Positions 1-64,000 of a DNA stretch of 64,000 nt are shown piece by piece. Both the position numbers and the translations under genes were made by a program. The DNA comes from Phallusia mammillata (lineage: Eukaryota), in contig OZ281500.1 in NCBI GenBank assembly GCA_965637545.1, positions 3,286,001-3,350,000 of the forward strand, in the 5' to 3' direction. The notes beneath the pieces are model-generated. The model saw nothing but the letters and a program-made list of their open reading frames with translations, did not search any database and was not told the DNA's origin. Positions within the stretch are counted from its first letter, which is position 1; every line of letters begins with the position of its first letter.

Positions 1-28
1 TGTGACGTCATTATCGCCGGATACTTAC

Positions 29-3000
29 CGTCGGACGAGTCGAGGTCCAAATATAAATCCTGTTCTGGTATGGTTTCCAGGGTGGCCTACACAAAAAAAG
101 TTGGTTTGTTGACAAATGCAAATCAAATAATGTGTTTCATCGATATTTATGTTCATGGCTGAATATAACCAGAAGGAATTTTGATAACAAGCCAAAACCA
201 CACTACACATTACAGTTGTATAAAAAGCTTTCAAGTGACACATTCTTTTGGAGCGACCTTTGTTCACAGTTTGTTATTTTTGAGTTGTGCCGCGTTGGTA
301 GAAATGAAATTATAACAGGAAAATTGCCCTAAGCCACGCGAAAAAGATTGTGACGCTACACACGTCACATACTTCACTACATACAATTGTGCATCTATTC
401 TAGTTGATCAAAGAATGAAACGTTTATAAACTGTTTGTACTCGGGCTTGTCAGATCTTTGGCATGAAACTTTAATGTCTATTTAAGGTAGCACTATTTCG
501 GTCACACAGAGTCGGACGCGTGTTTGTGCATCCCAAATCCAATACAAATCCGATAATTACAGTTGACTTAGCCTGGTATTACGTTTGGGGTAAACGTGTT
601 TAAACAAGGGATTCTATGGTAATGAAATCAAGCTACGTGGTAGCGACAACGTTATCTGGGATCTAACATAACGGACGGTCTGCAAATCTAAAACCATCTG
701 GTTGTGTTATTGTTGAAACAAAACACCGTGTGGCAGACAGTGGGATAAGACATTGTTGATGCAATGTTGACATCAATATTTACTCTGTACCTGTCTGCCT
801 TCAGTTTGTGGTTCGTCGCTGATGTTGTTTTTAGTCTCATCGCCGTCGACTGGAACGCTGTGGCAACAAATATGATACGTTGGATTAGACACATTAGCGC
901 AAAGTTTGTTTAATGCTTATTTCGGCCGTCAAAAATCCTAAGCTGAATGCATTTGGTTACAGCATCTGGACAATTGTGGTGTGACCAAGAAATATCGGAT
1001 TAGAATAGCATAGGATAATAAAAACCAAAACGGACCTATTTTAAAGTGTATGTTTTTGACAAAGGCGACACTGTGCTTAGGTAAACTTAAAGACCCTAAA
1101 CAAAACACGAGAGGTAAATACCAAAGCCAAATTCGGTCCTTATTCAAAAACGTCTGCATGTTATAAATTTCAGGAGGCACTAACTGGCATTTTTTCGCTC
1201 ACGGGACAAATTTGGAAGTGCAAAGGCATAGCGGTTTATATGTTGGAAATGCTTCTCAGAAAAGATTTTTTTAAATTGGGATTTGCATCCTTGTGGAATT
1301 TTCCGCAATAAAACGAACGACATACCCAAATTTGAACGACTTCTATATTACATGCACCTTAACAATTTAGGGTTAGAAATGCACCTGGCCCATAGCTAGC
1401 TTTATATTGTCTCGGTATTCATTTATATAAACATGGTTCAGGTTTTACAACCATACTCAATAGTTGTATCTTAAACACTGAGTATACAGCTTCAGTCGTT
1501 ATAATGACGACATTTGCAAATTACAGTGTTAACACACACGCTTGATGATTTATGCTGTTGACGGAACCGAGCGCTGTGTATGACGTAATGGAGAATGACG
1601 CGTGTCATGCAAAATACAGTTGGAAATGGAATCGCGTGATATGCTAAGGTGTGTTCGGGAATGTCATCCAGAAACCAAATTTTGACCTGCTTAAATTGGT
1701 CCATGAATAATCAATGAATACTTTTCTCGTGGCAGCATTCTCTTGCGAAAATACTTTTAAGAAAAACACAACAAATCCGTAGCGATAAACCAGTTGCAAA
1801 TCCTATAAATGCAACCACGTCAACATAGCAAACAGGATGGAGCGACGTTTTTACGCTTGCTTGTTTGGGTTAACATGAATAACCTGTTTAATGATTCGAC
1901 CGGTCAAATAAAAGCAGTTTGAATGCAAAATTAAATTTTGACAGGTTTGTGTCACGCAAAACAACATTGCGGAAGACTTAAGATTAAGTTGTTAGATGAA
2001 AACATACTGATGTTTGTAAAAATGCCAGACTTTTACAATATCTCAACGATTACCAATAGTTCAGAATTTTTAAATCAACATTTTTCCTTGTTAACACAAC
2101 ACGGACAAGAGATGACTGTTTGACAAAACAATACACTTGCATATTTGGATCGGGTTTTAAAGTCGATTTGCATATTCGCAGAGTTATGCAGAGATGATTT
2201 CTGGTTATACCATCAACAAAACTATGTTGAATTTAAAATAAATGCTGTAATAGAAATATAAACATTACAAATCGTAACCAATGAAAAGAATTACTGAAGA
2301 CGAGCAAGTGTAAAGTCGAGAGTATAAAAAAATATGGTTACTAACCGGGTATCAAAACAAAAGTAAGCACTGAAACATGTCTGTTACGGGTTATATTACC
2401 ATAGCAGGTTGTTTGTGTAAAGGTAGATATTAATTTTCTCGAATATATGTTATCAAAACGTATAGGACGTGGCCAATTTCCTGGAAATCACGCCTTCCAT
2501 ACATTCCCTACAACAACAAACAACGTGACCATGAAAACGGCTCGGGACAACAACGATACATTGACGGCTTTGCGGCATACGCCAACAATCTTTGTGTCAT
2601 CGCGTAGCTCGAAAAACTCGGGACTTTTAGACAAATAATTGCTTTCTATAAAAAGTGTTGGTGAGAGGGAGATGTGCCAGGCACCAACGTTAAGCTTCAT
2701 GCGCGGCTTTTGTGAAATGTTGCGCGCCTCGTCGCAATACGAGTGTGATGGGCAAAAACGCTTTGTCAGAAGTTTCGGGATTGAAGCACGTTCGCGGTAA
2801 ACAAATTGCCGGGTCGCGATCGTATCGGAAATCATAATGCACATATCGGTACACGCCTTGCATGCACTATAAGCATGCATTTTAAACGCAACTGAAGGCT
2901 ATTGTGGCGATTAGGTGCATGTGTTGGTAAACATACCATTCCGCATTGTTGGGTGCATGCACGATAGACCGGCTCTGTGCGAATAAGATCACGCCTTCGT

Positions 3001-6000
3001 GCATGTTAACGTGATAACACGCCTTACCAGAACTTGCAAAGTCATTCTCTTATAAAAGAAACTATTCTCCCCTGTTTGGAGTATTTGAGCAAATGGGCAA
3101 ATGAGCAAGAGCAGCCATTGGCTTCTTTTTTATTTCAAAAATAAACCAAGTATGTAAATTGCAAATTCGGGAGGATTATACAAAAGGTGAAACTTATTTG
3201 TCAAATACAACACCAGACGTTTTTGTATCCATCAAAGCGCAGCATCCACGGTACGCATTACACGGTTCTTATCGTAGCTTTTGGAATAGATTATTTGATA
3301 AAAGTGCAGCAATGTCATAGCAACGTGTAGTTTGTGGTTTTCGTAAAGTTATTTTAAAAACAAAATGTGCCAAATACGTTAAGTGTGTCGTTGTCTTTAA
3401 AGTTCACGCGAAAATTGGGAACAAAGGTAAGGTTTGGCGCCTTGAATGGAACCATTTTGTCAAAATCCTCTTCAAACCAAAGCTAGAACTTTTAATGCGC
3501 TTTTCAAACGCAAAATAAGACCTTAAACGAAAAACATCAAACATCACATTAGTCTGCTTAATACGCTAATACGAAAGCGACACATTTTACAAAACAAATG
3601 CAAAATTCCTGAAAATTTGTTTAAGCGACAAAATGAGGTGAAGGCAGATATAACTTTTCCGGGCAACAATGCCATTCAAAAAAATATACTAAAACAGGTC
3701 AGATTAGGAAGTTGCGCCATTATAGTCACATGGTAGGTAAATGTAAATAAACACGTAACCTTTAAAAGTGTCAGATTTATAGTTTTTCACCCGATGTTGA
3801 ACTGTGATAAAAGTTGACAATGACAAACTTTTTTGATTTTTTTAACAAAGGTTATTGCGCAATACTTTGAAACAGTGTTTTGTTTAATTTTTTTTCAAAA
3901 ACCACGTCAATATTATTGGTTCCACACAACTCGCAGAAACTATCCGAAACTATCTGTTTTCGTGTGAATCTACATTTAGGAAAAGTTGTTGAATATTGGG
4001 CGACATTTGCCATTAGAACATTGAAACATATTGTTGTGTTTAGATTACTTTTTCGTTTTCACAAAGGGTGTGCTTCTTCCTGTGTACTTAACATATGGAG
4101 TTTTGTACACCTTAAGCGATTATATGTCAGTTACGATAACAATTCCGCATGTAAATAATTCCAACCTCACCCTGATTAGTCCGATCAATTTGCATCGAGC
4201 GACGTCCGATAATAGTGAAATGAGTCAAGGTGGTAATTAAGTTTTGGTGCCATGTGGCTATAGGCCAAAAGGGCCAAAAAATTTGTCAAATGTGTACATA
4301 AGGCAGCGAGGAAAGATGATCCAACACCGCGATAATGTGGGTAAAACCAAAATACCACATTCGGTCATCAAATCATATTTGGCTTAAATCAGTACCTTAT
4401 TTCGTGTTTTTTATTTATTTGAATAATACTGCCAGCGACATAGTTTGGGATCAGTTGCATGCGCTTGCGTAAAAGTTTAAACTTTTCGAATTCATTTTAC
4501 CTTTAGTCCATTGTTTACGAAAAATAGTTTTCTGTACAAAATCATTTCGTTTTCGACAAACGTGCCACAGCAGTCATTTCTGTTTTAAAAGATAAGGCGC
4601 GTAAAAAAATGCCTTCTGGACAATTGTAGTAATACCAGTAATAGTAAGTAATGTGGCATTTTAAACATTTGTTATTAACCAAAGCACATTCCACAATAAA
4701 ATAAGTGCCAAACCATTTATTATTTACGCTACGCTACGCATGGAGCTTTCAACAAACAAACCGAAAAGCGGTCAGTCAGTTTCCAAGCCCACACCTGTGA
4801 CAATTCTGTGCAGGGTTGTCGGAGATAAGTACGTATTTACAAACAACTACAGGTAGACTACGTACGACAAGCGTCCAACAAATTTATGAACAAAACCGAA
4901 AATCTGTTTATCTCACAACCGACGAACGCGTTCCAGAAAATTGCGACAAATCCTCACAATAGCTTGTGTTACCAGCAAAACGATGTTTGCAAAAGAAGCT
5001 GAAACATCTTTACCAGCCACAATCGCCTTACATTCGACGTCATATTTTTTGACAACAACGTTTAATCTGTGAAAAAACAACATTGTGGTTTGGCCTGTTT
5101 ATTTGTTGGCAATTTGCTACCATCGCTGGGCCTGCAATTTCCTTCGTTGGATACGGAACCGACCACGAAAGTCGAGGCTTCTGCGAAAAGGGCCTGGAAG
5201 GATACAAACTGGCGGCCGCGGTAATACGCCTAAGACCCGATACTCGTTAAGGCCGACGCGGATGGCAAGTTGTAATGTAAACGTGAGATTAACATCGTAT
5301 TAGAGAGGTGCCACTTTTAAAATCCTGTAAATCTCCACCAATCTACATGTCCACCTGGACATAGCTAAGACGAAGCAGCAGCTGCTGGGCAAGCCTCATT
5401 AGCAGGGAACGCTTATGAGGCTCGGGTGGGTTTAAGCTTGGTACAGGTTTGTGATGCTCAATTATGCACGGTATTGTAGACAAAACCAAGCATAATATTG
5501 GTTACCACACAGTTAAGGTTTATGGTTTCACGGTTTTGGGTGGAAATTAACAGAAGGTCGTTCGCTTGGCTGTTAACTGGTTAATAATTTCTATGAAACA
5601 GACTTTTACGAAACGGGCACAAGAACGTCTAGAACAGCGGTTCTCAACAAGTGGGCCACGAAAGAAAAAAGGTTGAGAACCACTGGTCTAGAATGAAGCC
5701 CAAATCACCAATCAGAAAGATGAAAAAAAGTTTGAGTTAGCAGGCAATTTTTAATTTGCAAAAATATAGAAACTAGAATCACAGGATCATGTCACCAAAG
5801 GGACCAGAACGTAAACACTATTGGCATTTATACAGTTTTGGAAATATACAGTAAAAAATCTTTTCAGATTAGAATTTATACTGATATAATGCATGCCTAC
5901 GATCAACGACGTGATTTTAGATTAGACATATCTCAGTGTTGGTAAACAAACATTTTTATATTGGCAGCGGTGGTGGGACATTGTCACGGCAAGAAAAACG

Positions 6001-9000
6001 CCGAGTTATGAAATTTGCTGCGCGTTCGTTGTTAACCTCGCACTGACGTCATAGGTGATTGACACTTTTATTTGCAGCGAGCAAAGTCGATTTTTTGTTT
6101 ATTTTGGCGGGTGATTGAGTAGGTGGCGGGATAACGTCACGATACCTTGGCATTTATTAAAGGAACCAATTGAAGATTTAATCACAGCACTGTCATTGCA
6201 AAATAGTTTTCGCAGTAAGACTCGATTGCTGCAATTCCTTTCCAACAACATAACAGCCCCTATAATAGCTGCTGCTTATAGCCAAACATCGAATACCTGT
6301 GCTTGTAATAGTATGGCATATAACGTACAGAAGATTGCTCGCGCCCTGGCTATGACGTTTTTCGGAGGATTGGGTACGGTTTTGCGGCGTAGTCTCCGCC
6401 TAAAGCCGTTCGTGCGTCTGTTTGTTTGTTTAAAGTTGTTAACCGTTGCAGCAAACGTAAGCAACGCCAGGGAGCGATGTTTTGCTTTGCAACAATAAAG
6501 ATAAAAAATAGATCACTAACATCCGCGTACCGCTGGCAAAATTCGTATAACCCAATTGCATTCTTGATGCACGCGCGTTGACGTAATCGTTTATCAACCA
6601 TCGCAGCGATACATCCCATTGTTTCATAACGCAATTTATTGCTTTTCAAGCATTTAATAAGTAAAGTTTTTAAAGCTTTTTAAAAGCCAGTATACTATTA
6701 GTTGTGCACTTGACTTCTTTCTGAAAAATCGCGGAGCAACTCCATACCAAGGCAGTTTCATACCAGAATTGGGTAAGTGGATTATTGGGGCTTGGTTATG
6801 TATAAGTTATGTTCCTATCACACACAGGTTATATGACATCCATGGATTGTACAAGCTCAAAGTGATTACATCGGAAAGGTTTAATGGTATATTCGTGTTA
6901 GCAAGGTAGATGCGGTTCAGGCCGAAGGAAAAGGGTGTCTAGGGATTAAATCGCTAGGAATTGTAGCTGTTGAATTTTCGTGTCGTTTTTATGAAAACAT
7001 TCTGGTCCCGTTTTGCACAAATCATGCACCGATTCGTGTTTTAATAATCGCAATTCAATCAATTTAAGGTTTATGGGTTAAGCTTTTCGACGTGACGGCA
7101 TTAACTTTATATAAAGATTTTATATCAAAACTAGAGTTTTATGACACAGAAAACGCATCTACGCCTATAGCCAGTCACATTACAATAAAAAGATGTAATA
7201 TAAATGCGTTTTTAAAGGAACACTGAATTCGAATTTGTTATAGTGTGTCAAACCATTCCTTGTCAGAAGATTTTTTCAAAAACAGGTTGTTTTGTTTGCC
7301 ACACCAAATGTAAGAAATAAACAAATATATTACGTGATACATAATTACACAATATATTCTGTCTAAAATGGGTTTTACAATAGATGACAATTAATAACCC
7401 GCGTACAACCTTTAAAATTGGAGGAAAAAAAAACGTTGGGACGTTTTAGAAAAATAAACCAGATTTTTTTTTCTGTTTAGTCATAGTTTTACCTCATAAT
7501 CTGTTTTTATTTGCCTTTTTCGTGCTGTAGCCTAAGGTTCAAGAAAGAAATTGTCGCTAAAGTTTAAGAAATCTGTCGTATGCAAAACACTTTAAAATCG
7601 TAAATAGCACTCGGTAGACATCAAAACATGTCTAATCAACACGTTCAACCAACATTAAAATGCGCATCAATTCTAAACACGCAGATTTGTTTTTCTGGGC
7701 TGAATTCTCGAGAGATGTCAAGCTAATCTCAGTAAACACATCGCTGCGAAAGTGGCGTGATCTTGCCGCAAGTGTTCCAGCATTTGTTGGGAACATTTTT
7801 GAAGTTTGTTAGTAAATGTTTACCCGTGGAAATGCAACATGGTCTTCTACTACCGCCAAAGACAGCACCTTCGTGTCTAATGCAGGCAGAACATCACGCA
7901 ACAATTTGCGCTTGCGTGAATGTATTCCTACGTGAGAACACTTTTCTGCTACGAAAAGGCGCCTTTTAAAGATTACAAAATTGACTTTCCTGGAAACAAC
8001 TCGATGCGTGCTCGCCCCATTCTGGCAATTACGAAACGCTTCCCAACACGTACATATTCAGCGATTTCATGGTCACCATATTATCCGCTCCGCGCCCATG
8101 CAAGCGAACACGACAGGCTGCGCGTATAGACACTCCCACGCAACAGATCACACATGACACAGCAAGAGTTTACAAATACGTGCGCAGGAGCAATTACATA
8201 ACGTTTGCATCTGATCTGTGTCTATTTATGTCTACTCACAATGTTTTCGCATTCGCAAGGGCAGATGATTGTGCTTGTTCTACGTCAACATTCCAAGCTA
8301 AATCGGTCCGTAAGGTTATGTACGAAACTTTCAATAATAAACAGAAGCGCAAAGTTTGAACGTTAATCGGGGTGTTTGCGGATAACCAAAGTCGCCAATC
8401 TGACTCCGGGAAAGAACTATAAACTAGAGATGTACCGAATATTCGGTTTGCCGAATTTATTCGGCCGAATCGATCATTTTTGCAAAGATTCGGTTTCGGC
8501 CGAATAATTTGTTGCGATTCGGCCGAAACCGAATCTTTTACGAACACAAATTTAAAGCGTTAAACGTGTCTTTTCTGCTTATTAAGGTCCACGCAATCTT
8601 TCGAAAGCCCAAACATAACGAAAATTGCGTCAATGTTTATCTTTTTCAACACATTATCGTTTTTCCCACGGTAATCAAAAAAATTAGTAATTCATTGGCA
8701 GGTTGCCAATCATGCTTAAGGCAATTTTAAACCCCACAGAACTGAAATAAGGACGAAACACAACTATTTTGCACTGGCTGCCTGGTAGATAAACATTTTT
8801 TTCACGTCAAACGCGAAGCGTACGACTTCGCGGGACGTCATAAATGATTCGGTTGATTCGGCCGAATTGATTCGGCAAAACCGCCGAATATTCTGTTTCG
8901 GCCGAATCGAAATTTAGCCGATTCGGTACATCACTACTATAAACGTCCGCCCGCTTTTAGGACGATATGGAGGCATATTTAAGAATAATTATGTCATACA

Positions 9001-12000
9001 AAGGATTTCAGCAAAGTCACGTCACGACAAGGGAAAACGTTTGAAGCACAAACCATGCCTGTTTTACATTTGTAATGGTCACTTGCCAGAAACAAAATAC
9101 CGGCATGGAACAAAAACTATGACTAAGCACTTTGAGAAAACTTCTTCGCACAGACATTGATAAGGTAAACATGGTGTTTAAATAATAAACAAGGACTTTC
9201 CTACCTGATGAAACTGTCGTACACGGTCTCTCCTCTCATCACGGTGATGCTTAGTTTTCTTGTGAGAGTTCCGTCACTAGAAGCGCCATAACCAAGGGAG
9301 GTGTCTCGTTCTGCGTTGGTTGGCGATGATGGGGAGATGGGTTTAAAAAAGTTCGGTGACAACGTTGCGTCCTCCGCCTAAAGAGCAATGCAAATTTCAC
9401 TGCAGTTGCGTAGCATAAATACATATGATGTCAACAATTGATGTCGCAGAGGTTAATGAAGGCCAAATATATTGTGCTGTTTCGCGGTGACTCAGAGTAA
9501 GTGTATGACGTAAGTGGTTGTTGCAGTTACTTACTAGTTACTGAAGTGCAACAAAAAGTCACTTCAAGGTAAACTCCCAAACCTTTATTATTATTTCTTA
9601 AATCATGAAAATTCGACAAAACTGCACATGAGTGTTAGTACGGTCAAATTCGTGCAAACAAATTTGCAAAACATATCGGACGTTAACTGTTTTCACAGAG
9701 TTCACTGTAAAAAAACGGCGTTAATGACTATGACGATAAGACATACATGTCTCTACTGTGCGGAAATACATTATAGTCAAATACATCAAATTATAGAGGA
9801 CGGCATTCATTTTTTTTCCTTGAAACTGTACACTTCAAACTATTTGCATTCTGGGCACAAGTTCCAATGCTTTAACGTCATTTTGGCAACATGAGTAAAT
9901 GTTACGACAACAACGTCAACGTTCTATGCAATTAAGGTCGGAAGGTACATGTAATGTACTGGACAATAGGTTACTATGTCCGTAACGCTTTCGTAATTGC
10001 GTTGCTACCATTTACGGTACAAACGTCGTAGGCTAAATGTACTTGGAAAATGCGGGCATTGGCCGGCGAGAAAACCACAAACAGTCATCGGGAACGTGCA
10101 TAATTGCGTCAAACTTAACGTTGGCACGTCGAAAGATTCTTACTATGGCGTAATAAGGCGTCAGTACGGGCCAAACTACCTCGTGTAAAATGGATGAGAA
10201 CGTAGTTTCCAACACATAGTTGTAAAACCAATGAAAACTATAATTAATGTTTAAACAACGCAAGTGCTGCGTAAATGTGAACTTTCCGGTTTGAAAGCTT
10301 TGGCATTTTCGCACAAAATGTCAGAAATTCTGTGGTCAGTCGACAGTAATTAGGTCAAAATGCCGTGCTTCCAGGAAATATCAAGGGGAAGTTCATTCTA
10401 AAAATACACGAGTGCAACTAATTATAGTCATGTGGTTTGAACACTTGCAACTATAAGTGCCTAATATTAAATTGTTGCGTGGGTAGACACTGCGCCCGTG
10501 GCGGTTTTTGCTCCAAAATAAAGATGTTTTATCGCGCTAGTATACCAAAACACGAACATTTGTGCGGTGATCAAAGATAAGTCAATTGCGAAAACCCCAG
10601 GTAGGCTACATGTTGCATCAGAAATCTAATTGTACGTGGCCACCTACACAATTCAAATTATCGCTGTAAAGCGCGTACTCGCCGTGCGCTGTATCGCTCC
10701 TCGCCTTTGATTTGCTTGTTTTGGAACGAATCGTTAAGACCGTTAAGATGTTCGGTAAGCAGATTTAAAATTTTGGTGCAACTCCGGTCACTGTAGATTG
10801 ACACTAACGCGAGCAACCGACAACAAACACTACAGCTTGTACCCACAAACCACGTTCGCGCGTTCTATGTTTCTTCCTCTGCCGCTTATGCACGTTATAT
10901 TGGCACAACGAGGCAAGAACACGATCCCGTGATTACACCTCGCGCGTGTGTCCTTGATTTGACATCGACAGTAGATAGCTAGTGAGTTTGACCACTTGAA
11001 AACAGTTCTCGCTTATTGCCGCTTATTTCGGGTGGCAAAATTACATGTATGCGGAGGGTGGCCGTCGGAAAAGGAGACGGCTGCTCACAAGAGCACAAAG
11101 CGAAAGCCGGAAAGAGTTTGCGTGGAGTTAAAACCTCTAGTTATTTTTTTCAAGATCTAACCCATGAAAGGTTAAAGGCGTGTGAATGGGCCTGCGAAGA
11201 ACGGTAATTTTCCAGGTTGAAAAGGTTAGGTTAAAATCGTAAGTAAATACACGAGGTTAAATCAAACGGGCATTGAGGTTTCTGTGGGATTGAACTAGAA
11301 ACGCAACCGCGTTAATACAAGTGTGATTTGGCCTGACAGTAAACAGCATAGGCAAGATCATTTTATTGCACACAGTGACCTTAAGCCTATGATTGTGACC
11401 TTGAGCAACACGTGTTCTTAAAATCGCCAAATGATAATATGCAGATGATTTGAGAAAAGATATCAGATCGATTTCGTTTGAAACTACAGCAAGAGAAGTT
11501 TATTTTGTTATGCGAGGTAATGGGCACATTAGGCATACTGCAAAGCGTTAAGTTGCTTGTTTGATTTGAAAGGTTGAATCAGCGTGGTGTGGTGACGCAG
11601 CATAACAGACTTCGTGCGGAAACAGCGTATGTGTGCAAACTTTCCACACCTGTATACATGTAATGACGACAGAAACAAGTGTACCGAGTTATTTTCAACA
11701 CATAGCTATCAAAACAAACACTGTTTGCCAACGTAAGGGAAGTGCCCCAATAGATCAAGTAAACAAAGATATAGAGACAAATTACACACCCTTTGCAAAA
11801 TCAGTTGGATATCGGTATATTGCTTTATCTGCCCATGTTGCTTGGTTTCTGAAAATGATCTGGTGACAGGAGAAATATATAAATTCCAACGATGTTATCT
11901 CAATCAGGGCGGCAAATGGTTGATAGCAAAGGTTTTTCGCAAAATGTTAAACTATTTAATTCTCGTTTGAAACAAAGTGCTGCCGACATGGTCGTTTCTC

Positions 12001-12420
12001 CACAATTCCCTTGAGGGGAATTGCTCCAAATACAGGCAAGAAAAAGTTACCTCGACATACTCGCATTCCACTGAATCTGGAATAGATGGCGTTTCTCCAT
12101 CACCGCTACCGCTACCTTTAAAACGATCCTTGAGCTGAAGGTGTGAGACGTGATGGGGTTGCAGTAGCTTCGAGGTTTCTCTAATCTGACTTGACCCTTT
12201 ATTCTGTCGCTGAATAACGGTTGTCATCACTGTTGGTGGCGTCGGTTTCTGGGGAGTGTCCAGGATCGGCAACATGTCAACCATCTCAAATTCACCTGGT
12301 TTCACCGACTTTCTGGGCTTAGGTGACATGTAAACAGCTTCAGCATCGCTGCCCACATCACTTGCGGTTGTCTCGCGTACACTAGTCGTATCCTTCCTGG
12401 CTTCTTGTAACGCTTTGATC
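29..12420 (-). CDS. Unidentified multi-exon gene (partial): Ser/Thr/Pro-rich protein with several Tyr motifs; continues off the left edge
   Basis: Candidate exons with good GT/AG borders: 12051-12420 (inside the 166-codon ORF; ...AVYMSPKP...ECEYVE, ends phase 0), 9205-9377 (AEDATLSPNFFKP...RKLSITVMRGETVYDSFI, phase 0->2) and 29-86 (ATLETIPEQDLYLDLDSSD; tttttttgtgtag acceptor, gtaagt donor). Possible upstream exon ~12621-12770 is phase-compatible. Linking them into one gene is inference; no domain recognised. Confidence 0.4.
5635..5685. mobile_element. 51-bp minimal hAT-type MITE
   Basis: 14-bp TIRs cagcggttctcaac / gttgagaaccactg (1 mismatch); exact 8-bp TSD gtctagaa at 5627-5634 and 5686-5693. 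Confidence 0.85.
8425..8936 (+). mobile_element. hAT-type MITE (tagagatgtaccgaat family), copy 1
   Basis: TIRs tagagatgtaccgaat / attcggtacatcacta; exact 8-bp TSD ctataaac (8417-8424, 8937-8944); many subterminal ccgaat/attcgg repeats; second copy at 35011-35484. Confidence 0.92.
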
Positions 12421-14383
12421 CTGCTTTGAAGCGACAACCCGGAAGCCCGCATAATTGCTTAGCCCGCAGCACAGTGTATTCAACTAAACGATTGTTGTTA
12501 CTGTTGCTCATGGCACGCATCGCAGGTGCAGCTTGCGCCACGAAGCCCGGGTTGAGTCATTTATCAGCGTTCTGGGCCAGCAGTGATTTACGTCACAATG
12601 AAGATATGAAGTGGTTATACCTAGTTGCATTGTCTGATGACGCAACATCACGATTGCAAACGGGATTCGACGCACGTCGCTTAAACGTAAGAGCAGTGGG
12701 GTGTTTGAAGATGTAGGTGTTTCTCAACACCGCGTGTATTGCCAAGTCGTGAACTAGCACGCAGGCGTCGCTGAACATAATTCGCACCTTGACGCCTAAT
12801 CGTGGTTTACCTTAAGCGCACAGCGCCTATTTTTAACTGATTACGGCACGCAGTCGTCGGCGTCGCAGGCTGAATTCCAAGCTGATTGATTTGGCCAATC
12901 GTCGAGAGGCGACGAAACTGTTCCGTTTTGCGTGTCAACAACACAACAACCGTCGAACTTAACCCACAGCACAAGTCATGGCGTCATTGCGGGAGAGTAT
13001 AATTCTGGGAAGATAAAGCGCCACACCTCACGACACTTCTTCGATACAAATTAACACAAGGACAGCGGGGCGACCTTTTGACATAGACGGGCAAGTTTTA
13101 GTTGAAGCACTCGCCGCCGTAAAATTTGTATCCACTTGCAATTAGGCAGCACTATGACGTAGTTTTTTGTCCAAGTGGCAAGACTCTCACAGTGATAGGC
13201 TGTGTTAAAAAAATATTCAATAAAACTGAAAAGAGTGACATTAATTTATCATCACATTAGCATGTGTTTGTTCCGTTTCTTTCCGGCTATTCTTTCTAGT
13301 GGAAATAAATAGGTCAGTACGTAAACCATATTTTGAAAATACCAAGGTCCACGGGAAAGCTCACACGTTCACGATTTTGATTAAATCCCTGGTTATTAGG
13401 CAAATGTCAGGTAGGAAAATTAAGGGGCTTGGTTTTTTCGGGGCTAAATTTCAATGACGATGTCACTTGGGTTTTCCAAGAACGAAAGGGTGCGCTTCCC
13501 CACAAAGCAACTGGCGTCGACCATAAAGTAAAATACTTTCACGTAACAACCACCTGCTCGCTCCTTATTCGTGACAGTTTATCCTGTAACATTATGGCAC
13601 CTTTCTACAAACTAATACGCTAATCGCACTAGACCTCTGACCTAAGCCCGAACAAACGCTTTATCTTCGTGTTAAAGCAAGGGGCGCGGTTGTCTAATTG
13701 TGTTATACATTGTACGTAGCTGTCGAGTAATATTAATTTCGAAGTGGCAAGCATAGGTCAACGTGACAATACGTGAAAAGGGTAGTGAAGTCGGCAGCCA
13801 AGAAGACGTTTCTTATATTCGCAAATACAAACTTTCCCATAGATTAAAGCCATTAGTGGCTTGTGATACGTCAATAGACCGGCACACTTTAAATTTTCGT
13901 ATTGCAATTAGCCCATTCTTCAGTGTCATGAAAACAATTATAGGGGTGAGTCACTTGCGCACATGTGGGGCCTGCAAGGTTCATGTGTAGCTTTTTGCAC
14001 TATCATTGTGCAAGGGCGGAAAATCATTGTAATTCCAACACGAAATTATGTAGAAATACGTGTTTAATTAACTACATCTAAGGCAGGAAAGAACTAACCA
14101 CAACCAAGCATGACCTTGTTCGAATTTGGCAGACAAAACTTAGTTTCGGCCACTGTTTCAGAGCACCGGCAATGCCGTCACGTTTTTCGAAACTGCTCAC
14201 GACGTTTTGCGGTTCGTGCAGTGCCCCCCGTCCCTCGTTCTGTCAGACGGGTCGGTAATTGTGCCGACAAAATATACAATGGCGGCCAGGTTGAGCGAGC
14301 TGGAAGAGAGAGAAGGCCGCAGTGCCGGAATGGTTTTGCGGTGATGGCAAATGTGAGTAAAACGCAGCGCAACTCGTGAGCCA

Positions 14384-14391
14384 TATATAAG
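14384..14391 (+). promoter_or_regulatory. Candidate TATA box of the cystine-knot precursor gene
   Basis: TATATAAG after a GC-richer stretch, ~390 nt upstream of the ATG at 14772; an acceptor (ctggtacag, 14758) lies 13 nt before that ATG, implying a non-coding first exon. Confidence 0.35.
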
Positions 14392-14771
14392 GTGCGACAG
14401 CGGAGAACTGAGAGTCACATGTAGCGACAAGTCCGAGATAACCAGAGGCTTATGGACGCAAGAGGCCGTGTCGGTACTTTGCATCTACCGACATTTTTTA
14501 TAATGCTGCCTCCAGACTTGCAATTTTTGATATATTTTTGATAAGATGTAAACACAAATTTGTTTCAAACTATTGGTGCCTTGAAAGAAATTGACAATAA
14601 CCGTAATCAGAGACGTTTTCTTAAAATTAAGAATGTAAGTGGACAAATAAAATACGTTTTTTCTTGTTTTTAGAAGAAATATTATTTTGTCTAAAATACA
14701 TCAACAAGACAGCAGGAAATATGTATTGCCAAAATGAAAGTTTAACATTCTGGTACAGCATCAGAAGAATC

Positions 14772-17700
14772 ATGGGATATCTTTGCCTTATCGTGATCAT
14801 ATCTTGTCTACCAGCAACAGCACTGAATAGGTCACCAACAAGCGGCACAGGCAAATCCCTTGCAATAAGACCGCGATGCGGTTTGCACTTTGTGAACAGA
14901 CAATTTTGCAGTAAAACCTGTTCAAGAGCAACCGAAAAGTGCGAACAGGACTGCTTGCATTCCGTATGCGACCGAACAACGGATACCCACTTGAAGGGAG
15001 TCACCAAAGTACAATGCATCGCGAATTGCTTTGAAACTGATAAACATCAGGTTAGTTGATATGCAAATCTATTCGTGCCTGGCCAGTATGTGGTATCGAA
15101 AACATGACTTGCAATAATCTCCGCAAAACCAAGGCTAAAAATTATCTTGTACGCAACCCACAGTGTGGGCTTTATATCCTCGATTATGCAATAATCTGTA
15201 AGCTCTAATTGGCACGTTTCGAAACTTCTCACATGAAATTCCGGGTATTTCACGAGGAAAACGCGAATTTTTGCATACTTTGGTCAATAATATGCTGCGC
15301 GGAAACAAGCAGTAAAACTTTGACCACGGGCATCAAATAATCACGAAGTTTCTGCAAATTAAGAAATAGACGGGGCCTTAAACACACACTTTGGTAAAAT
15401 ATTATTTGAATTTGTCACTTAACAAGTTTTATTACTTACCGACAGAAAGGTTTTTGCTCCAATCGACGACAGTTTTATACTATCGACTTCGGTCACAAAT
15501 AAACTGTATAAGTTCACCAACGCAATTACCAATACAGAGAAAACCGACGTGGCATACGTTGTCATTTTGCCAACATTATTACCGGCATCAAGGTGAAAGT
15601 TTGCCAAACGAATTGGACCTGATGCCCCTTATTAGCGACCCGTCAACTTATCATCTGGCGAGTCCCGTTCGCGGATGTTGATCTAAATTTAGATTGCGAT
15701 AAATAATTATCGAATTACTGTCCGGGAAACTGGCTCCGCATTGGCATCTTACTTACCACAATACCGATTCAGTATTGATACAAGTGTCGACGTTTCATAA
15801 CACGTTTTAGCACTTGAAACAGGAGTGCAGTAGCCAAATTTGAAACCTTTCTCTGAAAAACCGTTCGCTTTCGTACTTTCAAAAACGCAGGATTTATTTG
15901 TAGTCTTTTGCAGTTTAGACACAGACGACTTTAACGCGTAAATTCCCCAAAAATGCAGGGTGTAGACGAAACCTTAGCGAAATCGCTTATTTAACAAATC
16001 GCTTATTTAACAAATATGCAAGTACACGTAATCTTGAATATTTGTTAAATTAACACAAAATGACCGGAGGTTAGTAGCAAATGAAAAGTTTGTAGGGAAT
16101 TTGGCGTACGACTGAACTGTCGACAACTAAACGCATGTCAGTTTGTTATTCGAATAACATTTGCCGGAGGTTGGCCAACAAAAATAGATTTGCGGGCAAC
16201 GCGAACACATTTCAGGAGCTCTATACATTTGAATAAATACGATATCGGCAGAGGGCACATGTATGAACGAACACTGCAAATGTCAACAGAAAAACAGGTG
16301 TGGGCCACTTGAGACTTAAACATGCGCATTACGTAACATGCTTTTTTGGAACCTCGGACAAAAACAACGCAGTTTGCGATAATGGCGAGTAAAAACAATT
16401 GCCCGCCAACGGAAACAAACCAGCGCAACTTAAGTAGTAACAGTGCTAAAGGTAAACCAACACATGTTTATTTTGACCCGCGCACGGCAAAATTTCCGGG
16501 CGTCAGGATGAACACGTTTTTCTGTCTTACTAACAAGTTTTTGCATTTCCGCACCTGCAAGTTTATATCATGCAACAACAACAATGTTCGTGTATGTAAG
16601 CAATCTTGGCCGAAGCACCTTGTTCGCTTGTCGCCGCGCCCCTGAAAGAACACAAACAAGCAATTTAGCCAGGAGTGGCCGTGAAATACTATGTGAAAAA
16701 ATATCTTTCCTAATGCGATGTTTTGTTGTTTTGCAGACACGAGCTGGTTCAAAAACCCACATCGAAGTCAACTCCGACTTCAAGGACACAATATCAACGC
16801 AAGGTAATTTTTAACTGTTTTCTGACGGATACGCATGTGCCCCGACACAGAAACCCAAATCACTAAAAAACGATTTAGGTAGTAGGTGGATTCCCAGCAA
16901 ATCCAAGTTTATTAGGTAACCAAGCTGATTCTTTTGCGAAGTTTAACAAATCACGAAATTTTAAATCGCTTTTTACCAATCAGTGCGTATCCAAAACAAA
17001 TTAATCCGGAATTGAAGGCACGTCAGCCCATCCCATCACCTTTCGAAATCGGTTATAACCGCGGTCACCCACTAAGACTCTCTTGTATGCTGTATGAGTG
17101 TGTATACATAAAAATCGTCTTTTTATGCTTGACCGATATCCCCGTGATTACAGATCGAGCGGTTTGGAAACAAGAAATGACGGATTTGGGAATCGACAGC
17201 GACACTCTTCAGAAACTTTGTCGCACTGACGCTTTTCGAGACGCAAAAGTTTGCCAGCACACAACTGACTTCGAACAGGTATTTACTACAAATCGAATGA
17301 TCAGCGCATACCATATAGTCACGAAAATATTTACAAAGCAAAGGATATTTAGCACAATATTTAACAAACCAGCGAAATGTAAACCAAACAAAGCTACGAA
17401 GTGTAAACCATCATCCATCGGGTCAACCTTGCCACAACAAACAAACACGACCTCGCTCGAAACTGGAAATAGTATTCAATCGCAATAAGGCATATCGTTA
17501 CATAAATAAAAACAAGAACTTTTAAACCTAAATAAACGTAAATATCGAGCTACTGAATCCGCGCGCTGAAAAAATAACAAACCCGCGCTAATGTTTGCGT
17601 TTTAACGAAACGCAACTCAAAACAAGATCATTAAATAGCAACAGCATTACGAGGTCCTGGGATAAAGCGTCTCTTGTGTTCGATAGCAGGCACAATCGGA

Positions 17701-19595
17701 CACTCTGTGAATGCATATAGAAACTGTTGTGTTAGCAACAGAATATGTGTTAAACCGCTAGACTCGCTTTAAACCGCTAGACTGAACAAAAATCCAGTTT
17801 ATCATCTTGATGTAGACAAGGCTTTCAATAAGTTCGTAATCTCAGATTTTCCCGAGCTTTGTGACGTATTATCATGACGCTTTTGTGTCAGACAACAGAT
17901 AGTATTATAGCATCGCGAGGTATCGCGGCTGCATCGCGTTTGCGTTCCCGATCAAATTACAATTCGGAAGTCGGTAACGACACATGCACGGCCGTTTGCG
18001 GAGATTACATCACAGTAGACCTGAGAAAGTCGGGTGCGTGGTATCTTTGCTAATGCTTATCTCGCGATATCGTTTCCTGCACGAGAAGTGTCTTTTATTC
18101 CACTTTATCTATGGAAGCGTCATTATGAACCGAAAGATAACATTAATTTGTGCTTTCATTGCAGATCACAAACCAAAAGGCCATCGAGACGCAGAACAAA
18201 AGTGAGAAAAACGCAAACGTTGTGAGGAGACTACTTCAAGTCAAAGCCTCGTCGGACAGAAGCAAAAGGTCCACACGCATACTGTAAGTGAACTATGAAG
18301 TTATTTTTTGTCAATATCCCGTTCAACGCGGTCCATCAAAAGATGAGGCAACAAGCCACAAGCAAATCCGTTTTCGACACTTACAAAAGCAATCGCACTC
18401 GATAAAACCAGTCACGTTGTAACCTAAAAATAGCGCAAGGGACGAATTGAGCGCATTAAAAATCCGCACCATGCTATTTTCCCGTAACGAGTCGGGCCGA
18501 GAAACGCCTTAAACATTACATCGAATCGTCAGATGCTAAATTTAAAATACATGGCTCTTTTTGTGGCAAAATCGACGACTGTGCGCTATTCATTGGGAAA
18601 CTACCACATAGCAAATATCGCCCTCTATTACACCCCAATAAACCCACCCTAGGAGCATGCGGCTGCTAACACAGGGTGCGCCTTATCTCGTATATCGCAT
18701 TAACCGTAGGTTAATGCATGGAACAAGTGGCAACACTAAACAATCCAGAGTCACAGTTGCGGAGCGAAATCGTTACAAAGGAGACAATAACCTTAGTTCA
18801 TAATTTTTTTCCACTACTTATTGCTTCCCCAAACAAGCTCTACATGCACTAAAACATACAGTCCCTTGTTTAAGGTAATCTTTAAAAAAATAACGACGCC
18901 GATAATGTCACAATACGGATGACCTTCTCGTAGGCAGTGTAGATGTAATGTAGTGGTTCAATTAAATGGCAGGCAATGATCCGCCATTTTGTTAAAATAC
19001 ATAAACAAGACATTTGACTCAAACAGGAAATTTTAATTTTGTAGCAAAATTGCGCAATAGTTCTTGCTCCTTCACAAACCGCGTGTTTTCTACATGTTTT
19101 GACTTTAAAATCTTCAAAAAGCCACGTTCACATTTCTTGCTTGTTTATTGCAGATCTAGATTCGTAAGAAGTACAGCGTCACGTCGTCGTATCTGTGAGG
19201 CGTCAACGACACTTAAGAACCTTTCAGCAGCCTTCCACGAAAGGTCCAACACCACTGTACCATTGCTGACTAAAGAAAAAGCGCGAAGTTACGGATTTAC
19301 AAACAACTTCACGGCAAAGCAATATGAGCAACAATTCCAAGTTGCGACATGTGGGTTTAAATTTCCTTTCGACAAAGATTCTATCCAAGTAAACAATAGC
19401 AGATTCAAAAACGCACCGATATGCAAGCCGGTTAAGACAAGGCACCTGGCTGATATTGTCATTGACCCCAGGTACATCGACATTAAACTGTTTCAAATGG
19501 TTTCGCCGTGTTGGAAGGTATCTGACAAAATCGCGATCTGCCGGGACTGGGTGGTAATCGAGTCTTCTTGTGCGCTTTTTGCAATTAAAAAGTAG
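14772..19595 (+). CDS. Secreted pre-pro-protein with neurotrophin/Spaetzle-like cystine-knot C-terminal domain (343 aa)
   Basis: Exons 14772-15050, 16737-16803, 17154-17278, 18165-18283, 19154-19595; all GT-AG, phases 0/1/0/2 match, total 1032 nt. Signal peptide MGYLCLIVIISCLPATA; 8-Cys module; RSKR and RFVR convertase sites; last exon ICEAS...YEQQFQVATC...PICKPVKT...DWVVIESSC. The gene model is solid; the family assignment is by eye only. Confidence 0.75.
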
Positions 19596-22500
19596 CAACG
19601 GTAAACAACACATGTCATCAAATGACGTAGTTCGACTCTGCACGCTCGACTCGTGCTATGAAAGGTTTCCATTTATTTAATCGCCGACGGCGGCGGTGGC
19701 GACAAAGCGAACTCCTTCCATATGGTGAGCGAATGATCGTCTCCATCGCCGTTGGTGCCAACACAACAGATTTCGATTTCTTCATAATTTATTGTCCTGC
19801 GCTGCCATCCACGCCGAGTCAAGCTTGGCGTGGAGCTCTTGCTTATTGTATTTCCGTCGCGACCGTCGTTGGTAAAATGTTCAAAACATGGCGTGGTTGC
19901 TGACGCGAAGCGTTGCTTAAGTTCCTCGTACCAACATCGTTTTTTGAAACACGTGTGACATACCCCATGGCACACATCTTTTTTACAAGAACACGTATTT
20001 AAGACAGAACATGTTTTACCGGGGATAAGACACGAGACGACGCGTTGTAATCAAATTAGGACGCAGCTCATCCACGATGTCCCTCGATCGATGACTTTGG
20101 GTTAAAGCCTTTTTAGGTGGCACAATCATGGTGGCCGTCCACCCAACCCTTAATGATTCAGCAATGGGCCACCACACCTACTTCGCGCGCCAAACAACGC
20201 CCAAAAATTTCCATTCACTAAGTCGCAGAAGTCACTAACCATTGATCTACGGTGCAGCCTTCGCCCGTTAGGTTTGTTTATTATCAATATGTGGTCGCGT
20301 TTTGCAGCCAACGTTAGACGATTAGACATAATCTTTTGTATCAAACGACAACATGCCCAACTAAAGGAGTCAACCACTAATTGCTTTGGCATTTTTCATG
20401 CCGACAGTCGTCATATGTTCCGTTTAACGAAGCTATTCGGTGCGTTTGCGAACAAACGAGTTGCATATGGACAAGCAGGAACGGTGAATACGTCATTGTG
20501 TGCCTCGAGACGCTAACAGTGAAAAGTACGACCGCTCCCAAATTGCCAGGGTGTGTTGGACACATTCACGCGTTGTCGTAAACAAACTTAGACCTCCGGT
20601 CCTTACATTTGCACACAATGTAATCTTATCGAAATGAAAGCATGAGAGTTGCATCGCCTTTTACGCAAACTTTGGCATTTATTCTTAGGCTCGCCGCTTG
20701 CTTTTCGAAAGAGTATTTTTTCAGTTATTTTTTTACGCAACGGAGAGGCCCCTGCTGTTTTTGCTTCTGTTTAATTTATTGCTCCTCTCTGCTTCTTGCC
20801 TATTCATGATCGGTCTTTTTATTTTTTACGTTGTGTTTTTTTTAATGTTATTGTCGTTCATGTTGTTGTTTTGTCGCACGAAAGAAAAAAATAAACACGC
20901 TCAGCGAATCACAAGTTGTTGCAAATCAAGAAGATAGCAAAGTACTATAAGCGATTTACCAGCTGCATGTTGCACACAGAAGTCAAGAATCCGTTTTTTT
21001 TTAAATTTTATAACTGATTCAAAAGTTCCAAAACCTTGAAAACTCGTTCGTCCTAAATTTTAGGACTATGTACCGAAAATTGTATCTTTGCAAGTGTTTT
21101 TTTGTGTGTGTACACACAGGGTATCTGACAACAAAATAGCGAAAACCGCATTGACATTTTATATTATATGCATAAAAATATTTGGAAAACTAGTTACTTG
21201 GTTATCGAAGGTGTCCAAAGCCCTAATACACTTTTAAAACAAGGCATAACAGTTCTGCGTGTGCAGAAAAAAAAAACTAATATCGATTAAACTGGTAATA
21301 AATTATTGAAAAAAAACTGCGTAAGTTAAGGGTAACAAGTATTTTTACACTGTGTTCTTTGACGTGATCTTTGGCACTTAAACTTCGAAATATTGTTAAA
21401 ATTGACAAAATCGTGTTTGACTAAAAACACACGCAGTAGAGACTGGATAGATGACTAGTATTTTTAGCGGGTAATTACCAAGTTACCGGCAAAGTAAAGA
21501 CATCGTTGCGTAACGGAAGAGGAATCGGCGGGAAATTTTACAGCCACAAAATTTGTAGTGAACAGTTTTGCCAACCTACGCTATAATACCAAAAGATCAT
21601 TGCGCTTTTTATAAAATCAAAAATCAAGTCAAACATCCATGTTCCGAGATCGAATGAATCACAAAAAACATGTGATCCCGGAAAAGCACGTGACAGATCG
21701 AGTAGGCGGTTAAAATTTCGGTCTACACAGGAAACCATTTTTTTGCTACAAGAAATATATTTGGACGAGTGACTCTCCAGTAATAAAATTTACTCCGAAA
21801 AATCTGATTAGAACTTTACATCGTTAATGTTGGTTAAGTGGTTTTAAAATTACAAATCGCACAAACAAAAAAATACTAGTAAAATTCAAAAAATAATTCA
21901 CAAAAAAAAAACTAGGAAATCACCGCAAAGCTACAAATTAGCATCAAGTTTCAACCTCTGCGGCAGAGCCAGCTGAGGTCGAGCCGCCAACAGCCATTTT
22001 AATTCCGACATACAACAGCAATTCACCAAAGAGGAATAAATTAAAGTTCAGGCTAACACCCAGCTATAAATGTAAGTTATAATTTTTGTCGTGAACGTTT
22101 ACACATATTTACTGAAAGCCCACGACAAGATTAAAGTAGAGCTAAGTATAAGGAACCTGTAAGATCTGATGGGTTAGGGTGATTTTTGTCTTGTCATTGA
22201 CGACAGGGTAATATACGTTATTAAACACTCCTTTAATACTAATTTAAAGAGTTCAAATGCAACATGGCCCATGTTTTGGCTGTACTACCGCTGTAAAACA
22301 GCGCAAAACGAATAATTATGGACAATAAATCACGACCTATGTGATTTTGGTGACCGACAGCTTTCCCAGAAAACAGGAAAGAAATCAAAGTTTTTCAACA
22401 AAACGAAGCTCCGAACATATTATCTAGCACCAATCAACAGATAGTATATACTTGGACTTTTCGAGAACCCGGGGTGATTATTTGGGTTGAATTCACATAA

Positions 22501-25500
22501 AGCGCGGGAGGTTTAATCTACACACATCAAAAACGATTCCAAGCCGCCATGATATACCCTTGACGTGCGAGATCATTCCACGAAGCATAATTCCACGAAC
22601 GTTTTTATAAAATGCATTCTGACAATCAAGCCGATGGCCACTTGGGAAAGCAAACAAGAAACTGACAGGAGAAACCGGTCTGTGTTATCGTCATTCACAG
22701 ACACAAACAGGAAAGGATCTGAAATTTCTGGAATCCCGTTAATTTGTGTTGATCACACCCTTGGTAATTTAATGGCCAGTTTCGCTGCATGAAATGCGCG
22801 GTTACTCGTTACGCAACGAAAAGTAGCTGACTATTTTTGGTCTTTTATTTGAAGTCACATATTAGCACTACAATTTTAGCACTGCGGGATAAAATTAGCA
22901 AGGCAAGGCGACAATCTTGCAACGTTTGCTGGTAATTGTAGCGATCGACCAGCTGAACAAAACACATTTTTCGCCCTAATTGACCCAAATACGGACACGT
23001 TAAACCGCTTATCTAGACAAAATTTTACAACGGTGGCATAGCGGTAAATTAGCATTGCTTTGGCCACAATGATGGTTCAGTTTTTGGGGAAAATAATAAT
23101 TCTAATCGCAGCAGCCAATTAGTTCAATTTTTGCAGATGTTTTTTTATTAAGCTGGTGCAACTATCGTTGTACGCGAATTAGAGAGGCTTACGCCGAAAA
23201 TATAATACTTACTTGGCGCAGACATGAGGTAGTCTTCCACCATTTTGCTTCATGATGAGTGAGTCTTCAATGTTTTCCTTTTCATACTTGAATAAGTACA
23301 TTAGCTGCGACAATCTTCTTACGTCTTTATTCGCAATATACATGAATATGTTTCAGTTACTACAAAATAAAAAATGACAGTTTTATACCAAACGGACAAT
23401 GCTTTTATACCAAACAGTATGAGATCACGGCGCGTTCTTGTAACAGCGCAAGTGTAAAACATTGTGACGTCAGCGTGTATCACAATATTGACTAAAACTT
23501 GAAAAACAACGTCGACATTAACGAAATATTATTTTTAAAACGAAAAACAACATGACTTTTGGGGAATAACGCTGTTTCATTATGACATAGATTTGTCGGA
23601 ACATATCCTAAAGGCCTCAGGAAAAATGTTTTCATACTTAGCACAAACCCTGACCTAACGATAATAATTGTAAAAGATCTTGGTTGTGAAAAGTGAAAAA
23701 TGGTTTGAAACAGGTGGTTATGTTACCAGCAGAAAACAAACATAAAAAATGACGCAGTTTGTAAAAACTCGGTGGTTTAACGAAAAGCATCTTTAGTCAT
23801 TTATTTACAAAATCCGCGATGGAAGCATTAGTGTGTAATGGGTCAGTCTACAGGTGCTATTCGTTAATGGGCAAGAAACAAGTTTTGTTACTTATCAACT
23901 ATAAGTTTGACAATATCCATTTTGGAACTTCGTGACAAAATATTTAAGCTATACAAGCAGCTGTAGAGGTTTTCTAATCTTCCATAAGCTCCATTTTGTT
24001 CGTTTGGCCTGACCTAATTCCAAATTAGGCATATCACCAAATGGCAACAACGTAGGCGTACGACGTCATGTCAATTATGATTTACCTTTCCCACACGTCA
24101 AACACTTTAATTTAACATTTTGTAGGATTGGATTTACGCAAGTACTAAACGAAAGTACAAATCGGTTCCAAAGTTTCATAGTAAGACGACCGGGTCATTA
24201 CGCTTATTAGTGCAAACGCACGCCCAAGCGACTCCAATACCTCGGCGCTGGCTGGTATGAAGGTACACAGCCTATTATCCTCTTCAAGGCCACCGTTGTA
24301 ATTACCTTTTGCACTTGAAGTCCATGTGCAACTCCCTCATTAAAAGATCAGCGAAATATACTGTATCATCTCAACCTACTTGGGATCAACAGCAGATGAG
24401 AAAAATGGCAATCATCGTTGCACCTGAACATAGCAAAATGAAGTTATGAGAAAACCGCAACATAACCGCAATCAGCCATAAATCTAACGTTCAGTGGGGA
24501 AAATTTGGAAGATCAGCCACCACAAGCAATCACAAGCGATACATGTTTTGTAGACCGCATCCATGCGGACCTCAGGCGTTAATTGTGCCTTACAAATTAC
24601 AATAGTCCACCACAAAACAATTTCAAATGTGTTGGGAAACACTCATCATTTTTACTTAGGATTTAGTATTGGTGGATCATGTGCTGCAACTAAGTTTTAT
24701 GCGATATACCCGCAACGCGATTAACATAGTTTCTGTTCTGTCCCGCGAGTGAGATGTTTTGCTAGATCGCATCTGACACTTGCGGTAAGGCTATCTGGCG
24801 GGTTTACCAACGTTTTATTCGCAAAACTTGTTTGTAGGTAACTTTTGTGGAGACTTATTATTGACCAATTTGCCAATGGAGAGGAAATCACCCGTTAAAT
24901 AATGCCCTTCAAAGGGCATACAATATTTTTTTGGCACAGTGGTAGAACTTATTGTAATCTCCGCTACAAACGTCGGCTGACAGGCGTGGGTGTTGGTACT
25001 TGCCACAATTCTCCAGTGAAATCACGCACGTTTTCGTTTGTGGATTACTGCAATGAATCATGGACTAATAGGTGAAAAATGTGTTCACAGTGCATTGCAA
25101 ATTACTTGCGGACATTCCTTCTCATGGCATAACAATTCAGTAACGCAAAAACATACTTAATACGGAGTATAAACTTAGGTAAACTAAACACAACCCATGA
25201 ACCATTTTTTTAAAAAAGATACTCAAAACTTACCTGAATTTTAAATGTAAAAACGATTGTGACCAATGACTAATTAACTTTAGCAATTTTCATAAAAAAG
25301 CATTTGCATTTCAAATAAGTTACAAATTCCTTTTTACTAGTTCGCCCACCAGCAAAGTCAATTAAACATCTTGCAAAAATCCACCTGTTTAACGAGCAGT
25401 CGCGAGCGACCTGTACCAAAATAGCACAAATTGCTAGGCTTTGTGTAACGATACACCAAAACGTGTCTTGACAGTCATCTCGCGCCACCAAAACAATAAT

Positions 25501-27397
25501 GGATGTTTCTTTCCAATGCACGTTTGACCCCGAGAGACATGCAAATTGTAAGTTAAGAAATTAATTAAAAGTCCAAATAGCAAAAAAAACTGTAGCTCGC
25601 GGTGCACTAACCAGGTGTGTTGGGTTCAACACGACACAGATATTATCACGCACTCTGCCAGGCGAAAGTTTATTAAGAATTGAGTTGCAACAACGTTGTT
25701 TAAAGATAAAAGCTACAAAATTGAATCTCTCTGTATAAGGGATATGTGTTGCCAGACTAACATTTTTTGTTGGTGTAAACAGTTGCTTGGGGGTAAGAAA
25801 CCTTATTTGACCCGTTTAAGTCTGCTACAATTTTGCATTGTGCGGGAAAACTAGTCTGCATAGCTACACACCAGAAACTTAAAAATAAGATAAAATTTAC
25901 AACAATCGGTGTAATACAGTTTGTCGGTTTAATAAATAGGATGTGTATCAGTTAATATGATGCAATAGGATTGTTGTGTATTCGCTTCGCGTAAATGTTT
26001 AAACGCCAAGAGAGACAATCAAAGCGGGTACAAATTACTTTACGGTAAAATTTGTTTGCCGCACAAACACCAACATTATCGCTATTTAAACGTGACGTAT
26101 AAATCTCGTATCTAGTTGATGAAAAAAAGATGAGATATCGATAAAACAGCGACGTACATTTATTGGTTTATGATTAATGCGTGTTTAGCAATAATGTAGA
26201 AATTTTGGGTTCGCTTCATTTGCCTGCAAGTGACCACCTTGATGTTTAATGACCTCAGATTAATCTCCATGTAACCCACGAAAACCTGAATAACACACAT
26301 ACGTGCAATCTGTGAACACTTCAGATCGCCATCTAGCTTTGGTGTCCATTTTTTGTGTGCACTACAGTTCATACACGTCACAGGAATTAGGTTTACAAAT
26401 CTTTGAGGCTGATAACCAAGACACGATTTTTACAACACGATGTTTAATCACGCCAGCAGAAAAATTTAACTTAACGTCAGTTATCCCCGCATTGGTTTAG
26501 GGGTAATTAACAGAATTACGTATCGACTCAACTGCGCCACCAAGAGTATTATTTTACTATAAGAAATTAATGAGTTGCATTTTCAGACAAATGTATCGAT
26601 TTGAAGTTTTTATGTACCATTGGCTAGCCATACCCATTACAGAATATTGTTTTTAAGTACATGTCAAAATATTGGATTGCTGTAGCAAGGAAGTATGATT
26701 CACTACTATACACGCATCAATCACAACTACTACGCGTTTAAAATATGACCGTACAAAAACGATCACCATTAACAATATATGTCAATATATCCGTCGAACC
26801 AAAAAGCAAAGATTTAAGTGCCGACGATTTACAAATCAAAGCTTGTTTAAAAACAAAAGACACATTCCAGGAGTTTCTCAGCAATTCTGTAAGCTTGAGT
26901 ATTGAGTAATGACGTATAAATGGCAGTCAAATGCGATTTAAGTGATACGCGATTAATCGTTTTTTTTTTTCAATATCCGTTCAGTTACACAGCAAAGTAA
27001 TAAGGTAAACAGCCATGTGTCTAAGCTAAAAAACGTGGGACATTTTTCTTTCCATTTTTGAGGCCCATCCCCGCCTCCAAAAGTGACGACCTACCTACCT
27101 CAAATTAAACGGCAAGATATGTCTTCTTCAAAGTAAACACGGGTAATGGTACGGGAAGAAAAACAGTGCTTACAAAATTAGGGTACTGGTGGCAGTCGCC
27201 CGGAAGGCGCTCAAATGTAACAAAAATAACACGACATTTACAACTTGTCAAGGAAAAGTTATCACGTGACAATAATCCTAAAACATATACACAACTTTAT
27301 TGCAACAAACTAACGCATACGGAAGCGGTGTAAGACTGATGGTGGAAAAGATGGAGTAAAATATGGTTTGCGTCTATACATAACAAACCCTCTAGTA

Positions 27398-27663
27398 CAG
27401 TGGTTCTCAAACTTTTTTGACCGCGACCCAAATCTGAGCATTATGAACAATCGTCATGTGCGTAACAGTACAACTGGAAGGCTATTGTCAGTATTTTGCA
27501 ATGATTAGTTCATTTTACTGTACAACGTGGTCGAGTGAGTGGACTTTACTACTACTACATTAAGTAAATTCGTTTGGGTAGAATTGAACCACCATAGCGC
27601 GACCCATTTTTTGACCCTGCGCGACCCACGTTTGGGTCGCGACCCATACTTTGAGAACCACTG
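27398..27663. mobile_element. hAT (Buster/Charlie-like) MITE
   Basis: TIRs cagtggttctcaaa / tttgagaaccactg; exact TSD ctctagta (27390-27397, 27664-27671); subterminal gcgaccca repeats. Confidence 0.92.
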
Positions 27664-28536
27664 CTCTAGTACCTGCTGGACATGTGCAGCCTATTTCAAA
27701 CTAGCAATTACATTAGGCAACAATATTGCGACATTAAGGGCAATATGCATATTTCAGCACAATTTGAGTCAACATTTTTGACTATGGGGGCCAGGTTGTA
27801 TGTAACAAATATTAGGGTGTAAAGATTTAAAAAATGTAAATCCAATCTAAGTAACAAATAGGTTAGTATACTTGCCAATGCATCCCTTATAAACCTAAAA
27901 CTCCTAGGTAACACACTTCACCAAACATGACTCTTGTTTTTAAGTTTGGGTTTTGCTTGTCTGTGGTTAACTTGTAACACCACTAACAGTGCATAATTAA
28001 TATACCTATTAAAATAACTATTGACCAAAAAATGGTAAAAATCTGTATTACACAAAAAAGGAAACAAAAACGTTTAAATTGAGACCCTTTGTTATGTACA
28101 AATTGCACCTTTGCTTTGTAGTAATCACTTGCAGACTGACAATATGCACTAAAAATCAGTCTAGTGAACACAGCAGAATGACTAACAATATACAGAATAC
28201 AGAGGCAAAATTTGTTCTCCAAACAAATTCAATCAGTTATCACACTGTAAAACTGCTCTCATTTATCATTTATGAGTTTTCTACTCTTCAAATGAATTTA
28301 GGTACAAAAATCCTTTACAACATGTTTTAACTTGACACAATGTAATCAAATAACAGACTGTAACAACTGAAAAATAAAATAAGATTCTAACAAACAAATT
28401 TATAAGACAAAACAACGCCACATATGACAAAACAATGCACCATATGACAAAAAGAAACCGTTAGACCTATGGGTGGAAACAAACATAATATGTTGTTTAT
28501 ATATTATATACATGATTTCTTGCAACTTTATTACTG

Positions 28537-28681
28537 AACAGGCGTTTCGTCTGACAGTCATTTATTGCTCTGAAGAAGCCCTACCGTTCTGGTGGGCGAA
28601 ACGTCAGCGAAATACAAGTCATTAAAAAGCAACAATTAGTATTTTGTTTAGCATTACACCAGTTGAGCGACAAATTTGTTA
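28537..28681 (+). mobile_element. Short Penelope-like/retrozyme-like insertion carrying a hammerhead core
   Basis: 13-bp direct repeat aactttattactg at 28524-28536 and 28682-28694 flanks 145 bp containing gcgtttcg...ctgaagaag...cgaaacgtc. Confidence 0.6.
28565..28610 (+). ncRNA. Minimal type I hammerhead ribozyme motif
   Basis: Helix I ttgct/agcga; core CUGAAGA + extra A; helix II GCCC-(U)-ACC-guucu-GGU-GGGC; GAAA; palindromic ACGU in place of helix III; UC cleavage site after 28605. Confidence 0.7.
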
Positions 28682-28974
28682 AACTTTATTACTGTTCAAG
28701 TGCTGTAATCTTCAATACAGAGAGTTGAACTTCATTCTGTTTGTTTATTCTCTTAACATTACTAAATATAGTAACAAAATTTAACACCTTACACACGTCA
28801 AGAAAAATGCTTCATAAACACAACCAAAACCATTGATGTGTAGATAAAAACCAATTTTTCAGCCTATATTCACATGAAAATTTCCTTTTGCACATTAAAA
28901 CTTATTTGTGAAAAGGCCACACCTCACACCACACATTTTTTTATTTTTTATAGAACTTAGTTTTTGAATCCTTA

Positions 28975-29467
28975 GGCCCCATCCACACTGCTTGCACGAT
29001 CTTTGTTTATTAATGTTTTGTCCGCAGGCGGCGCGAGATTGATCTCATGCTGCGTGCGTCGCTCGCAGCCGAATTGAAAATCCATTGTTCGGGCTGCGCG
29101 TGCAGGGAAAAGTGAACGAATTTGCTACGCAGGGGTTGAGCCACATGGTGTTTATGTTAGTAAAACTGCATATTTTTGGTCTTTGATATATTTTGTGTAT
29201 CCCAAACGATGTTACATAAATACCAGATAATGTTTAAACTCGTTATGTTGTGCTAGCTAGTGATCACAGACCAGCAAATATATAGCAATGAGTAATAAAG
29301 CAAATATTATTCAGGAAAAATTATGTTTAATAATCTTATGCGGGATTTCATATCATTTAGTCTTGACAAAATGTTAGCAGTCAACCAAGCATGAAGTGGA
29401 CAATGTGGTCAACGCCGACGCAATTCCAAGCCAAGCGAGCGAGCAATTAACCAGTGTGAATCGGGCC
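28975..29467. mobile_element. TIR DNA-transposon MITE, PIF/Harbinger-like
   Basis: Ends ggccccatccacactg / cagtgtgaatcgggcc (2 mismatches in 16); flanked by tta and taa (TWA-like but not identical, so TA is an alternative TSD). Confidence 0.6.
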
Positions 29468-30765
29468 TAAGGTAGCAATTTAATGCAAATCTTACGATTC
29501 AAGCAAAAGGCGCCGCAGACAATTTGATCACGTGATATCATGCAACACTGGTTTTAGCGATATTTTTTAACCAAGAATCATTTTTTGTGTTTATCCAGAT
29601 AAAAGCAGTGTAAAAAATCAGTTGTTTCACAGATACAGATAGTTCTTATGTTTTTGGAAATTTGTTGACGAGAAATGTCAATTTTAAGCAGATTTTTTCA
29701 AACAGAACATTTTCCATGTCCAAAAAGTCAAATTTAATTTTTACAACGCGGGCATTGACTAAGTAGGGTTATAGTCAATTGGTGGGAGTACAACACAGCA
29801 AGTTTGTCCAATGAACAAGATATAAATGCTCGCACTTGCGTTACTTTAGAATACCAAGATACATGAATATTTTATACCCTGGTTAACCTGACAGGATCTG
29901 GAAGAGACAATAATGTATGATAACCATGTTGCGTTGTACGCACCTGAGGTTATTCTTTACGTCTGAAGATGTTTTTATTTCCAAAAGTATACCCTAGGCA
30001 AAGGTACTGTAAAAAGATATGATGTCACATTTAAGTACCTCAAAAGAAAGCTACGCAGCAGGCTCGCTAGGGAATAAACCTGGTAACTTTCCATCAGAAA
30101 GGTCTCGTCTGCTTAGAGTTTTCGTATGTATCACAATGGTTTTATCACAGCGTTATTTTTACACACAGTTGTAAAGCACAATGGCTATAGTGCAGTTACT
30201 AGGGAAACACTTTGACAAAAAACAAACAATATAAGCGTTATGGCTGGTGGATGCTATTTATGTCAGTTGTATTTATGGCTACAAAATCAATGGGACCTCA
30301 CTTTTCTTCAGTAGGCATAAATGTGGTGAATCAGTTGCCCACATTAAAAAGGAAGTTGCCTGCAGAACGTAATTCGTCATCGACATTACGTATTCACGCT
30401 ACGATTGGTGTTTATACGGAAGCCTGAGTAATATGTGTTGAACATGCGTTGAAGGGTTCTTGGTGATAAGACGTTAAGTTAAACTTATTTTCAGCATTTG
30501 CTGGTTTAAATCGAGATACTTTAAGCAAAAGTCAGATGCAAATGTGTCAGCATGCAAATAAAATTTTCATTATGTAATACAGTAAACTTATTGCGACCTG
30601 GAATACAGTGAAGTTGATCAGTAGAGTAGCTGGTGTTTCACTGGCCTCGTTAACGACAAGGAATACAGGCCTAGTTTGATTTGCAAAACAAGGAGCCAAC
30701 AGTTCCAAAATATTTTAAAAAAATTCTGAAAAAAAAGCGATATTTACTGTTTCTCTCATAGGATA

Positions 30766-33372
30766 ATGGTTGAACTCAGGGACTCCACCGTATGGGACTA
30801 CTTGCGATTTGTAATCAGTTTTGTTTTGTTATTGTTTTCTACGGTCGTAACTATCTACGCGATTGTCAATGGCAACACAGGATTTTGGAAGAGCGTTCCA
30901 GGTCCAGTGGCCCTGCTACTGTTTTTTATCTGCTTACTGCTGCTGGGCATTGTAGAAGGTAAGCCGACATAGCCTAATGCATAATACAATGGAATCTGGC
31001 AGGAGAGTAATTTTGATTATTGTAGGACTTCAGATATCATTGGTTGAATTGAAACGGCAACATCCAGATTCATACAAAAATACTCACAAACGATCGTATC
31101 AACTAGCTCAAATTGCCAACTCAAAAGACAATGTAGAGCGATTTTTAATGGGAAGACAGGTACATAGACTGTAAAAAAGTTAGTTACCTACTAACCTGCC
31201 TTTCTTGGTTTAAAGCAGGGAGTCGAACCGGAACTGAACCCGAACCCGCAAACCGGTTTGAGCGGTTAATTTCATTAAACCCGAACCGCTAATTACGATT
31301 TCCTAAAAACCCGAACCGGAGTTGAACCCCATATTTTGTTTGGCGTTGGACCCGAACCGAAACCGAACCAGTAAAAAATGCAGTCTGTTTTATATTTGGT
31401 GATTTTTTTTCGAAACAGCGTACTAAAGAATACAGGAGATAACACTTACAGGACGTGTCAAAAATAACAGTGCACGGGCAAATTTCTTTGGATTTTGATA
31501 AGGCCAAGCAGATGATGGGTAGGATTAAATTAAAACGAACAAAAATTTAAACCGGTTTAAAAACCGCAAACCGGTTTGGATCGGATGATTTGCCCGAACC
31601 GGAACAAAACCCGAACCCGAAAATATACATTTTCAAAAACCTGAACCGAACCCGAACCCTTAAAAACAAAACCAAGTGAACCCGAACCGAACCTGAACCC
31701 ATATGACAAGCGGTTCGACTCCCTGGTTTAAAGGGTTCTTAACTAATCATGTGTGTTGCAGTAAATCAAACTAATACTTTTTCTCAGGTCTTGGTTGTGT
31801 TCTTAGTCTTCTTTATTGCCAAGCTTACCACAATATCCCTACAGAACTTGGAAACAGACTTTTTCTTTCATGTTCCAAATTGGTTGTATGTAAGTACTAA
31901 GGTCATATTTCTGCTCCTTGAAGTGCAACTGTTATATTTTCAAGTAAAAAAAAAACAATTGGACATTATAAGAGTCTTATAACAGATAAGCTGAGTTTGC
32001 AACAAATATTTACCCAAAATGAAACTTGATCAAAAAATACATACACTGTAGTAACTGTGCAGTGAATCACTCTTAAATTTATGTCTATAAAAACACAAAT
32101 TCACATTCATTTACACTTTTTCACACAGATAATGCCTTCCAGTGTTTATGTCAAATTAATTCTATTTTCAATAAGCTTATTGTACGTAGTGTTAAACATA
32201 ACTTTAATAATCTTCTATAAAAAAAACTTCCGGTTTATAAAGTCATGTTACTGCAGTATTTAAACCAGCAACTGGTGCACATTTTGAATCTATATTAATA
32301 TTGTATTTTTTAATGTTTAGTCAAGCCTTTTGGAAACTGGATTTCTTACCTGTATTCTGGTTGTAATAGTTAGCCAGTTGATGCCACAAATTGTTGCAGC
32401 AAAATATCCAGTCCACTTTCTTAATATGAGAATCATGTACTTTTTTTACCATGTATGTACTTTTATTGAAGCCACTGGGCTTACACATGCCTGTTGGGTG
32501 CTGTCTTATTTGCTTGGAAAAATTGCAGGTACATACAAAATATTTTTGGCTCTGTAATAAAAACATAACAAAATTTATATTATTATTAATGCATAGAATC
32601 ATTTTGTGATTCTTTTTTTGAAAAAGGCGTTACTAGATCTGCCAACAAAGGGTGTATGTGATTTGTTTGTTTTACTTTAAAGGAATGGCAAGTGAGGAAA
32701 TTTACTTTAAAAAAACTCTATCTGAATCTGATGATACAGATCTCAAGTCACAGGTAATAATACCTTTTTATTGGTGTAGTGATTACAAATTTGGTGCCCA
32801 CTTCTATTTCCAGATTTCCTCAATTGATAAATCACAAACAACAGAAGACATGATGCAAATTTTGGTTAAAACAGTTGATGTTGAGATCAGCGAAGAAAAA
32901 CAAACATTGTTGAGATGTTATTTAAATCAGCATCCTGAGCATTTCTACTCTTTTCCAAGTGTCATAGGGGACAAAGTAAATTGCCATATATTTAAATTTA
33001 ATTTTGTACTTACTATTGCTAAACAAATACACACCCAAAAAAGTTTTTAAAAACAAATGCACAACAAAAAAGGGTCTTGATTGACCCCATAATCATGATT
33101 TTAGATTTTAATGTATTACAAACTTAAGGACCAAAATGTCAGAGGCTTAAATTCAACATGTACTGATATTTTGTTGTTTTCAGGTATATGCATCCCCACA
33201 AGAACTAGCAGAAAGGTTCAGAAAAATCAACGTTGAACCACCAACTTTTTTACTTGACATATCAGACCCACAACATATACCCCCACATATAGTGGCCTGT
33301 CAGCTAATGGTTAAAGTTGCTGAGCTTAAATGGCAACTCAACGAGCGTTATAGTCTGCCAGAAGGGGTTTAA
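30766..33372 (+). CDS. SIT-L: Silicon transporter-like (SIT-L) membrane protein, 352 aa
   Basis: Exons 30766-30958, 31026-31159, 31788-31889, 32321-32528, 32683-32753, 32814-32975, 33184-33372 (1059 nt, phases match). LGIVEGLQ (EGXQ) and RFLMGRQ (GRQ) motifs, VSQLMPQIVA, five hydrophobic segments, C-terminal YASPQEL...PPTFLL...IPPHIVA. Confidence 0.88.
31216..31725. mobile_element. hAT-type MITE in SIT-L intron 2
   Basis: Perfect 15-bp TIRs cagggagtcgaaccg / cggttcgactccctg; exact TSD gtttaaag (31208-31215, 31726-31733); many ccgaacc/aaccgg subterminal repeats. Confidence 0.93.
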
Positions 33373-34415
33373 ATTTAATTTTTCCACTAAGACAGCATTT
33401 TTCTGTGTTATCACAATCCTTCTATGATAAAAAACATTTTGATACCTCATTTGTACGCCCCAGCTTATAAACTTTATTATCCAACAGCAATCAACAGCAG
33501 GTTATCAGGGGGCTTACAATCGGGTAATCAGGTTTTGAACAATCCAAAGAATTTTTTTTTATTGTAGTTTGCTTATGATCTTGAACTTTTAACTACAACT
33601 TGTTTAAAACAAGGAAGATTACATTTGCATTCAAATGTACTTTACAGATTTAATAGTGGTACTTTTAACCCTATGGGTTGCATTACCTTTATACACAGTA
33701 TTTGTGTTTTTTACAAAATGCTCTTGGAATACCTGAGCTCTTTCTTAAAGATTTTCCATTTGCACAAACACTGTAAAAATAGTTTACTATTTTTTTAGCA
33801 AATCAGTGTTTTGGGACAAGTATTATCAATCCTTCAACTTTAACATAAAGGCCCTATATTTTGATCACATAAAATACTTTTGACATTAATCAAACATTTG
33901 GTATAGTTGTTCTGTCAATGTATTTTTACATTGTGACACTGTATTCTTACAAATAAATACGTTTTTTATGCCTCACACCTGTTTTTGGCAACTTTTACAC
34001 AATAAAGTTCCGGTCTGGCTTGCTCACCTGATATCATTAAAGAGGCTTTTGGGGGAACAAAAATGTGTTTTGTTATTTAAATGCTCAAAAAAGTGACACA
34101 CTTGGTGCTGTTCTTGTAACATATTAGGATATATTCGCGAAGAAAACATATTGACTTAAAATACATCATGATTTTTAGAAGCCCTGTTGTTAGATTTCTA
34201 ACCACCAGCTTAATTTGATCCTGACAACTGTTGCAATCTATTAAGTTTCTGAAAAAAGTTTTGTTTCTCAGTATGCCTCCTGTGTCATACAATACACCTC
34301 GTTACAAAACAGTACAAAATTTATAAAAAAACAACACTTAAATTCAACAATAAACTTTGTTTGTACTCCCTACGAAGCCGCTGCAGCTTGACCACATACA
34401 CGATTACCTTTGCAG

Positions 34416-37400
34416 TTAGTTTCTGCACCGTTCAGCTTCGGGACTTCCCCACAACATCACAAACACAAGCGGCAGCTGTTGCTCAGTAAGTGACGTCACA
34501 AAATCTTGAGCGTGTTCAGGGGAAAACCCTTCAGGTTCATGAAATTCCAACAACTCAAACCCTGAGTCTTCAAGTTTCCTTAATATTTCCCGCTTATCTC
34601 TGTACTCTTTGATGTCCTGTGATGTTAAGTGACCGAAGAAGTGCGCTTCCACTGTCAATTGTCGCACACACCGATTCGTGCCGGTTTCGACCAGATTTCT
34701 AATGATGTCGAATTCGTACGATTGCGCAGTAGATTCAGCGTCCAATCGAAGAATGTCAACTGTTTTCTAATATATTAAAAGTTTCTGGAAATGTTATGAC
34801 ATTAGTTTACAGTAATGGGTTACCCGTTTAGAAAAAGTAAACCATAAGAAACTTGATCCTTTTATTAAAGATTAAAATAAGATTTTTAAATAAAATTAAA
34901 AACCCAAGCCTTAAGACGTCGTTGGTGACTTTTCATTTGCCCAGGAATTTTAGCTATGGAAGAATTTTTTATACCAATCGCATTCATGACAATCAAAATC
35001 GAATGCTTAGTAGTGATGTACCGAATCGGCGAAATTTCGATTCGGCCGAAACCGAATATTCGGCGGTTTTGCCGAATAAATTCGGCCGAATCAACCGAAT
35101 CATTTATGATGTCACGCGAAGTCGTACGGCACGCGTTTGACATGAAAACATAAGTTTATCTACCAGGCAATTAGTGCAGAATGGTTGTGTTTCGTCCTTA
35201 TTTCAGTTCTGTGGGGTTTAACATTGCCTTAAGCATAATTTCCAACCCGGCAATGAATTACTATTTAGTTGTCTGCAGTGGGGAAAACGATAATGTGGTA
35301 AAAAATATAATAACTGACAGGATTTTCGTTGGTACTAAGCAGGAAAGACACGCTTAACGCTTCGTTCATAAAAGATTCGGTTTCGGCCGAATCGCAACAA
35401 ATTATTCGGCCGAAACCGAATCTTTGCAAAAGTGGCCGATTCGGCCGAATAAATTCGGCAAACCGAATATTCGGTACATCTCTAATGCTTAGTTAGTACT
35501 AAGTACTCCAAAACCAACATCCAGTTTATTTTTTGTTATGTAAGCTTATATCCACGTTAAGCAAATACCCAGCGTTTTTTGGTGACACTTACTCCGTTAT
35601 GTCCGAGTTCAGTCATCATAGAATCAAGTGTACGCATTTTTACCACCCGAAGCCGTTCGAGCTCACTCTTTCCCCATTTGTCTCTGTGTAAGTTATAAAA
35701 CATCATTTCAACACGCATTTATAACTTTCACACTATTCAGACAACACCTGGCTATGATATCGTTTTTGCCTTCTGAGTAGGCTGAATCCGACGTTCTGTT
35801 TCCCAGAGCTTTGCGATGAAACCACACATTTCTTGAATGCCGGTGATCTTTAAAGTCATACATGCTATAAAACATAGAACTGGTTGTTTGTGTCATTATT
35901 ATCGGAAGAGAAGATTTGGACGAGAATGCTTACATGAGACATAAAAACGCTATACAAAACTAAAATTATGAGCATAAATCTGTTACAGGGAAAAGCCCCA
36001 AGCGTTCATGCAGACCACAACAGCACTGCTTATATATAATAACATAATGTTAGGCCTAGATTTTATCGATAAGTCGATCTCTCACACAAACGTGGTTTAA
36101 ACCCAAAAGTACTGTAGTTTAAAATTAAGTACTGTGGACAATCTTAAACTTGTTTTCAAATACATATCGTATCGAAATCATCAACAGGCATCAAGTTTCG
36201 CTTTTGTGAGAAACGACTTTCTGATTATTCCGCCATGAGTTTTATAAGCCGGTCAGAAATTGGGGCTCAGAAGTATACAAGCCCCAAATTGAACTTGGAT
36301 GTTCATAGACTCCTATGGGCCCCGGTGCGACAAACCAGGTGCACGATATTTTTCTTAGTGCTTACTGTGCATCGAAAGCGTGGTTTTCACATCCAAACAG
36401 TTCCGCCATTCCATCCTCAAATCCCCAGTTGTCATTGATTCTAGATTGCAAAACAACGTACGTATGGTATAAATACAATTTTAAAAAACAATCATCTTGT
36501 CTGGATGAATTCTCACCCATAAGAATATACAAGGCATTGGTTTTCCTCGGGCCAAAATTGCCAATCCAAACAAATAGGAAAAGTCCCTTCTACGAAGCTT
36601 TCTCGCGGTGTTTCTTTGCCGATGTAAACCAACTTTTCACAGCGCCTCTGAAACCATAAGTGTAAAGTCACTCGTCTGCACTGTTTTGGTTTAATTGTTT
36701 TCCCGAAACGATTTGCACATAAATCTTTTTATTACGGCTTAAATTTGTACGACAGTCCTTTTGGTTTCACAACAAATTGAAAAACTACATATCTACAAGA
36801 CCATTATCTAGTGCCACTTGAACAAGTACTTGCAGGACGCCAAAAGGCCCATAGAAGCTGTTGTTCGGATCAAATAGATTTAGTCAAGATAACATTTAAC
36901 CTTTAGTTAAATTTAAATGAGGTGATTGTGTGTTATTCTTCTGGTTTGTGGTGCTGTGCTAGTCAGTTTTTTTAGTTCTTTAACTAGTTTTCACTATTTC
37001 GGTGCAGTAAGTACTTTAGTATTTTGCAGATAGTCGTAAAGGCGAACTAATTCCTCTGTCGCATCCTCGTCTTCATTATGTGATATCATGTCGCTGCTTG
37101 CACCAGTAACCCCATCAGAAGTTTTACCTGTGAAAAGTTGAAAATAACCGGTACCTTTGGGTAGTATCGACCAAAGCTTAGAAAAAAACTGGGCTGTACC
37201 TTCGAAAATAGTTGGGTTGGGTTTGGACTGCAAGCTTTCTCCAGCGATGTGAACATCTTCTGACCTACAAACATGACATTTCAACTTTGAACATGAAGGG
37301 TGTTCAAAACGTCCTAAACATTGTACAACTATATCCTATGTTCCCTTTTTCATGCCTTGGGTTTATACCTATCTTGCCGGTGCTCGCTAATCTCCATTTC

Positions 37401-37583
37401 AAAGCTCTCCGCGGTTTGTAAGCTCATTTGCTTGTTAAGGAAATCTGATAAATTTACAAAATTCTTAAATCCAACTTATATCACGAGCACACAAGGATAC
37501 GTGTCAGACTTACGGAAATATCCAGTTCCGACAAAAGTGGCCATAAGAATGTACAGTACCTGCCTTCTTCGACTGTGTCGCAT
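34416..37583 (-). CDS. METTL24-like (Methyltransf_22/FkbM-related) type II membrane protein, 362 aa
   Basis: Exons 37514-37583, 37369-37444, 37200-37264, 37015-37127, 36517-36647, 36366-36440, 35748-35864, 35593-35683, 34416-34766 (1089 nt, all phases match). N-terminal anchor MRHSRRRQVLYILMATFVGTGYF; motifs FPICLD, CLVYSYGINDNWGFE, CENHAFD, VWFHRKALG, TLDSMMTELGH-KTVDILRLDAE, QLTVEAH, LEDSGF. Confidence 0.85.
35011..35484 (-). mobile_element. hAT-type MITE (tagagatgtaccgaat family), copy 2, in the last METTL24-like intron
   Basis: TIRs tagtgatgtaccgaat / attcggtacatctcta; exact TSD atgcttag (35003-35010, 35485-35492); inverted relative to 8425-8936. Confidence 0.92.
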
Positions 37584-39800
37584 TTTTACACTTCAGAGCT
37601 GTTTATTAAACAATTGAATGCATCACTTGAAATTACCTGAAAAATATAACATTGTTATCGAGTTTGCAGAGAGCAATTGCACGAACAAACTAGTGATTAT
37701 CTTACAATCACCAAAATATAAAAAATATTCATACATAATAAAGTTATGTTTTTATCCCCAAACCCACATAAAATCCAAACACAGAAACCAGTGCGTAAAA
37801 CAGTGTAGCAATTTTCCTAAAAAGTGCCGTAAGGAAATAAATGCAAACACAAACGCTTCTTGCTTAGAGAGCTTTAGGTCAAATCAAGTGCTTTTGGCTT
37901 AATCAATGCCTACAGTATCAAACACTGGTTTGAAAGCGCTTGACTCGTCGTTTTCGAAACAAAACTAGTGTGACAGAAAGCCTTTTCAGAAACAAAACGT
38001 GTTTTTCAACAAGATGTCGATACTACTATGCAATAATTTCACAAGCCTACAAAACTGATATATTTTTACTTTTATTGGTGTCAAAACCCTACACCCGTAG
38101 ATTGGTCGAGGTTTAACAGCATTAACTTTAATAACAGAAGGGCCCACATAATATTACTCGGTCATAATCAACGTGTCTGGCTTTGCCTGCAATTGGATTG
38201 AGTGGCCCTTCTGCAACCTTATAGCCGCGTTTTTCTTATCTGTTACTGTGATCGCCCTTCAACGAGATAATGACATTTCGCTGCCTTTCTAACCATAAAT
38301 TCAGCTTCAAGCGCTCCTTTTCGTGTCTGCATTGAACTTCCTAAAATAAAGTCAAACCTTTTTGTCCTTTTATAACAGCCTTAAAGCGAATTCGCGGCAA
38401 AAATGTTGTTTGCGGCCAACAGCAGCTACAAAGTGGCTCACTGAACTTTTGAGGACAGGAATGTATTCGTTTAGCTTTAGGCAAGCGGTTTAGGGTTGCT
38501 TTTGTCGATGCCTTGCGCATTATTGCCGAGAAAAAGCAACGAACCCAGGCAACTGTGCTTCCTCTAGGCTTAGTTTTGTTGCATTTTTAAGTAACTACTA
38601 CAACGCCAAATGCAGGTTTTCATGCAAAAATTCCTATCTTTGTTGTCTTTCTTTAAATACTTCTGCAGTGTGAATTAAAACATTATTTTCGCTGCGCTAC
38701 AGCCCGATTGATGAATTATTTCCATAGTGGTGTTATCACTCTGCTATCGTACTGTAATTAGCCTTTGAAACATTAATCTGATTTCCTTTAGCAACATATT
38801 TGCATGCTGAAACGAAACATGTTGTTTCCAAAACAGCAACGACATTTAAGTAAACTCGAGTACCCTGCAGTATCAAAAACTGCCACAGGGCATCAAGTAC
38901 AAAAGTGTAGCGCCGTGTTTTGATACGATTTTTCCATGTGCTGAAACACGCATCAATCAAACGTTTTGCACAGCTGCTACAAAGAGATTTAAACACGAAA
39001 TCTGTACAGTCATTTAAAACAGCCGAATGATCTATCCAGTTTGCAGGTCCGTCGATCCTCACATTCATTGCGATATTGCATCTCAAGTCTCAAAATAAAT
39101 TGTTGCCCTAAATTGCATTCACATCGGCAAATTGCAAACCGTTTCAGCAGAGCAATTTCAGTAAAAAGTTTATATTCGACAAGAGTTCAAATCCCTAAAT
39201 AATGTTTACGAACAGCGTAACCCTATCTCTTTTGCGATCGTTCTTCCTTTGCCCGCGGCGTACGGAATTTAGGATGATGCATGACACAATATAAATGAAT
39301 AGTGAGGCTCAACATTTAAGTGTCGCCGTTTATGCTCAATGTTCAATTTAATTCCACAGGCATCTGAAACTTCAGCACCTACCAGCGGTGTTTTTAACTC
39401 GCTTGGTATCATGCGTGTAAAATCTATAGAGTGACACCGAAAATTAAATACAGTGCTACCACGTGTTTTTCGCTGAGGGTAAAGATCAGTGTAAAATAAA
39501 TGTATATTTTTCATGTTATAAGGTGTTTTGTTGTCATGTGCATGTTACTTTTTTGTGTTAATTTTATTACAGTGTAAGCTTATAAGGATATGCAGCCGTC
39601 GTTGCAGAATAAAGCTATTCGATTTGCTTCTTTACAATGCGATTTATATAAGAAGTGCTGTATAAGGATTCACAAATCAAGCAAAATAAATATAATACAC
39701 AGCATTAGCATCATGAAAAATTAAAAGCTGGTTTGAACTTAAATCGATAAATCCATTTTCAGTTTGTAAAATCAAAAGATAAGAAGTTCCCACATTTGTT

Positions 39801-42800
39801 TTATTCTTGGATTGGGTTGGTGTATGTTGCAATGAGGGAGTAACAAGCTTTGTACTGATCCTGTAACAAACAAATTCGTCGTTTATTGTTCCTAAAGTCC
39901 TTCAGTTTTTTCATAGTGTTCATACATTGCACAAACTAACACCTAGGCAATATTTTGTAGCACGGACAAAAATAGTTTGTTATTTTTTTCTATTTTTTGG
40001 AAGACACAGCCTGCAGCCAAACGGCCACAAATACAAATTTCGTGCGACATGCGGGCGTGTATAGACTTTAATGCTATTGTTAGATATGCTCTAAAACTCC
40101 TTTTTAGTCAAAAATGATAGGATTCTTTACAGACAAGTTCGACTTCCTAGACGTTTTATTTCGGCTCAGTGGACACACTGTTGGAGGCTATTGAAAAAAA
40201 TTGTGATGCTGCCCAAAAATGTAAAATGAAATAGGCAGAGGAATGTATTATCAACTAAATCAGCGCATTTAATCTAAAACACCAGGCACATAATAATTTA
40301 AACCATTGAAAACTTACCAGCGACAAAGGTACATCAGGCAAAGAGTCAGTAATATCTTTTACTGTTCTAAACACATCGACCATACTTTCCGCTCTGTAGC
40401 GAGACATAAGATTCCAGGCGGCACACAAAAGAACAGACTTGGAAAATCCGGTTCTGTAACAACAAAACAGTTTTTCAATATTACATTGTTGCCTTACTTT
40501 CTTAAGATTCAATAGCAGACGATACTTATACTGGCTACATCAACATACAACTGATAAAACTGCTGCAAAGTGATAACACGCAGCAAAACTAGACATGAGT
40601 GTATGCACCTGGACAGAAATAGCATGCTGCATTCGTTAGTAACCGAATGGTAGGATTCAATCATGGACAGAAAATGGATCATGTTGTAGTCATCAGTTGG
40701 GGTTTCCTGATCAGTCCAAAAGTTAAACTCGACCAGAAATATTTGACGCTAGAAAAAGTTAGAATAATGTACTGTTGTTTGAAGGACAATGGTATGTAAA
40801 CTGTTTAACCAACTTTTTGTTGCTGTTCTTCATTCACAATATATATTCTGGTGACTTTTACGTCTTCATTAATCGTTTCGTCAATAAATTGAAGAGAAAT
40901 GCCACCGTACTGTGCCATTGTGTCGTGTTGGTTGGGCCAAATGGTGGCTTGCTTCAAAAACATGTTATGTTAGAGAAAAAGTTCTAGGCTATTGTGTTTC
41001 ATTGACTGAAACCCAATACGAATCAATCAAACAAGACACAGAAACAATTTGACCATTATACATGTAATAAATGTTAGAAAACAAGTTATACTGTGTCTCC
41101 CTTGAATGAAAATTAAGACAAACAAGCTATAGATGAGAAATTTCGGCTATTATAGCTTACTACTCATATAATTTTCAGGCAAAAACTCATCGTCATTGTA
41201 TTGCTGACTAAAGAAGATGGTTATTTAAGGTTGTTTGCAAGTTAAGTAAACCAAAACAGATTATGGCATAAGGTTGTTTAAGTCAACGTACCATTTGTTG
41301 GTCCACTTGAACGATAAATCGGGTATTTTCTAGCAGCAGCACCCTGAAAAAGGCCTCCATGCCATCGGCGGTTGGTTCGTCTCCAATCATTAAATGGTCA
41401 GCAGGGTTGTAAGACTGAAAAATGGTAAACAATGAACTCACGTTAGCGCTTTATATGTTACAAAGAACAGATACGTTCGCTTCACACCTCAACTTTGTAA
41501 ATTCCGTTTCTTTGTGATCCTGGAGATCCTTCTGGTGATGTGTCTGTAAAATAAGGAACTATTGCTGAAACATTAAACATAAATATAATTAATTCCAAAA
41601 TAACCACCCAAAACCTAAGTTTAGGTCAACTTTGACGCTATATATATTTAGCTTTTAGTCTAATTTCAACTTGCTTTTGGAACTATTTAACAGTATAGCT
41701 TTAGCATTTTCTAAAATGATTAAGCAGCTTGTGTAACGATTTTTTTAAATCAAACAAACACGAATCTTCATCTAAATGGACATAACTTACAATACACTTT
41801 GGCCGGGTTATCGATCTTTACTTGAGAAGTAGTTGATTCACCAAACAAAATACTCAGGTCATTGAACTCTTTACTCATTTCACTGTCATGCTGATATCTA
41901 TAGTAGCAATAGAAACAGTGTCAGTTTCACCATTTTTACGGTCTAAACAAAAACAAAACTGCTAGGGTCTTGTATATGTGCAGTAAATAGAATGTGATAC
42001 ATACATTTAACAATTTCTTAAGCAATTATCAATGCAAAGTGCTCTCGAAGAGTATGTTTTCGGAGCTAGTTGTGTTTAATGTTCTAAATCATTTCAAATA
42101 TAGATCAATTGGTACCTTTTCTGTTGTCCCACTTTCTCGTGTAACTGCTCGAATTGCAGATCGGTTTCATTAAAAGCGACGGTTTCGGCAAGTAGCTTGT
42201 GCATAAATATGTACTGCTCCTGCAAAAATCGTTTGATTGTAGTTCATGGCGCTCTGACACTGCAAGGGATCAAATGCTTACAATGGTTTGAACCATTTCC
42301 ATTCTTTGTTCCCTCATACCAACAACCGCTTTAAAAACATCAATCGAGCCAGTTTCGTTTAATTCCTTCATCAAGTAATCGAAACCAATGAAAGTTCCTG
42401 TTCGTCCAGCTCCAGCACTGTTAAGCAATAATGAAAATAAAAAAAACTCTTCCTGCTGGAAAAGTGTGTCCACCAATTCAAACCTGCAATGTACAACAGT
42501 AGGAACTGTAGTTTGCAGCTCATTTTGCAGTTGGGTTTGATTTTCCTGAACTTCTTTCATATATCTAACCAGACCTGTAGTGGTATGTGGAACGCCATGG
42601 TCGGGCCAAGCAATAAAATGGTATTGCGTGATAAGGTGTTGGTCCTACAAAATAATTTAGGCTAGTCAGTTTCCTCCTAGTTTTAATGACAGTCAAACAT
42701 ACGGAGACGTAGGTACTGTTGATTTCTTCGATAGTCATATGTCGGATGATGTAATTTCCTTTGTGGATGACTTCAACGACGCTAACACTAACCCGCTGAT

Positions 42801-45800
42801 AGCTTTGGGCTTGTCCAATTTCTTCGGGCCAATATAGAGCACATTTAGACTGCAGAAGGAAACAAGGTTACAATATCAAGAAATGATTGTAATTTTGATG
42901 TTTGTGTGTATGGCGTATTGTGCACCAATTGATTTGGTTTGATATAGGGGAAAGTCGTGTAATTTGGACCACTTAAGTCTGAACCTTTTCCATAAGTTTT
43001 TTCTCTTCCATAAGATTTCTCTTCCATAAGTTCATCAAAACGAACGTTAACAGCCTCATATACCAACCTAATCAAGCTTTTATTACATTACCACAATGTT
43101 TCACGAAATATTTGAATTTTAATGAATGAAATCAAAAATGGGATAAAAAATTAAAATGAGAAACATCTTAAAAATAAAAAGGCCATAAATGGAATTACTA
43201 AGATAGCTGAAATGAAAGAAAACTCGCAGAACACTGCAAAACACCACCATGTCAAATTAAAGCAATAATTAGTAAACCAAAACATAATGAATATAAATCC
43301 TGCACTGAGCTTTATTATCAGCTGCCCGGTCCAAATTACACACTTTCACACGCAATTTTTTTACCCAATCTATTTTATTTTTGAAAAGTGTCAGCGGATT
43401 GTTCTTCGTATGCTAAATGCATTAAGTTTTGTACCTCACAAAAATAATACCCACTGAGATTTACACTAAACAGTAGTAAAGAAACGCAAAAAGTTTGAAC
43501 CCTAAAAAAATTATCAAATTTGCAAATTTTGTTTTTCTTTCTATAACAAACGGAAAGTATAGCATCAAGTTTGGAGCTAGGCGGCCTTAAGCCTTATATC
43601 AAGTCTTCTTTCAAGCTGTAAAAAAGATATTCTGCCACTTTGCGTATATTCCGAAATATAAGCAAGTTCCAAATTACACGCAGGGTCCAAATTACAAGAC
43701 TTTCCCCTACATATTGTTTTATGCAGCAAACGTAGGTACAACGTGAGTTATAAGTTTTAGGTGTTAAACACTCAGAACATACATATATTTCAGATAATTA
43801 GCTACCTTTCCTTTTTCATAGAGATTTGCAAGCATAACAATGATTCGGACGTTTTGCTCCCAAATCATCGTCCAGAAGTCATCAACAGTCTTTGCAATCG
43901 GCCCTTGCGTTGCAATCCATTTGTTCGGTTCCTTAAATCCCTGTACAGCAACATTGCGGTTAAGAAATGCAAGAAGGATAAGTTGGGCCTTTACGTTGAT
44001 CACAATAAAAGAAAAATCATTAAGCCACGGTGTGCTATACTAACGCAAACTTCGGATTAGCGTCTGCAAATCTTTGGACACTTTTAACGATGGTTTGTTT
44101 CCCGTTAAGATCTATCCTCTTCAACACAAATGGTTAGTTTTTAACGACCCTGCTTGGACCAACTAGCGTTTCTACCCTGCTATGATTATTATTTATAGCG
44201 CACCTAATTTACTTTGCTTTTAACCTCGGGCACAAAGCGCCTTGCAGCGGCGTAGCTGCAGCGTGTTTAACCCGATTGTGTCTTTTCGTTGCGCTCTAAT
44301 AAAAAAATTACAGAACAATGGTCCAACGGTTTAATACCGTCACTAACTGAGCAAGGTTTAGATCCACTTTAGGTCCAAAACTAATGCCCGGTGATGGCCT
44401 GAGCCCATTTGCATGTTCATATTTCAGTTAGTTGCATACAGATGTAGGACCGACACACCTTTACATAGGAAGCGTTGATGTAATTATTGTCACTTCCTTC
44501 GACTCCACGAAGAAATACCGTGTTGTGATCATCTACCAAAAAGTAACAAAGTAGTTTTGGCTTTTAAGGTCTAATCAATGCGACTGGTGACAAAGTATTC
44601 GCCGTACAGATCTATACGACACTGTTTGCAACTAACTTTCTGTTGTATCGGCACATTACTTTGTAATAAGTTCTTTATGACATATGTCGATTTTTTTAAA
44701 CAAAACGTTCAATTACCAGACAATGTGGCATTTAAAAGAGACCAAACTAGTAAACTAGTACAAATATACGTTATTATTAAACATTCTCGAACTGGAGCAG
44801 GAAAGTGTTATTTGTATAATTTAATACCAAAGACAGGCATTACGCACTGTGCAGTCAAAGATGTCGTGCAAGTGCCTGAACTATATCTTACATGGTATGA
44901 TATTCTTGTAACGATTTTTAGTCGTTTTGGATTCCGCCGTTGCGTCGTAAATACTTGCAAAGTTCTTCGATTCTTCTTTTACTCTCTGCAAAAATAACAT
45001 TAGTCCGCTTCACTGGTTAAGAAAAAACGCGGCATGGTTGATGTATCAAATTACAATTGCCCACTTAAACCGAAAGGAAACAATCAAATCAAACCGAGGC
45101 TCAATCGACTGTTAAACCTTTTTTCCCTCATACTAAAGTTGGTTGCAACGTTTCGTTGTGGTGTGTACCTGAAAGGTTTGGGCAACATGAGGTTAATAAA
45201 ATATGAGGTCTGTGAACCCAAGGTCAACATATGTCTGTTCGTCGTTTTCATGCTGTTCTCGATGAAGGTACAACCCTAGGTAGCATCACGCTTTCAATAA
45301 ATTCAAATACACACTTCATATTTTGTAAAGTGCATCTTATGAATCTGGGAACAAGGAAACTATAATTTAACCACTGGTCAGGTTTAACGGAGCTGCATTT
45401 TGACCGCCTTGCCGTACTTACATACCATTGCTGAACTGAGGCAGATGTTAATGCAACTTTACAATTTATTTAGGCATACTTTAAATTGTTGCTTCAAAGC
45501 TGCGTGACCGTTCTTTGAGCTGTCGATGAAAAATTCTCCGATATAAAACTTGAGTATATTCGTGCTTTCTTCCCATGATGTATCTAAACACAAATATCTA
45601 TTTATGAAAGATTTCCATCCAAACGAGTTACCAATATTCTTATGAAGACAATATAAAGAAAGAATTGTCGAAAAATCTTGGTATTTGGGGAGTTGGTTTT
45701 ATAAGTTAGGACATACAAATGACAGTACAGAAGAAAACGTACGTTGTATGGGAACATCCCGTGTGCGATCTGGAGAGTTTCTTACAAGTGGAGCAATTGT

Positions 45801-48800
45801 TCTTTTTGCCCCAATCCTAGTTCGTATACGATCTCTGCGAAAACATATTATTTTTTGGTACAGATTATGTCGTTCCTCAGTTTTCTTAAACTTTATTTTA
45901 CGAACCTGTAGTACACGATCAGGACCAAAATAAGCAGAAGCACTAGAATAGCTGCAACAGAACCGGCGATTACTGGCAAAGTCGAGGCTGCAGTAACTGC
46001 GAACAAATGACAAAAATGTTGAGTAAATGTCCAAAGTTTTGTTGCGTCACTGATGTTTGTGTTTTAAAGGCTAATAGTTAAACCTATATTCGTTCACGTA
46101 CAATGCAAAACTTGTTGGATGAAAAGCTTATATCAATCATAAATATATGTGTATATTATAGGTGTTAGATTTTACCACAGGTCGCGACTAACATACACAC
46201 AGGCTGTTGAACGCCTACTTCCTCGTCAAAATAGATCGTCAAAATAGATCAAGCTCTTCATGTAAACACAACGCTTCCTGAGCATTACATTTAGAAGTTT
46301 AAATTAGTCCCGATGTGTAGGTTTTGATTATATCCCACTTACAAATATGACTATATGCTAGTTCCGTGTTTATTCTCTTCGACAACATGAAACGCCTGTT
46401 TAGTGTTCTTAACCTGGTATGACTAACTTTGAAAACAATATCAAACGATCTGCAGCATTTTGGTAATGTTGCCTTTACACGTTAAATAAACAATCAATAA
46501 AGTGGGATTCGAGCCACACATACTACCCATAGCTGCGTTTTTTAAGTCCAAAAGGATTAAATGCAATTTCACTCCACGTAAATTAAATCACAATAAACCC
46601 CTACCTATCATAAAGTATTGCGATCTAATTATCATGTGATTAAATGTTTGGATTCTGTCCAAAAGTAACAAAGAACATACTTATCTCAATAGGTGGTGGT
46701 ATTTCACAAATCCCAGTCACGTTAAAAATCGTGTTTGTACAAGCGCTTGTGATTGGTTGAAACTTCACCACGAGTTCTTCATTTACACCAATCATCTCGC
46801 TGTGCTTTATTGACGAAATTTCAGTAAAATTTATTTCAGTCCAATTGGAAGGTTCTTCGACCGAATTAAACTCTCTTTTTCCCAAGTGAAGCTACAAAAC
46901 ACACTTTTACCATTTAAGCACACAACAAACATAATTTAGAAAACATTCTGTGAAGTTTAAGTTTTGGTGTTTTGTTACCTTGACCTCGTTGACCATGGCA
47001 AGAATATTAGTCGGTATGTGGACATCAATTTCACACACTGTCCCGTTTAATGACACGTTTCCACTGACGCCTTTAAATATGCTTGACGTCATTCCAATAA
47101 GAGTGGGAATACTGAGTCGCCAAACATCCGGAAACATGCGTAGCTGAAACGTACACATTTTGCTATAAGGCATTGAAGGAGTTGACATAAAGTATTTGAC
47201 ACCTACCGAAACTTCATAAGAATCATCTGGCACTAGGTTGCCTAATGTGCTTGTGTAGATGTGGTTTCTTGTGGAAGGTTGCGTGACAACATTGCTGACA
47301 TTAACAGAGTGGGTCTCGTTCACTGCTGTCACAGCGTAGGTGATGGATCCATTGTAGCCAGTCATGTCTTTCCATTTAACGTCGATTCGGTCATAGTGAC
47401 ATTTGCTTGTGCTGATAATTTCCAATGCTGAAAAAGCAACGTTTAAAAGCACGGCGGTTATCGATGCTGAAAATTATTTGCCATTAATTTCACTTAACAT
47501 ACAAAAAATAGAAAATAGTGCTTTTTTATTACGTGCCTAACCAAAGTCTGTAATTTCAAAAAAAGGACAGATATACAAACCTGAAAACAAGCATATGTAA
47601 TGATGCTCTGTAGAACATTCTTCTTGAACGACGCTTTTGTTATATACTTGAAATGTATTGCAGGTATTTCCACCGGGATTAGAGTCTGCAAATATAAATT
47701 GTACACTTTGGTGTATTATCGAAGTTTACCATAAACTGACGTTGCCATGTGTAAACACGGCGGTCATAGTCGTTCAAAGTCTATTAAAGGTACTAATTTT
47801 GTAGTTCAAAACACCAACAGTCAGAAATATCTCCGAAATATTAGCATTTCAACATAGAATTATACCACAAAGTATTGATGGCAAACCGATCAATTTCTAA
47901 CAGGTATAATCTATGCACAAATCTACAAGTTGATCCTACAAATATTACTTGCAACACACAGTTGCAAATGCAGTTTCAAGACACTAAAAGGCAGCCTTAA
48001 CACACTAACCTTCTACCCATATTTTCTTGTTTTCAAAAATGTCAAGCAAGGTGTTGTTTAGGACAGCTACATTGGGCAATTGGCCACCAATCGATTTGCA
48101 ATGTTCTCTAGCATGACCAAAGTTGTTGGTTGTGTTTGGCCACGTGAAATATGTTCCATTGGAAGACAAGAGATCTAGACACCATAAAAACATTCATTTC
48201 TAAAGACTAACAAAGTATAGTTAAATATAACTTTTATATCTCTTCGAGCACCAACATATAAACAACTTTACGACTTTATAACTTACCAACACTCATGTTC
48301 ATCTTTCTTAGTTTTGATGATGCAAAAGAACTATTTGCCCAACACACAAGGGTGGAGCTTGGGCCAAATATAACTGAACTCGAGACAAGTAAGTTTGATA
48401 CAATTTGGTCTGAATTGTCCAAAGGCATTTGAGTTATTTTAGTTGGAGTTTTGGTAGCGTTGTCAATCATATGGCCGTTAATTTTCCAATTCACAATGGT
48501 CGAAGGAATTCCACCAAACGTGCATACAAACGTTTGTGATTGCTTAAAAACTTCCGATTTCATTTTGGAAACAAAATAGGGTCCAACTGAAACGTATAGT
48601 TAGCGGAGTCAGCATAACACTTAAACTAAATGGTGGGTGAAATTACTAACCTTTTATGTTGGTCTTAGCTGAAACGGTACTATCATCACCCATTGAGTTG
48701 TTGACACTACAATCGTATTCACCCGATTCTTTAAGATTAGGCTTTCGCAAATATAACACTGACGTTGTCTGATAGTGATTATTATGAGCAACAATTTTTT

Positions 48801-51800
48801 GGTAAACTGTCCTATTTGAGTTTGTTGTGGTGTACGTAGAACGCCTGTAATGTAGAAGGAAAACAAATAAATAAAATTAATCGATGGTGCCTTGCAGTAG
48901 CGCCATAGCTGTAATGTAACCATAGTTTAGGCGCTTTGAGCCAGTAAAATATTTATAGACATCAAACGTACAATTGCTGCTAGACTAAGGTTACTAATGT
49001 GCGAAATTTGGATGTAAAATATGTGTACGATCTCATTTAGTTATTACTGAAAATCGACTGGTTAATTTCCTAATTATTTAGGGGTTTAGGGATGTTTATA
49101 CGGTTAGCGTTTTCTGTTCTATGTACAGTTTTTGATATGCAATACTAAAAAAAATGTAATATGACGCCACTTTGGTTTCGTGAAAGGTATTTATAAAAAG
49201 TGTCAGGAGGTTGACCCATGCAGATATGGTTTACCCTAAGCTAGATAACATTGAATGCATGAGAACCTACTTGCTCCAATAAAGAATAGGAGTGGGAAAA
49301 CCAAAAGATGTGCAAGTTATGTTGTGCGACTCATCTTCCAAAATTATTACTTCACTTCTGGTCGTCGAAATGTTTGCTTGTACTAGATAAACGGCAACAT
49401 TAGTACAATAACTATTAGGCACTGTAAAAACCAAGTCCAACCTTGTGCCTGAAAGACTGCCACCACACCGCTTGTATTAAGGTTTGTTGCTTTACATTTG
49501 TATTCTCCCGTTTGTTTAACTGTCGATTCGTTGAAATAAAGATGAGAGAGTGATTTGTATTTACCACTTGTCATCCGATGCTGGTAAATGAAAGTGTTGT
49601 TCGACAAACCAATTGATGTTCCATCCCTACATAAGGCTTGGGTTATCATCGGTTTATAATCTTTGAATATGTATATTTAACTTAACCTTGTCCAGTTGGT
49701 AACCGGTAATGGATATCCGTATGATTCACAACTGACGTTAAACGTTCCCGGCAACAAAAATACTTTGTTTACTGGTGTGATGGAAATGTTGGCTGCAACT
49801 ATAAAATAGTATTTACGTAAAAATGTTTAGTTTAGGTGTTAACAGAGGTAAATAAATACTTGTAACATTTAATGATTTCTCTTTAACGTTCTCGTTGTCT
49901 GTCACACAAACGTAAATCCCAGAGTATGAAACATCGTTGACGAAAAAATGAAGTCGTGTTGTTCTTGAGTATGTGTTGTTACTCACCACACTCGTGTAAA
50001 TAGGAGCAGAAGTAGAATTGCCAACCAAAATCATATTTCTGTTGCAAACAAAAATACAAAGATTTCAAAAAAACCTAACTCTTGCAAAATAAATGGCAAA
50101 ACCTTTTCCAGTCCGCATTTGGTATTGGGGAACCATAAGAAATGCAATCAACATGGTATTGTTGTAGCTGCTCTGCGGTTATGGTCGATTGTGTGAGCGA
50201 TATTCTTGCAACAACTGCGGAAACGCAAAGCGATGTAATAACTAACGTTATGAAAGCATGTTAAAAAAACTTTTTTTTACTTACCTCTAACATATATTTT
50301 AGCTGTATGGGCAGGATTACCAATGGTGCTTCGACATTCGTAAATTCCTTTTTCTTGATCGCTTGTAACATTGAGATAAAGACGGATGTTTTTCGAGTAG
50401 TTGCTTGCTATGGGAATTTCTTGTTGGTAGATCAACAAACTCTTCGAAGATGAAACTGGTGCACCTTTTCTAAAAGTTTTGCCGGTTTTAATTTGGAATA
50501 TACTTTACTACGTGACAGGTTACCTGTACCAGTTGACTTCAGGTTTTGCAGATCCAAACGAAGTACAATCAACTGTCACTTCAACACCGTAGTCTGCCGT
50601 AAAGTTGCTTCTGGACACAGTTACAGCCGCCGGTACTAAAACAAAGTTTTGTATACGCCTAATACTTTTTAGTCGTAATGTTTACTAAGGGGCACTGTAG
50701 CGGCCGTAATTTACTTAAAAATCTGCGCAGCCTGGATCTGCACCGACCGCCGCACTAGGGGGTTTCCTAATTTGTCTTGAACGCAACACTGTCTGCCTGA
50801 TGGTACAAATTTCTCCTTGGTTGCACAACAGCATTGGTTCTCTGTTAAACGATCAGAAACGTGTCACAAATCGGCAATAATACGCACATTCAATATGGCC
50901 GATAAACTTATACACTTACGAACATGTCACGTTAAGAAAGTCAATACTTCCTAAATCATACACAAACAGTATTACGACGTTTAACTCATACAATTTACAC
51001 ATTCAAATTACGTACCAACTTGTTAGGAGTCCAGGACTGAATTACAGGCACTTTAACGGACTAAGACGTTTCAGCATTTCAATTACTTTAACTTTCATGT
51101 TTTTATAGCTACACATAAACACTAGTGTTAGAACAAAACATTTCCAAAACTAAATTGAATCAACTATGAACTGCGACAACTAAACTGCTGCTTACAGCAC
51201 AGAAAGAAACTGTAAAACGTGGTCAGCACAAGATTGCGACACTAATGACATCACACGCATTGTTACGTTTGGAGATTTCTAACCAATCCTGGCAGACGCT
51301 TTGTTACGTCATAGTCAATGAAGTCAAATCACTGACATGAACTAGAAACAGGGAAATAAAGCACATACAAGTAATTTCTCGCTGTAACATTCCCGGCCCC
51401 GATGTGCGAATCCGTTCGTCACATCCAATAAAACACAACACTACAGCGAGCACATAACAAAACACATACACTATGTACAATCGAAAACAATGCGACGCTA
51501 GTTTTCGCCCGCCTTGCGAATCAGGCACAATTTAGCAATTGGCCTTTTCAAAGTCCCATTTTTGGTTTTGACCAGTACGGTGCGTACCGATCCATCTTCT
51601 GCAGGGTAGATATCCACGACTCTCCCCGTCAGCCATCTGCCTCGCGGGACGGAGTTGTCCGCGAGAAGAACAAGATCATCATGCGCTAGATTGCGCTGTG
51701 GAACAGTCCATATTTGCCGAACTTGCAAAGTCGGCAGGTACTCGTTGACCCATCTAGACCAGAATTGATTGGCCAGGTATTGCACCTGGCGCCAACGACG

Positions 51801-54800
51801 TCTAATGTAGTTGTCCTTCTTATCGAAAACCCCCTGGCGGCAGTGTATCACAATGCCCCAGCAACACCAGATGATTTGGCGTTAAAGGTTCGTCACTTTC
51901 TGTATCCATAGTAACTGGAGTGAGCGGTCGAGAATTAAGTATCGCTTCCACTTCAACCATAAAGGTGGTGAGAGTTTCATCATTTGGCGTTTGTTCAGAC
52001 ATGAGAGCACTCAGTATTTTCCGCACAGACCGAATGAGCCGCTCCCAAACTCCACCCATGTGACTTGCAGTAGGCGAATTGAAAGCCCATTCAATGTCAC
52101 GCTGCCTGAGACAATCATAAATCTGCGCTTGATTCCAAGCCTTTAACGAGTCGCGCAAAACGCGATTAGCTCCAATAAAGTTGGTCCCGTTGTCACTGAA
52201 GATCTTCTTCGGTTTTCCTCGGCGACCGATGAATCTCCGTAGGGCGTCAATAAAATAATCCGTTGACAGCGAGTGCGCAATTTCAATGTGCACAGCACGA
52301 ACTGTCAGACACGTAAATATACATCCGTAGCGCTTAACCTCGCTCCTCCCTTGCTTCACCAACAAAGGCCCAAAGTAATCCACTCCAACGTATGTGAATG
52401 GAGGCTCTCCTGGCGTTATTCGTTCACGTGGTAAGTTTGCCATCATCTGTTGTCCGATGGGTGCGTTGCGTCGACGACAAAAGATGCATTGTCCCAACAC
52501 ACGCCTTACTGCAACTCCACCACGAACAACCCAGTACTTCTGTCGTAGCGATGTCCATGTAAGACCCATGCCAGAGTGCTGAACGGTATTGTGATGATCC
52601 TCGATAATCAGATTTGTCACGTGGTGTTTGTTGGGAAAAATCACCGGATGCTTCAAGTCATATGCCACCGGTGCACGATGCAAGCGACCTCCAACACGAA
52701 AAACACCATCAACCAAAATGGGATTCAGCCTCTGCAAAGACAGAAAGTTGATTTTTCAATCTTCAGGTCCAACTCCTTTCTCAGAACCTGGTCCATTTTC
52801 ACAGCAAGTGTAGCTGCTGTCAGCTCAAGTCGCGGAATAGAAACGACTTTCAGTGGGGCTAGTCTAGCTTTTGCCAACAAAAGGGTACAACAAACACATC
52901 TGTTTACATCTTCAACCCTAAGGTATGACACGGTTCCGTAACCATGCGATGATGCATCGGCAAAATGGTGCAACTCGCATACCTTAATTCTTCCCAATTG
53001 GCTTGCCTTCAAACATCTGGGTATTTGAACAGAAGAAAGTTCCGGCAACTCGGAAATCCAACGGCGCCACGCTGTGGCAATATCTTCTGGTACTTCCTCG
53101 TCCCAACCAACACCCTGCCTGCACAACTCTTGCAGCAACATTCGCGCCTGCAAGACAACTGGAGCAACAAAGCCCAAAGGATGAAAAAGAGAACTCACTA
53201 CAGACAATAAGCCTCGTCTGGTGATCGACTTTTCCTTTACCTTGACATCAAATTGAAACGTATCGGTACGATTCCAGCTCACCCCAAGAACACATTCCAC
53301 TTGACCGGTGTCATCTTTCAAAGAGAATAAAGATTTCGCTGAGTCGCTCTTAGGTACGTCATCTAAGACTCTTTCGTCGTTGCTTAACCACTTCCTCAAG
53401 TGAAAACCTCCACGCCGTAAAAGCGCGCGGACCTCCTGCACCAACTGCTTGGCTTCCTGGACGTGTTGTACACTGCATCTACCAGAACGAGACGAAGCAG
53501 TACCGAACAGAGACCAACCGAGAACTGTCTTAACCGCGCTCGGCTCTCCACGTCGCCCTCTCCTCTCATCCTCGATCCAAAATGCTTCAGGCACATCCAG
53601 TCCGATCAGCAGTAGCACTTCATCGTTTAATGGCGTCGTGAATTTAATGTCACGGAGATGCGACCATTTTTTCTCGCACCTATTTGGAACAACAGGTAAA
53701 TTATCCACCATAATCACATGTGGCAAGTCAACAACTCCTGCGCCATCTAGCGGCCTCGCAGATAGACTAACGACAGAACCATTGTTGTTCTGTGTTTTCC
53801 CATTAATCGTTGAAAGCGTAAATTCAATCTTGTCACCTGTCAGGTTAAGCATATCTAGCAGTCGTCTCGAGCCCATCGTCGAGTTTGAACCGGAATCCAG
53901 AAAGGCGTAGGTTTCAACCTCCTTTCCGTTTTTGCCACTGACCCTTACTGGGACAATATTCATATACACGTTTTGGCCAACCTGAGGTACGGACGACTTG
54001 GCTGCACACGAAGTTGAGGTTACCACGGTCTTTGAGGCACTTCCATTCTTTGCTGGACCTGGCCTTTGCTCTCTTCGCTGTGAAAGGTTGTCCGACTCTG
54101 GTTCAGGTAAATCATGAGGTAATAGCATGTGATGTCTACGTCGACATCCTTCTAGTGAACAAGAACTCTGCAATGTACAATTCCTAGCGATGTGACCTTT
54201 AGCAAAACAGTTGTCACAGAGCCTAGCTCTCCGCACTATCCGCAGCCGTTCTCCGAACTGCTTTCCTTTGAACACTTTACATTGCGCCAAAGCATGAGAC
54301 ACATTACAAATTGGACACTCGTCACCTGACGGCTTGCTTGTAGATATCAGCAAAATAACCCAAATGAGACAAAGTGACATGACATTCATCCAAGTGACGT
54401 GCAAGCTCCTGCAGCCCTTCGCTGTCATCGGCTTTCAAATACGGACCCTGGGTCAGACGTTGAACATAGGACCTGGCTATAATAAACGGACGACCATAAT
54501 GGTCATGCAAAACTTTCCGAGCCTTGCGGTAGCCATCATCGTCCATGCAAGAACAAAACAAAATCATTTTTTCGGCTTCACCAGCACAATACTGAATAAG
54601 ATAGTTTAGTTTGGACTTGTCACTTTGCACACGGCTAGCAATACATTCATCAAACGTTGTCATAAAACGTGTGTAATGTAAAGGGTTGCCATCAAAATGC
54701 AGCAACTCGGGCTTGGGCAAATCGAGGCCATCTTTCAATAGTGAAGCGACGTGCATTAAATCACTGACCTGTGGTTTGTGCTCACCACTAACCATATTCG

Positions 54801-57800
54801 GTGGGTCATCGTTAAACAAATCAAATTGGCCTTCGGCCGGTAACGGCTCTTGCGCAGCTGGCGCTTCCAAAGCGGTCTTCCATTTCAATTCTTGCCGCAA
54901 CGGTGTTTTCGGCGTTTCCTTCACATGTTCCTCGATTCGACAAGGTACCGATGTCGTTGAAACGTCATCCAAATTCAGCACGTCGCGCATTCCATTGAAC
55001 GATCGACGCTCCCAGACATCAGCTTCGACCGCTGCAGCTTGTACTTCGTGTTCCGCTTCTAAAAGCTCAAATTCGTCCCGCTTACGTCGTTCAGCCTCTT
55101 CGAGTTGCAACTTCGCTCGTTGTTTTTCCTCGAGCTGTTTTTTCTTTAGAACAGCCAGTTCTTTCCTTACGGCAGCTTCGGTGCGTTTCGTACTTGAACG
55201 GGAACTACTAGCGATCGATGATCGTACAGTAGCTGGCCTTGATGCATGCGAACTATGACTTCGCTTTGACTGCACGGTAACATTATCATCGTGATTCTCT
55301 ACAATGCCAGACAGCCACTCGTCGATGCGATTTTCGAATTCTTCTTTGCCCTTGCGTAAGCTACTAAGCTCCTCCTTAGCCTTAGACTTGGCATTATTAC
55401 GTTTCAAAGCACTGACGTATTCAAAGTGGTTTTCGACATACTCTTCGAAAGTTAAAGAGACTTGCTTCTGCTTCTCCTTCAACACTTTAACATTCTGGTT
55501 GCTGACCATCAATTCTTCCGCTTCTAGGTAGAGAGAATTGAGTTTGTCCACAATTGCTTTCAGCGTGGCCTTTGTCACAATCATGTTGTAACTATTCATG
55601 AAACGTCTTCAATCAAACTTCAGGTCGTCGTATGTCCCAAAGTTGAGAACTTTAATGTAGCGGCCGTAATTTACTTAAAAATCTGCGCAGCCTGGATCTG
55701 CACCGACCGCCGCACTAGGGGGTTTCCTAATTTGTCTTGAACGCAACACTGTCTGCCTGATGGTACAAATTTCTCCTTGGTTGCACAACAGCATTGGTTC
55801 TCTGTTAAACGATCAGAAACGTGTCACAAATCGGCAATAATACGCACATTCAATATGGCCGATAAACTTATACACTTACGAACATGTCACGTTAAGAAAG
55901 TCAATACTTCTTAAATCATACACAAACAGTATTACGACGTTTAACTCATACAATTTTCACATTCAAATTACGTACCAACTTGTTAGGAGTCCAGGACTGA
56001 ATTACAGGCACTTTAACGGACTAAGACGTTTCAGCATTTCAATTACTTTAACTTTCATGTTTTTATAGCTACACATAAACACTAGTGTTAGAACAAAACA
56101 TTTCCAAAACTAAATTGAATCAACTATGAACTGCGACAACTAAACTGCTGCTTACAGCACAGAAAGAAACTGTAAAACGTGGTCAGCACAAGATTGCGAC
56201 ACTAATGACATCACACGCATTGTTACGTTTGGAGATTTCTAACCAATCCTGGCAGACGCTTTGTTACGTCATAGTCAATGAAGTCAAATCACTGACATGA
56301 ACTAGAAACAGGGAAATAAAGCACATACAAGTAATTTCTCGCTGTAACAGGCACTTTAAACGTTTGTTAAACAACAGGCTCCTTTAATGCACCACAAAAT
56401 GTTTTTTGTTAAAAAAAGTTTTTTTGCCATAAATAGCTTTGCGAAAAGATATAACAGTAAAATATTAAATCTATGTCAAAGAAACATATTGAACCTACTA
56501 TTAGCTGTAAACGATTCCGTTTTTGTACTTTCAACACCATTAGTTGTTGTACATTTGTAGTCGTCAGATTGTAAAACATCCGTGATGGTTATATATAACC
56601 TGGCACGTTTCAAGAAGTCCGAGCTTGCATCAGTGGCTTGGTAAACAGACAAAACTGTGTTTGTGGACAACGCTACTCCATTTCTTAAACAAATTATTTG
56701 AATGTATAAAAGCGCATGAGGTATAAGCATATTAAACTACCTACTTTTTCCATGCAACAGTAGGAGATGGATACCCAAAAGAAATACAATCAACCAAACG
56801 ATGTTGGGTAGAACTGACACTGATTGCAGATTCAATAGTTATGTTTGGAGAAACTAAACACAATTAGTTAATAAAATTTAGCGGTTAGTAAATAACAAGC
56901 TAATCTTTACAGTGATCTGTCATAGACATTAACAATTCCATCCAATATAAAACAAACAATTTAAAAATAACATTTTTTTAGGAACTATAAGTATTCCGAA
57001 GCCACCTAAAAGGCATGTTTTGTTGTAGAATTATCAGCAATATTTTGCAACTGGACCAATTGCATTAATATTCAGCATTTGAACGACTTATTTAATCACA
57101 AACATTACTGCCAAGGTAGTGGTGTATATAGAATACATCGTTCAGACGTTTCGACAATCTCTGTTGTCATCATCAGTGCATCGACAACCTCTGTTGTCAT
57201 CAGAGATTGTCGAAACGTCTGAACGATGTATTCTATCTACACCACTACCTTGGCAGTAATGTTTGTGATTAAACTACTTTTCAAGTCCGTGTATACTGTT
57301 CCTGAACGACTTATACCTTTAACTATGAGGTTCTTCGTTTTCGTTCCAGCACCAGGCCAGTTTGTAGCTTCACAAACATAATTTCCTGCTTCAGTTGCGT
57401 CTCTCAAAGTAAACGATAGCATAGATCGACCTGTGTAGTTGTTCGGTTGACTGGTGGTTTGAAAAACGTTGCTTGACGTTGAAAATGTCACTGCCGTCCC
57501 ACTCCTAGATAAAAATACGGGCGTACGTTTGGTTTAGATATATTATTCATGCAGAATATTGAAATAACGACCTTTTCCATCGAACTGTTGGGTTTTTATA
57601 TCCAACTGCTGTGCACGTAACTCTTTGTCGTGCTCCATACTGTGCTATTATTTCGCTTTTGTCGATCGAGTGTGTAAGGCTTGCTGCAAAAAGCGAACAG
57701 CATAGAGAATATCGGCCATCAGCAACAATTTCACATATTACCTGCTATTCCCAAATTGGCCGTTTCAGTAGTTGAACAGTTTGAGTTTCCAGTAATTTCG

Positions 57801-60363
57801 ATCTGTAAGTTACCAACATGCGACTCAGTGACACTGTTTATTGTGTGACTGAAGCTGGTTCCGTTGTAATTATTTAAGAGCGTCATTCGTTGATTGTTGT
57901 TGTAAATTGCTGTGACGTTGAGAGGTTCTGTGTAAAGTCCTGATATTGTTCCGCTGATGGTGATTGATCCGCCATACAACACTGAGTAGCGTGCTTGAGA
58001 AAATGAGATGACTCTAGGTTCTGTATAAACACCGTTTACAAAACATTGATTGCATCGAATATATAAATTACGGAAGTGTACAAATTTTTCTGAAATAATT
58101 TTGGACATTTATTTCAGTCCTTTGACTATGTTCCAAAAAGAATTAAAACACATGGTAATTTAATTGCGATGAAAAACAAAACCTAATGCTGAGTCACTGT
58201 CACTCTTAACTAACAGCGGGAATGGTACAAACTTAACATTCTCTTAATATGTGCTTTAACATACTATTTAGAATACTTAACTAACAAAACTACATAGATC
58301 GCGCGGAATAAGACAACCGAACAAAAAAAACTGTCTATTGCGTACAATGTTAAGAATTATACATCCACTGTCGAAAATGTTGTCATATAGTTTTTAGGGA
58401 AACATGAAATCATAAGTTTTTGTGTTTTATTATATTAGCAAACCTTCATATTCGCAGATGTAGTAATTGTCCACGTCACAGCTACCAGTACCCCATCCCC
58501 ATTTATTTGATTCTCGTACAAGTCGAACACACAGACCATTTCCAATATTTCCACCCAACCATGCTCCATATCCAACACTGGACCAGTGACCTGAAATAAA
58601 ATTAAGCTAATAATTGCAGCAACACACAAGCTGTCTCGGGTTGGGGTGATGTCATTCTTAATGCTTTTTGTATCGTTTGAGGACCAAATTTATGTCGCCT
58701 TGTTTATTGCCACATAATTTAGCATAACTGTGGCAAAAACAAAGAAATGTTCGGAAAAGTACGATATTGAAGTTTAGTACCGACGTTAACGTGTAGAAAA
58801 AAATGCATTAACCTGTTTAAACTTTATCAGTTGCTAAACATGCAAAACCAAAATCTACAGACGAATCAAATATGTTTAGTAACTGCTCTATAGCAGGGCT
58901 TCTCAAACTGTGGGTCGCGACCCCAATTGGGGTCTGTTGTAGAATTATCAGCAATATATAATTAAGAGTATTGCCAGCCTAGTAGCCATGTGCCCCAGAC
59001 TTTTTTATGCCTATTGTGCGCAAACAATGCGGAAAAGCAGATACCACAAGCGTCACAATATAGATTATTACGTCATAAAAACTAAGACTGTCATTCTGTG
59101 TATCAAGTCAGAATATAATTTAGGCTTTTTAGATACTATTATATATTATATATATATATATGCCAAGTATATTTCTTTACAGCATACTCATCAAGGGGTC
59201 GCGTAGAAATTTCTGTTGCAAAATGGGGTCGCAGAGCAAGAAAGTTTGAGTAGCCCTGCTCTATAGGAAAGTTTACAACCCAAACGTTGGAAAAGTTATT
59301 ACCAATTACTATGACGCTTTGGAATGGTTGATAACGTTGTTAACAGCAAGTTGCGCGTTTTACCTTAACCATATGTACAAATGGGTAAACCTTCAGCCAA
59401 ATGTTTTTGAAACATATGCCTAGATTTTTCATGGGTATTTAAATTTTCCCCCGGTTAATAACTTCTACTTTAGATCAAAGTATGTGCGCTTGTCATTTGT
59501 TGTTTGTCTACCAAAAAATGTCCAACACACAAAAAAATAATTGGTGAACAGATTGCGATTAACCTTGTACCGATTGCTAACTTGTTAGTGCACCACTTAC
59601 CTTCTCCTGGTTCTTTTGTTGCAAATACAGTTTCATCCAGCCATTTAATCTTCAAATCACTGGGCTCTCTTTTACTTCCCAAATAGATATCTACGAGAAA
59701 CTGGTTAAAGCTTTCACAATCAACACAACTTTGCAATGTTCGTTTACTCGCCATTAACAGAGCAAAAAAGTTTACGACCACCTTGAAATTCAAACCAAAA
59801 ACTTACAAACTTGTCCGCTTGACCACTTTGCTTTTACTTTGTCTAGCAGTAGGCCTTGTGTTTCTGCATCTTTGATAATAGCCAGTTTTCCATCATTATC
59901 CTTACAAGCCTGGTTTGCAACGTCCCAGTTGCGTTGATTTGTAGATATCACATAAAAACGTCCTTTGCATTCTGCAGCTGACGTGTCTGCAAACAAACAA
60001 CATTTTCGAAGCACCCTTTCACTAAATGAACTTGTAACATTGTTTAACTAAAAAACGACTTGAACTGACAATGAATATATTTTAAAAGAATATTTTAATT
60101 TTTTAGGAGAACCACCCTTAGGTTTGTGCCCCCTTGGTTGCACAACCGTCTTGAATCTGTTAACTACCATGCGATTGCTGTCCGTGACATTCTTCATTCG
60201 TTTACACTTTATGTGCCCAAAAAGCTTACTATTTTACTTGACAAACGTGCTGGTGTTATAAGCAACGTAACACAAAATAATTAGTAGACTTACGATAAGC
60301 AGTTTTACACAGGACAGAACAAAATATCATCAAAGATGCGAAAGGTCGACATATAATCTTCAT
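39801..60363 (-). CDS. Receptor-type protein tyrosine phosphatase: SP-CTL-8xIg-CTL-FN3-TM-PTP D1 (active)-PTP D2 (degenerate)
   Basis: Signal exon 60294-60363; C-type lectin exons 59807-59986, 59601-59690, 58444-58590; Ig exons from 58020 down to ~48285; second short CTL ~48177-48008 and ~47690-47583; FN3 ~47430-46980; TM exon 45906-45996 ([22 protein letters not shown]). D1 motifs [60 protein letters not shown]2 exons 41.9-40.3 kb; last exon 39801-39860 ([19 protein letters not shown]). Not every juxtamembrane exon was resolved. Confidence 0.88.
42947..43707. mobile_element. TIR DNA-transposon MITE in a PTP D1 intron
   Basis: ta|ggggaaagtcgtgtaatttggacc ... ggtccaaattacaagactttcccc|ta: 24-bp TIRs with 1 mismatch, TA on both sides, internal copies of ccaaattaca. 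Confidence 0.7.
50696..51389 (-). repeat. 3' LTR
   Basis: Differs from 55656-56349 at only two positions (50951/55911, 50997/55957). Confidence 0.97.
51390..51400 (-). other. Polypurine tract of the BEL/Pao element
   Basis: ggggccgggaa on the minus strand directly abutting the 3' LTR. Confidence 0.75.
51498..55599 (-). pseudogene. Disrupted BEL/Pao gag-pol (4 ORF pieces)
   Basis: 54322-55599 gag ([11 protein letters not shown]); 52725-54428 Zn knuckles, protease AFLDSGS, RT tail GGFHLRKW, RNase H start HHFADAS; 51820-52737 integrase (GVDYFGP, SDNGTNF, GGVWERL); 51498-51851 integrase C-terminus ([15 protein letters not shown]). No YVDD motif; frame breaks near 54345, 52740 and 51830. Confidence 0.92.
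55656..56349 (-). repeat. 5' LTR
   Basis: 694-bp direct repeat of 50696-51389; TATAAAA on the minus strand inside the LTR. Confidence 0.97.
57092..57302. mobile_element. Palindromic Penelope-like insertion with hammerhead core
   Basis: 73-bp inverted arms (57091-57163 / 57201-57273, 1 mismatch), 37-nt loop; 12-bp direct repeat tgaacgacttat at 57080-57091 and 57303-57314. Confidence 0.75.
57141..57180 (-). ncRNA. Minimal hammerhead ribozyme core (weak helix I)
   Basis: Minus strand: UGCA-CUGAUGA-U-GACAA-cagaga-UUGUC-GAAA-CG-UC-UGAA. Core and 5-bp helix II are intact; helix I has only 2 adjacent pairs. Confidence 0.5.
58894..59258. mobile_element. hAT (Buster/Charlie-like) MITE in a CTL intron
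   Basis: TIRs cagggcttctcaaac / gtttgagtagccctg (1 mismatch); exact TSD ctctatag (58886-58893, 59259-59266); ggggtcgcg subterminal motifs. Confidence 0.9.
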
Positions 60364-61651
60364 TCCTTGGCTCTACTCAAAAGATATCTATACTGTTGCA
60401 AATCTCTGTACTAACCTACATGTAACTAAGCCAACCTCCTATCAGCTATAGATAGTAGTAAAGTAGGCGTTGTGTTATTGGTGCAATGTTTATTAAACCA
60501 GATGATGTCATTTAGAAAACCCACGCTTCCTTAGTCAAGTATTTTAAGTAACTGTCCGCAACGTCAACTACCTGATAAAGACCAAACACAAGTATTTTAA
60601 ATTAATATGCAAACTAACAGAAACTAGTACAGTATTGAGACCTACAGTACACGATTGTATACTCTGTACCAATAGGGTGAAATAACCATCCCACGTGCAT
60701 TGTAGGGGGGAGGGTGCATAGGCCTTGGGTCCCGACGATGTTTAGATACCCGTCCTACTTTTAATTAGTTTAAAGCTGAACATCTGGTTGTAGCATTCAA
60801 ACAAAACCGCACATAAGTTATATGTTTGTCGTTGACTAAAAGTATGTGAAACCTGTTACCAGGACCAACTGCAACAGATTACCGACAGTGTTTATGTTTG
60901 GTATTTCTACTTATCGCTTACTTTATGTATTTTCTGTCGACATTCCAAAACAATTTGTTGGCAAACCTTTGATTAAGCTCCTGAAACATTTCAATCGTAA
61001 TGTTAAATGTAACAATATTACAAAATATGTACATGTTTTTTTTTACCCCGGATGGAAGAGATAGAAGTCAGATACCCGAAAAAGGTACAATTGATGTGTG
61101 GGGTTTCGCCGTCTTGAACTGTCACATCGGTTGTTAATGATGAATGAATCGCCTTCTCTAGAATAGATACAACATGAGCTTAAAGCGTCAATACAAATAA
61201 GTTATTTCAAACCTCTTGCAGTAAAATTGCCGCCGCTCCAACAAAATTTGTTGCTTGACATCAGTATTTTAGAGCTTTTTGTTCCACTTATAAAGGAAAA
61301 TCTAGCCTGCACATTGCCACATGGGATTGTTTGGTGACCGACTGATTCGATGTAACACATTTGTTAGGCCTGACGTACTATGATTTACATATGAGTGTGC
61401 CGTGATCGCTGGTCTGCATGAACGCTTCAGGGCTGATCCCAGTTATCATTTTATGATCATGTTAATCTTTATGTAATAATTTTATAATTCAAGTGCAGTA
61501 TTAAGGTACATCAACTAAGCAAAGTAAATATATAATACACAGAAGTAGCAAGATGAAAGTAAAAAAGAGGAATGAACTTAAATCGACAAATCCGTTCAAC
61601 GTTTGAGGTTTAGTTTGTAAAATCGAAAGAAAAGAGGTTCCCACATTTGTT

Positions 61652-64000
61652 TTATTCTTGGCTGGGGTTGGTATAAGTTGCAATGAAGGAGTAACAAGCT
61701 TTGTATTGATCCTGTAACCATAAAAAGGTCGTTATTTGGTGCACTTATACAGATGTTTAACCTTTTGTACAGTGTGAAATTTTTTTGCAAAAACAACAAA
61801 AATACTTAGTTTACGAGGTCAGAGTGTAGGGTTGGTTAATGGACATACGGCGCGTACACCCTGCCACTTTACGGTCACATGCGGAATAAATACAAATTTA
61901 TCCTACCGCTAACTCTTAGGACATGTATGTGGCTTTTGAAACAAGTTTGCACAGCCTTTTAGGTCTAACAACATAAAGGATTTTTAGATAAGGTAAATGT
62001 CGCCGTTCAGCTGACAGGCGTTTGATTTAGGCTCAGTGGAAACATTACTGGCGGCAATTGGTAAAATAAAAACGTGTCATACGCCGGGCAAAAACGCTGC
62101 TTACCCCGGGTTTTAAGAAATAGGTATCCAACTTTTTCAGCCTAATTTTTGGAACACGAAAGTGGCATATCCAGTGGTTTAAAACTTACCAGTGACAAAG
62201 GTACATCAGGCAATGAGTCGGTAATATCTTTTACTGTTCTAAACACATCGACCATACTTTCCGCTCTGTAGCGAGACATAAGATTCCAAGCGGCACACAA
62301 AAGAACGGTTTTGGAAAATCCGGTTCTGTAACCAACAAAACAGATTTTCAATATTATCCATTACATTGTTGGCTTACTTTCTTAAGATTCAACAGCAGAA
62401 GATACTTATACTGGCTACTACATCAATATAGAAATGATGCCGCTAAAAACTGATAAAACGCAGCAAAATTGGAGTGTTGCACGAATGTATGCACCTGGAC
62501 AGAAATAGCATGCTGCATTCGTTAGTAAGCGAATGGTAGGATTCAATCATGGAAAGAAAATGGATCATGTTGTAGTCATCAGTTGGGGTTTCCTGATCAG
62601 TCCAAAAGTTAAACTCGAACAGAAATATTTGACGCTAGAAAAAGTTTGAATAATGTTATTATTGTTAAGGACAAATGGCTAATGTAAACTGCGTAACCAA
62701 CTTTTTGTTGCTGTTCTTCATTCACAACATATATTCTGGTGACTTTTACGTCTTCATTAATTGTTTCGTCAATAAATTGAAGAGAAATTGCACCGTACTG
62801 TGCCGTTGTGTCATATTGGTTGGGCCAAACAATGGTTTGCTTCAAATACATGTGATATATGTTAGAAAACAAGTTATAGGCTACTGTGTTTCCTTGACAA
62901 ATCCAACCATCAAACAATTCATAGATCAGTACTGTTGATCAATTTACATGTGAAAAATAATAATAAAAAAACATTAGAAAACAACTTACTCTGTTTTTTT
63001 TTTGACATGCAAGTCATAGACCAGAACTGCGGAAAAATTTACACGTTCAAAATGAAAAAAACCTAAAAAGCAACTTATACTGTGGTTTGTTTGAAACGCA
63101 AGTCGTAGACCAGAAATTACCATACATATGATAAAGTGATATTGTATTTAGCTTGACCGAAACCAAAAGGAATTTTTGAAATAAAATTTATATCTTCGTT
63201 GTATTGATGACCATAATGAAGATGTATAAGTCGACGTACCATTGGTTGGTCTACTTGAACGATAAATCCAGTGTTTTCCAGCAGCAGCACACGGAAAAAG
63301 GCGTCGATGCCATCGGCTGTTGGTTCGTCTCCAATCATCAAATGGTCAGCAGGGTTGTAAGACTGAGTAATAAATGTTAAAAAATAAATTCACGTTACTA
63401 GTTTATCAAGTTGCAAAAACACGGATCCGTTCGTTTCCCACCTCGACTTTGTAAATTCCATTTCTGTGTGAACCCGGAGCTCCTTCTGGTGATGTGTCTG
63501 TAAAATAGGATATTAGTTTAAGGCTAGGAACTATTGCTAAAAGAAACAAAATAAATGGAATTAATCCTCCCTCTCCCAAAAAACCCAAAACCTAGGTAAC
63601 TTTGATGCTATTTATTTAGTTTTTATTTTTATTTCGACATGCTTTGGGATGTTTTAAGGTGTTAGCTATTGTGTTTTACAATTGATTGAGCATGATATAA
63701 GTATATAATTTTAATATATATAAGTTATAAGTAAGATTTTGTTAAACTAAATAAACAACAAATCTGCATTTGAATGGAGAACTTACAATACACTTTGGCC
63801 GGGTTATCAATCTTTACTTGAGAAGTAGTTGATTCGCCAAACAAAATGCTCAGGTCATTGAACTCTTTACTCATTTCACTGGCATGCTGATATCTATAGT
63901 AGCAATAGAAACAGTGTCAGTTTCACCATTCTTACTGTCTAAAGTCTTAACAAAAACAAAACTGTTAGGGTCTTGTATAGAGTATGTTTTCGGAGCTGGT
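61652..64000 (-). CDS. 3' part (PTP D2 exons) of a tandem paralogue of the receptor phosphatase
   Basis: Exons and parts of introns align to 39801-42060 ([82 protein letters not shown]); stop at 61652-61654, ~1.3 kb upstream of the ATG of the next copy. Confidence 0.9.

What the first reader, a model, noticed from the sequence alone, without database searches (positions are those of the whole stretch)
19154..19595. Hidden neurotrophin/Spaetzle-like growth factor with a remodelled cystine knot
The ORF track shows only fragments; five phase-matched exons give a 343-aa secreted precursor. After RSKR/RFVR/RRR sites, one exon encodes blocks that match NGF in order: ICEAS (VCDS), AAFHERSNTTVPLL (TATDIKGKEVMVL), YEQQFQVATC (FKQYFFETKC), ICKPVKT (YCTTTHT), DWVVIESSC (WRFIRIDTAC). 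The C2-C4 spacing is 23 vs 21 in NGF. Knot cysteines 3 and 6, which pair with each other in NGF, are both absent, and two new Cys (SPCW, AICR) lie in a ~20-aa loop insertion. That paired loss suggests real structural remodelling rather than decay. Neurotrophins and Trk are generally considered absent from the Ciona genome, so if this is an ascidian it could be an overlooked, diverged ligand.
Basis: partly seen in the sequence, partly recalled or inferred. Interest (0 to 1): 0.8.

Follow-up and report, generated by a model that had tools for sequence, protein, structure and literature searches.

The report
Expressed orphan secreted cysteine-rich precursor gene
This is a real, spliced and expressed sea-squirt gene for a secreted, probably furin-cut, cysteine-rich protein that resembles nothing in the databases, and no test I could run showed it to be a nerve-growth-factor or Spaetzle relative.

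Summary
The sequence observation holds. Five phase-matched exons (14772-15050, 16737-16803, 17154-17278, 18165-18283, 19154-19595, + strand) give a 343-aa precursor. It has a signal peptide, a 10-Cys pro-region, three basic sites (RSKR, RFVR, RRR) and a 134-aa, six-Cys tail with four glycosylation sequons, coded wholly by exon 5.

One transcript contig joins exons 3-4-5 exactly at the predicted GT..AG sites. Other contigs cover exon 1 and the 3' end. Junctions 1-2 and 2-3 were not seen, and exon 2 is only one of 74 frame-compatible candidates.

The family assignment is not supported:
- Pfam (including NGF, Spaetzle and IL-17 models), PDB sequences, a word search, an exhaustive phmmer scan of 1.84 billion proteins, the ESM Atlas and metagenome contigs all gave nothing.
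- The tail has no CxC, CxGxC or NGF signature.
- With no relatives for an alignment, AlphaFold2 gave only pLDDT 38-40, so the fold is undecided.
- What remains is cysteine spacing close to NGF Cys 1, 2, 4 and 5, and a furin-type precursor layout.

Best reading: a lineage-restricted secreted pro-protein. An NGF/Spaetzle-like fold is possible (about 0.2).

The scan earlier noted a different NGF-fold, two-disulfide family elsewhere in this genome. I could not link this gene to it.

The parts
14772..15050 (+). Exon 1, coding part. ATG at 14772; an alternative in-frame ATG at 14721 adds 17 aa. Ends in phase 0 at cag|gttagt.
   Evidence: RNA contig of run X1 covers 14704-14951.
14772..14822 (+). Predicted signal peptide, MGYLCLIVIISCLPATA.
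   Evidence: Highest Kyte-Doolittle 19-aa window of the protein, at residue 1. The cleavage site is inferred.
14877..15029 (+). Cys-rich part of the pro-region: 8 Cys at aa 36-86, with three CxxxC motifs (CSKTC, CEQDC, CIANC).
   Evidence: No Pfam, PDB or Atlas match.
16737..16803 (+). Exon 2 (67 nt, phase 0 to 1). Inferred only.
   Evidence: AG/GT borders and frame. Not seen in RNA, and 73 other frame-compatible candidates exist. Skipping it puts a stop in exon 3.
17154..17278 (+). Exon 3 (125 nt), with 2 Cys at aa 138 and 149.
   Evidence: The 3' border is confirmed by the spliced RNA contig, which covers 17181-17278. The 5' border is inferred.
18165..18283 (+). Exon 4 (119 nt), ending with the RSKR site region.
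   Evidence: Both borders confirmed by the spliced RNA contig, GT..AG.
18258..18269 (+). RSKR, a full furin-type consensus R-x-K/R-R (aa 189-192).
   Evidence: Cleavage is inferred, not shown.
19154..19595 (+). Exon 5 (442 nt including the stop TAG at 19593-19595).
   Evidence: The 5' border is confirmed by the spliced RNA contig (19154-19279). A separate contig covers 19537-19700 and beyond. This is the longest non-transposon ORF in the window.
19158..19169 (+). RFVR, a minimal R-x-x-R site (aa 199-202).
19182..19190 (+). RRR tribasic site (aa 207-209), one residue before the first Cys of the tail.
19191..19592 (+). C-terminal 134-aa domain, the presumed released product. Six Cys at mature positions 2, 54, 78, 107, 117 and 127. 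Four N-x-S/T sequons. The last ~45 aa are rich in beta-strand.
   Evidence: A sequence orphan. AlphaFold2 gave low confidence throughout, with beta hairpins at pLDDT 53-68 only at the C-terminus.

Best explanation
This is a real, transcribed and spliced gene of a sea-squirt genome. It encodes a secretory pro-protein that has no detectable sequence relatives. Shown: the open, phase-consistent exon chain, the removal of introns 3 and 4 in RNA, and transcription of exon 1. Inferred: the N-terminal hydrophobic segment takes the protein into the ER, where the 16 post-signal cysteines form disulfides and up to six sequons are glycosylated. A furin-type convertase then cuts in the RSKR / RFVR / RRR cluster, which straddles the exon 4/5 junction. 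Cutting releases the 134-aa, six-Cys, four-sequon C-terminal domain from a 10-Cys pro-region carrying three CxxxC motifs. That layout is typical of precursors of extracellular signalling proteins, so I take the tail to be a secreted ligand or cytokine-like factor. Its fold and family are undetermined. It does not qualify as a member of the NGF, Spaetzle or IL-17 families on any feature I could test.
For: Gene model. RNA: a 343-nt contig in run X1 spans 17181-17278 | 18165-18283 | 19154-19279 with GT..AG introns, and further contigs lie on 14704-14951 and 19537-19700+. DNA run X2 shows no joints. Secretory features: the most hydrophobic window is at residue 1, there is an even number (16) of Cys after it, six sequons, and an RSKR full furin consensus with two further basic sites within 21 aa. 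Orphan status: Pfam E<=10 found nothing for exon 5 or exons 1-4. PDB phmmer E<=10 found nothing. Two word searches found nothing, the second allowing proteins of up to 343 aa. Exhaustive phmmer over 1.84e9 cluster representatives gave 0 hits at E<=1e-3. Atlas scores of 0.75-0.77 are noise. Metagenome contigs gave nothing. There is no paralogue in the window.
Against: Cleavage, secretion and ligand function are inferred from motifs only. Junctions 1-2 and 2-3 were not observed, so the link between the signal-peptide exon and the tail rests on frame logic and on both being transcribed in one run. RNA depth is low (3.5-6.7), and two sister runs had none. 'No relatives' is weak for distant kin. 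E<=1e-3 against 1.84e9 sequences needs a score that I estimate at roughly 45 bits or more, which a ~30%-identical 134-aa orthologue might miss, and unannotated ascidian genomes are not in the protein collections. Variants between individuals are only mildly depleted in exons (1 of 16, binomial P=0.14).
Confidence: 0.6

Rival explanations
1. The tail is a strongly diverged member of the NGF / Spaetzle structural superfamily. It would keep the Cys1-Cys4 and Cys2-Cys5 bridges, lack the Cys3-Cys6 bridge, and carry one extra local disulfide. It would act as a dimeric ligand after furin cleavage.
For: Cys-to-Cys distances in the tail (position differences) are 52, 24 and 29 for mature Cys 2, 54, 78 and 107. 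From my memory of human NGF (Cys 15, 58, 80, 108), the matching distances there are 43, 22 and 28. The RSKR site lies ahead of a ~130-aa C-terminal domain, and an NN-x3-KQY motif sits upstream of Cys2 as in NGF (from memory). The C-terminal ~45 aa are predicted as beta hairpins. Cystine-knot cytokines that have lost exactly the 3/6 pair are documented for IL-17 (type T1C, PMC11087794).
Against: No match to PF00243 or PF16077 at E<=10, and none to any PDB sequence at E<=10. No CxC, no Cys3 and no NGF signature. Without 3/6 there is no knot at all. With six Cys there are 15 ways to pick four, so a spacing match within a few residues is not rare. AlphaFold2 did not produce the fold, and Foldseek on the model gave only noise. 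The 10-Cys pro-region is unlike NGF or Spaetzle pro-regions (own knowledge).
Confidence: 0.22
2. The tail is an IL-17-type cytokine of the 'T1C' disulfide pattern, which keeps Cys 1/4 and 2/5 and has lost 3/6. That type is reported as lost in tunicates and vertebrates.
For: The disulfide census fits T1C as defined in PMC11087794. Earlier notes of this scan report IL-17 receptor-like genes in this genome (unchecked).
Against: No PF06083 match at E<=10 and no IL-17 chain among PDB matches. From my memory of IL-17F, the Cys1-to-Cys2 distance is about 22 and Cys2-to-Cys4 about 17, against 52 and 24 here. IL-17s normally lack a long Cys-rich furin-cut pro-region (own knowledge).
Confidence: 0.04
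3. It is a secreted structural or defence protein (tunic, egg-coat or matrix component, or an antimicrobial precursor). The basic sites would be incidental or serve only for maturation, with no receptor-mediated signalling.
For: The same secretory features apply. The protein is a lineage-restricted orphan, as many ascidian matrix and defence proteins are. The tail is Lys-rich, with 14 K in 134 aa.
Against: There are no repeats and no low-complexity or abundant-protein character. RNA level is low. Three basic sites sit tightly clustered exactly between two Cys-rich modules, which is more typical of regulated pro-protein processing.
Confidence: 0.12
4. It is not a protein-coding gene: a spliced non-coding transcript whose exons are open by chance.
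For: There is no homologue to show constraint, and only two junctions were seen.
Against: Five exons stay open and in phase over 1032 nt, with a signal peptide at the start. Exon 5 lies in the longest non-transposon ORF of the 64-kb window. The Cys count after the signal peptide is even.
Confidence: 0.02

Closest known systems
Neurotrophins (NGF/BDNF/NT-3 family, Pfam PF00243)
   Same: Both are secretory precursors with an R-S-K-R type convertase site ahead of a C-terminal domain of about 120-130 aa. Four of the six tail cysteines can be laid on NGF Cys 1, 2, 4 and 5 with distances of 52/24/29 against 43/22/28. The C-terminus is beta-rich.
   Different: There is no HMM or pairwise similarity. 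Cys3 and Cys6 (the CxC) are absent, so no knot can form. The NGF signature motif is absent. The pro-region carries 10 Cys. The gene has five exons, whereas vertebrate neurotrophin precursors are coded on one exon (own knowledge).
Spaetzle / Drosophila neurotrophins (Pfam PF16077)
   Same: Both have a protease-released C-terminal Cys-containing domain as the active ligand. A P-I-C-K motif at the putative Cys4 resembles the Spaetzle sequence (from memory). Overall Cys spacing is similar.
   Different: There is no PF16077 match. The CC/CxC cluster and Cys3 are missing. Activation in flies uses a serine-protease cascade rather than furin-type sites (own knowledge).
IL-17 ligands with reduced cystine knots (types T1C/T2 of PMC11087794)
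   Same: They set a precedent for a cystine-knot cytokine that works with only two of the three disulfides. The T1C census (1/4 and 2/5 kept) equals the census proposed here.
   Different: There is no PF06083 match. Cys spacing is much wider here. IL-17s have no long pro-region.

Membership tests
Neurotrophin (NGF) family | Significant match to the family profile (Pfam PF00243) or to a solved family member | tested here: not met
   hmmscan of exon 5 against Pfam-A at E<=10 found 0 families. phmmer against all PDB sequences at E<=10 found 0.
Neurotrophin (NGF) family | Six conserved Cys forming the knot (1-4, 2-5, 3-6), including the C-x-C of Cys5/Cys6 | tested here: not met
   The tail has six Cys, but no CxC, no CC, and no Cys between the putative Cys2 and Cys4.
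Neurotrophin (NGF) family | NGF signature motif between Cys3 and Cys4 (PROSITE-type pattern, recalled from memory) | tested here: not met
   Regex search found no match in the precursor.
Neurotrophin (NGF) family | Fold: two pairs of long twisted beta hairpins, forming a parallel homodimer | tested here: inconclusive
   AlphaFold2 without an alignment gave pLDDT 39.5 and 38.2. Foldseek on the model gave only noise. No relatives were available to build an alignment.
Neurotrophin (NGF) family | Convertase-cleaved pro-protein | tested here: met
   The motif is present: RSKR, RFVR and RRR lie ahead of the tail. Cleavage itself is not testable here.
Neurotrophin (NGF) family | Cognate receptors (Trk, p75NTR) in the same genome | not tested
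   Only this window is readable. The literature reports neurotrophins as lost in Ciona (PMC2586362).
Spaetzle family | Match to Pfam PF16077 and the family's Cys pattern, including the CC/CxC cluster | tested here: not met
Spaetzle family | Cystine-knot fold of the C-terminal fragment | tested here: inconclusive
IL-17 family | Match to Pfam PF06083 | tested here: not met
IL-17 family | Characteristic short Cys spacing of the knot strands | tested here: not met
   Distances here are 52/24/29. IL-17F values of about 22/17/33 are recalled from memory.
TGF-beta / PDGF / glycoprotein-hormone / CTCK cystine knots | C-x-G-x-C and C-x-C ring motifs | tested here: not met
   Neither motif is present, and there is no Pfam match.

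The most novel reading that the evidence does not exclude
The tail is a true but extremely diverged NGF/Spaetzle-superfamily ligand that works with two knot-derived disulfides plus one new local bridge. Tunicates, described in the literature as having lost neurotrophins, would then keep neurotrophin-fold ligands in disguised form. Together with the other NGF-fold candidates this scan has noted in the same genome, that would reopen the question of what their receptors are in an animal without Trk.
Probability: 0.2. Interest if true: 0.65.

Novelty: new member of a known kind. Interest (0 to 1): 0.35.

Why it matters
Secreted, convertase-processed Cys-rich precursors are the usual form of animal growth factors and cytokines. 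In tunicates, many vertebrate ligand families appear to be missing or unrecognisable. Here is an expressed gene of that form that no public protein collection searched holds and no profile recognises, so it is a concrete candidate for an uncharacterised ascidian signalling molecule. If orthologues exist and a confident model shows an NGF-like fold, it would bear on the reported loss of neurotrophins in tunicates. If not, it is one more lineage-restricted secreted orphan, useful mainly for annotation. As things stand the evidence supports only the second, modest statement.

Tried and rejected
1. Pfam on exon 5 and on exons 1-4 at E<=10: nothing.
2. PDB sequence search on exon 5, the mature part and exon 1: nothing for the tail. 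For exon 1 there was one chance hit to Prp31 at E=0.93.
3. Word-index protein search on exon 5, then on the 196-aa open frame with region 51-196 to admit proteins of up to 343 aa: nothing, even at E<=10.
4. Exhaustive phmmer over 1.84e9 representatives: 0 hits.
5. ESM Atlas, three queries: noise or nothing.
6. Metagenome contig scan: 124 pattern matches, none confirmed.
7. tblastn of the precursor against the window for tandem paralogues: none.
8. AlphaFold2 on exon 5 and on the mature part, both single-sequence: pLDDT 39.5 and 38.2, unusable. Foldseek against the PDB on the second model returned only extended ribosomal proteins at E>0.1, which is the mark of a floppy model. I therefore did not run the other structure libraries.
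10. Literature search for a described ascidian neurotrophin-like or Spaetzle-like ligand: none found.
11. Rfam on the whole window: nothing.
For the same reason I did not type NGF, Spaetzle or IL-17 sequences from memory for pairwise tests. Comparisons with those proteins' cysteine positions and motifs are from memory and are marked as such.
13. The third word-index search was left unused, because no referenceable piece would admit full-length relatives.

Full report
**What is in the sequence**

- The exons on the + strand are 14772-15050, 16737-16803, 17154-17278, 18165-18283 and 19154-19595.
- Each internal exon is flanked by AG and GT. The phases are 0, 1, 0 and 2. The total is 1032 nt, which gives 343 aa plus a stop.
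- An in-frame ATG at 14721 is the first ATG after a possible acceptor at 14673 and would add 17 residues.
- The most hydrophobic 19-residue window of the protein is at residue 1.
- After that segment come 10 Cys in the pro-region, eight of them at aa 36-86 with three CxxxC motifs.
- The cluster RSKR(189-192) - RFVR(199-202) - RRR(207-209) straddles the exon 4/5 junction.
- The tail is 134 aa, coded wholly by exon 5, with six Cys (mature positions 2, 54, 78, 107, 117, 127) and four N-x-S/T sequons.

**Is it expressed?**

One search for sequencing runs found two DNA holders and one small-share holder guessed to be RNA. Laying four runs on 14600-19700 gave these results:
- Run X1 holds a 343-nt contig that reads 17181-17278, jumps to 18165-18283, then jumps to 19154-19279. 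The skipped parts begin GT and end AG on the + strand.
- DNA run X2 is collinear with the genome and has no joints.
- X1 also has a 248-nt contig on exon 1 (14704-14951) and a contig over 19537-19700 that runs beyond the stretch.

Introns 3 and 4 are therefore removed exactly as predicted, and exon 1 is transcribed in the same run.

Three things were not seen: junctions 1-2 and 2-3, and the 5' border of exon 3. A script listing every open AG..GT exon of the right phase between exons 1 and 3 found 74 candidates. Those 22 residues of the pro-region are an inference, although some exon of length 3n+1 is needed there, because skipping straight to exon 3 runs into a stop. Depth was low (3.5-6.7), and two sister runs of X1 had nothing.

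**What family is it?**

Every sequence test I could run was negative.
- Pfam-A at E<=10: no family for exon 5 or for exons 1-4.
- PDB: phmmer against all 177,635 distinct sequences at E<=10 gave nothing for exon 5 or for the mature part. To my knowledge the PDB includes NGF, BDNF, NT-3, Spaetzle and IL-17 chains.
- Word-index search: nothing for exon 5. Nothing again when I used the 196-aa stop-free frame as carrier so that proteins of up to 343 aa were admitted (E<=10).
- Exhaustive phmmer over 1.84 billion cluster representatives: zero hits at E<=1e-3, not even the protein itself. The gene is absent from those collections.
- ESM Atlas: scores of 0.75-0.77, the range of shuffled sequences, and nothing for the pro-region.
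- Metagenome scan and tblastn of the window: no relative and no tandem paralogue.
- Motifs: the tail has no CxC, CC or CxGxC, and no NGF signature.

**Fold**

Without relatives there is no alignment to feed AlphaFold2. Single-sequence runs on exon 5 and on the mature part gave mean pLDDT 39.5 and 38.2. Only the last ~45 residues formed beta hairpins, at pLDDT 53-68. Foldseek on such a model returned extended ribosomal proteins at E>0.1, which is noise. It has not failed.

The precursor layout is that of a convertase-released C-terminal ligand. Four of the six tail cysteines fit NGF Cys 1, 2, 4 and 5.
- The distances here are 52, 24 and 29. In human NGF, as I recall it, they are 43, 22 and 28.
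- On my mapping the two remaining Cys (117 and 127) would close a small added C-terminal hairpin.
- An NN-x3-KQY stretch ahead of the putative Cys2 also recalls NGF.

These points are leads only. With six Cys there are 15 ways to choose four, and short motif matches of this size are common.

A precedent exists for a knot cytokine that has lost the 3/6 pair: PMC11087794 classes such IL-17s as type T1C and says the type is lost in tunicates and vertebrates. However, the Cys spacing here is far wider than in IL-17, and the IL-17 profile does not match.

**Context**

[quoted passage not shown] I found no paper describing an ascidian neurotrophin-like or Spaetzle-like ligand.

Earlier notes of this scan call the genome Phallusia mammillata. 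They report, on other pieces of it, an 'NGF-fold ligand with two disulfides' family and a Spaetzle-like tail fused to EGF repeats. These notes are unchecked here, and I could not read those sequences. Look-ups by sequence were blank. I set my probability from my own tests, not from these notes.

**Verdict**

The gene is real and, within the collections searched, new.

The most likely mechanism is a secreted, disulfide-bonded, glycosylated pro-protein cut by a furin-type convertase to release a 134-aa extracellular factor (confidence 0.6). Expression and splicing are shown. Secretion, cleavage and ligand function are inferred.

Membership of the NGF, Spaetzle or IL-17 families fails every defining feature that could be tested. 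A distant NGF/Spaetzle-like fold remains possible, at about 0.2.

The decisive work is collecting ascidian orthologues, alignment-based structure prediction, and disulfide mapping of the secreted product.

Noticed in passing
window 51498-55599, - strand: Three long overlapping or adjacent ORFs of a Pao/BEL-type LTR retrotransposon. They match DUF1759 (gag-like), Peptidase_A17 (E=2e-45) and integrase zinc-binding plus rve domains.
   Followed up: partly
window 19673-19975, - strand: A convergent 100-aa open frame on the opposite strand, about 80 nt beyond the stop of the gene. It is preceded by a possible acceptor, and an AATAAA overlaps its stop. It has no Pfam match. The RNA contig over 19537-19700+ could belong to this transcript, to the 3' UTR of the studied gene, or to both.
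   Followed up: partly
window 14384-14390 and 14635-14673: A TATATAA box lies about 390 nt upstream of the ATG, and a possible 5'-UTR intron runs from GTAAGT at 14635 to TTTTTAG ending at 14673. Splicing there would place an in-frame TAA just ahead of the coding exon, which fits translation starting at 14721 or 14772. It was not seen in RNA.
   Followed up: no
window 14779, 17242, 17765, 17885: Differences between individuals. A>C at 14779 (Tyr3 to Ser in the signal peptide) appears in both the RNA and the DNA runs. C>A at 17242 (Asp to Glu) appears in the RNA run only. The DNA run X2 has a 17-bp deletion and a 6-bp insertion in intron 3.
   Followed up: partly
window 14877-15029: The pro-region carries three CxxxC motifs (CSKTC, CEQDC, CIANC) within 41 residues, a pattern suggesting disulfide-stapled helices. 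No database match was found. A structured, Cys-rich pro-domain is unusual for NGF-type or Spaetzle-type precursors.
   Followed up: partly
window 46910-47452, - strand: A 181-aa ORF with a weak, sub-threshold match to the purple acid phosphatase N-terminal domain (E=0.0018, 19.3 bits against a cut-off of 30). It may be an exon of a neighbouring gene.
   Followed up: no
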